From: an uncultured bacterium
GTDB lineage: Bacteria; Planctomycetota; Planctomycetia; Gemmatales; Gemmataceae
Direction: 5' to 3'
Assembly: GCA_963923445.1 (NCBI GenBank)
Contig: CAWUNZ010000001.1
Location: 1-55,694, forward strand
DNA: 55,694 nt
Under the pieces are notes generated by a model. It was not told where the DNA came from, searched no databases, and worked only from the letters and a program-made list of their open reading frames with translations. Within the stretch, counting starts at the first letter, position 1; each line of letters begins with the position of its first letter. Made by a program: the position numbers and the translations under genes. This document shows, piece after piece, positions 1 through 55,694 of the stretch.

Positions 1-170
1 ACCTTGTTCTTGGTCAAATAGGCGATGGCGTTGTTGAGTTCAATCTTCTTGGGGCGGACGCGTGCCACCACAAAGGCCTGGTCGTCCAGGAATTTTTCCA
101 CGGCGAACTGCTGGGCCGGCACCATGGTGGCCAGTCCAAGCCAAGCCGCCAGAATCGTCGCGCAGCGCAT
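1..170 (-). CDS. secreted hypothetical protein, N-terminal part only (gene runs off the window start)
   Basis: Too short for the ORF track. The reverse complement from ATG 170..168 reads MRCATILAAWLGLATMVPAQQFAVEKFLDDQAFVVARVRPKKIELNNAIAYLTKNK and stays open to position 1. The N-terminus looks like a signal peptide. It starts 4 nt after the stop of the 175..1578 gene on the same strand. Confidence 0.5.
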   Translation of the reverse strand, partial: MRCATILAAWLGLATMVPAQQFAVEKFLDDQAFVVARVRPKKIELNNAIAYLTKNK

Positions 171-174
171 TGGC

Positions 175-1578
175 CTACTCCTTGCCTGAAACCGGGGGAC
201 GGATGGTCACTTCATATCGTATGGAATCGCTCGGGTGGGGTTTGCCCCCCTCGGGTGCCACCCCCTCCAGCGTGAACGACATCGGCCCTGTGCGCTTGTA
301 GTTGAAGGGTTTGAGGGTGTAGGGGTCCGTCGGAAGGGGAAGGCCGGTTTCCTCCAATGCCTCGGGTAGCGCGCCCTTCACCGCCACATGGTGCCTGAGG
401 GCCTCGATCACGCGCAGGGCGCCAATGGTTCGGTCCGCCCGGTGCTGAACCAGAACCACCCGCTCCATGCTGGGCAGCATCATTCTTAACAAGGTGGTGG
501 GTCCGAGAGGGTTGGCAGGGACGCGCCATTTTTCCTCCACTTGCCTCATGGTGGGAAGGGCCTGAGGCAAGGGCAGCATGGCGGCCTTGAACAGTTCATC
601 GCGAACCCGCTCGTATTCATCCAATTGACGGATGAGAACGACCTGGGCCACCGGCATTTTGGCCACCAGGTCCGGGGCAAGCTTAAGCTTTTCGCTCAGG
701 TAAGACTTAGCCTCGGGGTATCCCAAAAGGGCCAGGCCGGGCATGACGGTCGGGGCCTTGGGAGTTTCACCACTGGAAGCCATGCCCATCAACTTGTCGA
801 ACTTTCTGGCCAGTTCCTGCGCTTTCTCCTGGGTGATCGGCTTGTCCCTTTCCAAGCCGGGGAATTCAGCGCCTATGAAGAGGCGCTCCCCCTCCATGGC
901 ATTCATGAAAGGCATGAATCGCACGGGCGTGTAGGCCAATGGCCAGAAAAGATTGGCGCCACCCTGATGCGCCATGTATTCGTGCATGGTCTGGAAGCCG
1001 GTTTGGCAGACGGCGACACCGACAAGGTACTGAATAAGAGTCGGCCCCTCGCTGATATGCCGACCAAACACCAAAAGAGTCTGGATGTCGCGTAGGGCCT
1101 TCTCGGGCCGGTTGTTGGCCAGATGCCAGCGGGCCCTGACCCTCAGGAAACGAGCCAGCGTGCGGAACCCCTGGATATCGGGCATCAGGGTGACGATGCC
1201 GTCCTTGAGCCTTTCCTGCATCTGCCAGTCGCAGTAGCTTTTGCGGGCGCCTCGGGAAACCTCCGCGAGGGGGAAGAAGTTTTCGCCAAGGATAGGCGAC
1301 CCCGCCTTGGCCAACTCCTGAAGCGGCCCATCGAGCCATTTTTCAAGCTGCTTGTCGAAATCCTTGGTTGTGCGAGTGAACACCCACGATTCCGGGGCAA
1401 ATGCCGTCGCGTAATGGACAACGGCATTGCCAACGGTGATCTCCTCCAATGGGGGCAACACTCGGTGCCTGAGGGCGGGGGCCTCCATGGCCTTGGCGGG
1501 CAATTCCAGTTTCACCACCTGACCGGGTTGTGAAGGAGCAGACAGAAGCGCCACCGGCAGCAGAAAAGAAAACATCAT
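175..1578 (-). CDS. hypothetical secreted protein (467 aa), third gene of the ECF sigma operon
   Basis: Long ORF with a signal-like N-terminus (MMFSFLLPVALLSAPSQPG). Its ATG overlaps the upstream stop as ATGA at 1575-1578. I recognise no family motif. Confidence 0.75.
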   Translation of the reverse strand: MMFSFLLPVALLSAPSQPGQVVKLELPAKAMEAPALRHRVLPPLEEITVGNAVVHYATAFAPESWVFTRTTKDFDKQLEKWLDGPLQELAKAGSPILGENFFPLAEVSRGARKSYCDWQMQERLKDGIVTLMPDIQGFRTLARFLRVRARWHLANNRPEKALRDIQTLLVFGRHISEGPTLIQYLVGVAVCQTGFQTMHEYMAHQGGANLFWPLAYTPVRFMPFMNAMEGERLFIGAEFPGLERDKPITQEKAQELARKFDKLMGMASSGETPKAPTVMPGLALLGYPEAKSYLSEKLKLAPDLVAKMPVAQVVLIRQLDEYERVRDELFKAAMLPLPQALPTMRQVEEKWRVPANPLGPTTLLRMMLPSMERVVLVQHRADRTIGALRVIEALRHHVAVKGALPEALEETGLPLPTDPYTLKPFNYKRTGPMSFTLEGVAPEGGKPHPSDSIRYEVTIRPPVSGKE

Positions 1579-2003
1579 CGGGTCACCTCCTCAATCAAGG
1601 CCTCAATGGAAGCCGGCCTTTCGGCCAAGCCGGACATGATGGAAACCGGGACGGATTCCACACCGTCCGTCAGGATTCTCTTGCGCGTCGCCCAAGCCAG
1701 TCGCTCCTCTTGCGCAACGCCCTGCTGTTGAAAGGAATCGGTCGGAATTTCCGCCTCCGATTGAGGTTGAACGCTCGCCAAGCCAGCCCCGTCGGGAGCG
1801 GGAAAAACGAGTGGCTTCAGGTTGCCACACAGCAATCCCGCCGCCATTCCAGCCAGGAGCATGCCGCCGGAAACCCATCTTCCCCCTCGCCCCGCGGCGC
1901 GTCCCGCCTCAAACAACACGCGATCACGAAAGCCGGGAGAAACTCCGGCGAGGGGCAAACGCTTCAACGCCCCCTCAAGCGGATGTGGATCATCCGGTAT
2001 CAT
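1575..2003 (-). CDS. putative anti-sigma factor, single-pass membrane protein (142 aa)
   Basis: Only the C-terminal 142 codons of track ORF 1575..2528 are used, starting MIPDDPHPLEGALKRLP. There is one hydrophobic helix (WVSGGMLLAGMAAGLLCG). The ATG at 2003 overlaps the sigma-factor stop as ATGA (2000-2003). Position directly after an ECF sigma gene is typical of anti-sigma factors. Confidence 0.6.
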   Translation of the reverse strand: MIPDDPHPLEGALKRLPLAGVSPGFRDRVLFEAGRAAGRGGRWVSGGMLLAGMAAGLLCGNLKPLVFPAPDGAGLASVQPQSEAEIPTDSFQQQGVAQEERLAWATRKRILTDGVESVPVSIMSGLAERPASIEALIEEVTR

Positions 2004-2461
2004 TCCCAGCCCTCCAGTTTTTCCCGCGCCTGCTCCAGCGCGGCCTGATACCGCCTCCAGGCGGTCGCGGCGGAAAGGCCCACCAGGGCACCCGCCTCCT
2101 CGAACGAAAGGCCGCCGTGCACGCGGGCCAGCACCAGGTCCCGGTCGTCGGGATCCAGCGTCGCCAAGGCCTGCTCGAGGTCGAGGGCGGATGACGCGTC
2201 CGGACTTGCCTGCGATTCCCTTCGCGCCACCTTCTCCTCGCGCCTGGTCCGGCGGGCGCCCGCCCTTTGGCTGGCCAAGGCCAGCTTCCTGACGGTGCCA
2301 AACAACCAGGCGGCGCTGTTTTCCGGCTTCACCCGCGCCTGGATCAGGGCGACAAAAGCCTGTTGGACAATGTCCTCCGCGTCGGGGCAACGGCCCCGGG
2401 CCATGGCCACCAGGGCGGGAGCGAGTTGATCCAGAAGTAGGCCAAGCTGCTGCGCGTCCAT
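2000..2461 (-). CDS. ECF-type RNA polymerase sigma-70 family factor
   Basis: Region-2-like DAEDIVQQAFVAL...WLFGTVRKLA and a region-4 HTH LSFEEAGALVGLSAATAWRRYQAAL. The track start at 2467 is TTG, so I use the ATG at 2461 (MDAQQLG). Confidence 0.85.
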   Translation of the reverse strand: MDAQQLGLLLDQLAPALVAMARGRCPDAEDIVQQAFVALIQARVKPENSAAWLFGTVRKLALASQRAGARRTRREEKVARRESQASPDASSALDLEQALATLDPDDRDLVLARVHGGLSFEEAGALVGLSAATAWRRYQAALEQAREKLEGWE

Positions 2462-2507
2462 CTTCAACCGGATGTTGCCGCGGGCGGCCTTTCCATTTCA
2501 CGGGTCG

Positions 2508-2538
2508 AAAAACAAGCCGGCCCCTCACGGGGCCGGCT
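2508..2538 (-). terminator. rho-independent terminator downstream of the PQQ-propeller gene
   Basis: 10-bp GC stem AGCCGGCCCC / GGGGCCGGCT (2515-2524 / 2529-2538) with a 4-nt loop. On the minus strand it is followed by TGTTTTTCG (2514-2506). It lies 26 nt past the stop at 2564. Confidence 0.6.
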
Positions 2539-2563
2539 TCTTGGATTCATTTGCCCAGGTCGC

Positions 2564-3865
2564 CTACTTGGCCTTGAGGTCGAAGCAGTAGAGCAGGTCC
2601 TGGTCGCGGAGGTAGAGATTGCCGTTGGCGATCACCGGATGCGCCCACGCCTTGCCGCTCTTGCGGAGAAGCTTGGTGCGCTCGGGCAGCTTGAGGGAAC
2701 CGATCTGCTTGGGACCGCTGGGAGTGGCCTCCAGCACGACAAGGTCGCCCGAATTTTCGCCATAGCAGAACAGGGCGCCGTCGGCGTATGTCACCGCGCC
2801 CTTTTCAAAACCGCCACGCTTCCATTCCCACTTGAGGGTGCCGTCCTTGAGGTCCTGGCAGACCCAGCCCTTGGTGTCGCTGTGGCCATAGATGAATCCA
2901 TCCTTGAAAATCACCCCGCCGTGGTGGTTGACCACATCCTTGTTGGCGAAGACCTTCTCGGCCTTCTGGCCGTTGGCGTCCCCGCTGACCTTGATCAGGT
3001 CGCAACCGGCGCCGTATCCGGCGGTGGCGTAAACCATGTCGGGACCAGCGATGACAGCGGTTGGGATCACGGCGACCTTGTACTTGTCGCCGCAGTCGTA
3101 ACGCCACAGCAGCTTACCGGTCTCGACGGCCACTCCGGCAACTCCCTTGGAGGTCAGGTTCACATACTGGTCCACCCCGGCCAGCTTGGCCCGGACAATG
3201 CTCGAGTAGGCGGCGTCGTCCTTCAGTTCCGCCGATTGCCACTTGGTGGCTCCGGTTTTGCGGTCGAGGCAGACGATGGTGCCCTTGGATCCGCCCGGGG
3301 TGCAGACAATGGTGTCGCCGTCCACCAGGGGAGACTCGCTGAATCCCCAGCCGGACATCAGCTTCCCACCGAAATCCTTGGTGTAGTTCTTGGTCCAGAC
3401 CAGCTTGCCGTCAGCCGCCTTCAGGCAATACACATCGCCGCGGATGCCCAGGAAATACACATGGCCGTCCTCGGTGACGGTGGGGTTGGCGCGCGGACCG
3501 CCTCCCCAGTTCTTGTCGGACCCGTTGTCCTCGTATTCGCCACCGATGGTCACCCGCCAGAGTTCCTTGCCGGATTTCTCATCCAGGCACATGGCTTCAT
3601 CCTGATGCTTGTCGGTGTCCTTGTCCTTGGCGGTGCCGCCCACCAGGTAGACCTTCCCGGCGGCAACCGATGGGCCGGAGTAACCGATTCCCGCCTTGGT
3701 GAACTTCCAAGCCAGGGGCGGGGCCTTGGTTCCGAATGCCTTGTTCAGGCCGGTTTCGGCGGACTTGTCATCGCGCGTCGGGCCGCGCCACTGGGGCCAA
3801 TCCGCGGCGGTGGCCAAGCTGGCGACCAGCGAGGCGATGGACAGGGTGGCGATCATTGTGCGCAT
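2564..3865 (-). CDS. PQQ-like beta-propeller repeat protein (BamB-like fold), secreted
   Basis: Signal peptide MRTMIATLSIASLVASLATA followed by ADWPQWRGP, the usual N-terminal signature of this family, then repeated G..Y/VY..G propeller blades. Start moved from GTG 3892 to ATG 3865, which is preceded by GAGGA at 5-nt spacing. Confidence 0.85.
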   Translation of the reverse strand: MRTMIATLSIASLVASLATAADWPQWRGPTRDDKSAETGLNKAFGTKAPPLAWKFTKAGIGYSGPSVAAGKVYLVGGTAKDKDTDKHQDEAMCLDEKSGKELWRVTIGGEYEDNGSDKNWGGGPRANPTVTEDGHVYFLGIRGDVYCLKAADGKLVWTKNYTKDFGGKLMSGWGFSESPLVDGDTIVCTPGGSKGTIVCLDRKTGATKWQSAELKDDAAYSSIVRAKLAGVDQYVNLTSKGVAGVAVETGKLLWRYDCGDKYKVAVIPTAVIAGPDMVYATAGYGAGCDLIKVSGDANGQKAEKVFANKDVVNHHGGVIFKDGFIYGHSDTKGWVCQDLKDGTLKWEWKRGGFEKGAVTYADGALFCYGENSGDLVVLEATPSGPKQIGSLKLPERTKLLRKSGKAWAHPVIANGNLYLRDQDLLYCFDLKAK

Positions 3866-3899
3866 GGTTTTCCTCGCAGGGTGAAGATTCACCGTGGTT

Positions 3900-5066
3900 T
3901 TACCCCATCGAGGCGCCTTTGGCTATCCGCCGGCACACAATCGCAAGATCGCGGGCGTCGTGCCTTGTGAGGGCCACGACCAGCGGTTCGTCCCCCCGGG
4001 TCTTCAGCTTGCCACGCAGGGCCTCGGAATCTGCGGTCGAATTGCGTTTCCTGAATTCAATGGGGCCGGCGTTCAGGGCCTTGAGTTCGGCCTTGAGCCG
4101 CTCGGGTCTCAATGGAAAAGCCGCCACGATTTCCAGGCAAAACGCCAGCGGTGTCTCCACCGGCCGATCCACGGTGAGGAACCCCCCGCCCTCGGGCAGA
4201 ACAGCTCCACCCAACTCCAGGGCAAGCCGGGAGGCAAGGCCTGAACAGGTGACTGCGGGGTCAGGATCGAGCAGAAAACCCTCCGGTTCCCCGGAAGGCG
4301 CGGTTTCCCGCCCCGTGCCTTCCAGCCACGCCCCGGAAGGCAGCACGGTCGCCCTCCTCTGGTTCCTGGCCAATTCACCCCGCCAAAGCACCTGTTCCTT
4401 GAGTTCCCCACCCAGGGAAATCCACTCCAGCGACCTCCCGCTTCCTTCCCACGGCAACACATCGGCCGCGGGTGCCAGCTTGACCCCGAGGTTCACCGGG
4501 GTGGTTGCCAATACCTCGTTCAGCGATGGCGATCCGTCATTGGGCCCGAGCAGACGCCTGCCATCCGCCCTGCGATCAGGATCAGCGAAAGCCGCTTCCG
4601 CAATCTCGGGATGAACCACGCGCCCGTCTCCGCGAACCGTCAAGACGGTCCGCCCGGCGGTGTTGTGCCTGTGAAGGATGGCGCGGGCGGGATCCCGCTC
4701 AATGGCCAAAACCCGGCCATGCTCCGAAAGGGCCAACGAGTCTCCGCCGAGTCCGGCGCCCCAATCCAACATGGTTTCAAACGGCGCGAACCGCGCCGCG
4801 CGGTAGCGCGCCACCTCGAGGCTGGTCGCCTGCTCCAGTCCTTCCCGGAGAAACAGCATGCTCCCGGGAGAAGGAAACCGGCCGACGGCCTTGCGGCGCG
4901 CCAGGGCGTTTTCCCACGCCGCGGCGGCATGGATTGCATCGAGGTTTTTCCTGAGCGTTCCAAGGGCGGCATGGACGGGACCGCCGCGGGCCAATTCGGC
5001 GTCCGCCACAAGGCAGGCATCCTGCCCCGCGCGTGAGGCAAGCCAACGGGCGATGGCGGAATCCAT
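3900..5066 (-). CDS. class I SAM-dependent methyltransferase family protein
   Basis: SAM motif I-like MLDWGAGLGGDSLAL followed by an acidic LAIERD. The track start at 5087 is TTG. The first ATG is 5066 (MDSAIARWL). Confidence 0.7.
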   Translation of the reverse strand: MDSAIARWLASRAGQDACLVADAELARGGPVHAALGTLRKNLDAIHAAAAWENALARRKAVGRFPSPGSMLFLREGLEQATSLEVARYRAARFAPFETMLDWGAGLGGDSLALSEHGRVLAIERDPARAILHRHNTAGRTVLTVRGDGRVVHPEIAEAAFADPDRRADGRRLLGPNDGSPSLNEVLATTPVNLGVKLAPAADVLPWEGSGRSLEWISLGGELKEQVLWRGELARNQRRATVLPSGAWLEGTGRETAPSGEPEGFLLDPDPAVTCSGLASRLALELGGAVLPEGGGFLTVDRPVETPLAFCLEIVAAFPLRPERLKAELKALNAGPIEFRKRNSTADSEALRGKLKTRGDEPLVVALTRHDARDLAIVCRRIAKGASMG

Positions 5067-5103
5067 GGTGGATCCGGGCGCCTTCAAGACCTGAGGCGCG
5101 GGC

Positions 5104-6033
5104 TTAGTCGAGGCTGCCGACCGGGTTACCGTCCCGCATGTTGGCCAGATATCCGAGGGTGGTTCCCGAGATGCTCGTGCGGATGCCGCGAACGCTGCCG
5201 TCGGCCAGCACGAACTGCACCATGTCGGTATGCCAACTGCCGAACTTGGAGTTGGCGTTGGAAGTGTCGGTCATGTTGCGGGCGAGCAGGCGGTTCGATC
5301 CCATGGCCCGGAACGAATATCCCTTGTCTCCATTATATGCAGGGCCGTCACCCGCCGCGACGGTGTTGATGCCCGACTGCAGGACATGCTTCTCGCCCAC
5401 CATGGCGGTGTTGCTTGTTCCATCCAGGATGTCCGCCATGCGGGCACCCGGGCGGTTGGGACCCGAGGGTGTGGTGGACCAGTCGTTGGCAAGCCGGAAG
5501 ATGCCGTTGCATCCCGGGGTGTTGGTGGCCGGATCGGTCCACCAGTAGTCGTTGCTGGCTCCGGTGGAGGGGTCGCCGGTGCAGGCGGCATAGTCGGCGG
5601 GCACGCCGTTGGCGGGAGTGGTGGTATTGTCCATCGTGTCCGTCACCACGGTGGCGGCGGCCGACCTGCGGGACGGGCAGTAATAGGTTTTCACCGGGGT
5701 TTCCCGGGCGGGCTGAGTCTGGTTGTTGAAGGCGCCCGAGGTCATGGCCCACTGCTTGAACAACCCGTCCTGCTCGATGTAGGGCAGGATTTCCACCATC
5801 CAGGTGTAGCGGGCGTCCAGCCTGCTGTTGGGGAAAGCTCCCTTTCCATCGTGGTGGGCATGCATGGCGATGCCGATCTGCTTCAGGTTGTTGGAGCACT
5901 GCATGCGGTTGGCCGCCTCGCGGACCTTTTGCACGGCAGGCACGAGAAGCCCGATCAACACGGCGATGATCGCGATGACCACCAGAAGCTCAATCAGGGT
6001 GAATCCTTTTCGGATTGGAGGGGAAGTGTTCAT
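5104..6033 (-). CDS. DUF1559 domain protein with prepilin-type N-terminal cleavage/methylation signal
   Basis: MNTSPPIRKGFTLIELLVVIAIIAVLIGLLVPAVQKVREAANRMQCSNNLKQIGIAMH is the canonical type IV pilin-like leader plus DUF1559 start. The 95 upstream codons of the track ORF are rejected. Confidence 0.9.
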   Translation of the reverse strand: MNTSPPIRKGFTLIELLVVIAIIAVLIGLLVPAVQKVREAANRMQCSNNLKQIGIAMHAHHDGKGAFPNSRLDARYTWMVEILPYIEQDGLFKQWAMTSGAFNNQTQPARETPVKTYYCPSRRSAAATVVTDTMDNTTTPANGVPADYAACTGDPSTGASNDYWWTDPATNTPGCNGIFRLANDWSTTPSGPNRPGARMADILDGTSNTAMVGEKHVLQSGINTVAAGDGPAYNGDKGYSFRAMGSNRLLARNMTDTSNANSKFGSWHTDMVQFVLADGSVRGIRTSISGTTLGYLANMRDGNPVGSLD

Positions 6034-6159
6034 GGCCACGACTCCCGGATGGGATGAAAGATGAAAATGAAACTTTGCTCTCCATTGCTGGAGTATTTGT
6101 AATATATCCTTGGATTTAATGATTGTCTCGAAATGTTGTTCCTGATCCGGGGCCTCCAA

Positions 6160-6597
6160 ATGCGCAAGGTCGCTTCCTTTTTCCTGTTCTCCCTGGCCAT
6201 TCTCGCGCCATCCGGTTGCGGCAAGGCCGGCTTTTACCCGGCCAAGGGCCAGTTCGTGGATGCCAGCGACGCGCCTGTCACCGTGCTGGAGGGTTTTGAG
6301 GTCACATTCGAGGGGCACGGTCCCGATGGCAAGTCCTACTCATCCACGGGAACCATCGACGCCCAAGGCCGGTTTGAACTGTTCACCGACCGGCCCGGAG
6401 ATGGCGCCCCCATGGGCGAGGGCAAGCTGCTCATTCAGCCCAAGATGAAAGATTCGGAACGGGAATTCCCCTACCCCTTGAATCCAAAGTACCGAACTTT
6501 CGAAAAATCCGGGCTGACCGCGAAAATCGAACCCAAGCCCAATGAATTGAAGTTCACCGTGGAACTAAAGGCCGGAAAACAAAGCCTCAAGCAATAA
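6160..6597 (+). CDS. small probable lipoprotein
   Basis: MRKVASFFLFSLAILAPSGCGKAG reads as a signal peptide with a Cys at a lipobox-like position. ATG at 6160 (track start is 6133). Divergent from the DUF1559 gene across an AT-rich 126-bp spacer. Confidence 0.65.
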   Translation: MRKVASFFLFSLAILAPSGCGKAGFYPAKGQFVDASDAPVTVLEGFEVTFEGHGPDGKSYSSTGTIDAQGRFELFTDRPGDGAPMGEGKLLIQPKMKDSEREFPYPLNPKYRTFEKSGLTAKIEPKPNELKFTVELKAGKQSLKQ

Positions 6598-7963
6598 TCC
6601 CGGTCACCACCTCCCCGGCGATATCGGTCAGCCTGTAGTCGCGCCCGGCGTGGCGGTAGGTCAACCTTTCGTGGTCGATCCCCAGCAGGTGAAGCATGGT
6701 GGCATGCAGGTCATGGGTGTGAACCTTCCCCTCCACCGCCTGGATGCCGTATTCGTCCGTCGCTCCGTGGATATGCCCGCGCTTCACCCCTCCCCCCGCC
6801 ATCCATGAAGTGAAACCCAGGTTGTGGTGTTCACGGCCGGGATGATCGGCGGTGGCGTTGAAGGGCGTGCGCCCGAACTCGGTCGTCCAGACAACGAGCG
6901 TGCGCTCGAGCATTCCCCGACGCCGGAGATCCGCGATCAACGCGGCCACCGGTTGGTCGATCGCCTTGGCCAACCTGATGTGGTCGGCCATGTTGCCGTG
7001 GCTGTCCCAGTTGCCGCTGGAACCGACATCGATCAACTCGATGAACCGAACCCCGCGCTCAAGCAACCTGCGCGCGGCCAGGCACTGCCATCCGAATCCG
7101 GAAGTCGCCTTGCGGTCCACGCCGTAAAGGGCCAGGGTTTCATCCGATTCCCGGGAGATGTCGAGCGCCTCGGGTGCCTCGCGCTGCATGCCGAAAGCCG
7201 TCTCGAACGAGCGGATACGGGCCTCCAGCGGGTCACCGCCGGCTCCGCGCGCCATTTGGGACCGGTTCATGCGCGCCAGAAAATCGAGTTCAAGGCGCTG
7301 CAATTCCTCCTTGGGGGTCTTCGGCTTGATATGGGGCAAGGGGTTGGGGCCGGGAATCACATGCGTGCCTTGGTGGCTTCCCGGAAGGAAGTCGCTGCCC
7401 CATGTCTGGGCCCCGGCATACGGGGCGGCGGGAGCCAGGACCATGAAGGCGGGCAGGTTTTCGTTGAGGGTGCCCAGTCCGTAGCTCACCCAGGCGCCGG
7501 CACTGGGGCGGGCGAACTGGGCAGAGCCGGTATGCGCCGCCAGCGTGGCCTTGTCGTGACCGTCGGAATCGCAATGCATCCCGCGCAGGACACACAACTC
7601 GTCGGCGACTTTCCCCAGGTGGGGAAAAAGCTCGCTCACAGGCATGCCGGAGCGCCCATGGTTGCTGAACGCGAAGCGGGACTTCACCAGGAATCGCTGA
7701 AATTGGCCCGGCTTGTTGAGCCACCGGCTGGCGGTGATGGACTTGCCATGGTCGGCGGTCAACTTCGGCTTGGGATCGAAGGTGTCGATATGAGAGACAC
7801 CACCAGTGGAATAAATAAAAACGACCTGGTCGGCGCGGGCTGGATGGTGGGTGCCACCCGAGGCGGCGCCCGCCCGGGCCAGCATGCCCGAAAGCGCCGT
7901 GACCCCGAAACCACCCGAGGCCCTGCCAAGCCATTCACGCCGGTTCATGGTCGTCGGTCGCAT
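6587..7963 (-). CDS. DUF1501 domain protein (sulfatase-fold), Tat-signal
   Basis: MNRREWLGRASGGFGVTAL is a twin-arginine-like leader, and the whole length reads as the DUF1501 family (…WDSHGN…, TEFGRTP). An alternative ATG at 7948 is equally possible. Confidence 0.9.
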   Translation of the reverse strand: MRPTTMNRREWLGRASGGFGVTALSGMLARAGAASGGTHHPARADQVVFIYSTGGVSHIDTFDPKPKLTADHGKSITASRWLNKPGQFQRFLVKSRFAFSNHGRSGMPVSELFPHLGKVADELCVLRGMHCDSDGHDKATLAAHTGSAQFARPSAGAWVSYGLGTLNENLPAFMVLAPAAPYAGAQTWGSDFLPGSHQGTHVIPGPNPLPHIKPKTPKEELQRLELDFLARMNRSQMARGAGGDPLEARIRSFETAFGMQREAPEALDISRESDETLALYGVDRKATSGFGWQCLAARRLLERGVRFIELIDVGSSGNWDSHGNMADHIRLAKAIDQPVAALIADLRRRGMLERTLVVWTTEFGRTPFNATADHPGREHHNLGFTSWMAGGGVKRGHIHGATDEYGIQAVEGKVHTHDLHATMLHLLGIDHERLTYRHAGRDYRLTDIAGEVVTGIIA

Positions 7964-7975
7964 GCCAAGGGCACC

Positions 7976-10900
7976 TCAATCCAGGTGGAGCGCGGCGTTG
8001 GAAACCAAAAGCGTTCGGGCCAATGCCTCCAAGGCCTGCTGTTCAGTGATACCGGTGGCGGCGGCACGGTAGCGGGCCAGGAAAGCCAACGCCTCCGCCG
8101 TTTCATCATCGGAAGGTTCGCGACCCTGCGTGATGGCCACCCCGAGGCGGTGGCGGGCGCGGTCGTCCCGTGAACCATCCGCCAACCGCTTGGCCAAACC
8201 CCTGGCCTGCTCGTGCGTGAACGGACTGTTCATCAGGAACAGCGCCTGACCGGGAGTGATGGTTGGCACGCGCGCGCCGGTCGCAAGGTTGGGATCCGCC
8301 GCGTCAAACAGGGCCAGGTACGGATGGCGCCGGTTCCTCTGGCTCATGAGGTAAACCGACCGGTGGCTGGAATCGTAATCAGCATAAAACGGATTGTGGA
8401 TCGTGTAAGACCACTTTTCCACCGGCGGGAACGGGTGCCCCTTGGGCACCTCGAGATTGAGGTTGCCTCCCGCGGCAAGCATCGCGTCGCGAAGCGACTC
8501 GGCATCCAGGGCCTGGCGTTCCCGGTGCCAGAACAACCGGTTCAACGGGTCGACCCGCGCGCTTTCCGGCACCTCCGCGGTGGCGACCTGATAGGCGGCG
8601 GAATTCATGATGACCCGGTGCAGCGCCTTGACCGACCAACCCGATTCCGTCAGGGTGGCCGCAAGCCAATCGAGCAACTCGGGGTGGCTCGGCCGCTCGC
8701 CCCGCAGCCCAAAATCATCGGGGGTGGTGACCAGTCCCCTGCCGAAGTGCCACTGCCAGACACGATTGGCGAACACGCGCGCGGTGAGGGGGTTGCCCCG
8801 GTCGGTGATCCAGTGAGCCAACTCAAGGCGCCCGCTGCCGGCATGGTTCGGAGGCAGGGCCTGCCCGCCGAGAATCCCGAGAAAACGGCGAGGAACCTCG
8901 GGACCGGTTTTGTCCGGTTCCCCGCGCTTCTGGATGGCCGCGTTCACCGGCTTTCCTTCCGCCACCGCGTAGGCCACCGGATAGGCGGGGACGGGAGCCG
9001 GGCGGGACATCCGTTCCTTGATCTTCCCGATCTCCACCCCGATGGCCGCCAATTCCCCTGCCGCGGCGGCTGAAGGCTTCCGGGCCTCGGCGACATGGGC
9101 GCCCGGCGCGGGCAACCGGTTCTCCGCGACGCCGAAATTGTCGAGGTCGTGGGTGGGACAAGGCCCCGCGACATGGCCGAGGCCGTCGCAGATCATCGTG
9201 TCCAGCACGCCATCCCACCCGGGATGCAATTTGAGACCGGAAAATTCAGCCAAAAGGCCCTTCTCCGTGGCCAAGCTACCGTCGCATGTCCGCTTGTCCG
9301 GATCGATGGTCAACCGGATCGTGAACCAGGTTCCAACGGGAGGCGCCTTGCCCACCACCTTCCAGCCCGCGCCATCACGGACGGCGACCTCACCGGCGCT
9401 CACGCTGATGTCGGTGGCGGTCGAGGCGATCACCCCGCGGCCGAAATACAGGCGGAACGACCCGCCTGCTGGGGCCACAAGGCGAATGTCGCAGGTGATG
9501 TCGATGGGTGTCCCCTTGGCGGCGCGCACCGGTTCGGGGAATACAAATCGGATTCCATCGTTGGGCTTGCCGGCGGCCATGCGAACTCCACGGGTGCCGG
9601 CGGGGTGAATGTGCCTGAACGGGCTTTGGGCCTCGGCAAGGATGGAATTGGGCCCCATCGACAGCCAGGGGGCGCCAGGAGGCTTGGCCAGCGCCTGGGC
9701 TTCAAAATCGAGGTCTTCCCCGCCGAGCCAGGGCTTGCCGGAAAGGGCCGCCCGCCGGGCGACGAGTTTCCGCAGGCTTGCGGCGTCCGCTGCCGCCGCC
9801 GACTGCGTTTCCAGCCGAAACCGCTCCACCTCGGCGGGAGGAACCAAAGGCACCATGTTCGCCGGCTTTTTGTGTTCCTCCCCGCCGGGGAACGCCCAAA
9901 CCGTGCTTTGCAGCATTCCATAGAGGCCGTAATAGTCGTCCATGCCGACCGGCTCGTACTTGTGGTCGTGGCAGCGCGCGCACCCGAGCGAAAGGCCCAT
10001 CAGGCCGCGACCGACCGAGTCGATGACATCGGCGAAATCGAGGTGCTGGAAAGAGGGACCCGGGTTGTAGCCATACCGCTTGCCGATGGCCAAGTAACCC
10101 GTGGCCGTGACGGCGTCGGCGTAGGCCTCGGGTTTCCCACGCCCGGCAATGATGTCGCCGGCGATCTGCTCCCGGACAAACCGGTCGAATGGCATATCGG
10201 TGTTGAACGCGTTGATGACCCAGTTCCGGTACCGCCAAGCCTCGGGGAGCGGATAGTCGGATCCGTCCCCCGCCGTGTCGGCATATCGGGCGACATCCAG
10301 CCAGTGCCGACCCCAGCGTTCCCCGTACCGGGGTGAGGCCAAAAGGCGATCCACGACCTTGGCGAAGGCGCCGGGAGAATCGTCCTTCAGGAACGCGTCG
10401 ATTTCCTCCGGGGTGGGTGGCAAACCCGTGAGGTCGAAGGTGGCCCTGCGGATCAGGGTCCGCTTGTCGGCCATGGGCGCCGGCTTGGCTCCCGCCGCTT
10501 CCATCCGGGCCAGGAGAAACGAATCGATGGGTCCCCGGGGCCAGGCGCGGTCGCCGGTGGTCGGCGCGGCGGCCTTCACCACGGGCTTGAAGGACCAATG
10601 CTCCCGGTCGGCGGGCATGATGGCGGCGGTCCTCGCGGAACCGGTGCCGGTGCTTTCAGCGGGCCAAGGTGCCCCCGCCTCCACCCATTTCCTCAAGGAG
10701 GCGATGGCCCCGGCGGGCAATTTTCCCGAGGGAGGCATCTTGGTTTCGCCCGTGTGGTTCACGGCGGCCAGAAGGGTGCCCGATGAAGGATTGCCAGGAA
10801 CGATCGCCGCACCCGAGGCGCCCCCCTTGAGCAGCGCCTGACGGGAATCCAGTCGCAGGTCGCCTTCCTGCTTGCGGGCCCCATGGCATTTCTGGCAGGA

Positions 10901-11011
10901 AGCCACCAGCAAGGGGCGGATTTCCTTCTCAAACAGGCTGTCCCCCTCCGCGGCAAACACCACGGGCGGGATCATCAACCAGGCAACCAAGCCAAACGGA
11001 ACGCGAGGCAT
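7976..11011 (-). CDS. PSCyt1 (cytochrome c) / DUF1549 / DUF1553 protein
   Basis: Signal peptide MPRVPFGLVAWLMIPPVVFA, heme motif CQKCHG, a DUF1549-like PIDSFLLARM...LTGLPPTPEE, and a DUF1553-like CARCHDHKYEP. Start set at ATG 11011, not track start 11158. Confidence 0.9.
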   Translation of the reverse strand: MPRVPFGLVAWLMIPPVVFAAEGDSLFEKEIRPLLVASCQKCHGARKQEGDLRLDSRQALLKGGASGAAIVPGNPSSGTLLAAVNHTGETKMPPSGKLPAGAIASLRKWVEAGAPWPAESTGTGSARTAAIMPADREHWSFKPVVKAAAPTTGDRAWPRGPIDSFLLARMEAAGAKPAPMADKRTLIRRATFDLTGLPPTPEEIDAFLKDDSPGAFAKVVDRLLASPRYGERWGRHWLDVARYADTAGDGSDYPLPEAWRYRNWVINAFNTDMPFDRFVREQIAGDIIAGRGKPEAYADAVTATGYLAIGKRYGYNPGPSFQHLDFADVIDSVGRGLMGLSLGCARCHDHKYEPVGMDDYYGLYGMLQSTVWAFPGGEEHKKPANMVPLVPPAEVERFRLETQSAAAADAASLRKLVARRAALSGKPWLGGEDLDFEAQALAKPPGAPWLSMGPNSILAEAQSPFRHIHPAGTRGVRMAAGKPNDGIRFVFPEPVRAAKGTPIDITCDIRLVAPAGGSFRLYFGRGVIASTATDISVSAGEVAVRDGAGWKVVGKAPPVGTWFTIRLTIDPDKRTCDGSLATEKGLLAEFSGLKLHPGWDGVLDTMICDGLGHVAGPCPTHDLDNFGVAENRLPAPGAHVAEARKPSAAAAGELAAIGVEIGKIKERMSRPAPVPAYPVAYAVAEGKPVNAAIQKRGEPDKTGPEVPRRFLGILGGQALPPNHAGSGRLELAHWITDRGNPLTARVFANRVWQWHFGRGLVTTPDDFGLRGERPSHPELLDWLAATLTESGWSVKALHRVIMNSAAYQVATAEVPESARVDPLNRLFWHRERQALDAESLRDAMLAAGGNLNLEVPKGHPFPPVEKWSYTIHNPFYADYDSSHRSVYLMSQRNRRHPYLALFDAADPNLATGARVPTITPGQALFLMNSPFTHEQARGLAKRLADGSRDDRARHRLGVAITQGREPSDDETAEALAFLARYRAAATGITEQQALEALARTLLVSNAALHLD

Positions 11012-11278
11012 GTCTGAAAAACTCCCGCGCGGTGTCGGGAAGATCTTAATGGGTAGGAATCCGATCCTACCATGATGTCGCTCCTCGGGGAAACCAACGG
11101 GTTCTTGCCGGGGATTTCCCCACAAAGCCGCCTCACACCTGAAGAAATCGTCATCCATGGACCAATCAGGTCGGCACCTGTGGGACTTGTAATTCTTGGA
11201 GATAGGATTGGGACTTCAGAAAAGGTTAGATAAATGGTGTATTTACCTCCCCAACCCCTCCTCCATGCGGGGCACCCG

Positions 11279-11902
11279 ATGACACGCCAAACCCCCATTC
11301 AAGTTTGCTTGTTGGCAGGCGTGCTGATTTGGACTGGAGCCATGGGCCAGCCAGGCGAGGCCTTTGGCGCCGACCCCAAAACCCCGGGCACGGGCACCTC
11401 TTGGGGCGACTACATGACCGTGGGCAAGGTGATCGCGGAGGTTCGCTCCTCCGACGGCGACAGCCTGAAAATGCGGGTTTATTGGAACATCGTCACCCAA
11501 GGCAAAACCGGGACTTCAAGCCGGGGAAGACGCCCTTCCCTCGGTGGGCATCATGGCCACACCGCCCAAAACCCGCTGACCATCGCCCGCGCCGCCGCCA
11601 GCGCCGCCAAGTCGGTGAAAGTGAAGACTGAACACCACGACTACGATGTCGGCTTCTTTCCCGACACAATGGTCAAAGGCGCTCCCATGGCCCCGGCTGG
11701 CGCGACCACGCAGGCCGGAGACCTCTCCCCGGGAACGGTGATCGAGGCTTGGGTCATCCGTAACAAATCGATCCCTGCCCGCGAGGCGCGGGAGTCGGAC
11801 CTCAAGCTCAAGGCCGTCGCCGTGCTGGGTTTCAACCCGAACTACAAAGCGGACAAGGATGATCAGAAGTCCAAGGCGCCGGCTGCTGGCACAGCCAAGT
11901 GA
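11279..11902 (+). CDS. hypothetical secreted protein
   Basis: MTRQTPIQVCLLAGVLIWTGAMG is signal-like. There is no recognisable domain and the tail is Lys-rich. ATG at 11279. Confidence 0.55.
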   Translation: MTRQTPIQVCLLAGVLIWTGAMGQPGEAFGADPKTPGTGTSWGDYMTVGKVIAEVRSSDGDSLKMRVYWNIVTQGKTGTSSRGRRPSLGGHHGHTAQNPLTIARAAASAAKSVKVKTEHHDYDVGFFPDTMVKGAPMAPAGATTQAGDLSPGTVIEAWVIRNKSIPAREARESDLKLKAVAVLGFNPNYKADKDDQKSKAPAAGTAK

Positions 11903-11948
11903 GTCTTGTTTTAAGTGCTTTGTCTGGCACGGTTGATGGAAAGAAAAG

Positions 11949-12021
11949 TAGCGGTGACAGGACTTGAACCTGTGACCTTGGCCTTATGAAGACCCTGCTC
12001 TAACCGCTGAGCTACACCGCC
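11949..12021 (-). tRNA. tRNA with anticodon CAU (Met, or Ile2 if lysidine-modified)
   Basis: The reverse complement GGCGGTG TA GCTC AGCGGTTA GAGC A GGGTC TTCATAA GGCCA AGGTC ACAGG TTCAAGT CCTGT CACCGCT A folds as a 73-nt cloverleaf by hand. It has a 7-bp acceptor stem (G1:U72 wobble), a 4-bp D stem, a TTCAAGT T-loop and a T-T-CAT-A-A anticodon loop. No CCA is encoded. Confidence 0.85.
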
Positions 12022-12068
12022 TTTGAACCCGATTGTAACGCCCGCTCGTTTAACCGGCAACCCGGCAC

Positions 12069-14132
12069 CTAAGGGGTCAATTCCACCCAGGCGGCGAACC
12101 TGCCGAGCGGCAGCGGCGCATGGATCCGCACCGGATGCATGGGAACTAGCTCAAACTCGGAGGTGCCTTGAGGGAACTCCGCGGGGATCTTCACCTCAAG
12201 CCTCGAACCGTTGAAGGAAAGCGATTCCTCCAGCTTGCCATTCAACCCGGTCAACCGGATTCCACCCGGCGGTCCGTAACCCCTCTCCGCCACGATGTTG
12301 ATCACGGCGCCGCGAGGCGGGCCAAGATTGTCCACCTGTATGCGCACCCTTTCCCGGCATCGGGCCGTCACCCGGCTTGGATTGCCCGGTGCCTCCATTG
12401 GAAATCCCTCGGCCAGCCTGGCCAGAAGCGGTGCCTGCGGCGCGGTTTCACCCGCCACCGGGCGGATGGGAAACCACAGCCGGTTTCCTCCCGGGCCTTC
12501 CAGCGGCGCTCCCAGCAAGGCTTCGAATTCCCGCCGGGTTTCCACCGGGTTCGGCATTCCGCGCAAGTCGATCCACAACCCCTTCCAACCATCCTCGGCC
12601 AGCAACGCCACCAACTTGCGGGGTGGCAGCGATGCCGCCCAACGGCACCAAACCTCCGCCGGGCGGTTGGTCATGCCACCGAAGCTGAAACGACCATCAC
12701 GCACATGCAGCACGGCGGCGAGGTGATCGTAGGAGCCCATCGAGCCTGGGGCGATCGCCTCGGGATATCCCAAATGGGGCAATTGAAAATGGCGGGCGTC
12801 CGCGCCGGCGCGGTGATTGATCTCGGCGCCAAAGGCGCGAAGGCCCTCCCAATCGCGCGACCGGGTCGAAGGGTCGGCGGCTTCCGGCTTGCAGCGCTGG
12901 TCAGCCAGGCCCAAGGCCACCATGAACAACGCCATGGCGACCTTGACTCCGCTGCGGCCCACCATGCCCGAATCCAAGGCGAAACCGGAAATCGCGAGTC
13001 CCAAAAAAGCGATGGGGAGACCGGCGCGGCCAAGCGCCCGCACCCCCGGAAGCACATAGGCCACCAACGCCCCCAGGCCGCCCGGCACCGCCAAGGCCAG
13101 CAGCATCAGGACAAGGAAACCGGCCGACTCGATCAGACCTCCCCTCCGGCCGGTGATGACAGCCATCAGCCCCAACACGGCCCCTGCCGAGGCGCAAGCG
13201 CCCATGTAGTAGGTTTCCGCCTCATGAAGGGGACGATGCGGACCGTTGAACTCGTGCCTGATGATCCCCAGGCCCGAGCCATGCCCTTCGAACGGCAGCA
13301 CAAGGTTGAGCGGCTTGAGCGCGTAAACTTCCGACTCAAGCGCCAGTCGGGCTCCCACCATCGGGTTGGGCCCGTCCTGCCGGAACATCGTGGGCAAGTA
13401 GCCCGAGGCGCAGCCAAGCCCCGCCGCCGCGGCGAGGGCGAGTCCTGTCAGCACGGGTGCCCACGATTTCCGGCAAACCCCGGAACGAATGGCGGCAGCC
13501 ATCACCAGAAAACTGGCAAACCAGGCGTAATAAAGCCCGGCCAGGCCACCGGCGAAGGCCACCACCGGGTCCCACCATCGCACCGGATTCGATTCCGCCG
13601 ACTTGGTATCCACCGACCTCGCCAAGCCAATGGCGGGAATCAGTTGCCAAGGAACCAGAAAATACCCAGCCAGAAACAAATGGTTCACCTGCCCCAAGTG
13701 ATAAGGCAGGCAGGCGAACAAGGTGGCCAGGGCGGCCGAAATCCAAGGGCCGATACCCAGCCAGCGAAAGGCCGCATGCGCCGAGAGGACAATGAGAGGA
13801 AAGTCGATCACCAGCGCCAGATTCATCACAACGGCCGGATCGGAGGCGAACCTGCAAAGAAACTGAAGGCCGGCCAAATGAAGATAGTCGGCGCGCGGAA
13901 AGTCCGAGAGGTCCTGAGTTCCGGGAAGGCCCAGGCGACGATCACCCATCCACCCTTCGCCCCGGGCCATGGAGTCGATCCACTGGAGCATCATCAGCGA
14001 ATCGCCATCGTGCCCAGCGGGAACCCGCAGGCCGGTGCGGTGCAAACCCAAGGCCATGACGGCATAGAGGGTGGCCACCGCCATGGCCAAAATGAGGGGG
14101 ATCAGCCGTACCATCCGTGGCAATTTCTGCAT
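12069..14132 (-). CDS. large polytopic membrane protein with C-terminal soluble domain (possible GT-C-like glycosyltransferase; function unknown)
   Basis: At least 10 hydrophobic segments in the first ~450 aa, then a ~230-aa hydrophilic C-terminus. The first loop contains DGDSLMMLQWIDS. Start set at ATG 14132 (MQKLPRMVRLIPLILAM); ATG 14114 is also possible. Confidence 0.75.
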   Translation of the reverse strand: MQKLPRMVRLIPLILAMAVATLYAVMALGLHRTGLRVPAGHDGDSLMMLQWIDSMARGEGWMGDRRLGLPGTQDLSDFPRADYLHLAGLQFLCRFASDPAVVMNLALVIDFPLIVLSAHAAFRWLGIGPWISAALATLFACLPYHLGQVNHLFLAGYFLVPWQLIPAIGLARSVDTKSAESNPVRWWDPVVAFAGGLAGLYYAWFASFLVMAAAIRSGVCRKSWAPVLTGLALAAAAGLGCASGYLPTMFRQDGPNPMVGARLALESEVYALKPLNLVLPFEGHGSGLGIIRHEFNGPHRPLHEAETYYMGACASAGAVLGLMAVITGRRGGLIESAGFLVLMLLALAVPGGLGALVAYVLPGVRALGRAGLPIAFLGLAISGFALDSGMVGRSGVKVAMALFMVALGLADQRCKPEAADPSTRSRDWEGLRAFGAEINHRAGADARHFQLPHLGYPEAIAPGSMGSYDHLAAVLHVRDGRFSFGGMTNRPAEVWCRWAASLPPRKLVALLAEDGWKGLWIDLRGMPNPVETRREFEALLGAPLEGPGGNRLWFPIRPVAGETAPQAPLLARLAEGFPMEAPGNPSRVTARCRERVRIQVDNLGPPRGAVINIVAERGYGPPGGIRLTGLNGKLEESLSFNGSRLEVKIPAEFPQGTSEFELVPMHPVRIHAPLPLGRFAAWVELTP

Positions 14133-14301
14133 GACGGGGCAAGATACGAAAACCTGAACGGCCCGGTCAACATCCACAATCTTCACGAATCGAGAGAGAT
14201 TTCCGGTTCCCGCTGATGTTGGGCCGGGCACGCTCCGATGAATGAGGAGATGGGACAGGATGTTCCGTCGGTGGTGTTGGTGCTGGCGTGGAGGAAATAC
14301 C

Positions 14302-15303
14302 GTGGCGGAACTCGCTGCGGAAGATCCGGTGGTTGAGACAGTTCAACTCACCAAGATCTACCAGAACCGCCATATCGCGCTGAACGATGTCTCGCTCCGG
14401 CTGGAGCGAGGCTGCGTGTTGGGCTTGCTTGGGGCCAACGGCGCCGGCAAGACCACCCTGCTGCGCCTCATCATTGGCTTGCACCGCCCCACCGCCGGCA
14501 CCGCCCGCGTTTTCGGCGAGGACATGACTCCCAACAGCGCCGAACTCAGGCGCCGCATCGGCTACATCCCCACGAACCCACGGTTCCCCAAGGGAATGAC
14601 GCCGATCACCTACCTCGACTACATGGCCAAGTTGTTCGGTCTTCCCCGAGATGTCCGCAAGCCGCGCATGGGCATGCTCCTGCGCGCCGTCGACTTGCTG
14701 GGGGCGGGTGGAACTCAGATCGACACCTTTTCCAACGGCATGACGGCGCGGTTGGCGGTGGCCACCAGCCTGATCAACGATCCCGACCTGCTGATTTGGG
14801 ACGAACCCACGCATGGACTCGATCCCGAGGCCCGTCGCAGCATGCTCGACCTCATCAAGGGGCTGAGCAAGGAAAAGACACTGATCGTCTCAAGCCACAA
14901 CCTGGGCGACATCGACGAGGTCTGCAACCATGCGGCCGTGCTGAGCCACGGACAACTGATCTACAGCGGTCCCCTGCACGATCTCAAGACGCGGATGCGC
15001 CGCAACCACTACGAGATCGATGTGGACGGCGACCAGAAAAGCGTCACAAGGGCCATGGCCACCATCAAGACGCTGGGCGATGTGCAGCATGTCTCGCTGG
15101 AGCACCGGCGACTCACCCTGCGATTGCAGGAGGACGCGGTGGCGGCGTCCTCCTTGGCACAGGTGTTCCAGACCCTCAGCGACGGCAAGCTGACGCTGGT
15201 CGGCATCCGCAGCGTGGGCCAGCAGACCGAAGAGGCTTACTTGGACCTCGTGGAGAAAGAGGAGCAGCGTGGCTTCACCCGCATCTATCGTCAAGCTGCC
15301 TAA
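14302..15303 (+). CDS. ABC transporter ATP-binding protein
   Basis: Walker A GANGAGKTT, signature FSNGMTARL, Walker B LLIWDEPTHGLD. Start re-called to in-frame GTG 14302, which is preceded by GGAGG (14290-14294) at 7-nt spacing. The track start at 14242 would add a W/C/R-rich leader. Confidence 0.9.
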   Translation: MAELAAEDPVVETVQLTKIYQNRHIALNDVSLRLERGCVLGLLGANGAGKTTLLRLIIGLHRPTAGTARVFGEDMTPNSAELRRRIGYIPTNPRFPKGMTPITYLDYMAKLFGLPRDVRKPRMGMLLRAVDLLGAGGTQIDTFSNGMTARLAVATSLINDPDLLIWDEPTHGLDPEARRSMLDLIKGLSKEKTLIVSSHNLGDIDEVCNHAAVLSHGQLIYSGPLHDLKTRMRRNHYEIDVDGDQKSVTRAMATIKTLGDVQHVSLEHRRLTLRLQEDAVAASSLAQVFQTLSDGKLTLVGIRSVGQQTEEAYLDLVEKEEQRGFTRIYRQAA

Positions 15304-15310
15304 CCGCGGC

Positions 15311-16084
15311 ATGGCGCCCGAACCTGAACCCGCGCAGGTTTCCTACCTGCCATGGCTGCCTTACTGGGCCGTCATGGAGGCTGATTTCATCCAGGTTTTC
15401 CGGTCGTGGGTCTATCGCTCGTGGGTGCTGGTCGTGGCGTTCACCGCCATCGGCCTGTTCGCCTACCGCTGGGGCCTCCACAACGAGGCGAAGATCATCC
15501 AGCCAGCCTCGCATGTCATCACCCACCTGATGCGGGGCATGCTGGTGGGAAGCGTCGCCCTGGTCGGCGTGATCGCCGCGGGCGCCATCGCCGCGGAAAG
15601 GGGTTCGCTGGCCGACAGCATCCTGTCGCGGGGAATCAGCCGATACCAGTACTACATGGGCAAGTGGCACGGCCGGCTGCTGGCCATCCTGCTCGGTCAT
15701 GCCCTGCTGGGAACCATCGCCGTCACCGGCGCCCGCTTCGTGCTGCACGAGGATGTCACGGTCGAGGGAGGCATCGCCGCGGTGGCCATGTCGGGCGCCA
15801 TGCTGGCGGTGGTGGTGAGCCTGGGCGTGATGATGAGCGCCCTGTTCGCGCGCCCCCTCGCCGCCGCGGCGGCTTTGTGGGTGCTGCTCTATGCCTCGGG
15901 CGTGGTTTTCGGGGCATTGCCCCACTCGGTGCCCACGCCGGAATGGGTTCTTCAAAAGCTCCCTTATGTGCTCAAGGGTGAATTCACCCGCGAAATGCTC
16001 ACGCAGGTGGCCATGTACGCCGGCGGAGCCTGCGTCGCCAGCGCGATCGTGGGCATGTTCCTGTTCTCGCGCAAGGATATCTAG
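15311..16084 (+). CDS. ABC-2-type transporter permease-like membrane protein
   Basis: About six hydrophobic helices. ATG 15311 lies 8 nt after the ATPase stop, so the two are probably co-transcribed. Confidence 0.75.
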   Translation: MAPEPEPAQVSYLPWLPYWAVMEADFIQVFRSWVYRSWVLVVAFTAIGLFAYRWGLHNEAKIIQPASHVITHLMRGMLVGSVALVGVIAAGAIAAERGSLADSILSRGISRYQYYMGKWHGRLLAILLGHALLGTIAVTGARFVLHEDVTVEGGIAAVAMSGAMLAVVVSLGVMMSALFARPLAAAAALWVLLYASGVVFGALPHSVPTPEWVLQKLPYVLKGEFTREMLTQVAMYAGGACVASAIVGMFLFSRKDI

Positions 16085-16101
16085 GTTTCTTCGACAACCG
16101 C

Positions 16102-17961
16102 CTAGAAAAGCCCTTCCAGAGGACCGCCGCGCGCGGCCATCGCCTCCACCCGCCTGGTCACTTCCGGATCCTCGATCAGCGGCGGGGCATGGTGAGGCTT
16201 GCGCCGCGCGTCTATCACCAGCGACCCGGCACATCCCCAGTGCTTGTCGGTCATTGTCTCACCGATGCCGTGCAGGTCGGCCGCAGGGTTCGAGCGGGTG
16301 AACGCCGCCCAGAGCCAGTTTTCGCGGCTTGCGGCGGCAAAGTCACTGTCGTCCACCAGCAACACCAGCGGAAACCGGTTGATGGCATGGTCAGGAGTCA
16401 GGGGGGTGGTGAATCGGCGCGCGTCTCCCATTCCTCCGGTTCCGGCTTTCTCCCATGCCGGGCCACGAACGGCCAGCACGCCCGGGGCGCACACGCGCGG
16501 AGCGTCCCAGCCTTGCGGCAGGCTCACGCTGGCGTCCATGCGGGTTGGCAGTTCCCGCCTGGGCGCGCCCGCGGCGGCCAATATCACCTTGGATCCGCTG
16601 TTGAGTCCGTCTCCGGAATAATCGAGCGTGTCGATCGTTGTCCGGGTGATGACATGGGCGTCACGCCGCCAATCAGCCCTGCTCAGCAAGTGCCGGAACA
16701 GGCCGTCGATGTCGTCGGCGTGCAGTGAGGGATCATCCTCCCCGGCGACAATGAGCAGGTATTTCGCCAGCGACAATTGCCCCTGCCCCAGAATGGCGAA
16801 TGCCTGCGTGAGCAGTTCCTGCGGTATTCGCTCCCCGGCATAGGGCACATAACGCTCGCTGCCCACCGCCAACAACAACGGGTGAACACCCGCGGCATCC
16901 ACCGCGTGCACCGACCGCACACCCGGCAACACCGCGGGCAACACGGGCGCCGCCAGTTCATGAATGAACGCGCCAAAGCTGGTGTCTTCCTGCGGAGGCC
17001 GGCCGACCACGGTGAACGGCCAAATGGCCCCCGGGCGGTGGGTCACCCGCTCGACCCGCATGACAGGAAAATCGTGCTTGAGGCTGTAGTATCCCAAATG
17101 GTCGCCAAACGGGCCTTCCGGCCGCGTCTCCTTGCCATGAACCGTTCCCACAATGCAAAAATCCGCCTCAGAAGGCACCAAAAGGCGCATTTTCTTGCCT
17201 TGGGAATCCCTGGGCTGGTGGTACCAGATGCCCCTCCCGCCAAGGGCCCCGGCGAACGCCACCTCGGGCACCCCCTCGGGAAGCGGCATCACCGCCGACA
17301 CCGTGAGCGCGGGCGGTCCACCCACCCAAATGGCCACGCGCAACGGTTCGCCACGCGACAGGGCCTCGGCATGGTGAACGCCAATGCCGCGGTGAATCTG
17401 GTAGTGCAGCCCCACTTCACGGTCTGGAACATGGTGCGAGCCGGCAAGCTGAACCCGGTACATCCCCAGATTCGACTTCATCCACCCGGGCCGGGACGGC
17501 GATTCGGTGTAAACAAGGGGTAGCGTGATGTATGGACCGCCGTCTTCCGGCCACGAGACCAGTCCGGGCAGTTCGCTCAGGGAAACCTCATGGCGGGTGG
17601 AGGGGCCTGACCAGCCGACTCGGGGCAAGGCATGAAACCCGGCCCATGGCACCCCGAGTGTGGACCATGGCCGCCGCCACGCCCACGCGGGGTCTCCCTT
17701 GAGGCGCATGATCTGTTCCATGCGTCCGAGGGTGTCGCGGAAAATCCAGCGGGTACGCTCGACGGTTCCGAACAGGTTGGAAAGCATCGGAAACCGGCCA
17801 CCCTTGGGCCGGGTGAACAGCAAGGCGGGACCACCCGCCCGGTAGACGCGCCGCTGGATTTCGGCCATTTCAAGCCGGGGATCAACCTCGGCATCGATCC
17901 GGCGCAGCATGCCGTGGCGTTCAAGGTCGCGAACGCAATCGGTCAGGTTTCGGTAGCCCAC
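16102..17961 (-). CDS. UbiD-family (prenylated-FMN dependent) decarboxylase, long menaquinone-type form
   Basis: N-terminus GYRNLTDCVRDLERHGMLRRIDAEVDPRLEMAEIQRRVY...GPALLF is typical of UbiD. 619 aa, GTG start. Confidence 0.88.
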   Translation of the reverse strand: MGYRNLTDCVRDLERHGMLRRIDAEVDPRLEMAEIQRRVYRAGGPALLFTRPKGGRFPMLSNLFGTVERTRWIFRDTLGRMEQIMRLKGDPAWAWRRPWSTLGVPWAGFHALPRVGWSGPSTRHEVSLSELPGLVSWPEDGGPYITLPLVYTESPSRPGWMKSNLGMYRVQLAGSHHVPDREVGLHYQIHRGIGVHHAEALSRGEPLRVAIWVGGPPALTVSAVMPLPEGVPEVAFAGALGGRGIWYHQPRDSQGKKMRLLVPSEADFCIVGTVHGKETRPEGPFGDHLGYYSLKHDFPVMRVERVTHRPGAIWPFTVVGRPPQEDTSFGAFIHELAAPVLPAVLPGVRSVHAVDAAGVHPLLLAVGSERYVPYAGERIPQELLTQAFAILGQGQLSLAKYLLIVAGEDDPSLHADDIDGLFRHLLSRADWRRDAHVITRTTIDTLDYSGDGLNSGSKVILAAAGAPRRELPTRMDASVSLPQGWDAPRVCAPGVLAVRGPAWEKAGTGGMGDARRFTTPLTPDHAINRFPLVLLVDDSDFAAASRENWLWAAFTRSNPAADLHGIGETMTDKHWGCAGSLVIDARRKPHHAPPLIEDPEVTRRVEAMAARGGPLEGLF

Positions 17962-18083
17962 GCGCGACGCCTCCGGAGGTCTATTTCATCCTAGCCGCGA
18001 AGGACAGGCCGGCCGTTGATCGGTTAAACCCATGCTCTTTTGACGAACCCTGCGCTAACACCTTTTATTGAAGTGATTGAGAA

Positions 18084-18154
18084 AGAGCCTCGGGCGCGAG
18101 CCCGAGGGTAGTTAATTGATTGCTATTCCCACCCTCGGGCTCGCGCCCGAGGCT
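18084..18154. repeat. perfect 25-bp inverted repeat (two tetraloop hairpin modules) with 21-nt AT-rich spacer
   Basis: 18084-18108 GAGCCTCGGGCGCGAGCCCGAGGGT is the exact reverse complement of 18130-18154. Each arm is itself an 8-bp hairpin: CCTCGGGC-GCGA-GCCCGAGG. Verified base by base. Confidence 0.9.
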
Positions 18155-18422
18155 CAAACGGTGAATGGTTGCATTCAATGCTCAAAGTTTGAATCATTGG
18201 ATCCAATTCTGATGAGGCCCAAACGAATCCGTAGGCGAACTGAGGGGTCAACCATGCACGGTCCAGCATCGTGATGGTGGATGATTACCGTTCATTTTGA
18301 GCGTTTCTTGCCATGATCCGGGATATGGCCCGATCAAACCCGGTGGATGGAATTCCGTTTGGCAAACCGGGTAATAAAAAGAAATTTGCCCGCGCATCTC
18401 CGTCCCAAATCTAGGAAACCCC

Positions 18423-18845
18423 ATGAAATCCCGCACCGATTACATCACCCTGGAAATTCCATCGAAGATGGCCTTCGTGAACATCACCCCCAAGGTGGAA
18501 GAAGTGGTGCGCAAGAGCGGTGTCAAGGAGGGCATCGTGCTGGCCAACAGCATGCACATCACCTCGAGCGTGTTCATCAACGACGACGAGCGCGGACTGC
18601 ACCGCGACTTCGGGGTATGGCTCGAGGAACTGGCGCCCTTCAATCCCGATCCCGACCACTACCACCACAACCGCACGGGCGAGGACAATGCCGATGCCCA
18701 TTTGAAGCGGCAGATCATGGGACGGGAAGTGGTGGTGGCCATCACCAACGGCAAACTCGACCTCGGCACCTGGGAGCAGATTTTCTACGGCGAGTTCGAC
18801 GGCCACAGGCCCAAGCGGGTGCTGGTGAAGGTCATCGGCGAGTGA
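18423..18845 (+). CDS. YjbQ/UPF0047 family protein (secondary thiamine-phosphate synthase-like)
   Basis: [20 protein letters not shown]...[12 protein letters not shown]...[18 protein letters not shown]...[13 protein letters not shown] matches the family signature throughout. An AGGAAA SD precedes the ATG. Confidence 0.9.
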
Positions 18846-18918
18846 CACCCGTTTTTGCCCCGCCGTTTGAAAGCTGATACCTTGTCGGCCAGTTGAACAT
18901 TCACCCGGGAGGCCAGAC

Positions 18919-19608
18919 ATGTCGAAGGGTTTGAAGGTTGTGCTCACGGGCGCCACACGCGGCTTGGGTGCCGCCATGCTGGAAGGGTTCGCCGCCAAGG
19001 GTTGCGTTGTTCATGGCTGCGGCAGCAACTCCGATGGCGTCAGCCGGCTGGCCAAGTCTTATCCGAACCCCCACGGGTTCGATGTGGTGGATGTCACCAA
19101 CGCGGGTCAAGTCGCGCGCTGGGCCGACAAGGTCCTGAAGGATGGACCGCCCGACCTGCTGGTGAACAACGCCGCCGTGATCCATTCACCCGCGAAGCTG
19201 TGGGACCTTCCCGCTGCCGAATGGAAGCGGGTTTTCGATGTGAATGTGCTGGGAATGGTGGAGGTGCTGCGCGCGTTCGTTCCGGCCATGGTGGCCAAAC
19301 GCAAGGGGGTGATCGTGAATTTCAGCTCCACCTGGGGCCGGAGCACATCGCCGGATGTGAGCCTTTACTGCGCCAGCAAGTATGCCGTTGAGGGGCTCAC
19401 CAAGTCGTTGGCGCAGGAGTTACCCTCGGGCATGGCTGCCGTGGCGCTCAATCCGGGGGTGATTGCCACCGACATGCTGGCTCAGGTGTTTGGCGCCGGG
19501 GCGGCGGCGTATCCAGCTCCCTCGGCCTGGGGAAAACGGGCCGTGCCGTTCATTCTGGGCTTGGGTGCGGGCGACAACGGGGCCTCGGCCAATGTGCCCG
19601 GCGCCTGA
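18919..19608 (+). CDS. SDR family oxidoreductase
   Basis: TGATRGLG cofactor motif, NNAA, and catalytic S...YCASK. A GGGAGG SD sits upstream. Confidence 0.9.
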   Translation: MSKGLKVVLTGATRGLGAAMLEGFAAKGCVVHGCGSNSDGVSRLAKSYPNPHGFDVVDVTNAGQVARWADKVLKDGPPDLLVNNAAVIHSPAKLWDLPAAEWKRVFDVNVLGMVEVLRAFVPAMVAKRKGVIVNFSSTWGRSTSPDVSLYCASKYAVEGLTKSLAQELPSGMAAVALNPGVIATDMLAQVFGAGAAAYPAPSAWGKRAVPFILGLGAGDNGASANVPGA

Positions 19609-19685
19609 ACCCTTGCCTTGGGCCGCCAAGTCCCCACAACAACCTGATAAACTAACCGCTGAACAATATGTCACGGGAGATTGAG

Positions 19686-20738
19686 ATGTCGTCGCTCAAG
19701 TCGCTGATCGCCTCGGGAACCAAGCTATGGCTCGATTCGATCGAGCCTGAACTCGTGAAGAAGAACCGCGCCTTGGGTGCCACCGGCGCGACCTCCAACC
19801 CGATCATCGTTTCCGACATCCTCAAAGGCGGAAAGTTCGATGACGAGATCAAGAAACTTCTCGCCGCCGGGCATTCCGACGAGGAAGTGGCTTGGGCCAT
19901 GACCGACAAGCTTGTCAGCCAAGCCCAGCAAGTGTTCCTGCCCGTATGGGAATCGACCAAGTGCAACGACGGTTGGGTCAGCTTCGAACTGGACCCGCTG
20001 CTGGAAGACAAGGCCTGCCCGCTGAGCATCCCCGAGCGTTCCAAAAAATACGCCGAGTTGGGCAAGAAGTACGCAGCCGGCCAGAAGAACCGAATGATCA
20101 AGGTTCCGGCCACTCCCGCGGGCCTTGGGGCGCTTGAGGAACTCGCCGCCGCCGGCGTGACCCTGAATGTGACGCTGATTTTCTCAAAGGATCAGTACCT
20201 GGCCGCGCGCGAGGCCGTGTGGAAGGGTGCCCAGCGCCGACCCGGTGGCTTGGCCACATTCAAGTCGGTCTATTCGATCTTCGTCAGCCGGGTGGATGTT
20301 TACACCCTGGCCCATGTGCCTTCGTTGATTCCCGCCGCCCAGGGGCAGGTGGGCATCGTGAACGCCAAGCGCATCTGGAAGATGAACAAGGATTTCTGGG
20401 CCTCGAAGAACCTTCCCCTTGAGCAGGAGATGATCTTCGCCAGCACCGGGGTCAAGGATCCCAAGGCGGATCCTACCACTTATGTGGCCGCGTTCGCCGG
20501 TTCCGACATTGAAACCAACCCGCCCGCCACCAACGACGCCGTGGAAGCCAGCGGCAAGTCGTTCAGCCGGCAGGTGGATCACCTGCCACCCGCCGATGTC
20601 CTTGCCGACATCGACGCCAAGGTGGACATGCGCAAGCTTGAGGACACGCTCATGTCCGAAGGCCTCGAGAAGTTCTCCGATCCGTTCAAGAAGCTTCTGG
20701 CCCTGATCGGTTCCAAGCGCGCCTCGCTGGGTTCCTGA
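19686..20738 (+). CDS. tal: transaldolase family protein
   Basis: [11 protein letters not shown]...GATGATSNP and MIKVPAT (Schiff-base Lys region). Second ATG 19686 chosen because GGGAG lies 6 nt upstream; the track start is 19668. Confidence 0.88.
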
Positions 20739-20766
20739 TAACCCTAACCGGCAACCTGAAAAGGTT

Positions 20767-20798
20767 GGGGCCCCGCGGTCGCGGGGCCCCTTGGTTTT
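20767..20798. terminator. bidirectional rho-independent terminator between transaldolase and the Cys-Cys repeat gene
   Basis: 10-bp stem GGGGCCCCGC / GCGGGGCCCC (20767-20776 / 20781-20790) with a 4-nt loop. TTGGTTTT follows on the plus strand and AACCTTTTC on the minus strand. Confidence 0.65.
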
Positions 20799-20814
20799 CA
20801 TGGCTTTGATGGAA

Positions 20815-21108
20815 TCAGTTGCAGCAGGCGCCGTTGGGGCAGCAGGCCTTTTGGGCTTCGCAGCAGTCACCGGCCTCACAGCAGGCGGCGCCGGGAACGC
20901 AGCAATCGGCACCTTCCTTGCAGCAGTCACCATCGCCACCACAGCAAGCGGCGGTGCCGCAGCACTCGCCGGTCGCGCAGCAGGCGGCATCGGGTGCGCA
21001 GCAGGCACCTTGGCCGCAGCATGGGCCGGCCCATTTCCACGCGGCATAACCGGTGGCACCGAGACCCAAGAGGACCGCACTCACAACCATCGCGGATTTC
21101 AGGAACAT
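20815..21108 (-). CDS. small secreted Cys-Cys dipeptide repeat protein (97 aa, 22 Cys), no family recognised
   Basis: MFLKSAMVVSAVLLGLGATGYA signal-like leader, then AWKWAGP-CC-GQGA-CC-APDAA-CC-ATGE-CC-GTAA-CC-GGDGD-CC-KEGAD-CC-VPGAA-CC-EAGD-CC-EAQKA-CC-PNGA-CC-N. AAGGAG (21116-21121) lies 7 nt before ATG 21108. The third codon position is mostly G/C in this frame. Confidence 0.75.
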   Translation of the reverse strand: MFLKSAMVVSAVLLGLGATGYAAWKWAGPCCGQGACCAPDAACCATGECCGTAACCGGDGDCCKEGADCCVPGAACCEAGDCCEAQKACCPNGACCN

Positions 21109-21206
21109 GGTCATTCTCCTTGTTTCAAAGACTTGATTTCAACTGTTCGGGACTAAGGACGGAATGGACTGGCACCCGGATTTGGGTGAAGAACTTTCCA
21201 TGGCTC

Positions 21207-21581
21207 TTAGCAGTTGAACCGGCAGTGGAGGAGATGAGTGCGCCTGCCCCACCCCGGTGGACTATCCACCAAGACAGGTGATTCCCTAACGGCTGTGAGG
21301 GAAAGATCCGCGCTGAAAGGCCATGCCGTCAAGGCGTCGGCCGAATCGCCCCCCGATGTTGGCGTTCCCCGTTCCGTATGGGTGGCGGGATCTGCCTTTT
21401 GACAGCAGGGGGATTGGCGGGTTGGCGCGGGATCGGGCCGAGGTTCTCCTGATTCGCCACCGCAGCAGCAACAGGCTTTGGCTGGCGCGGCGGCAAAAAG
21501 GCGCACGCAGCAGACATGGGGCGGCACGAGCAAGGTGGCCAAGGCCACCAAAGCACCCATGCTGTTCCAAATCCGCTGCAT
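21207..21581 (-). CDS. hypothetical membrane-anchored or secreted protein with Cys clusters (HVCC, ACCCC, PCC, C-terminal HC..NC)
   Basis: MQRIWNSMGALVALATLLVPPHVCCVRLFAAAPAKACCCCGG...SPCCQK...HLLHCRFNC. GGGAG lies 8 nt upstream of ATG 21581. Several overlapping alternative-frame ORFs exist here, so the frame is less certain than for the neighbouring gene. Confidence 0.5.
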   Translation of the reverse strand: MQRIWNSMGALVALATLLVPPHVCCVRLFAAAPAKACCCCGGESGEPRPDPAPTRQSPCCQKADPATHTERGTPTSGGDSADALTAWPFSADLSLTAVRESPVLVDSPPGWGRRTHLLHCRFNC

Positions 21582-21628
21582 GGAAAAAACTCCCGGTCGT
21601 CAACCCGCGACACACATAGTCTACGCTC

Positions 21629-22012
21629 ATGTCGGCATCAAGGTTGGCTCGAATCGCGTTCTTCTGCCGTTGGGCTTTCTGGAGCCTCCTTCTAGCCATT
21701 TCGGTTGCCCTGTTGCGCCCGGAACCGATTGCCGTACGCGATGAACTGGTTCCGGAAGAGGGGCGATTTCACGCCGCAAAAGCCTTTCATGTATTGGGTT
21801 ACGCCTTATTAACCATTCTGGCTGCCACCGGTTACCCCCATCGGGGCGTCTTGATCGGACTGATCTTGGTGGCCCATGGGGCGCTGGTCGAAATCATCCA
21901 ACCCCATGTCGGTCGCAACGGCACGGTTATCGATGTCGCCTTTGACGCTGCTGGCGTTGCCTTGGGTTTTTGGCTGATCCGTACCCTTGGATCGAAGCCT
22001 CCCGCCACTTGA
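21629..22012 (+). CDS. VanZ-like family membrane protein
   Basis: Four hydrophobic helices with the VanZ-like pattern H..GY..L, EIIQ...GR...D...D..G. Divergent from the Cys-cluster gene, 47 bp between starts. Confidence 0.7.
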   Translation: MSASRLARIAFFCRWAFWSLLLAISVALLRPEPIAVRDELVPEEGRFHAAKAFHVLGYALLTILAATGYPHRGVLIGLILVAHGALVEIIQPHVGRNGTVIDVAFDAAGVALGFWLIRTLGSKPPAT

Positions 22013-22066
22013 TTCAGGCCTCCCTCTGCCGTTATCCGTCGCGCACATGGGCGCGGAGGACATGGC

Positions 22067-24958
22067 ATGCTGGCTTTTTCACTTGTCTCATTGTTGGCCG
22101 TCGGCGAGGTCCGATGCCCCGAGGATGCCTGCCTCCGCGGAATCGCCTTCCTGGACGCCAATAACGGTTGGACGGTCGGGGACGATGGCGCCATCTGGCG
22201 AACCACCGATGGTGGCGCCCGTTGGGAGCGCCAGTCCGGAGGCACGCGCGGGTCGCTTCGTCGGGTGGTTTTTCAGGACGCCCAGCGGGGTTGGATTTGC
22301 GGCCGCGAGGACGGACCCGGTGGATCCAGCGGCGTGCTTCTCGTCACACGCGACGGAGGGAGCACCTGGCAACGGGTGCTCGCGGGAGCGGTTCCGGCAC
22401 TTCATGGGATCGCCTTTGTCAATGACAATGACGGATACCTTTGGGGGGAAGCCTCCGGCCCCTACAGCTCCGGCCTGTTCCAAACCAAGGATGGCGGCCG
22501 GTCATGGGCACCCGTCCCGGGCCTGTCGCCGGGCGGGTGGACATCGGCCTGGTTTGCCGCCATGGACTCCGGCTTGCTGGTCGGCATGGATGGCCGGGTG
22601 CATCAGTTCAGCGGCAAGGAATGGTCTCCGATACCCGCTGACGCGCTCGCTAACCATCGCGCCCTGGCCTGCCTTGGAGGTCTGGCCTGTGGCGAGGGGG
22701 GCCTGCTGATCGACCAACAGAACGGCAGGTGGTCTCTCGCGAGGTCGCATATTGACGCCAAGGCGCTGGGTCAGGTCGCCTGGCGCGCCATGGCCAGGCA
22801 GGGCGATCGCGTGGTGGTGGCGGGTTCTCCCGGCGGTGTGGTGCTCCTGAGCGACGACGGCGGCAGGCATTTCGCGCCTCGCCTGACCGGCGTTCCGCAC
22901 TCGCTACACGACTCCTGCCTTCTGCCTGACGGCACGGCCTACGCCTGCGGCGCCATGGGAACGGTGATCCGCAGTGCCGATGGGGGCAAAACTTGGACAA
23001 CGGTGCGCCAACCGGTCACCCACGCGGCCATGCTGGTGGCGGGACGCGACCCGGCCAAAATGCCTTGGCGCACCATCGCCCAGCATGGGTGGGATGACGG
23101 CCTTGCCGTGGCCGCCCTGGTGGTTTCAAGGGATGCCGACCCCGCCAGGCTTGTCGCGGCCCACCGCCACGCGGGATTGGTGGCCACCGAAGCCACCCGT
23201 GCCGGCGCCGCGTGGCGCGAGCGCCTGGTGATGGCGCTGCGCCAATTCCAGCCGGAGCACCTCCTGGTGACTTCCGGCGGTGCCGACGACAAGGCTTGGC
23301 TTTTGGAGGCCTCCGCGGCGGCGCAATGGGCCTCGGAACCGGAGCGATTCCCCGAGCAGATCGAGGCACTGGGACTCAAGGCCTGGCAAGGCGGCGTCGT
23401 TTGGCGTCAATCGGTGGGTGACGAAGCGACCGTCCGTGTGATGGGCCAGAGGCCTTCCGACCGGTTGGAGGACACCGTCGACGGACATGCCGCCGCCACC
23501 ATGGCGCTTTTCGGGATCTCTGAAGATAATCCGCAGGGATTTGATGGCTGGGCGGCCATGAAACCGCGTCCGGGGGAAACCTGGCGTTCGCTGCTGGCCG
23601 CATCCTCGGCGCGGTTGCAAGGCGCGCGCAGGCCACTGCCCATGCCAGAACCGATGGATGCCGCCACCGCCAAGGCGCTCGAGCAAAGGCGCCTCCACGA
23701 GGCGCTGGCGCGCCCGGGAACCCTGCCACAGGCGGATGGCGAACGCGCGGCCTCGTCGTTGGGCGCCACATTGGACCATTTGGACGATGCCCGAGGCGCG
23801 CCGTTCCTCGATCGTTTGGCCTCCGGAGCGGAACGCTCGGGCCGCTGGCAGTTGGCGCGGGAATTAAGGGCCATGCTGGTGGAACGGTACCCGGCGCATC
23901 CGCTCGCCTTGGCATCCACCCGCTGGCTGATCGGGCACGAATCCAGCAGCGAGGTGCGCCGCCGCGAGGAACTGGCCCGCACGGTGGAACGGGCGATCAT
24001 GCAGGCGGGCATGCCGAACGCCTCGGGTTCCCGGCCGGTGCCCGCTCCCGGTGGTAAAACCATCGAGGCCCCCGAAACCATCACCCAAGTCACCCGGGAA
24101 ACCATCGTGCTCGACGGCCGCGCACTGACTCGCAAAAACCTCGAAACCTGTCTGGCGCGCGAGGCGTTGCTTCGGGCCTCCGGCAGCCTGGCCGCGCAGG
24201 ATCCGGGCACCCAGTTCATGCTCCAATCGGCCCGAAGGCAACTGGGGCAGTTCGAACCAGCGGCGGCGTACTACAAGAAGGCTGCTTCCTCGCTGGCCAA
24301 GGGAAGCCCGTGGCAGACCGCCGCGGAAATGGAGCTTTGGTTGGCGAACCGCGCGGGGGAACCTCCCCGACCGGCAATCGCCTGCCGGCAAGCCCAATCC
24401 CGCCCCCACCTCGACGGCAGGCTGGAAGATCCATGCTGGCAAAACGCCCTGCGCCCGATGGAGGGCGCCTCGACTCCCACCACCGTGGCCATGGCTTTCG
24501 ACTCCGGGTTTCTTTACCTGGCGGCCCGGTGCCCGGGCGCGGCGCCCGATGGCGGGGTTCAGGCCGCGGGCCGGACGCCGGACTCGGCGCGGGATTCGCG
24601 CGACAGGGTGTGCTTCTTCCTCGACCTCGATCGCGATCACTCCACGGGTTACACGCTCACCATCGACGATCAGGGCCGGGTGGCGGATCGGTGTTGCGAC
24701 GACCCCACCTGGGATCCGCGCTGGTTCGTGGCCGTTGCCCGCGAGGAGGACGCCTGGACTCTGGAAGCCGCGATTCCACTTTCCGCCCTCACCGGGGAAA
24801 CAGTCACCACCGGGCAGGCCTGGCTGGTGCAGGTGGCCCGCATGCGCGGTGAGGATCCCGTGGCCATCTGGTCGAGGGGCAAGGGCGTTGGCCCCGGGCC
24901 TTTCTTCCCGGGGCAACCGGGTCTGGCGCTCTTTTTGCCCTCAGGCAAGCCGCGGTGA
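22067..24958 (+). CDS. multidomain protein: Asp-box (BNR/Ycf48-like) beta-propeller + central alpha-helical/TPR-like region + CBM9/DOMON-like C-terminus
   Basis: Five Asp-box motifs (TTDGGARW, TRDGGSTW, TKDGGRSW, SDDGGRHF, SADGGKTW). The C-terminal LDGRLEDPCWQNA...FLYLAARC...FFLDLDRDHSTGY...WTLEAAIPLSAL resembles carbohydrate-binding family 9. A GGAGGA SD lies 6 nt upstream. Confidence 0.8.
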   Translation: MLAFSLVSLLAVGEVRCPEDACLRGIAFLDANNGWTVGDDGAIWRTTDGGARWERQSGGTRGSLRRVVFQDAQRGWICGREDGPGGSSGVLLVTRDGGSTWQRVLAGAVPALHGIAFVNDNDGYLWGEASGPYSSGLFQTKDGGRSWAPVPGLSPGGWTSAWFAAMDSGLLVGMDGRVHQFSGKEWSPIPADALANHRALACLGGLACGEGGLLIDQQNGRWSLARSHIDAKALGQVAWRAMARQGDRVVVAGSPGGVVLLSDDGGRHFAPRLTGVPHSLHDSCLLPDGTAYACGAMGTVIRSADGGKTWTTVRQPVTHAAMLVAGRDPAKMPWRTIAQHGWDDGLAVAALVVSRDADPARLVAAHRHAGLVATEATRAGAAWRERLVMALRQFQPEHLLVTSGGADDKAWLLEASAAAQWASEPERFPEQIEALGLKAWQGGVVWRQSVGDEATVRVMGQRPSDRLEDTVDGHAAATMALFGISEDNPQGFDGWAAMKPRPGETWRSLLAASSARLQGARRPLPMPEPMDAATAKALEQRRLHEALARPGTLPQADGERAASSLGATLDHLDDARGAPFLDRLASGAERSGRWQLARELRAMLVERYPAHPLALASTRWLIGHESSSEVRRREELARTVERAIMQAGMPNASGSRPVPAPGGKTIEAPETITQVTRETIVLDGRALTRKNLETCLAREALLRASGSLAAQDPGTQFMLQSARRQLGQFEPAAAYYKKAASSLAKGSPWQTAAEMELWLANRAGEPPRPAIACRQAQSRPHLDGRLEDPCWQNALRPMEGASTPTTVAMAFDSGFLYLAARCPGAAPDGGVQAAGRTPDSARDSRDRVCFFLDLDRDHSTGYTLTIDDQGRVADRCCDDPTWDPRWFVAVAREEDAWTLEAAIPLSALTGETVTTGQAWLVQVARMRGEDPVAIWSRGKGVGPGPFFPGQPGLALFLPSGKPR

Positions 24959-25105
24959 ACCATTCGGCCCGCTGGCCAGCCCGCACAGCCGTCGCGACCG
25001 GCACCACCAGCGCCCGGTCAAATCCGGATTTCCTCAAGTGCATGATTGCGAATGCCGACACGGCGCCGGTACCATGACCCGTAGGCGCGGTCAGGACCCG
25101 CGCCC

Positions 25106-26470
25106 GTGGCGGCGGGGAGTCCAGGCGTGGCGATCGCGTTCGGTGCGGCCTTGGTTCTGGGTATTTTCCTGGCAGCGGAAGGCGCCCCTCCCGAGGATTT
25201 GAAGACTTTCATCGAGGCCTTGGGAGACGAGCAGTTCGACAAACGGCAAGGAGCCGAGAGCCGGCTGAAGGACCTGGGCCCGGCCGCCCTGCCCGCCCTG
25301 AAGGCCGCCCGCGACCACGCCGACCCGGAAATCCGCCGCCGTGCCGGCGAACTTCTTGCCATCATCGAGCAATCGGTAAAGTTGTCTCCCAAGCTGGTGA
25401 ACCTCGGCGACGGGGAATTTCCCCTGAAGGATGTCCTGAAGGACCTCTCCAGCCAAACCGGCTACGGGATCGAGACCTGGCCCAACCTTCAGGACAAGCC
25501 GGTCCAGCTTGCCCGGGGAAAAATGCCGCTGTTGCAGGCTCTCGACCTTGTTGGGAAGCAGGCCGGATGCGTGATCCAACAAGGGTTTGGCGACGACCGT
25601 CTTCGCCTTGGCCAAGGCCAGCCTCCCGAGCACGCCTGGTATGAAGGCGCCTTCAGGATCAACGCCACCAATGTGCAACATTTCCGCAACATCGACCTGA
25701 ACCAAGGGCCCGGGGCCGCGAACCGCCGAACAGACTCACTGACCCTCGGGATGAGCATTTCCACGGAACCGCGACTGCCTCTTCTGGGCGTGGGTGAACC
25801 GCGCCTCAGCATGGCCATCGACAATCTCGACCAGTCCCTCATGGGCCCCATGCCGGGCGAACCGGGTTGGAACGGCGGAGCCATTCGCCATGTCAGCCGC
25901 TACGGCAATGGATACCGGTCGCAGTCACAGGGGTTCTCGGCCAACATGCGCCGGGCCAATGAGCGGTCCACTCATATCAAGCTCGTTCGCGGTTCCGTCT
26001 CTTGTGTGGTTCTGGTGGAACAGCGTCCGGTGGCGCTCACCCATGAGATCCTCAAGGCCAAGGGTCAGAACGCCAAGGTGGGAACCACATCGTTCACCGT
26101 TGAGGATGTCCAGGAATCGCCGAACAAATCGGTGACTGTCAAGCTTTCCGTGCGCGAGGGCAAGGAAGGCTCCAACAACGGGGACTACACCTGGCTGAAC
26201 TCGATGTACCAAAGGCTTGAGCTTCAGGATGCCGAGGGCAGGCGTTTCATGAACCAGGGAAGTTCATGGGGCAACAGCGGCCCGAACTTCGCCCAACTCA
26301 CCTTCACCTTCGCCCCGCCGCCTCCCGGCGCGGTGCCGCCCCGCGGTGTTGGAAACGCGCCCATCGCCCCCAAGGGCCCGGTGGGACCGGCCGCCAAGCT
26401 TGTGTACACCGTTTGGGACACCACCGAACACTCGGTGTCGTTCGAGTTTCGCGACCTGCCATTGCCCTGA
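25106..26470 (+). CDS. hypothetical secreted protein with N-terminal HEAT-like segment
   Basis: GTG start, signal-like AIAFGAALVLGIFLAAEG, and ...LGPAALPALKAARDHADPEIRRRAGELL. The remainder is unassigned. Confidence 0.7.
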   Translation: MAAGSPGVAIAFGAALVLGIFLAAEGAPPEDLKTFIEALGDEQFDKRQGAESRLKDLGPAALPALKAARDHADPEIRRRAGELLAIIEQSVKLSPKLVNLGDGEFPLKDVLKDLSSQTGYGIETWPNLQDKPVQLARGKMPLLQALDLVGKQAGCVIQQGFGDDRLRLGQGQPPEHAWYEGAFRINATNVQHFRNIDLNQGPGAANRRTDSLTLGMSISTEPRLPLLGVGEPRLSMAIDNLDQSLMGPMPGEPGWNGGAIRHVSRYGNGYRSQSQGFSANMRRANERSTHIKLVRGSVSCVVLVEQRPVALTHEILKAKGQNAKVGTTSFTVEDVQESPNKSVTVKLSVREGKEGSNNGDYTWLNSMYQRLELQDAEGRRFMNQGSSWGNSGPNFAQLTFTFAPPPPGAVPPRGVGNAPIAPKGPVGPAAKLVYTVWDTTEHSVSFEFRDLPLP

Positions 26471-26471
26471 T

Positions 26472-27116
26472 TCAATTCCCGGCTGCTTCCGCCGCCTCGC
26501 TCATGGCCAGTCGTGATGCCAGGGTTTGGAACAGCGCGGGGTGTTCGGGCCGTGAACGGTGGGCATGCTCATCCTCGAGGATCAGCATCATTTCGCGCTC
26601 CTCGCGGATACCCTGACGGTCCATCACCTCGATGAACGGCCTCAGGTCGTAGGCGTAAACAACCAGCACCTTGTGCTCGTCGAGTTGCACTTCCTGCAAG
26701 GGCTTTTCCGCCTGCGAGCAGACCACCAGTCCCGTGAGTCCGTCCGCCAGAAGATAGTCCTCGAAGTCGAGCAGGTGGCTGGATAGCACGGTGAGGTCGA
26801 TGTCCTCCCGGGCCAGGTCCCGATGCTTGCCGTTTTTCGAGCCATGGCTGGTTTCCAAAACCACATCGACCCCGGGCCCCATCGGTGCCACGAGTTCGAG
26901 AAACACGCCCAGCAACCTTTCGGCGGAAACCGTCGCGGCCATTGTGGGTATCTTGCGGTTTCCCACGCGGTGGATTCCGGTGCGGTAAGCCTCCCGGGGC
27001 CTCCACAAACTGCCGGGCATCGGCATGATGGCGGGAGCCAACTCAAAATCAGGGTCTGCCCCCCAGTCCCCGAATGCCTCATCGCCGGACAGGAAATGGA
27101 ACGAATCGTCGCGCAT
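26472..27116 (-). CDS. hypothetical cytoplasmic acidic protein (214 aa)
   Basis: Clean ATG-started ORF with high GC3-type codon use, no signal peptide and no motif I recognise. Confidence 0.6.
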   Translation of the reverse strand: MRDDSFHFLSGDEAFGDWGADPDFELAPAIMPMPGSLWRPREAYRTGIHRVGNRKIPTMAATVSAERLLGVFLELVAPMGPGVDVVLETSHGSKNGKHRDLAREDIDLTVLSSHLLDFEDYLLADGLTGLVVCSQAEKPLQEVQLDEHKVLVVYAYDLRPFIEVMDRQGIREEREMMLILEDEHAHRSRPEHPALFQTLASRLAMSEAAEAAGN

Positions 27117-27433
27117 GAAACCACCAAACCGCGTGCCGAGAGAACCTGCTGTTGCAATCTATGGGGGATGGAGGATTGGGATGACGGGGTTGACTTGATT
27201 TTTTAACAGAATTTTTAGCTGGTCTTTCCGAAGACCCGGGTTTTTCCCGTTAACCCTAACCCTGGCACCCCAAAGAACCAATTTTATCCAATCGGCTTTC
27301 TTGACCCACCCAAAAACATTGCCCAAACTAACACAAAAGCCTCCCAAATTGCCCACAACTCGCACGATTCCTCTCATCGAATCCACCCACACACCCGATC
27401 TGAGGTTGCACACACCAAGGTCAGGGAGCGGGA

Positions 27434-28954
27434 ATGCTGGCGCAATGGCGTAATTTGGGCTTGATGGCTGCTCTGCTGCTGGCAGGCGGCCTTGCCGGCC
27501 TGTTGCCGCTGGCCCTTCAACCGGCTCGCGCGGCGCTCGAGGCGGAGACCGACCTTTGGTACATCGCCCGGGTCGACGGACAAACAGTCGGATCGTGGCG
27601 CCATCAGGAACAACAGGGGAAGGAAGGCTGGACCGTCAGGCAAACCCTCGACCTGCGGGTGCGCCGTTATGGGGCCGTTGTTTCGCTCAGCCAGGAATAT
27701 TCCGACACTGAAACTGCGGAAGGCAAGGTGACCGGATTCAGCCTCAAGCAAGTCCACAACGGCCGGCCATTCCTCCACCTCAAAGGCAAGCCAAACGCCG
27801 ATGATCCGACTCTTTTCCAAGTGGACGACCTGCTGGGTCGCCCCGGTCGACAACTCCCTTGGTCGGTTGAGGTCAGCGGCCTGAGGGCGCGCGAACGACT
27901 TCCCGCTTCCGGCACCGGTCCATTCCGCATGTTGGCTCATGAACCCCTTGTCAATTTTGTCGTAGGCCTGGAAGGCCAAATGACCCAGGAGACCCTCGAT
28001 ATTGGGGGTACGAAAGTCCCTTGCCAAAAGGTCACCTGGCAACCCCGCATCCTTCAGTCGGGAGGCCCTTCACTGGCGCCGACTCGCTGGTGGATCGATT
28101 CCTCCGGCCGGGTCATCCGACGCCAATTTGAACTTGATGGCATGGGCCTGGTCACCCTCGACCTGTCCACGCGCGAGGGAGTGGCGGATACCGCCAAGGC
28201 CGGGCCGATGCGCGACTTGGGCGACTCGAGCATGATCAGCCTCGACCGGCCCATTCCCAATTCCAGGCTCGCCCGCACGGTTGTGTTTCGCCTGCGGTGG
28301 AAGGAAGCCACGGGCGAACCGCTTGAATTGGCCAGCGATGAACGCCAGCAAACACAGCCGACCGCCGATGGCGCCGTAGAAGTCCTCGCGCGGAAGGGAC
28401 AAAAACCGAGGCGGGTCGTGGGAGCACCCGACGCGGGCCGCGAATTCCTCGGCACCAGCAAGTTCATCGACACCGACCATCCAAAAATCAGGGAGTTGGC
28501 TCAAAGGGCGGGGGGGTATGAGGACGATTGCTGGACCGCGGCTTTGCGCCTGGAGCGTTATGTCAGCCGGAACCTGAAACCCGACGCCGCGGCAGCGCTG
28601 GTTCCTGCGTCGGAATTCGCCTCCACATGGCGCGGCGACTGCCGGCATGCGGCGCTGACCCTGGCGGCGCTCTGCCGGGCCAGCAACATGCCGGCGCGAA
28701 CCGCCGTGGGATTGCTCTATGTGGAAAAGGGGGGCAGGCCCGCCCTCGGCTTCCACATGTGGACGGAGGTTTTCATTGACGGCCAATGGATCGGGCTCGA
28801 CGGCACCCTCGGTCAGGGGGGCATCGGCGCCGGCCATGTCAAGGTCTCGGACCACTCATGGGACAAGGTGGAATCATTGGCTCCACTCTTACCCGTGCAG
28901 AGGCTGGTGGGCCGCCTGAAGGGAGAGGTCGTCCGGGTCGACCTGGGTGATTGA
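27434..28954 (+). CDS. transglutaminase-like domain protein, secreted
   Basis: Signal peptide LMAALLLAGGLAGLLPLALQPARA. Catalytic-core-like GDCRHAALTLAALCRA ... GFHMWTEVFIDGQWIGLD (Cys-His-Asp). An AGGGAG SD lies upstream. Confidence 0.85.
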   Translation: MLAQWRNLGLMAALLLAGGLAGLLPLALQPARAALEAETDLWYIARVDGQTVGSWRHQEQQGKEGWTVRQTLDLRVRRYGAVVSLSQEYSDTETAEGKVTGFSLKQVHNGRPFLHLKGKPNADDPTLFQVDDLLGRPGRQLPWSVEVSGLRARERLPASGTGPFRMLAHEPLVNFVVGLEGQMTQETLDIGGTKVPCQKVTWQPRILQSGGPSLAPTRWWIDSSGRVIRRQFELDGMGLVTLDLSTREGVADTAKAGPMRDLGDSSMISLDRPIPNSRLARTVVFRLRWKEATGEPLELASDERQQTQPTADGAVEVLARKGQKPRRVVGAPDAGREFLGTSKFIDTDHPKIRELAQRAGGYEDDCWTAALRLERYVSRNLKPDAAAALVPASEFASTWRGDCRHAALTLAALCRASNMPARTAVGLLYVEKGGRPALGFHMWTEVFIDGQWIGLDGTLGQGGIGAGHVKVSDHSWDKVESLAPLLPVQRLVGRLKGEVVRVDLGD

Positions 28955-28976
28955 CGGAACGCGAGGACTGACAACC

Positions 28977-29468
28977 ATGAATCGGAACACCGGATTGCGA
29001 CGAGGCGAGGGGTCGATCAGGCTGATGCTCGAGGGCGAAGGCATTTACACGCCCTTCCGCGAAGAGGAGGTGGCGGACCACCCGGGCGTCAACCTGTTGC
29101 TCCGCGAGTCGGCACATCATCCGGCGCCCCTTCTGGGAATACGGTTCCCCGCCTCCTGGTCGAATGTGGCCTGCTGGTCGTGGACCATCGACCATGCGGG
29201 GTCGGAACTGGCCGCCGTCATGCCGCCTCCCATCTGGAAAATCGGTCAAACCGTGGCGATCCTGGGTTGGGAGCCGTGCGGAAGCCGCGCCGAGACGGTG
29301 ATCCTCCCCTCTTCAATACATGCGACATTGGAAGAAGCTGACGGTTTGGTGTCCTTGAAGTCTCTCCACTTCCCGATAACCTCCGCCGAGGGATTCAGCA
29401 GGGCCCGCCAATGGGTCAGGCAGAGGGGCCTCGAGGGTGTCACATCGCGGATGCGCTCGGCGGCTTGA
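28977..29468 (+). CDS. hypothetical protein (163 aa)
   Basis: ORF immediately downstream of the transglutaminase-like gene. ATG 28977 is preceded by AGGA; the track GTG 28947 overlaps the previous stop. No motif recognised. Confidence 0.5.
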   Translation: MNRNTGLRRGEGSIRLMLEGEGIYTPFREEEVADHPGVNLLLRESAHHPAPLLGIRFPASWSNVACWSWTIDHAGSELAAVMPPPIWKIGQTVAILGWEPCGSRAETVILPSSIHATLEEADGLVSLKSLHFPITSAEGFSRARQWVRQRGLEGVTSRMRSAA

Positions 29469-29477
29469 GGCCATCGT

Positions 29478-29909
29478 TCAGATTTGGTAGGTGGAGTCCT
29501 CAGGCGACTCGATCCGCGCCAGAACCTCAAGAAGGGTGATGCCGCGAAGAAATTCCCGTTCCCGGGCCTCGGCCTCGCGCCAAATCCCGGCAAGGGCCCT
29601 CGAGGCGGGATGACTTCCCGGCCCGCCCTCGCCGCGGGAGGGCCCGGGCCTTCCGTCAACTGCCTCAACCACATCCAGAACGGTGATTTCCCCGGGAACC
29701 CGCGACAGGCGGTATCCACCCGAGGCACCCCGCGTGCTTTCGACCAGGCCAGCCGACTTCAAAACCAGGAGAATCTGGACAAGAAACCGCTCGGGAATTC
29801 CCTGGCTGGCCGCGATGCTGCGGATGCGCACGGGTTGGCCGGTCCGGTCGGCGCGCGCGAGCTCGAGCAAAGCGACGCAACCGTATTCTGCCTTGGCGGT
29901 TAGTTTCAT
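29478..29909 (-). CDS. Rrf2 family transcriptional regulator
   Basis: MKLTAKAEYGCVALLELAR...IAASQGIPERFLVQILLVLKSAGLVESTRGASGGYRL is the canonical Rrf2 winged helix. ATG 29909 lies 1 nt after the cysH stop. The 53 upstream codons of the track ORF are rejected. Confidence 0.9.
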   Translation of the reverse strand: MKLTAKAEYGCVALLELARADRTGQPVRIRSIAASQGIPERFLVQILLVLKSAGLVESTRGASGGYRLSRVPGEITVLDVVEAVDGRPGPSRGEGGPGSHPASRALAGIWREAEAREREFLRGITLLEVLARIESPEDSTYQI

Positions 29910-29910
29910 G

Positions 29911-30660
29911 TCAGATGCCGCTGCCGCCCTCATGCTCCTGCACATGCAGGCCGCATTCCTTCTTGGCCTGTCCGCCCCAGCGCCCTTCCCGACCTTCGCC
30001 GGGCACCGTGCAAGGTTCGCAACCAATGCTGTCGTAGCCTTGGTCGTGCAATTCGTTGTAAGGGACACCCCAGCCGATTACAGCGGTCCATACCTTCTTG
30101 CGCGTCCAATGAATCAGGGGGTTCACCTTCACCAGACCGAACTTGGCATCCCACTGAACCACCCGGCCACGGGCCCGGTGCGCCGTTTCGTCGGCCCGAA
30201 TGCCGGATATCCACGCCGAGTAACCCGACACCGCGCGGCGCAGCGGAATCACCTTGCGGTCGTGGCAGCATTGGTCGGGTCGGTGACGATGGAGCGGACC
30301 GCCGTGCTCCCTCTCGTAGTCAGCCACCGTGGTGGCGGGTCGCACCAACTCGACATCAATTCCGTACTTCTGGCGAATTCGGTCACGAACCAGCAGGGTT
30401 TGGACAAATTGATAGCCAGTGTCGAGGTTGAATACTCGGGTAGCGGGGGCGACCTTCGACAAGAAATGGAGGATCAGGCAGCCTTCAACGCCAAAGGCCG
30501 TGGCCATGGTCAGGCCCGAGCCAAACCGCTGGGCCGCCCAAGCCAGAATGACTTCGGGATCAGCCTGATCCAAAACGGAAGCCTGATGCTCGATTTCCGC
30601 CGCCAGTTCAGGAGGAATACCGTTTGAAGGACTGACAAGAGTCAGCGCCTCTGGCGACAT
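29911..30660 (-). CDS. cysH: phosphoadenylyl-sulfate/adenylyl-sulfate reductase (thioredoxin-dependent), APS-reductase-type Fe-S motif
   Basis: The PAPS_reduct fold reads throughout, with a C-terminal ECGLH. The Cys pair DQCCHDRK plus SIGCEPCT (CC...CXXC) is the 4Fe-4S ligand set of assimilatory APS reductases. ATG at 30660 (MSPEAL). Confidence 0.9.
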   Translation of the reverse strand: MSPEALTLVSPSNGIPPELAAEIEHQASVLDQADPEVILAWAAQRFGSGLTMATAFGVEGCLILHFLSKVAPATRVFNLDTGYQFVQTLLVRDRIRQKYGIDVELVRPATTVADYEREHGGPLHRHRPDQCCHDRKVIPLRRAVSGYSAWISGIRADETAHRARGRVVQWDAKFGLVKVNPLIHWTRKKVWTAVIGWGVPYNELHDQGYDSIGCEPCTVPGEGREGRWGGQAKKECGLHVQEHEGGSGI

Positions 30661-30850
30661 TTGAAACCTCCACCGACGCAGGCCATGCCGAATCATACAT
30701 AAGTTGATCGAATCGCAAAAGTTGGCTTGATCAAACAATTCGGCAAGGTTCGAGTTGATGACCAACATTCCCGGAAGGCCTTGGCCACGGAAACCTGATG
30801 GCTACCATGTGCTTTGCCTAGGCATGCCGATCCTCCTTCGGGGTAACATC

Positions 30851-32989
30851 ATGTTTCGAATGACCCGCGGTTTGCTGCTTATTGGCCTCGCCACCTGTGC
30901 CGGAACCCTTATGGCCGCTGATCCCCTCCAATACCCTGTCACCAAAACTGTCAACCAGGTGGACGATTACCACGGCACCAAGGTCCCTGACCCGTACCGC
31001 TGGCTTGAGGACGATGTAAGGACCAACCCCGAGGTTCGCGCCTGGGTGACCGCCCAGAACAAGGTCACTTTCGACTTCCTCGGCAAGCTCAAAACCCGGG
31101 AAAAGATCCGCCAGCGGCTGACAACCCTCTGGAACTACGAACGGGTTTCACCTCCCGCCCACAGGGGCCACAGGTGGTGGTATGTCCGCAACGATGGCCT
31201 TCAGAACCAGGCGGTTCTGATGGCACGCGACAAGGCCGACGGCCCTGGCCGGGTAATCTTAGATCCCAACGCCTGGAGCAAAGACGGAACCATCGCCTTG
31301 GCGGGATGGAGTCCTTCCGATGACGGGCGATACCTTGCCTATGGCACGGCCGAGGCCGGTTCGGACTGGACGGTCTGGCGCATCCTCGACCTGACCACCT
31401 CCAAGCTTCTCAACGATGAACTTCGCTGGGTGAAGTTCAACACTCCCGCCTGGTCGCGCGATTCCAAGGGCCTTTACTACGCCCGTTTTGACAAGCCCGC
31501 CGAGGGTAAGCAGTTCCAGTCGCTCAATCTGAACATGAAGGTGTTCCACCACACCGTGGGCACCGGGCAGGAAACCGACCCGCTGGTTCTGGCCACGCCG
31601 GACCACCCCGACTGGGGATTCTCCGCCGAGACCAGCGAGGATGGTTCCTACCTCTTCATCACGACGCATGTTGGAACCGACCACCGCTACCGGGTGTCCT
31701 ACCGCGACCTCAAGGCCGCCGGAAGCGCCCTTGTTGATCTCATTCCGGATTTCAAGAACGAATGGTCCTTCCTCGGCAACCGGGGATCGGTTGCCTATTT
31801 CAAGACCAACCTCGACGCCCCCTTGGGCCGGGTGGTTTCCACCGACCTTTCAGCCAAGGGCCCTCCGGTCTGGAAGGAGATCATTCCACAGGCCAAGGAC
31901 AAGCTCGAGGGCGCGTCGATCGCCGCGGAGCGCATCGTGGCCACTTACCTTCGCGACGCCAGCACACGGGTGAGCCTGTTCGACCTTGCAGGCAAGCCCG
32001 CGGCCACGGTTGAACTTCCGGGAATCGGTTCCGCGGACGGGTTCGACGGGGTCATGGGCGACAAGGACACCTACTACTCCTTCAGCGGGTTCACCACCCC
32101 CACATCGGTGTTCCGCCTCGACACCATGACAGGCAAGAGCGAATCGTGGTTCCGCCCCAAGGTCGCCTTCAATCCGGACGATTACGAGACAAGACAGGTG
32201 TTTTACACCTCGCGCGATGGAACGCGCGTGCCGATGTTCATCTCCTCGAAAAAGGGGCTTAAGCTCGATGGCGAGAATCCGGTGATTTTGTACGGTTATG
32301 GCGGATTCGATATTTCCCAAACCCCCGGTTTTCGCGTCGCCAGGCTGGCATGGATGGAAATGGGTGGTGTCTTCGCGGTCGCCAACCTGCGCGGCGGCGG
32401 TGAATATGGCGACGAGTGGCACAAGGCCGGCACGAAAACCCGCAAACAGAATGTGTTCGACGACTTCATCGCCGCGGCGGAGTACCTCGCCAAGGAGAAA
32501 TATTCCAAACCTGCGAAGATCGCGATCCAGGGGGGCAGCAACGGCGGCCTGCTGGTGGGCGCGGTGATGACACAAAGACCCGAATTGTTCGGAGCCTGCC
32601 TGCCCGCCGTGGGCGTGATGGACATGCTCCGGTTCCAGAAGTTCACCGCTGGCCGCTACTGGGTGGACGACTATGGCTCCAGCGACAACAAGGAGGAGTT
32701 CGAAGCCCTTCACAAGTACTCCCCCTACCACAACCTCAAGCCGGGAACGGCATATCCCGCCACCATGATCACCACGGCGGATACCGACGACCGCGTCGTT
32801 CCCGGACACAGCTTTAAATTCGCCGCCCGCGCACAGGCCTGCCACAAGGGGGCCAACCCGATGCTGATCCGCATCGAGACAAGGGCGGGGCACGGCGCCG
32901 GCAAACCGACCGCCATGCAAATCGAGGAAATCGCCGACATCTGGGCCTTCGCGGCCAACGCGCTGGGGATGGATCCGAAGGTTCCCTAG
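30851..32989 (+). CDS. prolyl oligopeptidase (S9A serine peptidase), secreted
   Basis: DDYHGTKVPDPYRWLED N-terminal signature, catalytic GGSNGGLL, and DDRVVP / GHGAG. Signal peptide from ATG 30851. Confidence 0.92.
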   Translation: MFRMTRGLLLIGLATCAGTLMAADPLQYPVTKTVNQVDDYHGTKVPDPYRWLEDDVRTNPEVRAWVTAQNKVTFDFLGKLKTREKIRQRLTTLWNYERVSPPAHRGHRWWYVRNDGLQNQAVLMARDKADGPGRVILDPNAWSKDGTIALAGWSPSDDGRYLAYGTAEAGSDWTVWRILDLTTSKLLNDELRWVKFNTPAWSRDSKGLYYARFDKPAEGKQFQSLNLNMKVFHHTVGTGQETDPLVLATPDHPDWGFSAETSEDGSYLFITTHVGTDHRYRVSYRDLKAAGSALVDLIPDFKNEWSFLGNRGSVAYFKTNLDAPLGRVVSTDLSAKGPPVWKEIIPQAKDKLEGASIAAERIVATYLRDASTRVSLFDLAGKPAATVELPGIGSADGFDGVMGDKDTYYSFSGFTTPTSVFRLDTMTGKSESWFRPKVAFNPDDYETRQVFYTSRDGTRVPMFISSKKGLKLDGENPVILYGYGGFDISQTPGFRVARLAWMEMGGVFAVANLRGGGEYGDEWHKAGTKTRKQNVFDDFIAAAEYLAKEKYSKPAKIAIQGGSNGGLLVGAVMTQRPELFGACLPAVGVMDMLRFQKFTAGRYWVDDYGSSDNKEEFEALHKYSPYHNLKPGTAYPATMITTADTDDRVVPGHSFKFAARAQACHKGANPMLIRIETRAGHGAGKPTAMQIEEIADIWAFAANALGMDPKVP

Positions 32990-33435
32990 CCGATCGAGAT
33001 CTGAAGTTTTCCGGGCAGCAGGGAGACCCCGGAAATGGCCGCGGAGACCTCAAAACCGAGGTCCCGGGTCGCGGAAGCCGGATCCACCCAGATTGTCTCG
33101 CCGTCGACTGAAACGCCCGCCATATCCCTGAGCAGTTCAGCAACCATGTCCATGATCAGGCCGCGAACCATGCCGGGGAGTCCGACTCCCTGGATCATGC
33201 GGAGTGAGGAGAGATCAAACCTCAGTTTCTGATCCTCGGCCCGGGGGACGAACACCAGTTCAACCCCGACCTTCATCCAGCCCATTTCGTAGCGACCCCG
33301 GGCAACCACGCCTTCCTCGAGAACCCGAACCGATTCCAGGTCCATGTCCCCTTGGGCGGCAAGGTGGTCTTTGATGGCCTTTTCAATGTCGGCTTCAGCC
33401 ACCCGAATGATTGCCCGCTCGATTTCCAACGCCAC
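32986..33435 (-). CDS. hypothetical protein (149 aa)
   Basis: GTG start at 33435 preceded by GGGAGA at 6-nt spacing. No motif recognised. Confidence 0.6.
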   Translation of the reverse strand: MALEIERAIIRVAEADIEKAIKDHLAAQGDMDLESVRVLEEGVVARGRYEMGWMKVGVELVFVPRAEDQKLRFDLSSLRMIQGVGLPGMVRGLIMDMVAELLRDMAGVSVDGETIWVDPASATRDLGFEVSAAISGVSLLPGKLQISIG

Positions 33436-33459
33436 GCCTTTTCTCCCAGCCAGGAACTT

Positions 33460-33597
33460 TCAGACGGGCCAGCAGATGAACACCACCGCTGAGTAAAGGA
33501 CCACCCCAACGGCAAAAAGGCCGGACCAAATCCCAATCAGTGTCCTGAGCAGGACGACATCCTCCTGATTGATGTCCAATGGTTCTGAATCGCGCAT
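33460..33597 (-). CDS. possible small membrane protein (45 aa)
   Basis: Hand-translated and below the ORF-track cutoff: MRDSEPLDINQEDVVLLRTLIGIWSGLFAVGVVLYSAVVFICWPV. One clear transmembrane helix. It ends 24 nt before the 32986..33435 gene. Confidence 0.35.
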   Translation of the reverse strand: MRDSEPLDINQEDVVLLRTLIGIWSGLFAVGVVLYSAVVFICWPV

Positions 33598-33746
33598 GGC
33601 AGGTCTCCGGCAAATGATACTCAAACCATCCTGACACCCCCGCCTGCCGCTGACCAGACCGCCTTGACCCGGAACCCCCAGCTGGGGATACCTTCGGAGT
33701 AGTTGGAAGGTTCAACCCAAATCCGGAAGGCGGGTTCCGGCGCCCC

Positions 33747-36056
33747 ATGGCAGGACCGCATACCCAAAACGGCCCCCGAAACACCGGCGTAAGCGCTGGC
33801 AGGGTATGGGCTTGGCCAGTGTTTCTCGGTGGCTTGGCCGCGCTCATTCTTGCAATTCTGACAGGAAAGCTCGAACTTCTCGGCACGCCATCGGCCATCG
33901 GCCAGCTAACCAAGGGCAGGGATGCCCTTGAACAGAATAAGATCGACCTGGCCTTGAGTTTGGCCGCCCAAGTGGCTGATTCAGACCCGAAACTCGCGGC
34001 CCCGGCGGCTTTGTTGTCGGCCAGGGCCCTGCTCGTTCAAGCCATGTCCCAATCTGAAAACCTGGCCTTGGCCACGGCCCGTGATGCGGAAGGGAAATTG
34101 GCGGGAATCGCCGAGGACCAGTTGGACCCGGCGGACCAGAACCTGCTCAAGGTGGCCCGGGGACGATTGAGCCTGATCACGCGGACCGGGTTCGAGGCCG
34201 CGATCAACGGACTCAAGGCGCTCCCTGAAGACGCGGCTTGCGCGGCGGAAGCCTACGAGGTTCTTGGGCTTCTTTCACTGCGCCTCGATCCCCCCGACTA
34301 CGCGGGTGCCCTGCGCGCCAATGAAAGCCTCAGGGCCTTGGCGACGCTGACCGACGAACGCCGGGCCACGGCTCAGATCTCCGCTGGTGAACTGAACCTG
34401 AAACTGGGCAAGGGCGATGAAGCCCGCAAGGTACTCGACAAAGTGGGCGCCCGGGCACCCAGGGAATTGCGCCTCAAGGCCCGATTGCTGGTGGCCAAAA
34501 GCTTTCACGATGACGGTCGCTGGGCGGATGCCGCGAACGCCTGGCATGGCGTCGTGCAGGAAAAGCCGGATGCCGCCCAACTGGGATTGGCATGGTTCCG
34601 GCTTGGTCAGGCACAATCCAAGCTGGGACACACCACCGACGCCTCTCGCGCGTGGGAAGAAGCCATCGGCTCGGGGTCGCCCGAAGTGGCCCAGGCGGCC
34701 AGCCTCCACTTGGCGGAGATCCGCGCCACCGATCCGGCGAGTGACCCGGCGCTGAAACTCGCGCGCGCCGCCCTCAGGGAGGTGACCGACCCCGCCAAGT
34801 ACACCAACACGCTCCTCCCAGCCAACCAAGCCCGGGAACTTCTCGAACGAATCGTGACGGGTTGGGCCAATGCCGGACGCTTTGAGCACGCCTTGGCCCT
34901 CAACGACGCCGTGGCCGTGCTGGGGGGGCAAACAGTCAACAAGGCTCGCCGGGCGGATTTACTCGAGGCCGAGGCCAGGCATTTGCGGGACATGGTCGGC
35001 AAGCCGGACTTGCCAGCCGAGGAAACAAGAAACAAGGCTCGCGAACGGTTTCTGGAGGCCGCGACCTGCCATGCCGCCGTCGCGGACCTGCTGAGCGATC
35101 CCGACTTGCAGGCCGACCAGATCTGGCAAGCCGCACGCCTGGCCAACGACGCCGAAAAGCCCAAGGAAACCGCAAGTTATTACACCCATTTTATCCGGAT
35201 GGGGCGCAGGCAGGAGCGGCTTGGCGAAGCCTGGTATCGGCTTGGCGAAGCCTTGCGTGAGCAGGATAACAAGCCCGCCTCACTTCAGGCGTACCGCAAC
35301 AGCATCAATTTCATCACGCCGTACGCCTATCGCGCCCGCTACCGTCTGGCGGCAGACGCGATGGCCCGCGGCGATCTCGACGCTGCCTCTGACGCCCTTG
35401 AGCAGAACATCCAACTGCTGAGGCTGGAGCCTGACCCTGAAGCCCAGCAGATGTCGCTTTACGCGTTGGGTTCACTGCTTCACCAGAGGCGAAACTGGAG
35501 CATGTGCGTTCGCCGACTCGAGGAGGCCCTGGAGCGATATCCCGCCAATGCGCAATCCGGAAGGGCCCGGCTGATGCTGGCGGACGCCTACAGGAACCTC
35601 GCGGGGCAGGAACACCAAAACTTCCTTACCGGGGAAAAAATCACCGCTGAAACCCGTGATCATTTCCAGTCGGAGCATCGCAGGTGGCTGGAACGGGCGG
35701 TGGCCACCTATCGGGAACTGCTTCTGGCCATCGAACTGGAGGCCGCCGGGGCACCCCTCACCGAGGCAGAGAAGGATCAGGTTTTCTTTTTGCTCGCCGA
35801 CACCCTATTCAACCTGGGCCGTTACGAGGATGCCCTGCACCAGTACCGCAATGCCCAGACCCGGTTGACCGATCCGGGCCAAAAGCTGACCGCCTTGGGC
35901 GGCGAGGTCCGCTGCCACTCCGCCATGAACCAATTCACCCTGATGAACACCCGGTTGTTGGAGATTCGCCAAGCTCTTCCCTCACTCGATGAAAAGACCC
36001 GCAAGCAGTGGGAAAGCTGGGTCGATCTGGCATCGAGGCAGCGCACGAATCCGTGA
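33747..36056 (+). CDS. tetratricopeptide (TPR)-repeat protein with N-terminal membrane anchor
   Basis: N-terminal helix WPVFLGGLAALILAILTG, then about 700 aa of Ala/Leu-rich helical repeats with the TPR-like W..LG.A. pattern. Confidence 0.8.
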   Translation: MAGPHTQNGPRNTGVSAGRVWAWPVFLGGLAALILAILTGKLELLGTPSAIGQLTKGRDALEQNKIDLALSLAAQVADSDPKLAAPAALLSARALLVQAMSQSENLALATARDAEGKLAGIAEDQLDPADQNLLKVARGRLSLITRTGFEAAINGLKALPEDAACAAEAYEVLGLLSLRLDPPDYAGALRANESLRALATLTDERRATAQISAGELNLKLGKGDEARKVLDKVGARAPRELRLKARLLVAKSFHDDGRWADAANAWHGVVQEKPDAAQLGLAWFRLGQAQSKLGHTTDASRAWEEAIGSGSPEVAQAASLHLAEIRATDPASDPALKLARAALREVTDPAKYTNTLLPANQARELLERIVTGWANAGRFEHALALNDAVAVLGGQTVNKARRADLLEAEARHLRDMVGKPDLPAEETRNKARERFLEAATCHAAVADLLSDPDLQADQIWQAARLANDAEKPKETASYYTHFIRMGRRQERLGEAWYRLGEALREQDNKPASLQAYRNSINFITPYAYRARYRLAADAMARGDLDAASDALEQNIQLLRLEPDPEAQQMSLYALGSLLHQRRNWSMCVRRLEEALERYPANAQSGRARLMLADAYRNLAGQEHQNFLTGEKITAETRDHFQSEHRRWLERAVATYRELLLAIELEAAGAPLTEAEKDQVFFLLADTLFNLGRYEDALHQYRNAQTRLTDPGQKLTALGGEVRCHSAMNQFTLMNTRLLEIRQALPSLDEKTRKQWESWVDLASRQRTNP

Positions 36057-36252
36057 CAGCTCCGCCAAATTGGCAGTCTCGAAAAGCCCCCTCGCTCCGC
36101 CGACCATGCGTCTGCCATTATGGCATCTTGTTCTTGATCTGATTTCCCTTATAGCTCCAATTTGCCTGAGAAATCGGGAGCCAAATCATGGCACACCATA
36201 TGCTTTGAATGCCTTCAAGTGACTTAATGCATGACACAATGGGGGTGAAATC

Positions 36253-38853
<2,601 letters not shown>

Positions 38854-38867
38854 AGGGGAATTTGCCC

Positions 38868-40022
38868 ATGTCGGACAGTCCATGGCGCCAAGGCCGAACC
38901 CGTTCCACCGGGATGCCGTGGACCGTGTTCGCCCTCGGCATCCTCGCGGGAGTCGCCCTGCTGGCCCTTCGGGACAGATTTTTTCCTCCGGCGCGCAGCG
39001 GGGCGGAACCCGAACCACGCGTTGTCACGCCCCGGGGAGACCTCGCCGCAGACGAGCAATCGACCATCTCCCTTTATGAAACCGCACGGAAGGGGGTGGT
39101 TCATATCACCACTCTCGTGGAACGCAACTCGCGCGGCTTTCTCGGTGGTCGGGAAATGAAGAGCGGAACCGGGTCGGGCTTCCTGTGGGACTCAGCCGGG
39201 CATGTGGTGACCAATTTTCATGTGATCCAGCAGGCGGATGCCGCCGAGGTGACCCTTCACGACCGCGCGACCTTCCGTGCCCGGGTGGTGGGAGTGTTCC
39301 CGGAGACCGACCTCGCCGTGCTGCGGATCGACGCGGGCGCCACCAAACTTGAACCGCTGCCCATCGGCAGTTCGCACGACCTGAAGGTGGGCCAGAAGGT
39401 GTTCGCCATCGGCAACCCCTTCGGACTGGACCAGACGCTCACCACCGGAATCATTTCGGCATTGGGCCGGGAAATCGACGGTGAGAACGGCCAACGAATC
39501 CGCAACGCCATCCAGACCGACGCGGCGATCAACCCGGGCAATTCCGGAGGGCCCCTGCTTGATTCGGCGGGCAGGCTTATTGGAGTGAACACCGCCATTT
39601 ACAGCCCATCGGGTGTTTCAGCGGGCATCGGGTTCGCCATTCCCGTGGACGATGTCAACCGGATCGTGCCGCAGTTGATCACCGATGGAAAAATTGAAAG
39701 GCCGGCATTGGGTATTTCCCTGTTGCCCGAGGCCACGGCGCGTTCGCTGGGGTTGGACGGACTCGTCATCAGCGAGGTTGTGCCCGGCGGCGCGGCGCAG
39801 AAGGCGGGCCTGCGCGGATTGTCGTCAGACCGCTTTGGTCGGACCCGCTTGGGCGATGTGCTCCTCAAGATCGACGGCCAAGCGTTGGCCACCCTCCGCG
39901 ACCTGCAGGCTCACCTGGCCCGGCGGAAGGTGGGCGACATGGTGACCGTGACCATCCTTCGGGATGGTGAATCGGTGGACATAACCACCTCCCTGGCGCC
40001 GCAACCCGGGCTGTGGCGGTGA
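38868..40022 (+). CDS. HtrA/DegP-family trypsin-like serine protease with PDZ domain
   Basis: Catalytic TNFHV / DLAVLRI / GNSGGPL and a C-terminal PDZ (GLVISEVVPGGAAQKAGL). ATG 38868 is preceded by AAGGGGA; the track start 38862 is TTG. Confidence 0.92.
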   Translation: MSDSPWRQGRTRSTGMPWTVFALGILAGVALLALRDRFFPPARSGAEPEPRVVTPRGDLAADEQSTISLYETARKGVVHITTLVERNSRGFLGGREMKSGTGSGFLWDSAGHVVTNFHVIQQADAAEVTLHDRATFRARVVGVFPETDLAVLRIDAGATKLEPLPIGSSHDLKVGQKVFAIGNPFGLDQTLTTGIISALGREIDGENGQRIRNAIQTDAAINPGNSGGPLLDSAGRLIGVNTAIYSPSGVSAGIGFAIPVDDVNRIVPQLITDGKIERPALGISLLPEATARSLGLDGLVISEVVPGGAAQKAGLRGLSSDRFGRTRLGDVLLKIDGQALATLRDLQAHLARRKVGDMVTVTILRDGESVDITTSLAPQPGLWR

Positions 40023-40105
40023 CTTGTGTCGCCTCTTGATTTTCCCTCAAGTTTTCCGCTATCTGCGCCGCACTGAAAAACCGTGTCCGTGACCGGAGTG
40101 CGTTC

Positions 40106-41449
40106 ATGCTCAGGATCAAGTCGTGGTTAACCGGCGGCGCCGCCTTGGGATTGGCCTTTATTTCAGGGCCGGTCAGGCAAGCACACGGGGCACCACCTGA
40201 CGCGGTGGAGGCGTTTCGCCTCGAACTGCGCGCCAATCCGAGCGACCCGGCGGAATGGGAGGCCCGGTTGCGGCGCCGCGCCGCGGAACTGGTGTCGCTC
40301 AAGGAAGTGCGCGAGGCGCTTCAACTGGCTGAATGGCGAAGCGCCTCGGGAGACAATAAGGTGCAGGGGGTGGAAAACCGCCTTCGCGTGGAATTGATGA
40401 CCCGGCTGGTTGAGGGTTACCGCCAAACCCTGAAGTCTTCCGACACCAAATCGGCAGCGCAGTTGATGGAACGGTTGGATGAGGTGACGCGGGGCCAAAA
40501 CGCCAGCGTTTCCATCCTTGAGGCGTGCGCCGAGTTGCTGCCGGAACTGGAAAGGCAGGTCAGGCAGGGTGAACCCGAAGCCCGTTCCAGCGGTTTGCGG
40601 GTGATCGGACGCCTTCCCACCAAGCAGGAAACGGTATTGGGAGTGCTCAAGGAATTGGCCGGGCCCAGCCAACCCGCCGACACGCGGTTTCTGGCCGCCG
40701 AGGCGCTCGAGTCGCAGGTTCGGCTGAAAACCCGGGCCGGGGAAAAATCCAGGGCTGCTTATGAGCCCATGGGAGGCTTCTCCCAAGCGGTGGGGCCGAT
40801 CATTCGCCTGCTTGCCGGGGATACCCAGGCAAGGGTTCGTCGCCTGGCCATGAACGCATCCAACATGGTGGCGGCAGGGTTGAACACCGCGCTGACGGAA
40901 CCGATCATCGCCCCGGCGGGAACGGACGCGGCGGTGTTCCTGAGCCAATCACCCATCCATGCAGACCAGAGGTCCATGCTCGCTGCCGTTCGCGACCTGA
41001 TGACGGCGGCCGGTCCAGCCCTTCGTGATCCGGACGCCGGTGTGCGTGTTCTGGCCCAAAAATTCTTCGATGAGGCGGCAAGGGCGAGACTCGCATGGAA
41101 TGCCCTTCCCGGGCATTCAGGGGAGGATCCGCTGCGCGAGGGCCTCAAGGCGATATTGCCAACCTTGATCGAGGCCATTCGCGACCCCGATCCGAGGGTA
41201 CGCCGGGCGACGATTGATGTGCTTGAATCGATGGGTCCGGACGCCACTCCCGCCGCCGTTGCCCTTGGCGAGGCGCTGGGAGACCAGGACGCGTTTGTCC
41301 GCTGGGCGGCGGTGCGATCGCTTTCCAGCCTTGGGGGCGAGGCAACCAAGGCGGCGCTGCCAAGATTGCGGAATCTGGCCTCCGATCCCGACACCGATGT
41401 CCGGGAAGCCGCCGAGGCCGCCGTGAGGCGCCTTGAACCCCGTCGGTAG
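40106..41449 (+). CDS. HEAT-repeat protein, secreted
   Basis: Signal peptide MLRIKSWLTGGAALGLAFISGPVRQAHG. Repeated DPDxxVRxxAxxxL units (DPDPRVRRATIDVL, DQDAFVRWAAVRSL, DPDTDVREAAEAAV). Confidence 0.8.
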   Translation: MLRIKSWLTGGAALGLAFISGPVRQAHGAPPDAVEAFRLELRANPSDPAEWEARLRRRAAELVSLKEVREALQLAEWRSASGDNKVQGVENRLRVELMTRLVEGYRQTLKSSDTKSAAQLMERLDEVTRGQNASVSILEACAELLPELERQVRQGEPEARSSGLRVIGRLPTKQETVLGVLKELAGPSQPADTRFLAAEALESQVRLKTRAGEKSRAAYEPMGGFSQAVGPIIRLLAGDTQARVRRLAMNASNMVAAGLNTALTEPIIAPAGTDAAVFLSQSPIHADQRSMLAAVRDLMTAAGPALRDPDAGVRVLAQKFFDEAARARLAWNALPGHSGEDPLREGLKAILPTLIEAIRDPDPRVRRATIDVLESMGPDATPAAVALGEALGDQDAFVRWAAVRSLSSLGGEATKAALPRLRNLASDPDTDVREAAEAAVRRLEPRR

Positions 41450-41544
41450 GCTCGCCTCCACGCCGTTTGCCACCTTGGCGTCGCCATGCTAGCGTGAATT
41501 GCCGAATGATCGGGTCGGCAACCGCCGGCATGGAGGCGTCCTGA

Positions 41545-43311
41545 ATGCTGCATGTGGTTGTTCGCCCCAAGGACGGGCCCAAACTCACCGTCGAGCACCA
41601 GACTGGGCCGCTCATCCTCGGCGCCTTGCGCGACAATGTGCCCCCGAGCACCGATGCCAACCGCTTGGAATGGAAAGACCCGTTCGTTTCGGCCCGCCAT
41701 ATTGAACTGACCCCGGGCTGGGGCAATATCCTGCGCTTCAGGAACATCAGCGCCCGCAACAACGCCAGGCTCGACAACGGAACGATTGTCCCTCCAAACT
41801 CCGAGAGGGACTTGGCGTTGGCTCCCTCCATTCCGCTGCTGTTCACCATCGGTGAAACCCAGATATCCGTGGAATTGGTCGAGGATCCCCTGGCCTCGCT
41901 GCCGATGGTTTCGCTGGCGGGCCTTGAGGGAAGCATGCGACTGGCGGAAGTGGAGTCAGTCGCCGATCAGGGCGCCGAGCGGCTGGCGGTATGGCTCAAC
42001 ACGCTTGTCGACCTCCAGCGCAGCGCGGCCAGCAACAGGGAGTTCTTCCAGCACACAAGCAGGGCCCTTGTGGAACTCATCGGGCTGGACAAGGGACTCG
42101 TGCTCCTCAAGCGCAAAAACAGGTGGAGTGTTGAGGCCCGTTTTCCGGCGGGGGAATACGAGGGCACGGTCCGCGAGTTCTCGAGTTCCGTGCTGGCGCG
42201 TATCGAGGAGGACCGAAAGACCTACTTCAGCGACAGCGGCAGCATCAGCTCCGCCGAAAGCCTGGCCTCGGTGCAAGCCGTGGTGGCCAGCCCGATCATG
42301 AACCACAAGGGGGAGGTCATCGGCGCGGTCTACGGAATCAGAGACAAAAACACACGCAAAAACCTTGATATCACCATCGGCAACCTCGAGGCCCAGATGG
42401 TCCGCCTGCTGGCTTCCACGGTGGCCGTGGGCATAGCCAGGCTCGAGACCGCCTCAAACTTCAACGCCTTCTTCGGGTCGGAACTGGCGCTGGAACTGGA
42501 GAAGAACCCGGGACTTCTGGCGGGACAGGAGCGCACCGTTTCGGTCCTGTTCGCGGACATCCGGGGATTTTCCCGGTTCTCCCAGCAGTTGGGGCCGACC
42601 GAGACCTGCAAGCTTGTCGGCGATGTCATGGACAAGCTGAGCCGCTGCGTGCGCGAGCACAAGGGCGTCATTGTGTCCTTCATGGGTGACGGCATCCTCG
42701 CCATGTGGAACGCCCCGCAGGACCAACCCGACCACGCCGAACGCGCCGTGCGCGCCGGACATGCCATGATCCGCTGCCTTGACACGGTGAACACGACCTG
42801 GAGCGGCAAGGCGGGAAGCATCAAGGTGGGAGTCGGGATCAGCAGCGGTCCGGCGGTCTGCGGCAACACCGGCAGCTCGGTCAAGTTCCAGTATGGCCCC
42901 TTGGGCAACACCGTGAATGTCGCCAGCAGGGTGGAGGGCGCGACCAAGCATTTCGGCGTCAGCATGCTGGTGACGGGTTCCACCCTCGAGCTGCTTGGCG
43001 GCAAGTTCATCAACCGCCGGGTTCGCACCGTGCGCCTCAAGGGGATTCCCGAGGATGTCACGCTGTTCGAGGTCTTTGAAAATTCTGACGCCGCCTCCGC
43101 GGCTTCGCTGAGGGATTTCACCGAGAAGTACGAGCGCGCCCTGGGCCATTACGAGAGTTCAAGGCACCTCGAGGCCGTGCGCTCGCTCCAGGAGATCATG
43201 GCCAACAACGCGGACCCCGACGGCCCCACGCTGGCGCTCCTGATGCGCTCGGTGTCGGCCTTGGGGCAAATCGAACAAGGTTCTCCCATTGAGGAAATGT
43301 CCAGCAAGTGA
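41545..43311 (+). CDS. FHA-like / GAF / class III adenylate-guanylate cyclase
   Basis: N-terminal FHA-like segment (VSARHIEL...RFRNISARNNARLDNG), a central GAF-like region, and a cyclase core VLFADIRGFS, GDGILAMWNAP, GPLGNTVNVASRVE. Confidence 0.88.
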   Translation: MLHVVVRPKDGPKLTVEHQTGPLILGALRDNVPPSTDANRLEWKDPFVSARHIELTPGWGNILRFRNISARNNARLDNGTIVPPNSERDLALAPSIPLLFTIGETQISVELVEDPLASLPMVSLAGLEGSMRLAEVESVADQGAERLAVWLNTLVDLQRSAASNREFFQHTSRALVELIGLDKGLVLLKRKNRWSVEARFPAGEYEGTVREFSSSVLARIEEDRKTYFSDSGSISSAESLASVQAVVASPIMNHKGEVIGAVYGIRDKNTRKNLDITIGNLEAQMVRLLASTVAVGIARLETASNFNAFFGSELALELEKNPGLLAGQERTVSVLFADIRGFSRFSQQLGPTETCKLVGDVMDKLSRCVREHKGVIVSFMGDGILAMWNAPQDQPDHAERAVRAGHAMIRCLDTVNTTWSGKAGSIKVGVGISSGPAVCGNTGSSVKFQYGPLGNTVNVASRVEGATKHFGVSMLVTGSTLELLGGKFINRRVRTVRLKGIPEDVTLFEVFENSDAASAASLRDFTEKYERALGHYESSRHLEAVRSLQEIMANNADPDGPTLALLMRSVSALGQIEQGSPIEEMSSK

Positions 43312-43321
43312 GGCCCGCCCC

Positions 43322-44686
43322 ATGATGGCCGCCAACCGCCGCCGCTTCCTGTCCACCCTTGCCGCGGGCGCCCTTGTCGCCAAGCCGCTGTCGGCGCAGG
43401 AAGAAGCCCTGCCCCCCGATATATCCACACGCGCGGGAGAAGATTGGCCGGCCCTCCTCGGGCCACGGGGCGACAGCATCTCCACCGGCCCGGAACCGGG
43501 CGCCTGGCCAAAAACCGGCCCGCGGATCGTGTTCTCGTTGGAAATGGGTGAAGGCTACGCGATGCCGTCGGTGTCCCGGGGACGCCTCTTCGCCTTCGAC
43601 CGTTTCGGCGCGCAGGCCCGCCTCCGGTGCGTGAACGCCGAAACAGCCAAGCCCATCTGGGAGTTCACCTATCCCACCGCCTACGAGGACAAGTACGGCT
43701 ACGACGGCGGTCCACGCACAAGCCCCGTGGTGGATGGAGCACGTGTTTACATTTACGGCCCCGAGGGAATGCTGCACGCCCTGGATACCGCAACCGGCAG
43801 GGTGCTCTGGAAACGCGACACCACCGCCGAATTCGGCGTGGTTCAAAACTTCTTCGGCGTGGGCAGCACGCCGATTGTCCATGGCCCCTGGCTGTTGGCC
43901 CAGGTGGGTGGAAGTCCCCAGGGCACCGACCCGTCGGACTTCATCAACCTGAAATCCACCGGCACCGCCCTTGTCGCCTTCGACAAGCGCACGGGCGCCA
44001 TCGCCTGGAAAGCGGCTGACGACCTCGCCAGCTATTCAAGCCCCGTGGTGACCACGCTGGGAGGTCGCCAAACCTGCCTGCTTTTAGCCCGAACGGGGTT
44101 ATGGGCGATCGATCTGGCGGAACCCAAGGGGCGCCTTCTCACGCCGTGGCGCGCTCCCATTCTGGAGAGCGTGAACGCCGCCAACCCGATCCCCCTTGAT
44201 GATGGTCACATCCTCATTTCCGAGACTTACGGCCCGGGAGCGGCGCTGGTGAAGGCCGCGGGCCCTTCCGGCGAGATCGTCTGGAGCGACAAGGACAAAC
44301 GAACGGGCAAAAGCCTTCAGGCGCACTGGTGCACCCCCGTGCGTATGGATGATGTCGTGTTCGCCTCGTCCGGCAGGCATGAGGGCAACGCGGAACTGCG
44401 TTGCGTGAGGTGGAAGGACGGCAAGGTTCTTTGGAGTGAGCCGGGACTGGGGCGTTGCTCCATTTTGCGGGTGGGTTCCACACTGATTGTTCAGGCCGAG
44501 CGTGGCGAGGTGCTGCTGGTGTCGGCTACCCGGGAGAAATACACCGAGAAATCCCGCCACCTCCTGATCGACTCATTCGGCCGACCGCTTCTCAGGTATC
44601 CATGCTGGGCGGCGCCGATGATGGCCCGGGGCCTTCTCTACCTGAGGGGCACCGGTCGCCTTGTCTGCGTCGAGACCAAGGGGTAA
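43322..44686 (+). CDS. PQQ-like beta-propeller repeat protein, Tat signal
   Basis: MMAANRRRFLSTLAAGALVA, then EDWPALLGPRGD and propeller blade repeats. ATG at 43322. Confidence 0.85.
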   Translation: MMAANRRRFLSTLAAGALVAKPLSAQEEALPPDISTRAGEDWPALLGPRGDSISTGPEPGAWPKTGPRIVFSLEMGEGYAMPSVSRGRLFAFDRFGAQARLRCVNAETAKPIWEFTYPTAYEDKYGYDGGPRTSPVVDGARVYIYGPEGMLHALDTATGRVLWKRDTTAEFGVVQNFFGVGSTPIVHGPWLLAQVGGSPQGTDPSDFINLKSTGTALVAFDKRTGAIAWKAADDLASYSSPVVTTLGGRQTCLLLARTGLWAIDLAEPKGRLLTPWRAPILESVNAANPIPLDDGHILISETYGPGAALVKAAGPSGEIVWSDKDKRTGKSLQAHWCTPVRMDDVVFASSGRHEGNAELRCVRWKDGKVLWSEPGLGRCSILRVGSTLIVQAERGEVLLVSATREKYTEKSRHLLIDSFGRPLLRYPCWAAPMMARGLLYLRGTGRLVCVETKG

Positions 44687-44696
44687 GGCGACCACC

Positions 44697-46091
44697 TCAG
44701 GACAAAATGTCCTCGATCAACTCTCCGTGCACATCGGTCAGGCGCCGGCGGGCGCCATTGCTGTAGTAGGTCACCTTCTGGTGATCGAGGCCCAGCAAGT
44801 GCAACACCGTGGCGTGAAAATCGTAAAGGGTGGCTTTCCCTTCCACCGGGGCGAATCCGAAGGGGTCGGTTTGTCCATGATGGTATCCGGGCTTGAGTCC
44901 GGCACCCGCCATCCACATCGTGAAGCCCAACGGGTGATGATCGCGACCCTTGGCGCCGATTCCCTCAGTGATCGGCGTGCGTCCGAACTCCGTGGTCCAA
45001 AGCACGAGGGTGTCGTCCATCATCCCGCGAGCGCGCAGGTCGGCCAGCAGGGCGGCGACAGGCTGATCGACCAGGCCAGCCTGCTCGCGGTGGTTGATGG
45101 TGATGTCCTCATGGGCATCCCAATTGATGCGGGGAGAACCGAAGGCGCCTCCATGGATGATTTGCACAAAGCGGACACCGCGCTCGATCAGGCGACGGGC
45201 CAACAGGAAATTGCGCGCCGTGGGGCCGATTCTTGAATCATCGACACCGTACATCCTGCGGGTCGCGGCGCCCTCGGCATCGAGGTTGGCTGCTTCCGGA
45301 ATGCTCGACTGCATTCGACCGGCCAAGGCGTATGCCTCCATCCGGGCCCGAATGGTCGAGTCTGCCGGGTCGGTTGCCGCGAGGCCGGAGTCCATCGCGC
45401 GGACAAGGTTCAAAGATCTTTCCCTGCTCGCGGCACTCACCTCGGCGGGACGATCGAGGTCATCCACCAAGGCGCCCCTTGAGCGGAACGCCACCCCTTG
45501 GTGCTCGGCCGGCAAAAATCCGTTGCTCCAGTTGACCGATCCACCCGCGGGGAGGCCGCGAGGATCGGGTAGGACCACAAAGGTGGGAAGGCTTTCCGAA
45601 GCGCGGCCCAAGGCGAAACTGACCCACGAACCAAGGCAGGGAAAACCTTCCTGAATGAAACCGGTGTTCAGTTGGAACGCGGCAGGAGTATGGTTGGGGC
45701 TCTTGGCCACCATGCCATGGAGGAAGGTGATGTGATCGGCTTGACGAGCCAGGTAGGGAAACAACTCGCTGACCCAGGCGCCACTTTCACCGTGGCGCGC
45801 GAACTTGAATGGGGATCCCATGAGGCGGCCGGGCCGACCAAAGAAGGTGTCGACCTTGAACCCCTGGGCGTCTTCTCCCGTGCGCTTCAAAAGCTCCGGC
45901 TTGTGGTCGAAGGTGTCGACATGGCTGATGCCACCGGGATTGAAGATTTGGATCACGCGCCGTGCCCGGGGCGGGTGATGGGGCAAAGATTGGATGTCGG
46001 CCCTCGCGTCCCGGGCCAGCAGCCATGCCGTGGCGACAGCACCCAAATCCGCGACACCGCCAAGCCATCTTCTGCGATCGAGCATACGCAT
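44697..46091 (-). CDS. DUF1501 domain protein, Tat signal
   Basis: MLDRRRWLGG leader. Paralogous in pattern to 6587..7963 (…NWDAHED…, TEFGRTP). Confidence 0.9.
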   Translation of the reverse strand: MRMLDRRRWLGGVADLGAVATAWLLARDARADIQSLPHHPPRARRVIQIFNPGGISHVDTFDHKPELLKRTGEDAQGFKVDTFFGRPGRLMGSPFKFARHGESGAWVSELFPYLARQADHITFLHGMVAKSPNHTPAAFQLNTGFIQEGFPCLGSWVSFALGRASESLPTFVVLPDPRGLPAGGSVNWSNGFLPAEHQGVAFRSRGALVDDLDRPAEVSAASRERSLNLVRAMDSGLAATDPADSTIRARMEAYALAGRMQSSIPEAANLDAEGAATRRMYGVDDSRIGPTARNFLLARRLIERGVRFVQIIHGGAFGSPRINWDAHEDITINHREQAGLVDQPVAALLADLRARGMMDDTLVLWTTEFGRTPITEGIGAKGRDHHPLGFTMWMAGAGLKPGYHHGQTDPFGFAPVEGKATLYDFHATVLHLLGLDHQKVTYYSNGARRRLTDVHGELIEDILS

Positions 46092-46096
46092 GGCTC

Positions 46097-48754
46097 CTAG
46101 TCGATCCGGGTGAATGCCGCGCTGTTGAGAACCGCCCAGGCTACGGCCTCCAAGCCGTCCGACCCTGCCAGGGCGATGGCGCGGGAAAAGGCGTCGGGCC
46201 CGGGTTCACGCCCCAGGGCCATGATCCACATGCGCTTCAATTTCAGGTCCGTCGAAGAATCCATCGCGCCGGCGCGCTGGGCCAGGGCCTTGGCGCAGCG
46301 ACGGGCAAGGTCGCCGTTCATCAGGGCCAGCGCCTGCGCCGGGGTTGTGGTGACCGGCCGGGCAGCGGTGCGGACACTGGGGTCGGGGCAGTCAAAGGCA
46401 TCGAGCAGGTTGCTGCGGGCCGAGCGGACCTGCATGCGGTACACCGACCGCCTCCACAGGTCGGGGCCATCCTCATTCTTTTCATGATAAAAAGTAGAAT
46501 TAAAAGTTGAAATAAGGAACGGCCGGTAGGAAGCCCCTCCCATCCGCCGATCGAGCAGGCCCGCGACATGAAGCAGGTTATCGCGCACCGCCTCGGCGTC
46601 CATCCGGCCAGGCGGGAAACGCCACAGCAGTCGGGCCCTTGAATCCACTTCCAGGCCTCGCGCCACCGGGGTCGAGGCCTGCCTGTAGGCACGCGATGAC
46701 ATGATGTGCCTGTGCAGGGCCTTGAGCCTGCCGCCGCCATCCCGCAAAGTCACCGCCAGGTGATCCAGCAGGGCAGGGTTTTCAGGTTTCTCACCGGCAT
46801 TTCCAAGGTCGCTGGGGGTGGACGCGAGTCCGGCGCCAAAATGCCACTGCCAGACACGATTGGCCATGACCCGCCAAACAATCGGGTTTTCCGGTGAGGA
46901 AAGCCAGTCCGCCAAGGCCTGCCTGCGGGCGGCATCGGTGGCATCCGCTGGAAGGCTGAAACGCGCCGGCAGGCACGACAGGCTGGCGGCAACGGCGTCG
47001 CCACGCGGCTTGTCCACATCACCCCGGTGGAGCACCTGAGGACGCCCCGGATCCCCAGGCACCACCGCATACACCTGATCCTGTGGAGGATCTTTTTCCT
47101 GGTCAATAGCGGCAAGGGCCTTGTCAATTTGATCCCGGCGCGCCAGGTCGTTGGCATTCATGGCATCAATCAGGCGCGGCAGACCATCCGGGCCCAAGCG
47201 CCAACTCGCCTCCACCTCGGTCGCGGAAAGCGCCCTGTCGTGGATGCGCATTTCAGAAACGGTTCCGGTGTAATAGCCGGAACTGCCATGGTGCCTCAGG
47301 CCGGCAACCACCTTCCAAGCGCCGGTATCGTAACGAACCAGCCCTTTGGGCGCCGGATTGTACGGGGCACCGTAGGCCTTGCCGTTTCTGTAAAAGGCGA
47401 TGGTGCCATCCGCCTTGTATGAAATCGCCAGATGGACAGAATTTGGAGGCGCCGGTTCGGGCATGGCTCCACTTCGGCCCAACGGCCGGGAACGGGTGTA
47501 ACCATCACTTCCCGCCAGCCAGACACCCGGTTCCAACTCCCCAAGAACGATCGAGTCGAAAACATTGCCACCGAGGTTTTCCACCGTGAGCACACCACCG
47601 CCCCGCTGCTCCAACCCGGCCGGGCGCGTCCAAACCTCAAGGGTTTTCTCGCCAAGGGCGAAGGGGACAGGCCCCGATTCCACCAAGGCTCCCTGCCCGG
47701 TCAAATTGAGCCCGTCCGGGCCAATCACCGCACCACCCTTGGTCTTCAATTCAATTCCCGCCAATTCATCCCGAAGGCTCTTCGCAAGGCTCCAACGCAA
47801 CCGCGGCACGGGGGCATCGGTCCGCTGGGCAGGGGCAATTCGGGCCAAGGCGCTTTTCTCAATCGCCCGCCTTTGGGCAACCAAGTCGTCGCGGCGACGC
47901 TGGCGGTCTCGAATGACTGATTCGCGACGAGCCAAATCCTCGGGCGTGGCGCGGGAGCGAGAACCATGGCGCGCGCCGGCCAGCGCCGCCTTCAACCGGT
48001 GGTAGTCCGCCAAGCTGATGGGATCGAACTTGTGGTCATGGCAGCGGGAACAGTGGACCGTGAGCCCAAGAAACGCCTGCCCCATGGTCCCGACCATGTC
48101 CTCAAGCTCGTCCTCCCGGGCCTTCAGGCGAACAACGGCGTTGTTGGCGCCATTGCCCGCCTCGTCGTACGGGCCCGCAACCAGGAAACCCGTCGCCGCG
48201 ACATCTCCCCCGTTTCCGACGGGTAAAAGGTCTCCAGCCACCTGATTTCGAACAAAATCGCCATAGGCCATGTCAGAATTGAAGGCGCGAATCACCCAGT
48301 CGCGGTAAGGCCACGCGTCGTCACGCGGCTTGTCCCTTTCGTACCCTTGGCTTTCGGCAAACCGCGCGACATCGAGCCAATGCCTGCCCCACCGCTCGCC
48401 ATAAGCCGGACTGGCCAGCAATCGTTCAACAAGCCGTTCCCATGCTCCCGGGTTTTTATCGGATAAAAACTCCTTGCGTTCCTCCGGAGTGGGCAGCAGG
48501 CCCGTGAGGTCGAGGCTGGCGCGGCGGAGAAGTGTTTCCCGATCGGCTTCGGGAGATAATTCCAGCTTCTTGACAGCCATCGAAGCCGTCAAAAAACGGT
48601 CCACGGGGTGGGAGTCTTTACCCGAGGGAACCTCGGGGGCGCGCAGGGTCGCCAAAGACCAAGGCGGTTGAGGTTCCTGCGCGGGGGCGGGAAAAACCAA
48701 GGCCACCAACACCAAGATCATCGCTGACTCCGCGGGCGGGGGAAACCTGATCAT
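46097..48754 (-). CDS. DUF1549 / LamG-like / DUF1553 protein (no cytochrome c module)
   Basis: HPVDRFLTA...LTGLLPTPEE (DUF1549), CSRCHDHKFDP, and a LamG/ConA-like insert ending YYTGTVSEMRIHDRALSATEV. Start set at ATG 48754 (MIRFPPPAESAMILVLVALVFPAPA). The track start 49150 would overlap the DksA-like gene. Confidence 0.87.
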   Translation of the reverse strand: MIRFPPPAESAMILVLVALVFPAPAQEPQPPWSLATLRAPEVPSGKDSHPVDRFLTASMAVKKLELSPEADRETLLRRASLDLTGLLPTPEERKEFLSDKNPGAWERLVERLLASPAYGERWGRHWLDVARFAESQGYERDKPRDDAWPYRDWVIRAFNSDMAYGDFVRNQVAGDLLPVGNGGDVAATGFLVAGPYDEAGNGANNAVVRLKAREDELEDMVGTMGQAFLGLTVHCSRCHDHKFDPISLADYHRLKAALAGARHGSRSRATPEDLARRESVIRDRQRRRDDLVAQRRAIEKSALARIAPAQRTDAPVPRLRWSLAKSLRDELAGIELKTKGGAVIGPDGLNLTGQGALVESGPVPFALGEKTLEVWTRPAGLEQRGGGVLTVENLGGNVFDSIVLGELEPGVWLAGSDGYTRSRPLGRSGAMPEPAPPNSVHLAISYKADGTIAFYRNGKAYGAPYNPAPKGLVRYDTGAWKVVAGLRHHGSSGYYTGTVSEMRIHDRALSATEVEASWRLGPDGLPRLIDAMNANDLARRDQIDKALAAIDQEKDPPQDQVYAVVPGDPGRPQVLHRGDVDKPRGDAVAASLSCLPARFSLPADATDAARRQALADWLSSPENPIVWRVMANRVWQWHFGAGLASTPSDLGNAGEKPENPALLDHLAVTLRDGGGRLKALHRHIMSSRAYRQASTPVARGLEVDSRARLLWRFPPGRMDAEAVRDNLLHVAGLLDRRMGGASYRPFLISTFNSTFYHEKNEDGPDLWRRSVYRMQVRSARSNLLDAFDCPDPSVRTAARPVTTTPAQALALMNGDLARRCAKALAQRAGAMDSSTDLKLKRMWIMALGREPGPDAFSRAIALAGSDGLEAVAWAVLNSAAFTRID

Positions 48755-48842
48755 CCACGCCCCGGCCCAGATGGGCAAGCACCCATGAAGAAGGCCGCGA
48801 ACCGAAGTCCGCGGCCTTCGATAGAAGAGACTGAACCCGGGA

Positions 48843-49301
48843 TCAGTTGTCGAACTGGATCTTGGAGATGTTGACTTCCGGCAGGTCGTCCCCGAGGCGC
48901 GGCACATCTCCCAGATGCGTGTAACGGGAGGCCAGGGCGCGGGGTTCCCAATCCGGTTGCTCCTCTTTTTCGCGCTGGCAGTCGATGCACAAGGAGGAGT
49001 AAGGCAACGCGTTGAGGCGCTTGGCGGAGATTTTTCCGCCACATCCCTCACATCGGCCATAGGTGCCCTTTTTGAGGCGAAGAAGGGCTTGGTCAATCTC
49101 GGTGAGTTCCTCGGAATCGCGTTCCGCCAATGTCGAGTTGATCTCGTCATTGTCGGAGTCGAACGCGGCGTCGGCCTCGTCGCGGCTTCCGCCTTGGCTC
49201 CCGCCCAAGCCGGTCATGTCGGAACTAAGCTGGCTGAGCAATTCCTCGCGTCGAGCCAGAAGGCTGTTGTAAAGACGAAGCAAGGCATCACGGCGAATCA
49301 T
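48843..49301 (-). CDS. DksA/TraR family C4-type zinc-finger protein
   Basis: Coiled-coil N-terminus plus CEGCGGKISAKRLNALPYSSLCIDC (CxxC-17-CxxC). It carries an unusual ~40-aa acidic C-terminal tail. Confidence 0.85.
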   Translation of the reverse strand: MIRRDALLRLYNSLLARREELLSQLSSDMTGLGGSQGGSRDEADAAFDSDNDEINSTLAERDSEELTEIDQALLRLKKGTYGRCEGCGGKISAKRLNALPYSSLCIDCQREKEEQPDWEPRALASRYTHLGDVPRLGDDLPEVNISKIQFDN

Positions 49302-49500
49302 GTTGCACCCCCCATTCGTGGCCGCCAGGGCGGCCGACGCGTCGGAAAGGGGCCCGATCCAGTGTCCGCTGACTCAACCCCCCGCGACTGTCGGCCTGAC
49401 GGCTTGGCAATCTGCTGAAATCTATGCGACGAACCCGCCCCGTGAGTTCGTTGGTTTGAAAAAAAAATCCAAGGGACTGAAATCGTGACGATTTTGCCGA

Positions 49501-50103
49501 TCAAATCGACTGTGAGCCCAGGAACAGGGCCTTGGCAAAGCTCTCCGGGTCGTTGCAGTTCAAAAACGATCCCAAGGAAGGGTCGATCGCACGAACCTCG
49601 GCTTCGGGGATGACCTCCGCCGACACGGCATCAAGAAGGTCAAACATTCGGCGCTTTCCGAATTTGAGCAAGGAATCCACAGTTTTTCCCAGTTCCGTTC
49701 CATAAGCACCCAAAAGCAGCTGGGGAACGCCGTCCACTTCGGGTACCACCAGAGGGGCATCCCTGGAAGCCACCAAGTGAATCAGTTTTTCCGAAAGCAG
49801 AGGGGCGTCGCAGGAGCATACGAATGCGCGGGAAACCCTTGGAGCCAGCCCTGAAAGACCGGTGGCCAATCCCCGCAACGGCCCTGAAAAACCGATGGGA
49901 TCGCGCAGCACCATGACGCTTTGCGGGAGCGCGGGCAGTTCTTGTTCGGGCCCAGCGGCAATGGCAAGGGGCGCCAAGCCGGCGCCCCCGAGGATTTCAA
50001 TCATGTGAACCAGCAGGGGACGGCCACGCCAATCGAGGAGGGCCTTGGAGGTCCCCATGCGTCGACTCGCGCCGCCGCAGAGGACCAACCCACCCAAGGT
50101 CAT
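49501..50103 (-). CDS. mobA: molybdenum cofactor guanylyltransferase
   Basis: MTLGGLVLCGGASRRMGTSKALL is the N-terminal MobA signature. ATG 50103 overlaps the upstream stop as ATGA (50100-50103). Confidence 0.85.
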   Translation of the reverse strand: MTLGGLVLCGGASRRMGTSKALLDWRGRPLLVHMIEILGGAGLAPLAIAAGPEQELPALPQSVMVLRDPIGFSGPLRGLATGLSGLAPRVSRAFVCSCDAPLLSEKLIHLVASRDAPLVVPEVDGVPQLLLGAYGTELGKTVDSLLKFGKRRMFDLLDAVSAEVIPEAEVRAIDPSLGSFLNCNDPESFAKALFLGSQSI

Positions 50104-51326
50104 TGAATGCTGAGACCCCAAAGACCCAGTGGTATGACCCGGCTGTACTGCTCACCCTCGAACTTGGCTGGAATGATGGGCTGGCCTTGCCCCTTGTTCC
50201 AAACCACCGCCCAGGATCGCATGTCACGCTTCTCGGAATCCTGCGCCACATGCTGGGTGTTGTATCCCTTCACATAATTTTGAATGAACCCGATCGTGGG
50301 CAGTTCCTTCCTGAGAAGTTTGCTTCCTGCCAAGTTGCTGTCCTTGATCGCCAGGATGTTTGTGAATTCCTGGTCTCCCACGGCAGGCTTGGCGGTTTCC
50401 TTGCCCTTGGCCATCGGCTTGGGCTTGTCGGGATCGAATCCGGGGCGAACCATCGCCAGGAAGTTCTTGGCTTCCTTCTTTGCGGCGTCATCCTTTTCGC
50501 CATGCACGAAGGCCATTTGAACGCGATCCTTGCCGCGCCTGAGGGTGATTTCCTTCAGCCACTGCTGCATGGGAACCGTTTGGCCCGCCACGCGAGGGCT
50601 GAGGTTGAGCCAGATCCCCGCAATAATGTCCTTGCCCTCCGGTTCGTAAATCTTCTTGATGCCGGTGGAGGTGACCACCTTGGGCCGAAACGGGTTTCCA
50701 CCGGGGCGGATCATCGGACCGCTCGAGACCAGTTCCACGCGCTTGCGGCTGAATTCCTGAGCCATCCAAAGCGCGCCGATCGTGGCACCCTCACCCGCGC
50801 CGATGACATAAAGGTCCGAGGAATTCAGCTCGCCACTGTCGTTCTTGGAGTCGAGGAAAGCCTTGGCGGCCGAGATGTCGTTGACCAAGTAGAAGAAGTA
50901 TTTCGCGGGAAACCGGGAGGCATCGATAAGGTTGGCCGTGTTGGCCTTGGGCACACCCAGCATCTTGTTGTGGGGATTGCCAACCTGACCGGTGGCCGGG
51001 TTTTCCGGCAGAGTGTTCCAAAAATCCTGGGAAACGCCCGTGCTTTCGCCATGACCGCGGAAATCGAAGGTCAAAACGGAATGGCCTTCGGCCTGAAGGG
51101 CGCCAGCCAAGTCGGCCCAGCCGTCCTGGACGCTGCTGCCACCCTTGCCCCTTTCAAAACTATGAAGGAAAAGAAAGGTGCTGCCCTTCTTCCCCTTGCT
51201 GCCGGGATAAAATTTGCCGATCAGCGTCACACCGTCGACCGTGTCGAACTTGACCTTGTCGGCCTTGGCCTCGGCGGCCTGGCCGGTCGCGAGGCCGACG
51301 ATCAACAACAGCGATGCGGCGGTCAT
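50100..51326 (-). CDS. secreted alpha/beta-hydrolase-fold protein, probably non-catalytic
   Basis: Signal peptide MTAASLLLIVGLATGQAAEA, then FLFLHSF...VLTFDFRGHGES. The nucleophile-elbow position reads LYVIGAGEGATIG (G-A-G-E-G instead of G-x-S-x-G). The C-terminal ~200 aa are unassigned. Confidence 0.72.
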   Translation of the reverse strand: MTAASLLLIVGLATGQAAEAKADKVKFDTVDGVTLIGKFYPGSKGKKGSTFLFLHSFERGKGGSSVQDGWADLAGALQAEGHSVLTFDFRGHGESTGVSQDFWNTLPENPATGQVGNPHNKMLGVPKANTANLIDASRFPAKYFFYLVNDISAAKAFLDSKNDSGELNSSDLYVIGAGEGATIGALWMAQEFSRKRVELVSSGPMIRPGGNPFRPKVVTSTGIKKIYEPEGKDIIAGIWLNLSPRVAGQTVPMQQWLKEITLRRGKDRVQMAFVHGEKDDAAKKEAKNFLAMVRPGFDPDKPKPMAKGKETAKPAVGDQEFTNILAIKDSNLAGSKLLRKELPTIGFIQNYVKGYNTQHVAQDSEKRDMRSWAVVWNKGQGQPIIPAKFEGEQYSRVIPLGLWGLSIQ

Positions 51327-51404
51327 GATTCTCTCCCGTGGTTGTTTCCCTATTAAAATCTAAGACGGCGTGCTTCGCCAATCAAGAAGCCGGTTTTTCG
51401 CCCA

Positions 51405-52709
51405 TCACGGTCCGACAATTCTCCCGAGAGCGTAATTCCGCTTGCCCTTTCGGACCAGCGCGAACCGCCCGTGCAGAAGGGTGTCACCCGGCAAGGGCGC
51501 CTGGAAAGCGTCCCGGGCCACCGGTCGGTTGTTGATGTAGACACCCCCGCCCTCCACATCCTTGCGCGCCTGACCCTTGCTGGATGACAGGCCCGAAAGG
51601 ACGAGCAGGTCAATCGGATGGATTCCGGCATTCCAACGGTCCTTGGGGATGTCGAACGCGGGCACCTCACCCGATAGTTCCTCAAGGGCCTCGGGCTTCA
51701 ACTGAGATGGGTCACCCCCGAAAAGCACGCCGCTGGCGGCCTCGGCCTCAAGGCGTGCCTGCTGCCCGTGGACAAGGTCGGTCACCGCGCGCGCCAGGGC
51801 GGCGTGGGCCTCGCGGGCCTCGGGCCTGGCGGCATGCGCCACTTCCAACCCCTCGATTTCCGCGCGGGACAGGAATGTGAAATATTTCAGATAGCGAATC
51901 ACATCGCGATCGTCGGCCCTGATCCAGAACTGGTAAAACCGGTAGACGCTGGTGCGGGCCGTGTCGAGCCAAACGGCGCCTGCCTCGGTCTTGCCGAACT
52001 TGGAACCGTCGGCATTGGTGATCAGGGGCATGGTCAAGCCGAACGCGTCGTCGAGTCCGCGCTTGCGGATCAAGTCGGTGCCGGCCGTGATGTTGCCCCA
52101 CTGGTCGCTGCCGCCAACCTGAAGCACGCACCCGTGTTCGGATCGCAAATGGTAAAAATCATAGGCCTGCAGGAGCATGTAGCTGAATTCCGTGTAGCTG
52201 ATGCCGACATCCCGGTCCTCCATGCGCTGGCGGACGCTTTCCTTCGCGACCATGGAATTGACGGTGAACGCCTTGCCGACATCCCGGAGGAATTCCAGGA
52301 AGGTGAATTTTCCCAGCCAGTCATGGTTGTTGAGCACCATGGCGGAGGTGGCGCCGGGTCTGAAATCGAGGAAGCGCGCCAACTGGGCGGAGACACCGCG
52401 TATATTCCGGTCGAGCGCCGCTGAATCGAGGAGGTTGCGTTCCTTCGACTTGCCGCTGGGGTCGCCGATCATTCCGGTGGCGCCACCCGCCAGGGCGATC
52501 GGGCGGTGTCCGGCAAGCTGGAAGCGCCTGAGAGCCAAAAGGGGCACCAGGCTGCCGACATGGAGGCTGTCTGCCGTGGGATCGAACCCGCAATAGAGGG
52601 TGACGGGCCCGGCCGCCAAGCGCCTGCCCAATTCCTCGGGATGGGTGCAGTCGGACACCAAGCCGCGCCAGGCCAGGTCTTCCAGCAAGCCAGGGTCGAG
52701 ATCTGCCAT
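51405..52709 (-). CDS. tyrS: tyrosine--tRNA ligase
   Basis: YCGFDPTADSLHVGSL (HIGH), KFGKT (KMSKS) and a C-terminal S4-like domain. ATG 52709 preferred over 52733. Confidence 0.95.
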   Translation of the reverse strand: MADLDPGLLEDLAWRGLVSDCTHPEELGRRLAAGPVTLYCGFDPTADSLHVGSLVPLLALRRFQLAGHRPIALAGGATGMIGDPSGKSKERNLLDSAALDRNIRGVSAQLARFLDFRPGATSAMVLNNHDWLGKFTFLEFLRDVGKAFTVNSMVAKESVRQRMEDRDVGISYTEFSYMLLQAYDFYHLRSEHGCVLQVGGSDQWGNITAGTDLIRKRGLDDAFGLTMPLITNADGSKFGKTEAGAVWLDTARTSVYRFYQFWIRADDRDVIRYLKYFTFLSRAEIEGLEVAHAARPEAREAHAALARAVTDLVHGQQARLEAEAASGVLFGGDPSQLKPEALEELSGEVPAFDIPKDRWNAGIHPIDLLVLSGLSSSKGQARKDVEGGGVYINNRPVARDAFQAPLPGDTLLHGRFALVRKGKRNYALGRIVGP

Positions 52710-52858
52710 CAGCCGCCTCCGGGACACGGCCAAACGGTCCCACCCGACCCGGGGCGGTTGCCAGGATCGGCCATGGCACTATTTTGACATTACTACGGCC
52801 AATGCGATACGGACAACCGCCGCTTGGCCGCACGATCGATCCGGCGGGTGAAATATTC

Positions 52859-53371
52859 ATGGATTTGGCTGCGTTCATTCGCGATGTTCCGGACTTTCCA
52901 AAACCGGGAATCCTTTTCAAGGACATCACCCCCCTTTTGGCCGATCCCCACGCCTTCACCCATGCCATCGACGCGATGACCATCTGGTGTCGGCCACGCA
53001 AGGTGGATGCCATCGCGGCAGCCGAGGCCCGCGGATTCCTGTTCGCGGCACCATTGGCCCTCAGGCTGGGCGTTCCTCTCATCCCTCTTCGCAAGCCCGG
53101 CAAGCTGCCGTACTTGAGCACTTCGGTTGAATACGCGCTCGAATACGGCACCAATTCGCTTCACATGCATGTCGACGCCATCAAGCCAGGCCAGAATGTG
53201 CTGATGGTGGACGACCTACTCGCCACGGGCGGAACCATGGCCGCCGCGGCCGAACTGATCCAAAAGGCCGGGGGACAGGTGGCCGGTTTCCTCTTCGCCA
53301 TTGAGTTGGCGTTTTTGGAAGGCCGGGTTCGGCTGGGCAAGCATCCCGTCCACGCGCTTCTGACCTACTGA
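52859..53371 (+). CDS. apt: adenine phosphoribosyltransferase
   Basis: [21 protein letters not shown] and the PRPP loop [16 protein letters not shown] at 52859. Confidence 0.93.
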
Positions 53372-53418
53372 AACCATTGGCCGGGGCCTTTCCCCGGAAA
53401 ATCCGGGAGCAACCTCGC

Positions 53419-53814
53419 GTGAGCACCAAACAAGCACTCGAACCCGATTTCGCCAAGGGCGGCGGCATTATCCCCGCGGTGGCCCAGTGCCATCGCACGG
53501 GCCGGGTGCTGATGCTCGCCTACATGAACGAGGAATCGTGGAAGGAAACCCTGGCCTCGGGCCGGGCCGTGTACTTTTCCCGAAGTCGCAACCGCCTTTG
53601 GCGCAAGGGAGAGGAAAGCGGCCACTTCCAGGAAGTTCATTCCATTCAACTGGACTGTGACCGCGACACCATCCTCCTTCAGGTAGAACAGGTGGGCGGC
53701 GCCGCGTGCCATGAGGGGTATCCCTCATGCTTCTTCCGGAAACGCCTTGACGACGGTTCCATCCAGATCGTCGAGGAGCGGGTATTCGATCCGGCCAAGA
53801 TTTACCGAGTCTGA
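53419..53814 (+). CDS. hisI: phosphoribosyl-AMP cyclohydrolase (monofunctional HisI)
   Basis: [10 protein letters not shown]...[18 protein letters not shown]...DCDRDTILL...[11 protein letters not shown]. In-frame GTG 53419 is preceded by GGGAG at 9-nt spacing; the track start 53377 is TTG. Confidence 0.87.
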
Positions 53815-53832
53815 CACCCTAGCGAGACTGAC

Positions 53833-54723
53833 ATGAGCCAAGCCATCGCCCCCGGAGTCCTCAAGCTCGGCCTTCCCGCTGGAAGCCTTCAGGAAGCCAC
53901 CGCTGAACTGTTCCGCAAGGCAGGATACAAGATCACCTTCGCCAGTCGCAGCTATTACCCCTCGATAGATGATCCCGGCATTCATTGCACGCTGATCCGG
54001 GCCCAGGAAATGCCGCGGTATGTGCAGGACGGCCTGCTCGACTGCGGACTGACCGGACACGACTGGGTCCTGGAAAACGACGCCAAGGTGCATGAACTGG
54101 CCGAACTGGTTTTCAGCAAGGTCAGCCGCAAGCCGGTGCGCTGGGTCCTAGCCGTGCCCGAGGATTCACCGATCCGGTCGGTGAAGGACCTGCAAGGAAA
54201 GCGGATCGCCACGGAAGTGGTGCAACTCACCCGCCGCTGGCTTGCCAGTCATGGCGTGACCGCGCAGGTGGAATTCTCCTGGGGCGCCACCGAAGTGAAA
54301 CCGCCTCACCTTGCGGACGCCATTGTCGAGGTGACTGAAACAGGGAGTTCGCTTCGCGCCAACAAGCTGCGGATCGTTGAGGATCTTCTCCAGTCCACCA
54401 CCCGTTTCATCGCCTGCCCCAAGGCGATGGACGACCCGATGAAACGCCGAAAGATGGAGAACATCGTCCTCATGCTCAAGGGCGCCATGGCGGCCGAGGG
54501 CAAGGTGGGATTGATGATGAATGTCCCCCGCGAAGCGCTCGACCGTGTGCTGAAGGTTCTTCCCGCCCTTCAGACCCCCACGATCTCCAGCCTGGCGGAC
54601 TCCTCGTGGGCCGATGTGAACACGATCCTTGACGAGTCGCAGGTCCGAGACCTGGCTCCTCTGCTGAGGGAAGCGGGCGCGCGCGGCTTGGTTGAATACC
54701 CCATCAACAAGATCATCGACTAG
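53833..54723 (+). CDS. hisG: ATP phosphoribosyltransferase, long form
   Basis: [14 protein letters not shown]...[27 protein letters not shown]. At 296 aa it includes the C-terminal regulatory domain. Confidence 0.92.
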
Positions 54724-55370
54724 GCGCCTTCCAGGTCGGCCGGCCGGGGCAGGTCCTCGATCCGGTCGATCTGGAACAGCTTCAGGAACGCCGGGGTGGT
54801 GACATAGCCACCCTTGCTTCCCCCTTGCTGGGTCACAAGCCCCAACCTGACCAGTTGCCTGAGGGCCGGGCCCGTGTCGCCACCCTTGAGCGCGTCCACC
54901 GCGGCTCGTGTCACGGGTTGGCGAAAGGCCACGATGGCAAGCGCGTCGAGAAGGTTTCCCTCAATTCGCAAGGTGCGCGGTTCACCCCGCAGCCTATCCT
55001 CGATGGCCCCGTGGCGGGGCAGCAGGGCCATCTCGTAGCCGTCGTCACGCCTGCGGATCGCGTAAGGTCGGTTTTGGGCGCGGTAGCGGCGGTTGAGAGA
55101 GGAAACAGCCCGCTCAAAAGCCGGGGCGTCAAGGCCTGGAATCAGCCTCGACGCCAACTCGGGGTTCACGGGCCTGTCCCCCAGGAAAAGCAAACCCTCC
55201 AAAAGGACCGCCACGGAAGGAGGGGTTTCAGGAGCGTCGTCGCGGACTGATGGAATCGCTTCAGGCTCAACACTCTCGGGCGGCGGAGAGGTTTCGACCG
55301 GTTCCTCCGTTGGAGGCCAGTCGACACCCCAAGCCTCGAAATTCAAGCCAGGACCCAAGGGATCAGTCAT
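54720..55370 (-). CDS. scpB: segregation and condensation protein B
   Basis: [13 protein letters not shown]...[18 protein letters not shown]...LVRLGLV (tandem winged-helix ScpB pattern), with an acidic or Pro-rich N-terminal extension. Confidence 0.85.
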
Positions 55371-55694
55371 GAGGCAAACCCAGCACCCCGGTCACCCATG
55401 TGCCGAGCCAAAGCACGCCAAAGACAACACCTAGCAACAAATGAGCCTTACGGGGTCCCCTGTAGCCGGTGTAGAGCATCACGGGCAGAAGGACGGCCGA
55501 GGGAACGGCGAAGAACAGGTGGATGCGAAGGCGGGCCGATTTTTCCGGGTCGGAAACGATGAAGTCGAAAACATCCGGCTGGATGACCCGGATCAATACC
55601 TCGAGAGCGCCCAATGTGGCGTATGTCAGGGCGAAGCAAACGGCATTGATCCGTCCATGCAACCGTGTCCTGCCCATCCACAGCGCGACCATCG
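55363..55694 (-). CDS. integral membrane protein (DUF420-like?), possibly truncated by window end
   Basis: Three hydrophobic helices with conserved-looking His residues (RIHLFF..., KAHLLLG). There is an ATG at 55692, but the window ends at 55694, so the true start is unknown. It overlaps the scpB start by 8 nt. Confidence 0.6.
   Translation of the reverse strand, partial: MVALWMGRTRLHGRINAVCFALTYATLGALEVLIRVIQPDVFDFIVSDPEKSARLRIHLFFAVPSAVLLPVMLYTGYRGPRKAHLLLGVVFGVLWLGTWVTGVLGLPHD

Follow-up and report, generated by a model that had tools for sequence, protein, structure and literature searches.

Comparative sequence evidence identifies, on the minus strand of DNA from an uncultured Gemmataceae bacterium (a stretch of 55,694 nucleotides, hereafter the window), a genuine and conserved gene for a small protein built almost wholly of vicinal Cys-Cys (CC) pairs. 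The gene directly upstream, here termed the partner, is likewise real and conserved, as is the order partner to CC gene. The locus is interpreted as a two-gene cassette, with the partner as gene 1 and the CC gene as gene 2, in which the CC protein would serve as an extracytoplasmic metal buffer or chaperone and the partner as a cis-acting nascent-chain sensor; a probability of roughly 0.55 is assigned to this reading.

The CC-repeat gene and its product

The minus-strand ORF reported in the initial annotation, with AAGGAG 7 nt before ATG 21108, was found exactly so (Table 1), and the count of 22 Cys in the 97-aa product was confirmed. Every Cys lies within one of 11 CC pairs, which follow one another at 6, 7, 6, 6, 7, 7, 7, 6, 7 and 6 residues, and on the plus strand the hexamer [GA]CAGCA occurs 11 times (20821...21016) at steps of 18 or 21 nt, as described earlier for GCAGCA/ACAGCA. 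The leader had been called signal-like, and inspection agrees, with a basic n-region, a hydrophobic core 14 residues long and small amino acids at positions -3/-1. This predicted export signal is conserved, relatives bearing equivalent leaders or lipoboxes, and cleavage is likely after G-Y-A. The mature protein of ~75 aa consists of Cys to 29%, lacks His and contains only two Trp, both at its N-terminus.

Table 1. Positions of the features of the cassette and its flanks in the window
Feature	Position	Strand	Remarks
Convergent transaldolase gene	19668-20738	+	Pfam, E=1.8e-53
GC-rich palindrome with A/T runs on either side	20757-20800		Core stem 20767-20790; terminator scan and inverted repeat
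CC-repeat protein gene	20815-21108	-	97 aa, stop codon 20815-20817; ORF list
Eleven CC units, 6/7-residue period	20821-21021	-	Presumed thiolate metal-binding region
Sec-type signal peptide or signal anchor MFLKSAMVVSAVLLGLGATGYA	21043-21108	-	Predicted by inspection
Alternative in-frame ATG of the CC gene	21114	-	Would give 99 aa (ORF 20815-21114)
Shine-Dalgarno (SD) AAGGAG of the CC gene	21116-21121	-	7 nt 5' of ATG 21108; direct reading
Inner stem-loop of the partner-CC spacer	21138-21218	-	Predicted; MFE and centroid fold
Partner gene	21207-21581	-	124 aa; ORF with N-terminal hydrophobic helix, Cys motifs and conserved C-terminus
Anti-SD stretch UCAUCUCCU in partner codons for T-H-L-L-H	21229-21237	-	Predicted; MFE fold and duplex
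Candidate ribosome-binding site GGGAG of the partner	21590-21594	-	8 nt before ATG 21581; direct reading

Judged by its structure, the palindrome downstream is a bidirectional intrinsic terminator common to the CC gene and the convergent transaldolase gene. A promoter-like site at 21142-21113 overlaps the SD of the CC gene and was discounted as evidence, and an Rfam search of 20500-21900 returned nothing but sub-threshold chance matches. The neighbourhood in the window comprises genes for transaldolase, a VanZ-like protein, a BNR protein and UbiD, and metal genes are absent from it. The VanZ-like and BNR neighbours are kept only in the five closest lineages and are regarded as synteny rather than as parts of the system.

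In high-GC DNA such as this, long ORFs overlap in several frames, and both a word-index homolog search with the 99-aa form and an exact cluster look-up returned no match, so that a chance low-complexity ORF antisense to another feature might be suspected. The comparative data refute this reading and leave it next to no probability. The CC frame has the highest codon log-likelihood of the six frames (-0.05, versus -0.19 to -0.49 elsewhere; GC3 0.73), and in this comparison, which the initial annotation had suggested, the plus-strand frames are not favoured over it. Differences from the closest ortholog, at locus L058, are distributed 20/21/40 over the three codon positions, with a synonymous change in 21 codons and all 22 Cys retained; between near-identical contigs there are only 1-4 differences, and dN/dS carries no information at that level. 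The gene is further equipped with an SD and a terminator of its own, orthologs occupy the same position in at least 10 genera-level lineages, a wider family keeps the CC period, and the 97-aa version is called in three metagenome annotations. Eleven isolated CC pairs arose in 0 of 200000 shuffles of the mature region. The DNA copies of the unit are just 61-80% alike and Tandem Repeats Finder reported no DNA repeat at this region; the repeat is therefore one at the protein level, which sustains the earlier suggestion that selection acts on the CC period and not on a nucleotide repeat.

A family of CC-repeat proteins and its metal associations

Proteins composed of a signal peptide plus CC repeats were retrieved by an exhaustive phmmer and a profile search. 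At least about 77 relatives have the heptad CC-x-[PE]-G-[AS]-x in common; they belong to Planctomycetota, Acidobacteriota, Victivallales and Myxococcota, and a Bacteroidota-like HMA protein contains the module as well. Scored for CC period, as the initial annotation had advised, the family places 92% of its 1532 Cys in CC pairs and keeps 6 or 7 residues in 75% of 632 spacings, with spacers rich in Pro/Gly. GTDB species genomes were additionally searched at the DNA level with a degenerate pattern for two adjacent repeat units. The scan matched at least 120 loci; once about half of those listed had been removed as off-frame or off-target low-complexity sequence, at least about 50 further family loci were left, which came from Planctomycetota (with the cultured Planctomicrobium and Alienimonas), Blastocatellia/Pyrinomonadaceae, Victivallales and Myxococcota. 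Cultured carriers are Planctomicrobium sp. SH661, SH664 and SH668, Alienimonas sp. DA493 and Labilithrix luteola.

The CC proteins form a widespread, unannotated family. The window protein has no match at E<=1 in Pfam and NCBIfam, and 24 relatives gave none at E<=0.01 to metallothionein models in the same databases; the weak NCBIfam match of one relative to the N-terminal domain of PtrA_PA2808 (E=0.0033) was set aside as an artefact of its signal peptide. Comparison of the family with PDB sequences yielded only chance matches to C5a and toxins (E>0.03). The earlier statement that the protein could not be placed in a known family holds accordingly, as does its separation from SmtA-type metallothioneins, Csp bundles and SCIFF, there being no family match, no predicted bundle and no adjacent maturase. 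The literature searched, on repeat peptides, periplasmic or secreted metallothioneins and Cys-rich copper proteins of Planctomycetes, does not describe the family, and the partner gene is newly recognised.

An HMA domain stands at the C-terminus of at least 10 members, namely 8 proteins with a PF00403 flag and those at loci L078 and L128; in P0040 the HMA domain is N-terminal. Periplasmic HMA proteins of the MerP type are likewise exported soft-metal thiolate binders, but they possess the HMA fold and GMxCxxC, both of which the window protein lacks (Pfam detects no HMA in it); in relatives HMA is only a fused extra domain, and the CC repeat is a separate module. L082, the single case of its kind, is a lipoprotein in which three CC units are fused to Cu,Zn-SOD (Sod_Cu, E=1.5e-41). 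The periplasmic Cu,Zn-SODs of Haemophilus and Actinobacillus have His/Met-rich, metal-capturing N-terminal extensions, and L082 shares this layout of a short low-complexity metal-binding tail before SodC, with vicinal thiolates in place of His/Met ligands; the window protein would be a free-standing, expanded form. Gene contexts add further associations: the CC-HMA gene of L012 sits among genes for CzcB/CusB, a multicopper oxidase, an HMA protein, OEP and TRASH-like proteins, the L045 cassette lies directly 5' of a P1B-ATPase gene with YHS and HMBD domains, and CusF-like genes are close to the Pyrinomonadaceae CC copies. In the neighbourhoods of 36 loci, metal contexts are a minority and the commonest neighbour genes are TlpA/redoxin-like (6 of 135), as expected if periplasmic thiols need to be kept reduced.

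Because of these HMA and Cu,Zn-SOD fusions and the Cus, multicopper-oxidase and P1B-ATPase contexts, soft-metal binding is the only one of four functions suggested earlier to gain independent, if indirect, support. The family is probably an extracytoplasmic metallothionein-like buffer of Cu(I) or another soft metal, a sponge of the copper type. We infer both metal binding and the metal concerned. Against this reading, the periplasm is an oxidising compartment in which the eleven CC pairs could instead be locked as disulfides, and vicinal Cys pairs would suit Hg(II) or As(III) as well as Cu(I).

Small size, a Cys content of about 30%, few bulky or aromatic residues, little or no His and the lack of a fold without metal are traits that the CC protein has in common with the metallothionein class (bacterial SmtA/BmtA, mycobacterial MymT and eukaryotic proteins with CC/CxC motifs), whose metal-thiolate cluster chemistry is presumed for it by analogy. 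AlphaFold2 modelled the window protein with low confidence (pLDDT 56.6), as helical turns of only 3-6 residues and no fold, as expected of an apo-metallothionein. To our knowledge, the bacterial metallothioneins known so far are rare and cytosolic, whereas the CC protein would be exported through its Sec signal; it also has a strict vicinal heptad (CC-x-P/E-G-A/S-x) instead of CxC/CxxC patterns, matches no metallothionein model and is paired with an upstream sensor-like ORF. Csp1 and Csp3, of which Csp1 is exported via Tat in methanotrophs, are high-capacity Cys-lined Cu(I) stores, a function proposed by analogy for the CC protein. They are, however, four-helix bundles with helix-borne Cys, while the CC protein has Pro/Gly spacers, no bundle in the AlphaFold2 model and no match to the Csp family.

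It may instead be supposed that the Cys residues form disulfides, either strained vicinal ones or an inter-unit ladder, in a periplasmic protein that buffers thiols and disulfides, scavenges oxidants or is cross-linked into the envelope. The high Cys content of an exported protein, the prevalence of thioredoxin-fold TlpA/redoxin genes among neighbours and PG-rich spacers suggestive of turns rather than helices are compatible with such a function; the envelope variant also accords with old reports of cystine richness in planctomycete envelopes. This explanation is nevertheless considered unlikely. The redoxin neighbours fit equally with keeping metal-binding thiols reduced, no disulfide fold is predicted by AlphaFold2 for the window protein, many members (60 aa, three CC units) are too small for a structural role, and the fusions and gene contexts indicate metals rather than the envelope. 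The envelope option of the initial annotation is weakened further by the occurrence of the module in Acidobacteriota, Victivallales, Myxococcota and the Bacteroidota-like HMA protein and, more generally, in phyla with ordinary Gram-negative envelopes; the family is not PVC-restricted, and Pfam gave no match to Cys-rich envelope proteins (chlamydial small outer-membrane or planctomycete).

Another proposal of the initial annotation was a RiPP precursor, whose leader would guide the Cys-rich core to a remote maturase (bufferin MNIO or ranthipeptide) and give rise to a modified metallophore or other natural product. Cys richness and a leader-like N-terminus are consistent with it, and the widely distributed bufferins likewise combine a Sec signal with a Cys-rich, copper-chelating core that is MNIO-modified and buffers copper in the periplasm (PMC12452194). 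Bufferins, however, require adjacent MNIO (DUF692) and DUF2063 genes and contain 4-12 Cys (PMC12452194), which are not in vicinal heptads, and SCIFF/ranthipeptides have an adjacent radical-SAM/SPASM maturase. None of these enzymes is encoded among the called genes that flank the window locus, in agreement with the earlier observation of no adjacent maturase. DUF692 and DUF2063 are also absent around the window orthologs and among the top 25 recurrent families listed (135 neighbours of 36 loci), and Radical_SAM appears in 2 of the 135, in unrelated contexts that are not conserved. The sole conserved neighbour is a non-enzymatic ORF of ~125 aa, and the CC module is fused in-frame to folded periplasmic HMA and SOD domains. 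With no recurrent enzyme at 36 loci, these fusions and a Sec or lipoprotein leader, a RiPP precursor is quite improbable.

The CC module might also serve in sensing or signalling and not as a sink, the window protein being an expanded version of a Myxococcota sensor. Myxococcota encode single-pass mini-CC proteins of 60 aa with three CC units and a common conserved short cytoplasmic N-terminus, and four of these genes lie immediately upstream of Sigma70_r2 (ECF sigma factor) genes, with which they would be co-transcribed. Sigma and regulator genes are nevertheless absent near the window cassette and its orthologs, and eleven repeats after a cleavable-looking leader suit capacity more than switching. 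Even the minis would point to this motif as one that recognises a metal or redox state, and the chance of a purely signalling function is slighter still than that of a RiPP.

The partner gene and its predicted RNA pairing with the CC gene

The partner, a Cys-rich ORF on the same strand, was overlooked in the first reading, and its conservation turns what had seemed a lone gene into a two-gene cassette. It is uncalled in every metagenome annotation examined. Its product begins with a basic n-region and a 12-residue hydrophobic core, followed in the window copy by the Cys motifs PPHVCC, ACCCC and SPCCQKAD, a poorly conserved linker of ~52 residues and the conserved C-terminus GRRTHLLHCRFNC-stop; PPH-x-CC, CCCC and PCC are invariant or nearly so in 14-24 sequences. 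The AlphaFold2 model is of low confidence, with helix 2-17 as the sole predicted fold. The comparison of gene neighbourhoods, which the initial annotation had proposed for Planctomycetota, revealed about 25 cassettes in which a partner-like gene immediately precedes the CC gene. Orthologs at the same position are present at L058, L004, L007, L011, L033, L032, L101, L102, L088 and L134-141. The two genes are 98 nt apart in the window; over 25 cassettes the distance ranges from 62 to 235 nt, and for 23 of these it is 62-152 nt. A profile search retrieved 14 'hypothetical' proteins of 124-179 aa, all lacking a Pfam domain; PDB sequences gave no match to the partner, and the DUF2946 Pfam model matched none of 14 partner sequences even at E<=10.

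The anti-SD stretch UCAUCUCCU is predicted to pair with AGGAGAAUGA, which comprises the SD and ATG 21114 of the CC gene, in a duplex of -11.2 kcal/mol. This pairing is moderate in the window, 3 of 20 internal windows doing as well; the equivalent duplex is stronger in L058 (-15.0 kcal/mol), L134 (-18.8 kcal/mol) and most other cassettes, and the partner's 3' end outperforms every internal window in 12 of the 25 cassettes. Pairing of the partner's 3' end with the SD is cognate-specific: the mean is -13.6 kcal/mol for cognate and -10.8 kcal/mol for non-cognate combinations, a difference equalled in 0 of 20000 permutations. MFE folds place the partner's last codons in a helix with the SD in most cassettes. 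The core of this duplex is invariant and thus carries no covariation information, and its flanking positions co-vary (CUCCACUG/CAGUGGAG, CUCCAGUG/ACUGGAG, UUCCGUUG/CAACGGAG and UUCCUGAUUU/AAAUCAGGAG). At its variable position the partner motif L-x-C has H, R, Q or L, and CUCC is preserved because all four have codons starting with C. The L004/L007/L011 subgroup has no convincing anti-SD. In the inner stem-loop, UUCAACUGCUAAG (the partner's last three codons and stop) would pair with CUUAG...CAGUUGAA, and L134 has the same helix (UUCAACUG/CAGUUGAA); as the fold of the window spacer is not better than shuffles (z-score -0.97), the argument for this element is one of conservation and not of energy.

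The architecture of the partner resembles that of the upstream sensor ORFs CutF, CopL and CruR and other DUF2946-like ORFs (PMC9973294; bioRxiv 10.1101/2025.02.05.636593; PMC9426467). In both groups the product is shorter than 150 aa and hard to detect or annotate, with an N-terminal Sec signal, Cys motifs that would be exposed to the periplasm and a conserved C-terminus, and the next gene downstream, in the same orientation as the ORF, serves metal homeostasis (a role that the CC gene would have by its presumed function), the intergenic RNA pairing with the downstream SD, as is predicted for the partner in most cassettes. The published CutF-like criteria (PMC9973294; bioRxiv 10.1101/2025.02.05.636593) appear to describe the partner's architecture, the position of PP varying among copies. 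The C-terminus of the known ORFs often contains PP/PPP; in the window partner PP lies at -17/-16, just outside the limit of the last 15 residues, and it falls within this limit in L007, L011, L033, L102, P0063 and the Planctomicrobium type (PPPK), and not in L004, L032, L101 and the Acidobacteriota type. The partner differs in having no DUF2946 match, CC/CCCC instead of CxxxC motifs, H-x-L-x-C-x-W-x-C or CCVFLI instead of a pure proline C-terminal motif, an anti-SD within the ORF's own last codons and a regulated gene that would be a new type of effector. The main text of the published survey of CutF-like ORFs makes no mention of Planctomycetota or Acidobacteriota.

Proposed working of the cassette and its meaning

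In the proposed mechanism, gene 2 would yield a Sec-exported product of about 75 residues, nearly all vicinal-Cys heptads and without a stable fold of its own, that wraps a soft metal in extracytoplasmic thiolate clusters and acts as a metallothionein-like buffer or chaperone; Cu(I) is the likeliest ion, with Ag, Zn, Cd or Hg as further possibilities. The partner would be a co-translationally exported cis-acting sensor of the CutF/CopL type rather than a stable protein partner, although a stable metal protein anchored in the membrane would be an equally good reading. As a sensor, its N-terminal signal would lead the nascent chain into the translocon, so that the CC motifs (residues 24-60) reach the periplasm while the ribosome, about 64 residues further on, decodes the conserved motif at the C-terminus. 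A ribosome on these last codons would melt the helix with the gene 2 SD and allow gene 2 to be translated; metal bound to the exposed CC motifs would lengthen the pause, and more sponge would be made. We infer ribosome pausing and the direction of regulation.

More broadly, and at somewhat less than an even chance, the CC proteins may form a new and widespread class of extracytoplasmic vicinal-Cys-heptad, metallothionein-like mobile modules, which stand alone or are joined to HMA or Cu,Zn-SOD and which in Planctomycetota and Acidobacteriota would be autoregulated by a new family of CutF-like nascent-chain sensors; sensor and module would respond to one metal through one CC chemistry, as a self-contained sensor-plus-sponge cassette. 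The hypothesis is directly testable, since cultured carriers exist in Planctomicrobium, Alienimonas and Labilithrix luteola.

The periplasmic buffering of Cu(I) and other thiophilic metals is partly understood, with CusF, CopC, Csp1 and bufferins explaining some of it. If the proposed reading is true, an unmodified, genetically simple, high-capacity thiolate protein exported by Sec would represent a new solution to this task, and the CC protein could be turned into a compact tag that binds metal for use in biotechnology. With the partner, a gene systematically missed by gene callers, co-translational metal sensing of the CutF type would reach beyond DUF2946, Proteobacteria and Bacteroidota.

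Coding status and spread of the vicinal-cysteine repeat

The CC gene encodes a 97-aa exported protein in which MFLKSAMVVSAVLLGLGATGYA is followed by AWKWAGP and then by 11 Cys-Cys (CC) pairs spaced by 6, 7, 6, 6, 7, 7, 7, 6, 7 and 6 residues, and none of its 22 Cys is unpaired. Every detail reported for this ORF in the initial annotation (position, Shine-Dalgarno (SD) sequence, 22 Cys, 11 CC pairs and period) was recovered on re-reading the sequence, as was the recurrence of GCAGCA or ACAGCA, recounted as [GA]CAGCA occurring 11 times on the plus strand from 20821 to 21016 in steps of 18 or 21 nt. The spacers had further been described as not being nucleotide repeats, which agrees with the identity of only 61-80% between repeat copies at the DNA level and with the failure of Tandem Repeats Finder to detect an array in the gene. 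Shuffling the mature part 200000 times never produced 11 isolated CC pairs.

Codon log-likelihood, referenced to seven window genes that are long or have Pfam support, was scored for the six frames of 20818-21108 and is highest for the CC frame (-0.05 per codon vs. -0.19 to -0.49 for the others; GC3 0.73; 20 TGC vs. 2 TGT), so the comparison of overlapping ORFs that had been suggested as a check favors this frame. The ORFs that overlap it, on the plus strand or in other minus-strand frames, are side effects of the high GC content of the DNA. The 97-aa gene is called in three independent metagenome assemblies that are 98-99.4% identical to the window, and the closest ortholog, a 96-aa protein at L058 (a related locus in another genome), retains 22 of 22 Cys, with 30 amino-acid changes and a single indel all confined to spacers or leader. 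Differences between the two genes number 20, 21 and 40 at the successive codon positions, and 21 identical residues have differing codons. These comparative data refute a non-coding chance ORF, the probability of which is negligible, and there is very little doubt that the CC gene and the CC-repeat family are real. The GC-rich palindrome beside the gene is a bidirectional terminator.

Pfam and NCBIfam gave no match to the window protein, and a word-index homolog search with it found nothing. An exhaustive phmmer search of 1.8 billion representatives identified small proteins of like build (P0005, P0011, P0012, P0015 and P0017), from which a profile recovered 36 proteins. A DNA-level search pattern that encodes two neighboring units, CCxxG[AS]xCCxxG[AS]xCC, matched at least 120 loci in GTDB species genomes, with at least ~50 true members after frame filtering among the matches listed. 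Carriers among these include Gemmataceae, Frigoriglobus and Fimbriiglobus, the cultured Planctomicrobium sp. SH661/SH664/SH668 and Alienimonas sp. DA493, other Planctomycetota MAGs, Blastocatellia, Pyrinomonadaceae, Victivallales and many Myxococcota (Labilithrix luteola included). In a sample of 77 members, which the pattern scan skews towards a motif also present in the HMM-derived members, CC pairs hold 92% of 1532 Cys, 75% of 632 successive intervals are 6 or 7, and the consensus unit is CC-[VAKF]-[PE]-G-[AS]-[APDE]. Because the family keeps the CC period, the loss of spacing in homologs that the initial annotation had named as grounds for rejection is not what is found. None of 24 members matches Pfam or NCBIfam, no PDB sequence is related, and the literature searched holds no description of the motif, in keeping with the earlier impression of a protein outside known families. 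The model of P0017 (268 aa, JGI contig) is over-extended, the CC-repeat protein being only its C-terminal ~118 aa (MMRTKLLVITAVALL...), which indicates that gene callers handle the family poorly.

Features of the window and loci in other genomes (L-numbers)
Feature	Position	Strand	Details
CC ORF	20815-21114	minus	99 aa from ATG 21114, 97 aa from ATG 21108
SD AAGGAG of CC gene	21121-21116	minus	7 nt ahead of ATG 21108
Partner ORF	21207-21581	minus	124 aa; MQRIWNSMGALVALATLLVPPHVCC...ACCCC...SPCCQKAD...GRRTHLLHCRFNC-stop
Partner GGGAG			8 nt 5' of partner ATG
GC-rich palindrome	20757-20800		between CC gene and convergent transaldolase gene
Transaldolase gene	19668-20738		convergent to CC gene; Pfam E=1.8e-53
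VanZ-like membrane protein gene	21629-22012	plus	start 47 nt from partner ATG, opposite strand
BNR/Ycf48-like protein gene	22067-24958	plus	963 aa; after VanZ-like gene
TlpA/redoxin-like genes	L063:2808-3392, L063:6488-7246, L091:3594-4130, L103:3902-4402, L103:7251-7901, L115:1438-2025
Myxococcota mini-protein loci	L015, L037, L054, L060, L061, L067, L068, L072, L081, L085, L086, L093, L108, L109

The partner gene and its complementarity to the CC gene

The partner, a Cys-rich ORF not called in any annotation of the fetched contigs, was uncovered by aligning the ~500-700-bp "intergenic" stretch 5' of the CC gene from three orthologous loci. By tblastn and ORF inspection, ten Planctomycetota lineages have it directly 5' of the CC gene and co-stranded, the two being separated by 64-152 nt, and it also occurs in eight further metagenome loci; a partner-like gene precedes the CC gene in ~25 cassettes. 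Its position, length and C-terminal motif are kept across many Planctomycetota. The partner-like genes of the cassettes have C-termini of related types, namely R[PR]xH[VL]LxCxWxC-stop, ...HHxLRC-stop, ...PPPKxxxx-stop (Planctomicrobium) and PNRGxTYLRCCVFLI-stop (Acidobacteriota). A profile search returned 14 proteins, 124-179 aa long and annotated "hypothetical", none with a Pfam domain. Conservation is highest in the N-terminal helix, the only element predicted by AlphaFold2, in the CC motifs and over the final ~12 residues, with ~52 variable residues between. The ~64 residues from the last CC motif to the C-terminus approximate the span of ribosomal tunnel plus translocon, which would explain a conserved length combined with a variable linker.

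Synteny of the cassette with the VanZ-like and BNR genes is found in the five closest lineages (window, L004, L007, L011 and L058) and not beyond. The L058 contig (CAMCLK010000017.1), labelled as a "Candidatus Kuenenia stuttgartiensis" MAG, shares the BNR/partner/CC order with the window (GC 0.57 and 0.63, respectively); since Kuenenia has a GC content of ~41%, this contig is probably mis-binned or mislabelled. In Pyrinomonadaceae (L117:1588-3018 and L063:4720-6168), a conserved ~480-aa ORF without a Pfam match lies directly 3' of the CC gene, and its L103 equivalent weakly matches Phenol_MetA_deg (outer-membrane barrel).

In minimum-free-energy folds of the last 33 nt of the partner, the spacer and the start of the CC gene, the final partner codons (CUCC or UUCC cores) pair with the CC-gene SD in most cassettes. 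Duplexes between the last 36 nt of the partner and SD regions are stronger for cognate than for non-cognate combinations (mean -13.6 vs. -10.8 kcal/mol; cognate mean matched in 0 of 20000 permutations), and 12 of the 25 cassettes have no 36-nt window inside the partner ORF that equals the terminal segment in pairing strength. Flanking bases co-vary (CUCCACUG/CAGUGGAG, CUCCAGUG/ACUGGAG, UUCCGUUG/CAACGGAG and UUCCUGAUUU/AAAUCAGGAG), and position x of the L-x-C motif is occupied by H, R, Q or L, each of which has codons starting with C, so that CUCC is preserved. The window pairing, of UCAUCUCCU (21237-21229) with AGGAGAAUGA, is moderate (-11.2 kcal/mol, equalled by 3 of 20 internal windows), and the fold of the whole region does not outperform those of shuffled sequences (z = -0.97). 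Stronger pairing occurs in the close relatives L058 (-15.0 kcal/mol) and L134 (-18.8 kcal/mol), which share an inner helix that takes in the partner stop codon; duplex analysis gave no convincing anti-SD in the L004/L007/L011 subgroup.

Rhodobacter CutF, a protein of <150 aa that combines a Sec signal with a Cys motif and a C-terminus rich in proline, acts in cis: copper bound by its nascent chain, where this is exposed in the periplasm, arrests the ribosome on the C-terminal motif, and a stem-loop over the SD of downstream cutO melts (Ozturk et al., PMC9973294; bioRxiv 10.1101/2025.02.05.636593). CutF-like ORFs (CopL, CruR, SilD and CusD) are found ahead of many copper genes, chiefly those of Pseudomonadota and Bacteroidota (PMC9973294; bioRxiv 10.1101/2025.02.05.636593). 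The partner resembles CutF in size, signal, Cys motifs, conserved C-terminus and co-oriented short spacer, and many copies carry PP or PPP at the C-terminus; however, it has no sequence match to DUF2946, and the PP of the window partner lies two residues beyond the published 15-residue limit. Regulation of the CC gene in cis is a tentative proposal, at somewhat under even odds. The complementarity may possibly reflect translational coupling only, with no sensing, or the partner may possibly be a stable membrane-anchored protein.

Metal-related fusions and neighborhoods

Eight profile-search proteins carry a C-terminal HMA domain (one of them, P0021, annotated "cation transporter, Gemmataceae", HMA E=8e-10), as do the CC-HMA proteins of L078 and L128, and in P0040 an N-terminal HMA precedes the CC units. 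In a Planctomycetota MAG (JACPRD010000135.1, L082:21-629, plus strand), a lipoprotein places three CC units (CCKEGAACCKEGADCC) ahead of a Cu,Zn superoxide dismutase (Sod_Cu E=1.5e-41). Because SodC is periplasmic, this CC module lies outside the cytoplasm; some pathogen SodC proteins carry His-rich metal-capturing tails, which the layout parallels. The CC-HMA gene of P0045 (L012) stands amid CzcB/CusB adaptors, a multicopper oxidase, an HMA protein, an outer-membrane efflux protein and three TRASH/YHS-like lipoproteins, and a partner member is present in this copper island. The L012 operon (6372-9569, Gemmataceae-like contig, GC 0.72) comprises a partner-like 160-aa gene, the CC-HMA fusion, and a 281-aa lipoprotein and two ~120-aa proteins that bear TRASH/YHS-like motifs (CPx...CCxxC); OEP, multicopper oxidase and CusB/CzcB genes flank it, and Pfam barely detects the small TRASH-like proteins. 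In Frigoriglobus (L045), the next gene after the cassette encodes a P1B-ATPase that carries YHS and HMBD domains. The window cassette is surrounded by housekeeping or unassigned genes according to Pfam, NCBIfam and annotations.

AlphaFold2 predicts no fold for the CC protein (mean pLDDT 56.6), which would fit a protein folding only around metal. On guilt by association, it is best read as a thiolate-rich exported protein that would bind soft metals (probability roughly 0.6), with Cu(I) the likeliest metal.

In a Pfam census of 135 neighbors at 36 loci, few families recur: redoxins with a thioredoxin fold (6, chiefly in Acidobacteriota), ECF sigma factors (4, in Myxococcota) and CusF (2), with no recurring enzyme among the families listed. 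TlpA/redoxin-like genes with a WCGPC motif recur near Acidobacteriota cassettes and may keep periplasmic CC thiols reduced. Such neighbors fit a redox or disulfide role, itself unlikely, but equally fit keeping metal ligands reduced. A RiPP precursor is quite improbable, given that no maturase recurs among the families listed in the census and that the CC module is fused to folded domains. The Myxococcota mini-proteins (~60 aa, single-pass) have a short conserved N-terminus (R-T-H-W-R-x-I-S-T), one TM helix, exactly three CC units (D-CC-x-PG-xx-CC-x-PG-xx-CC) and a His-rich tail; in four loci their gene is immediately 5' of an ECF sigma factor gene, and they may be metal- or redox-sensing and anti-sigma-like. 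This adjacency suggests a sensor or anti-sigma-like role, which is highly improbable for the CC protein.

Proposed action and standing among known systems

Under the soft-metal reading, the cassette would be a self-contained unit of sensor plus sponge. The partner would be translated and exported co-translationally, and the ribosome at its last codons would open the CC-gene SD. Metal on the exposed partner CC motifs would lengthen the pause and raise the output of exported CC-repeat protein, which would then tie up metal as thiolate clusters. Of this scheme, what is shown is that the genes are real, conserved and kept in order, together with the fusions and contexts and the cognate complementarity of partner 3' end and SD; metal binding, the metal concerned, stalling and the sign of the response are inferred.

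The CC protein is likened to metallothioneins in this proposed action, yet no membership test by sequence or fold places it in the known metallothionein, Csp, bufferin, SCIFF or HMA families, consistent with its earlier separation from SmtA-type, Csp and SCIFF proteins; the partner is similarly likened to CutF, yet has no detectable DUF2946 membership. The cassette is classified as an exported module of vicinal-Cys heptads, predicted to bind metal, that is accompanied by a CutF-like leader gene. This finding is real, widespread, unannotated and open to experiment.
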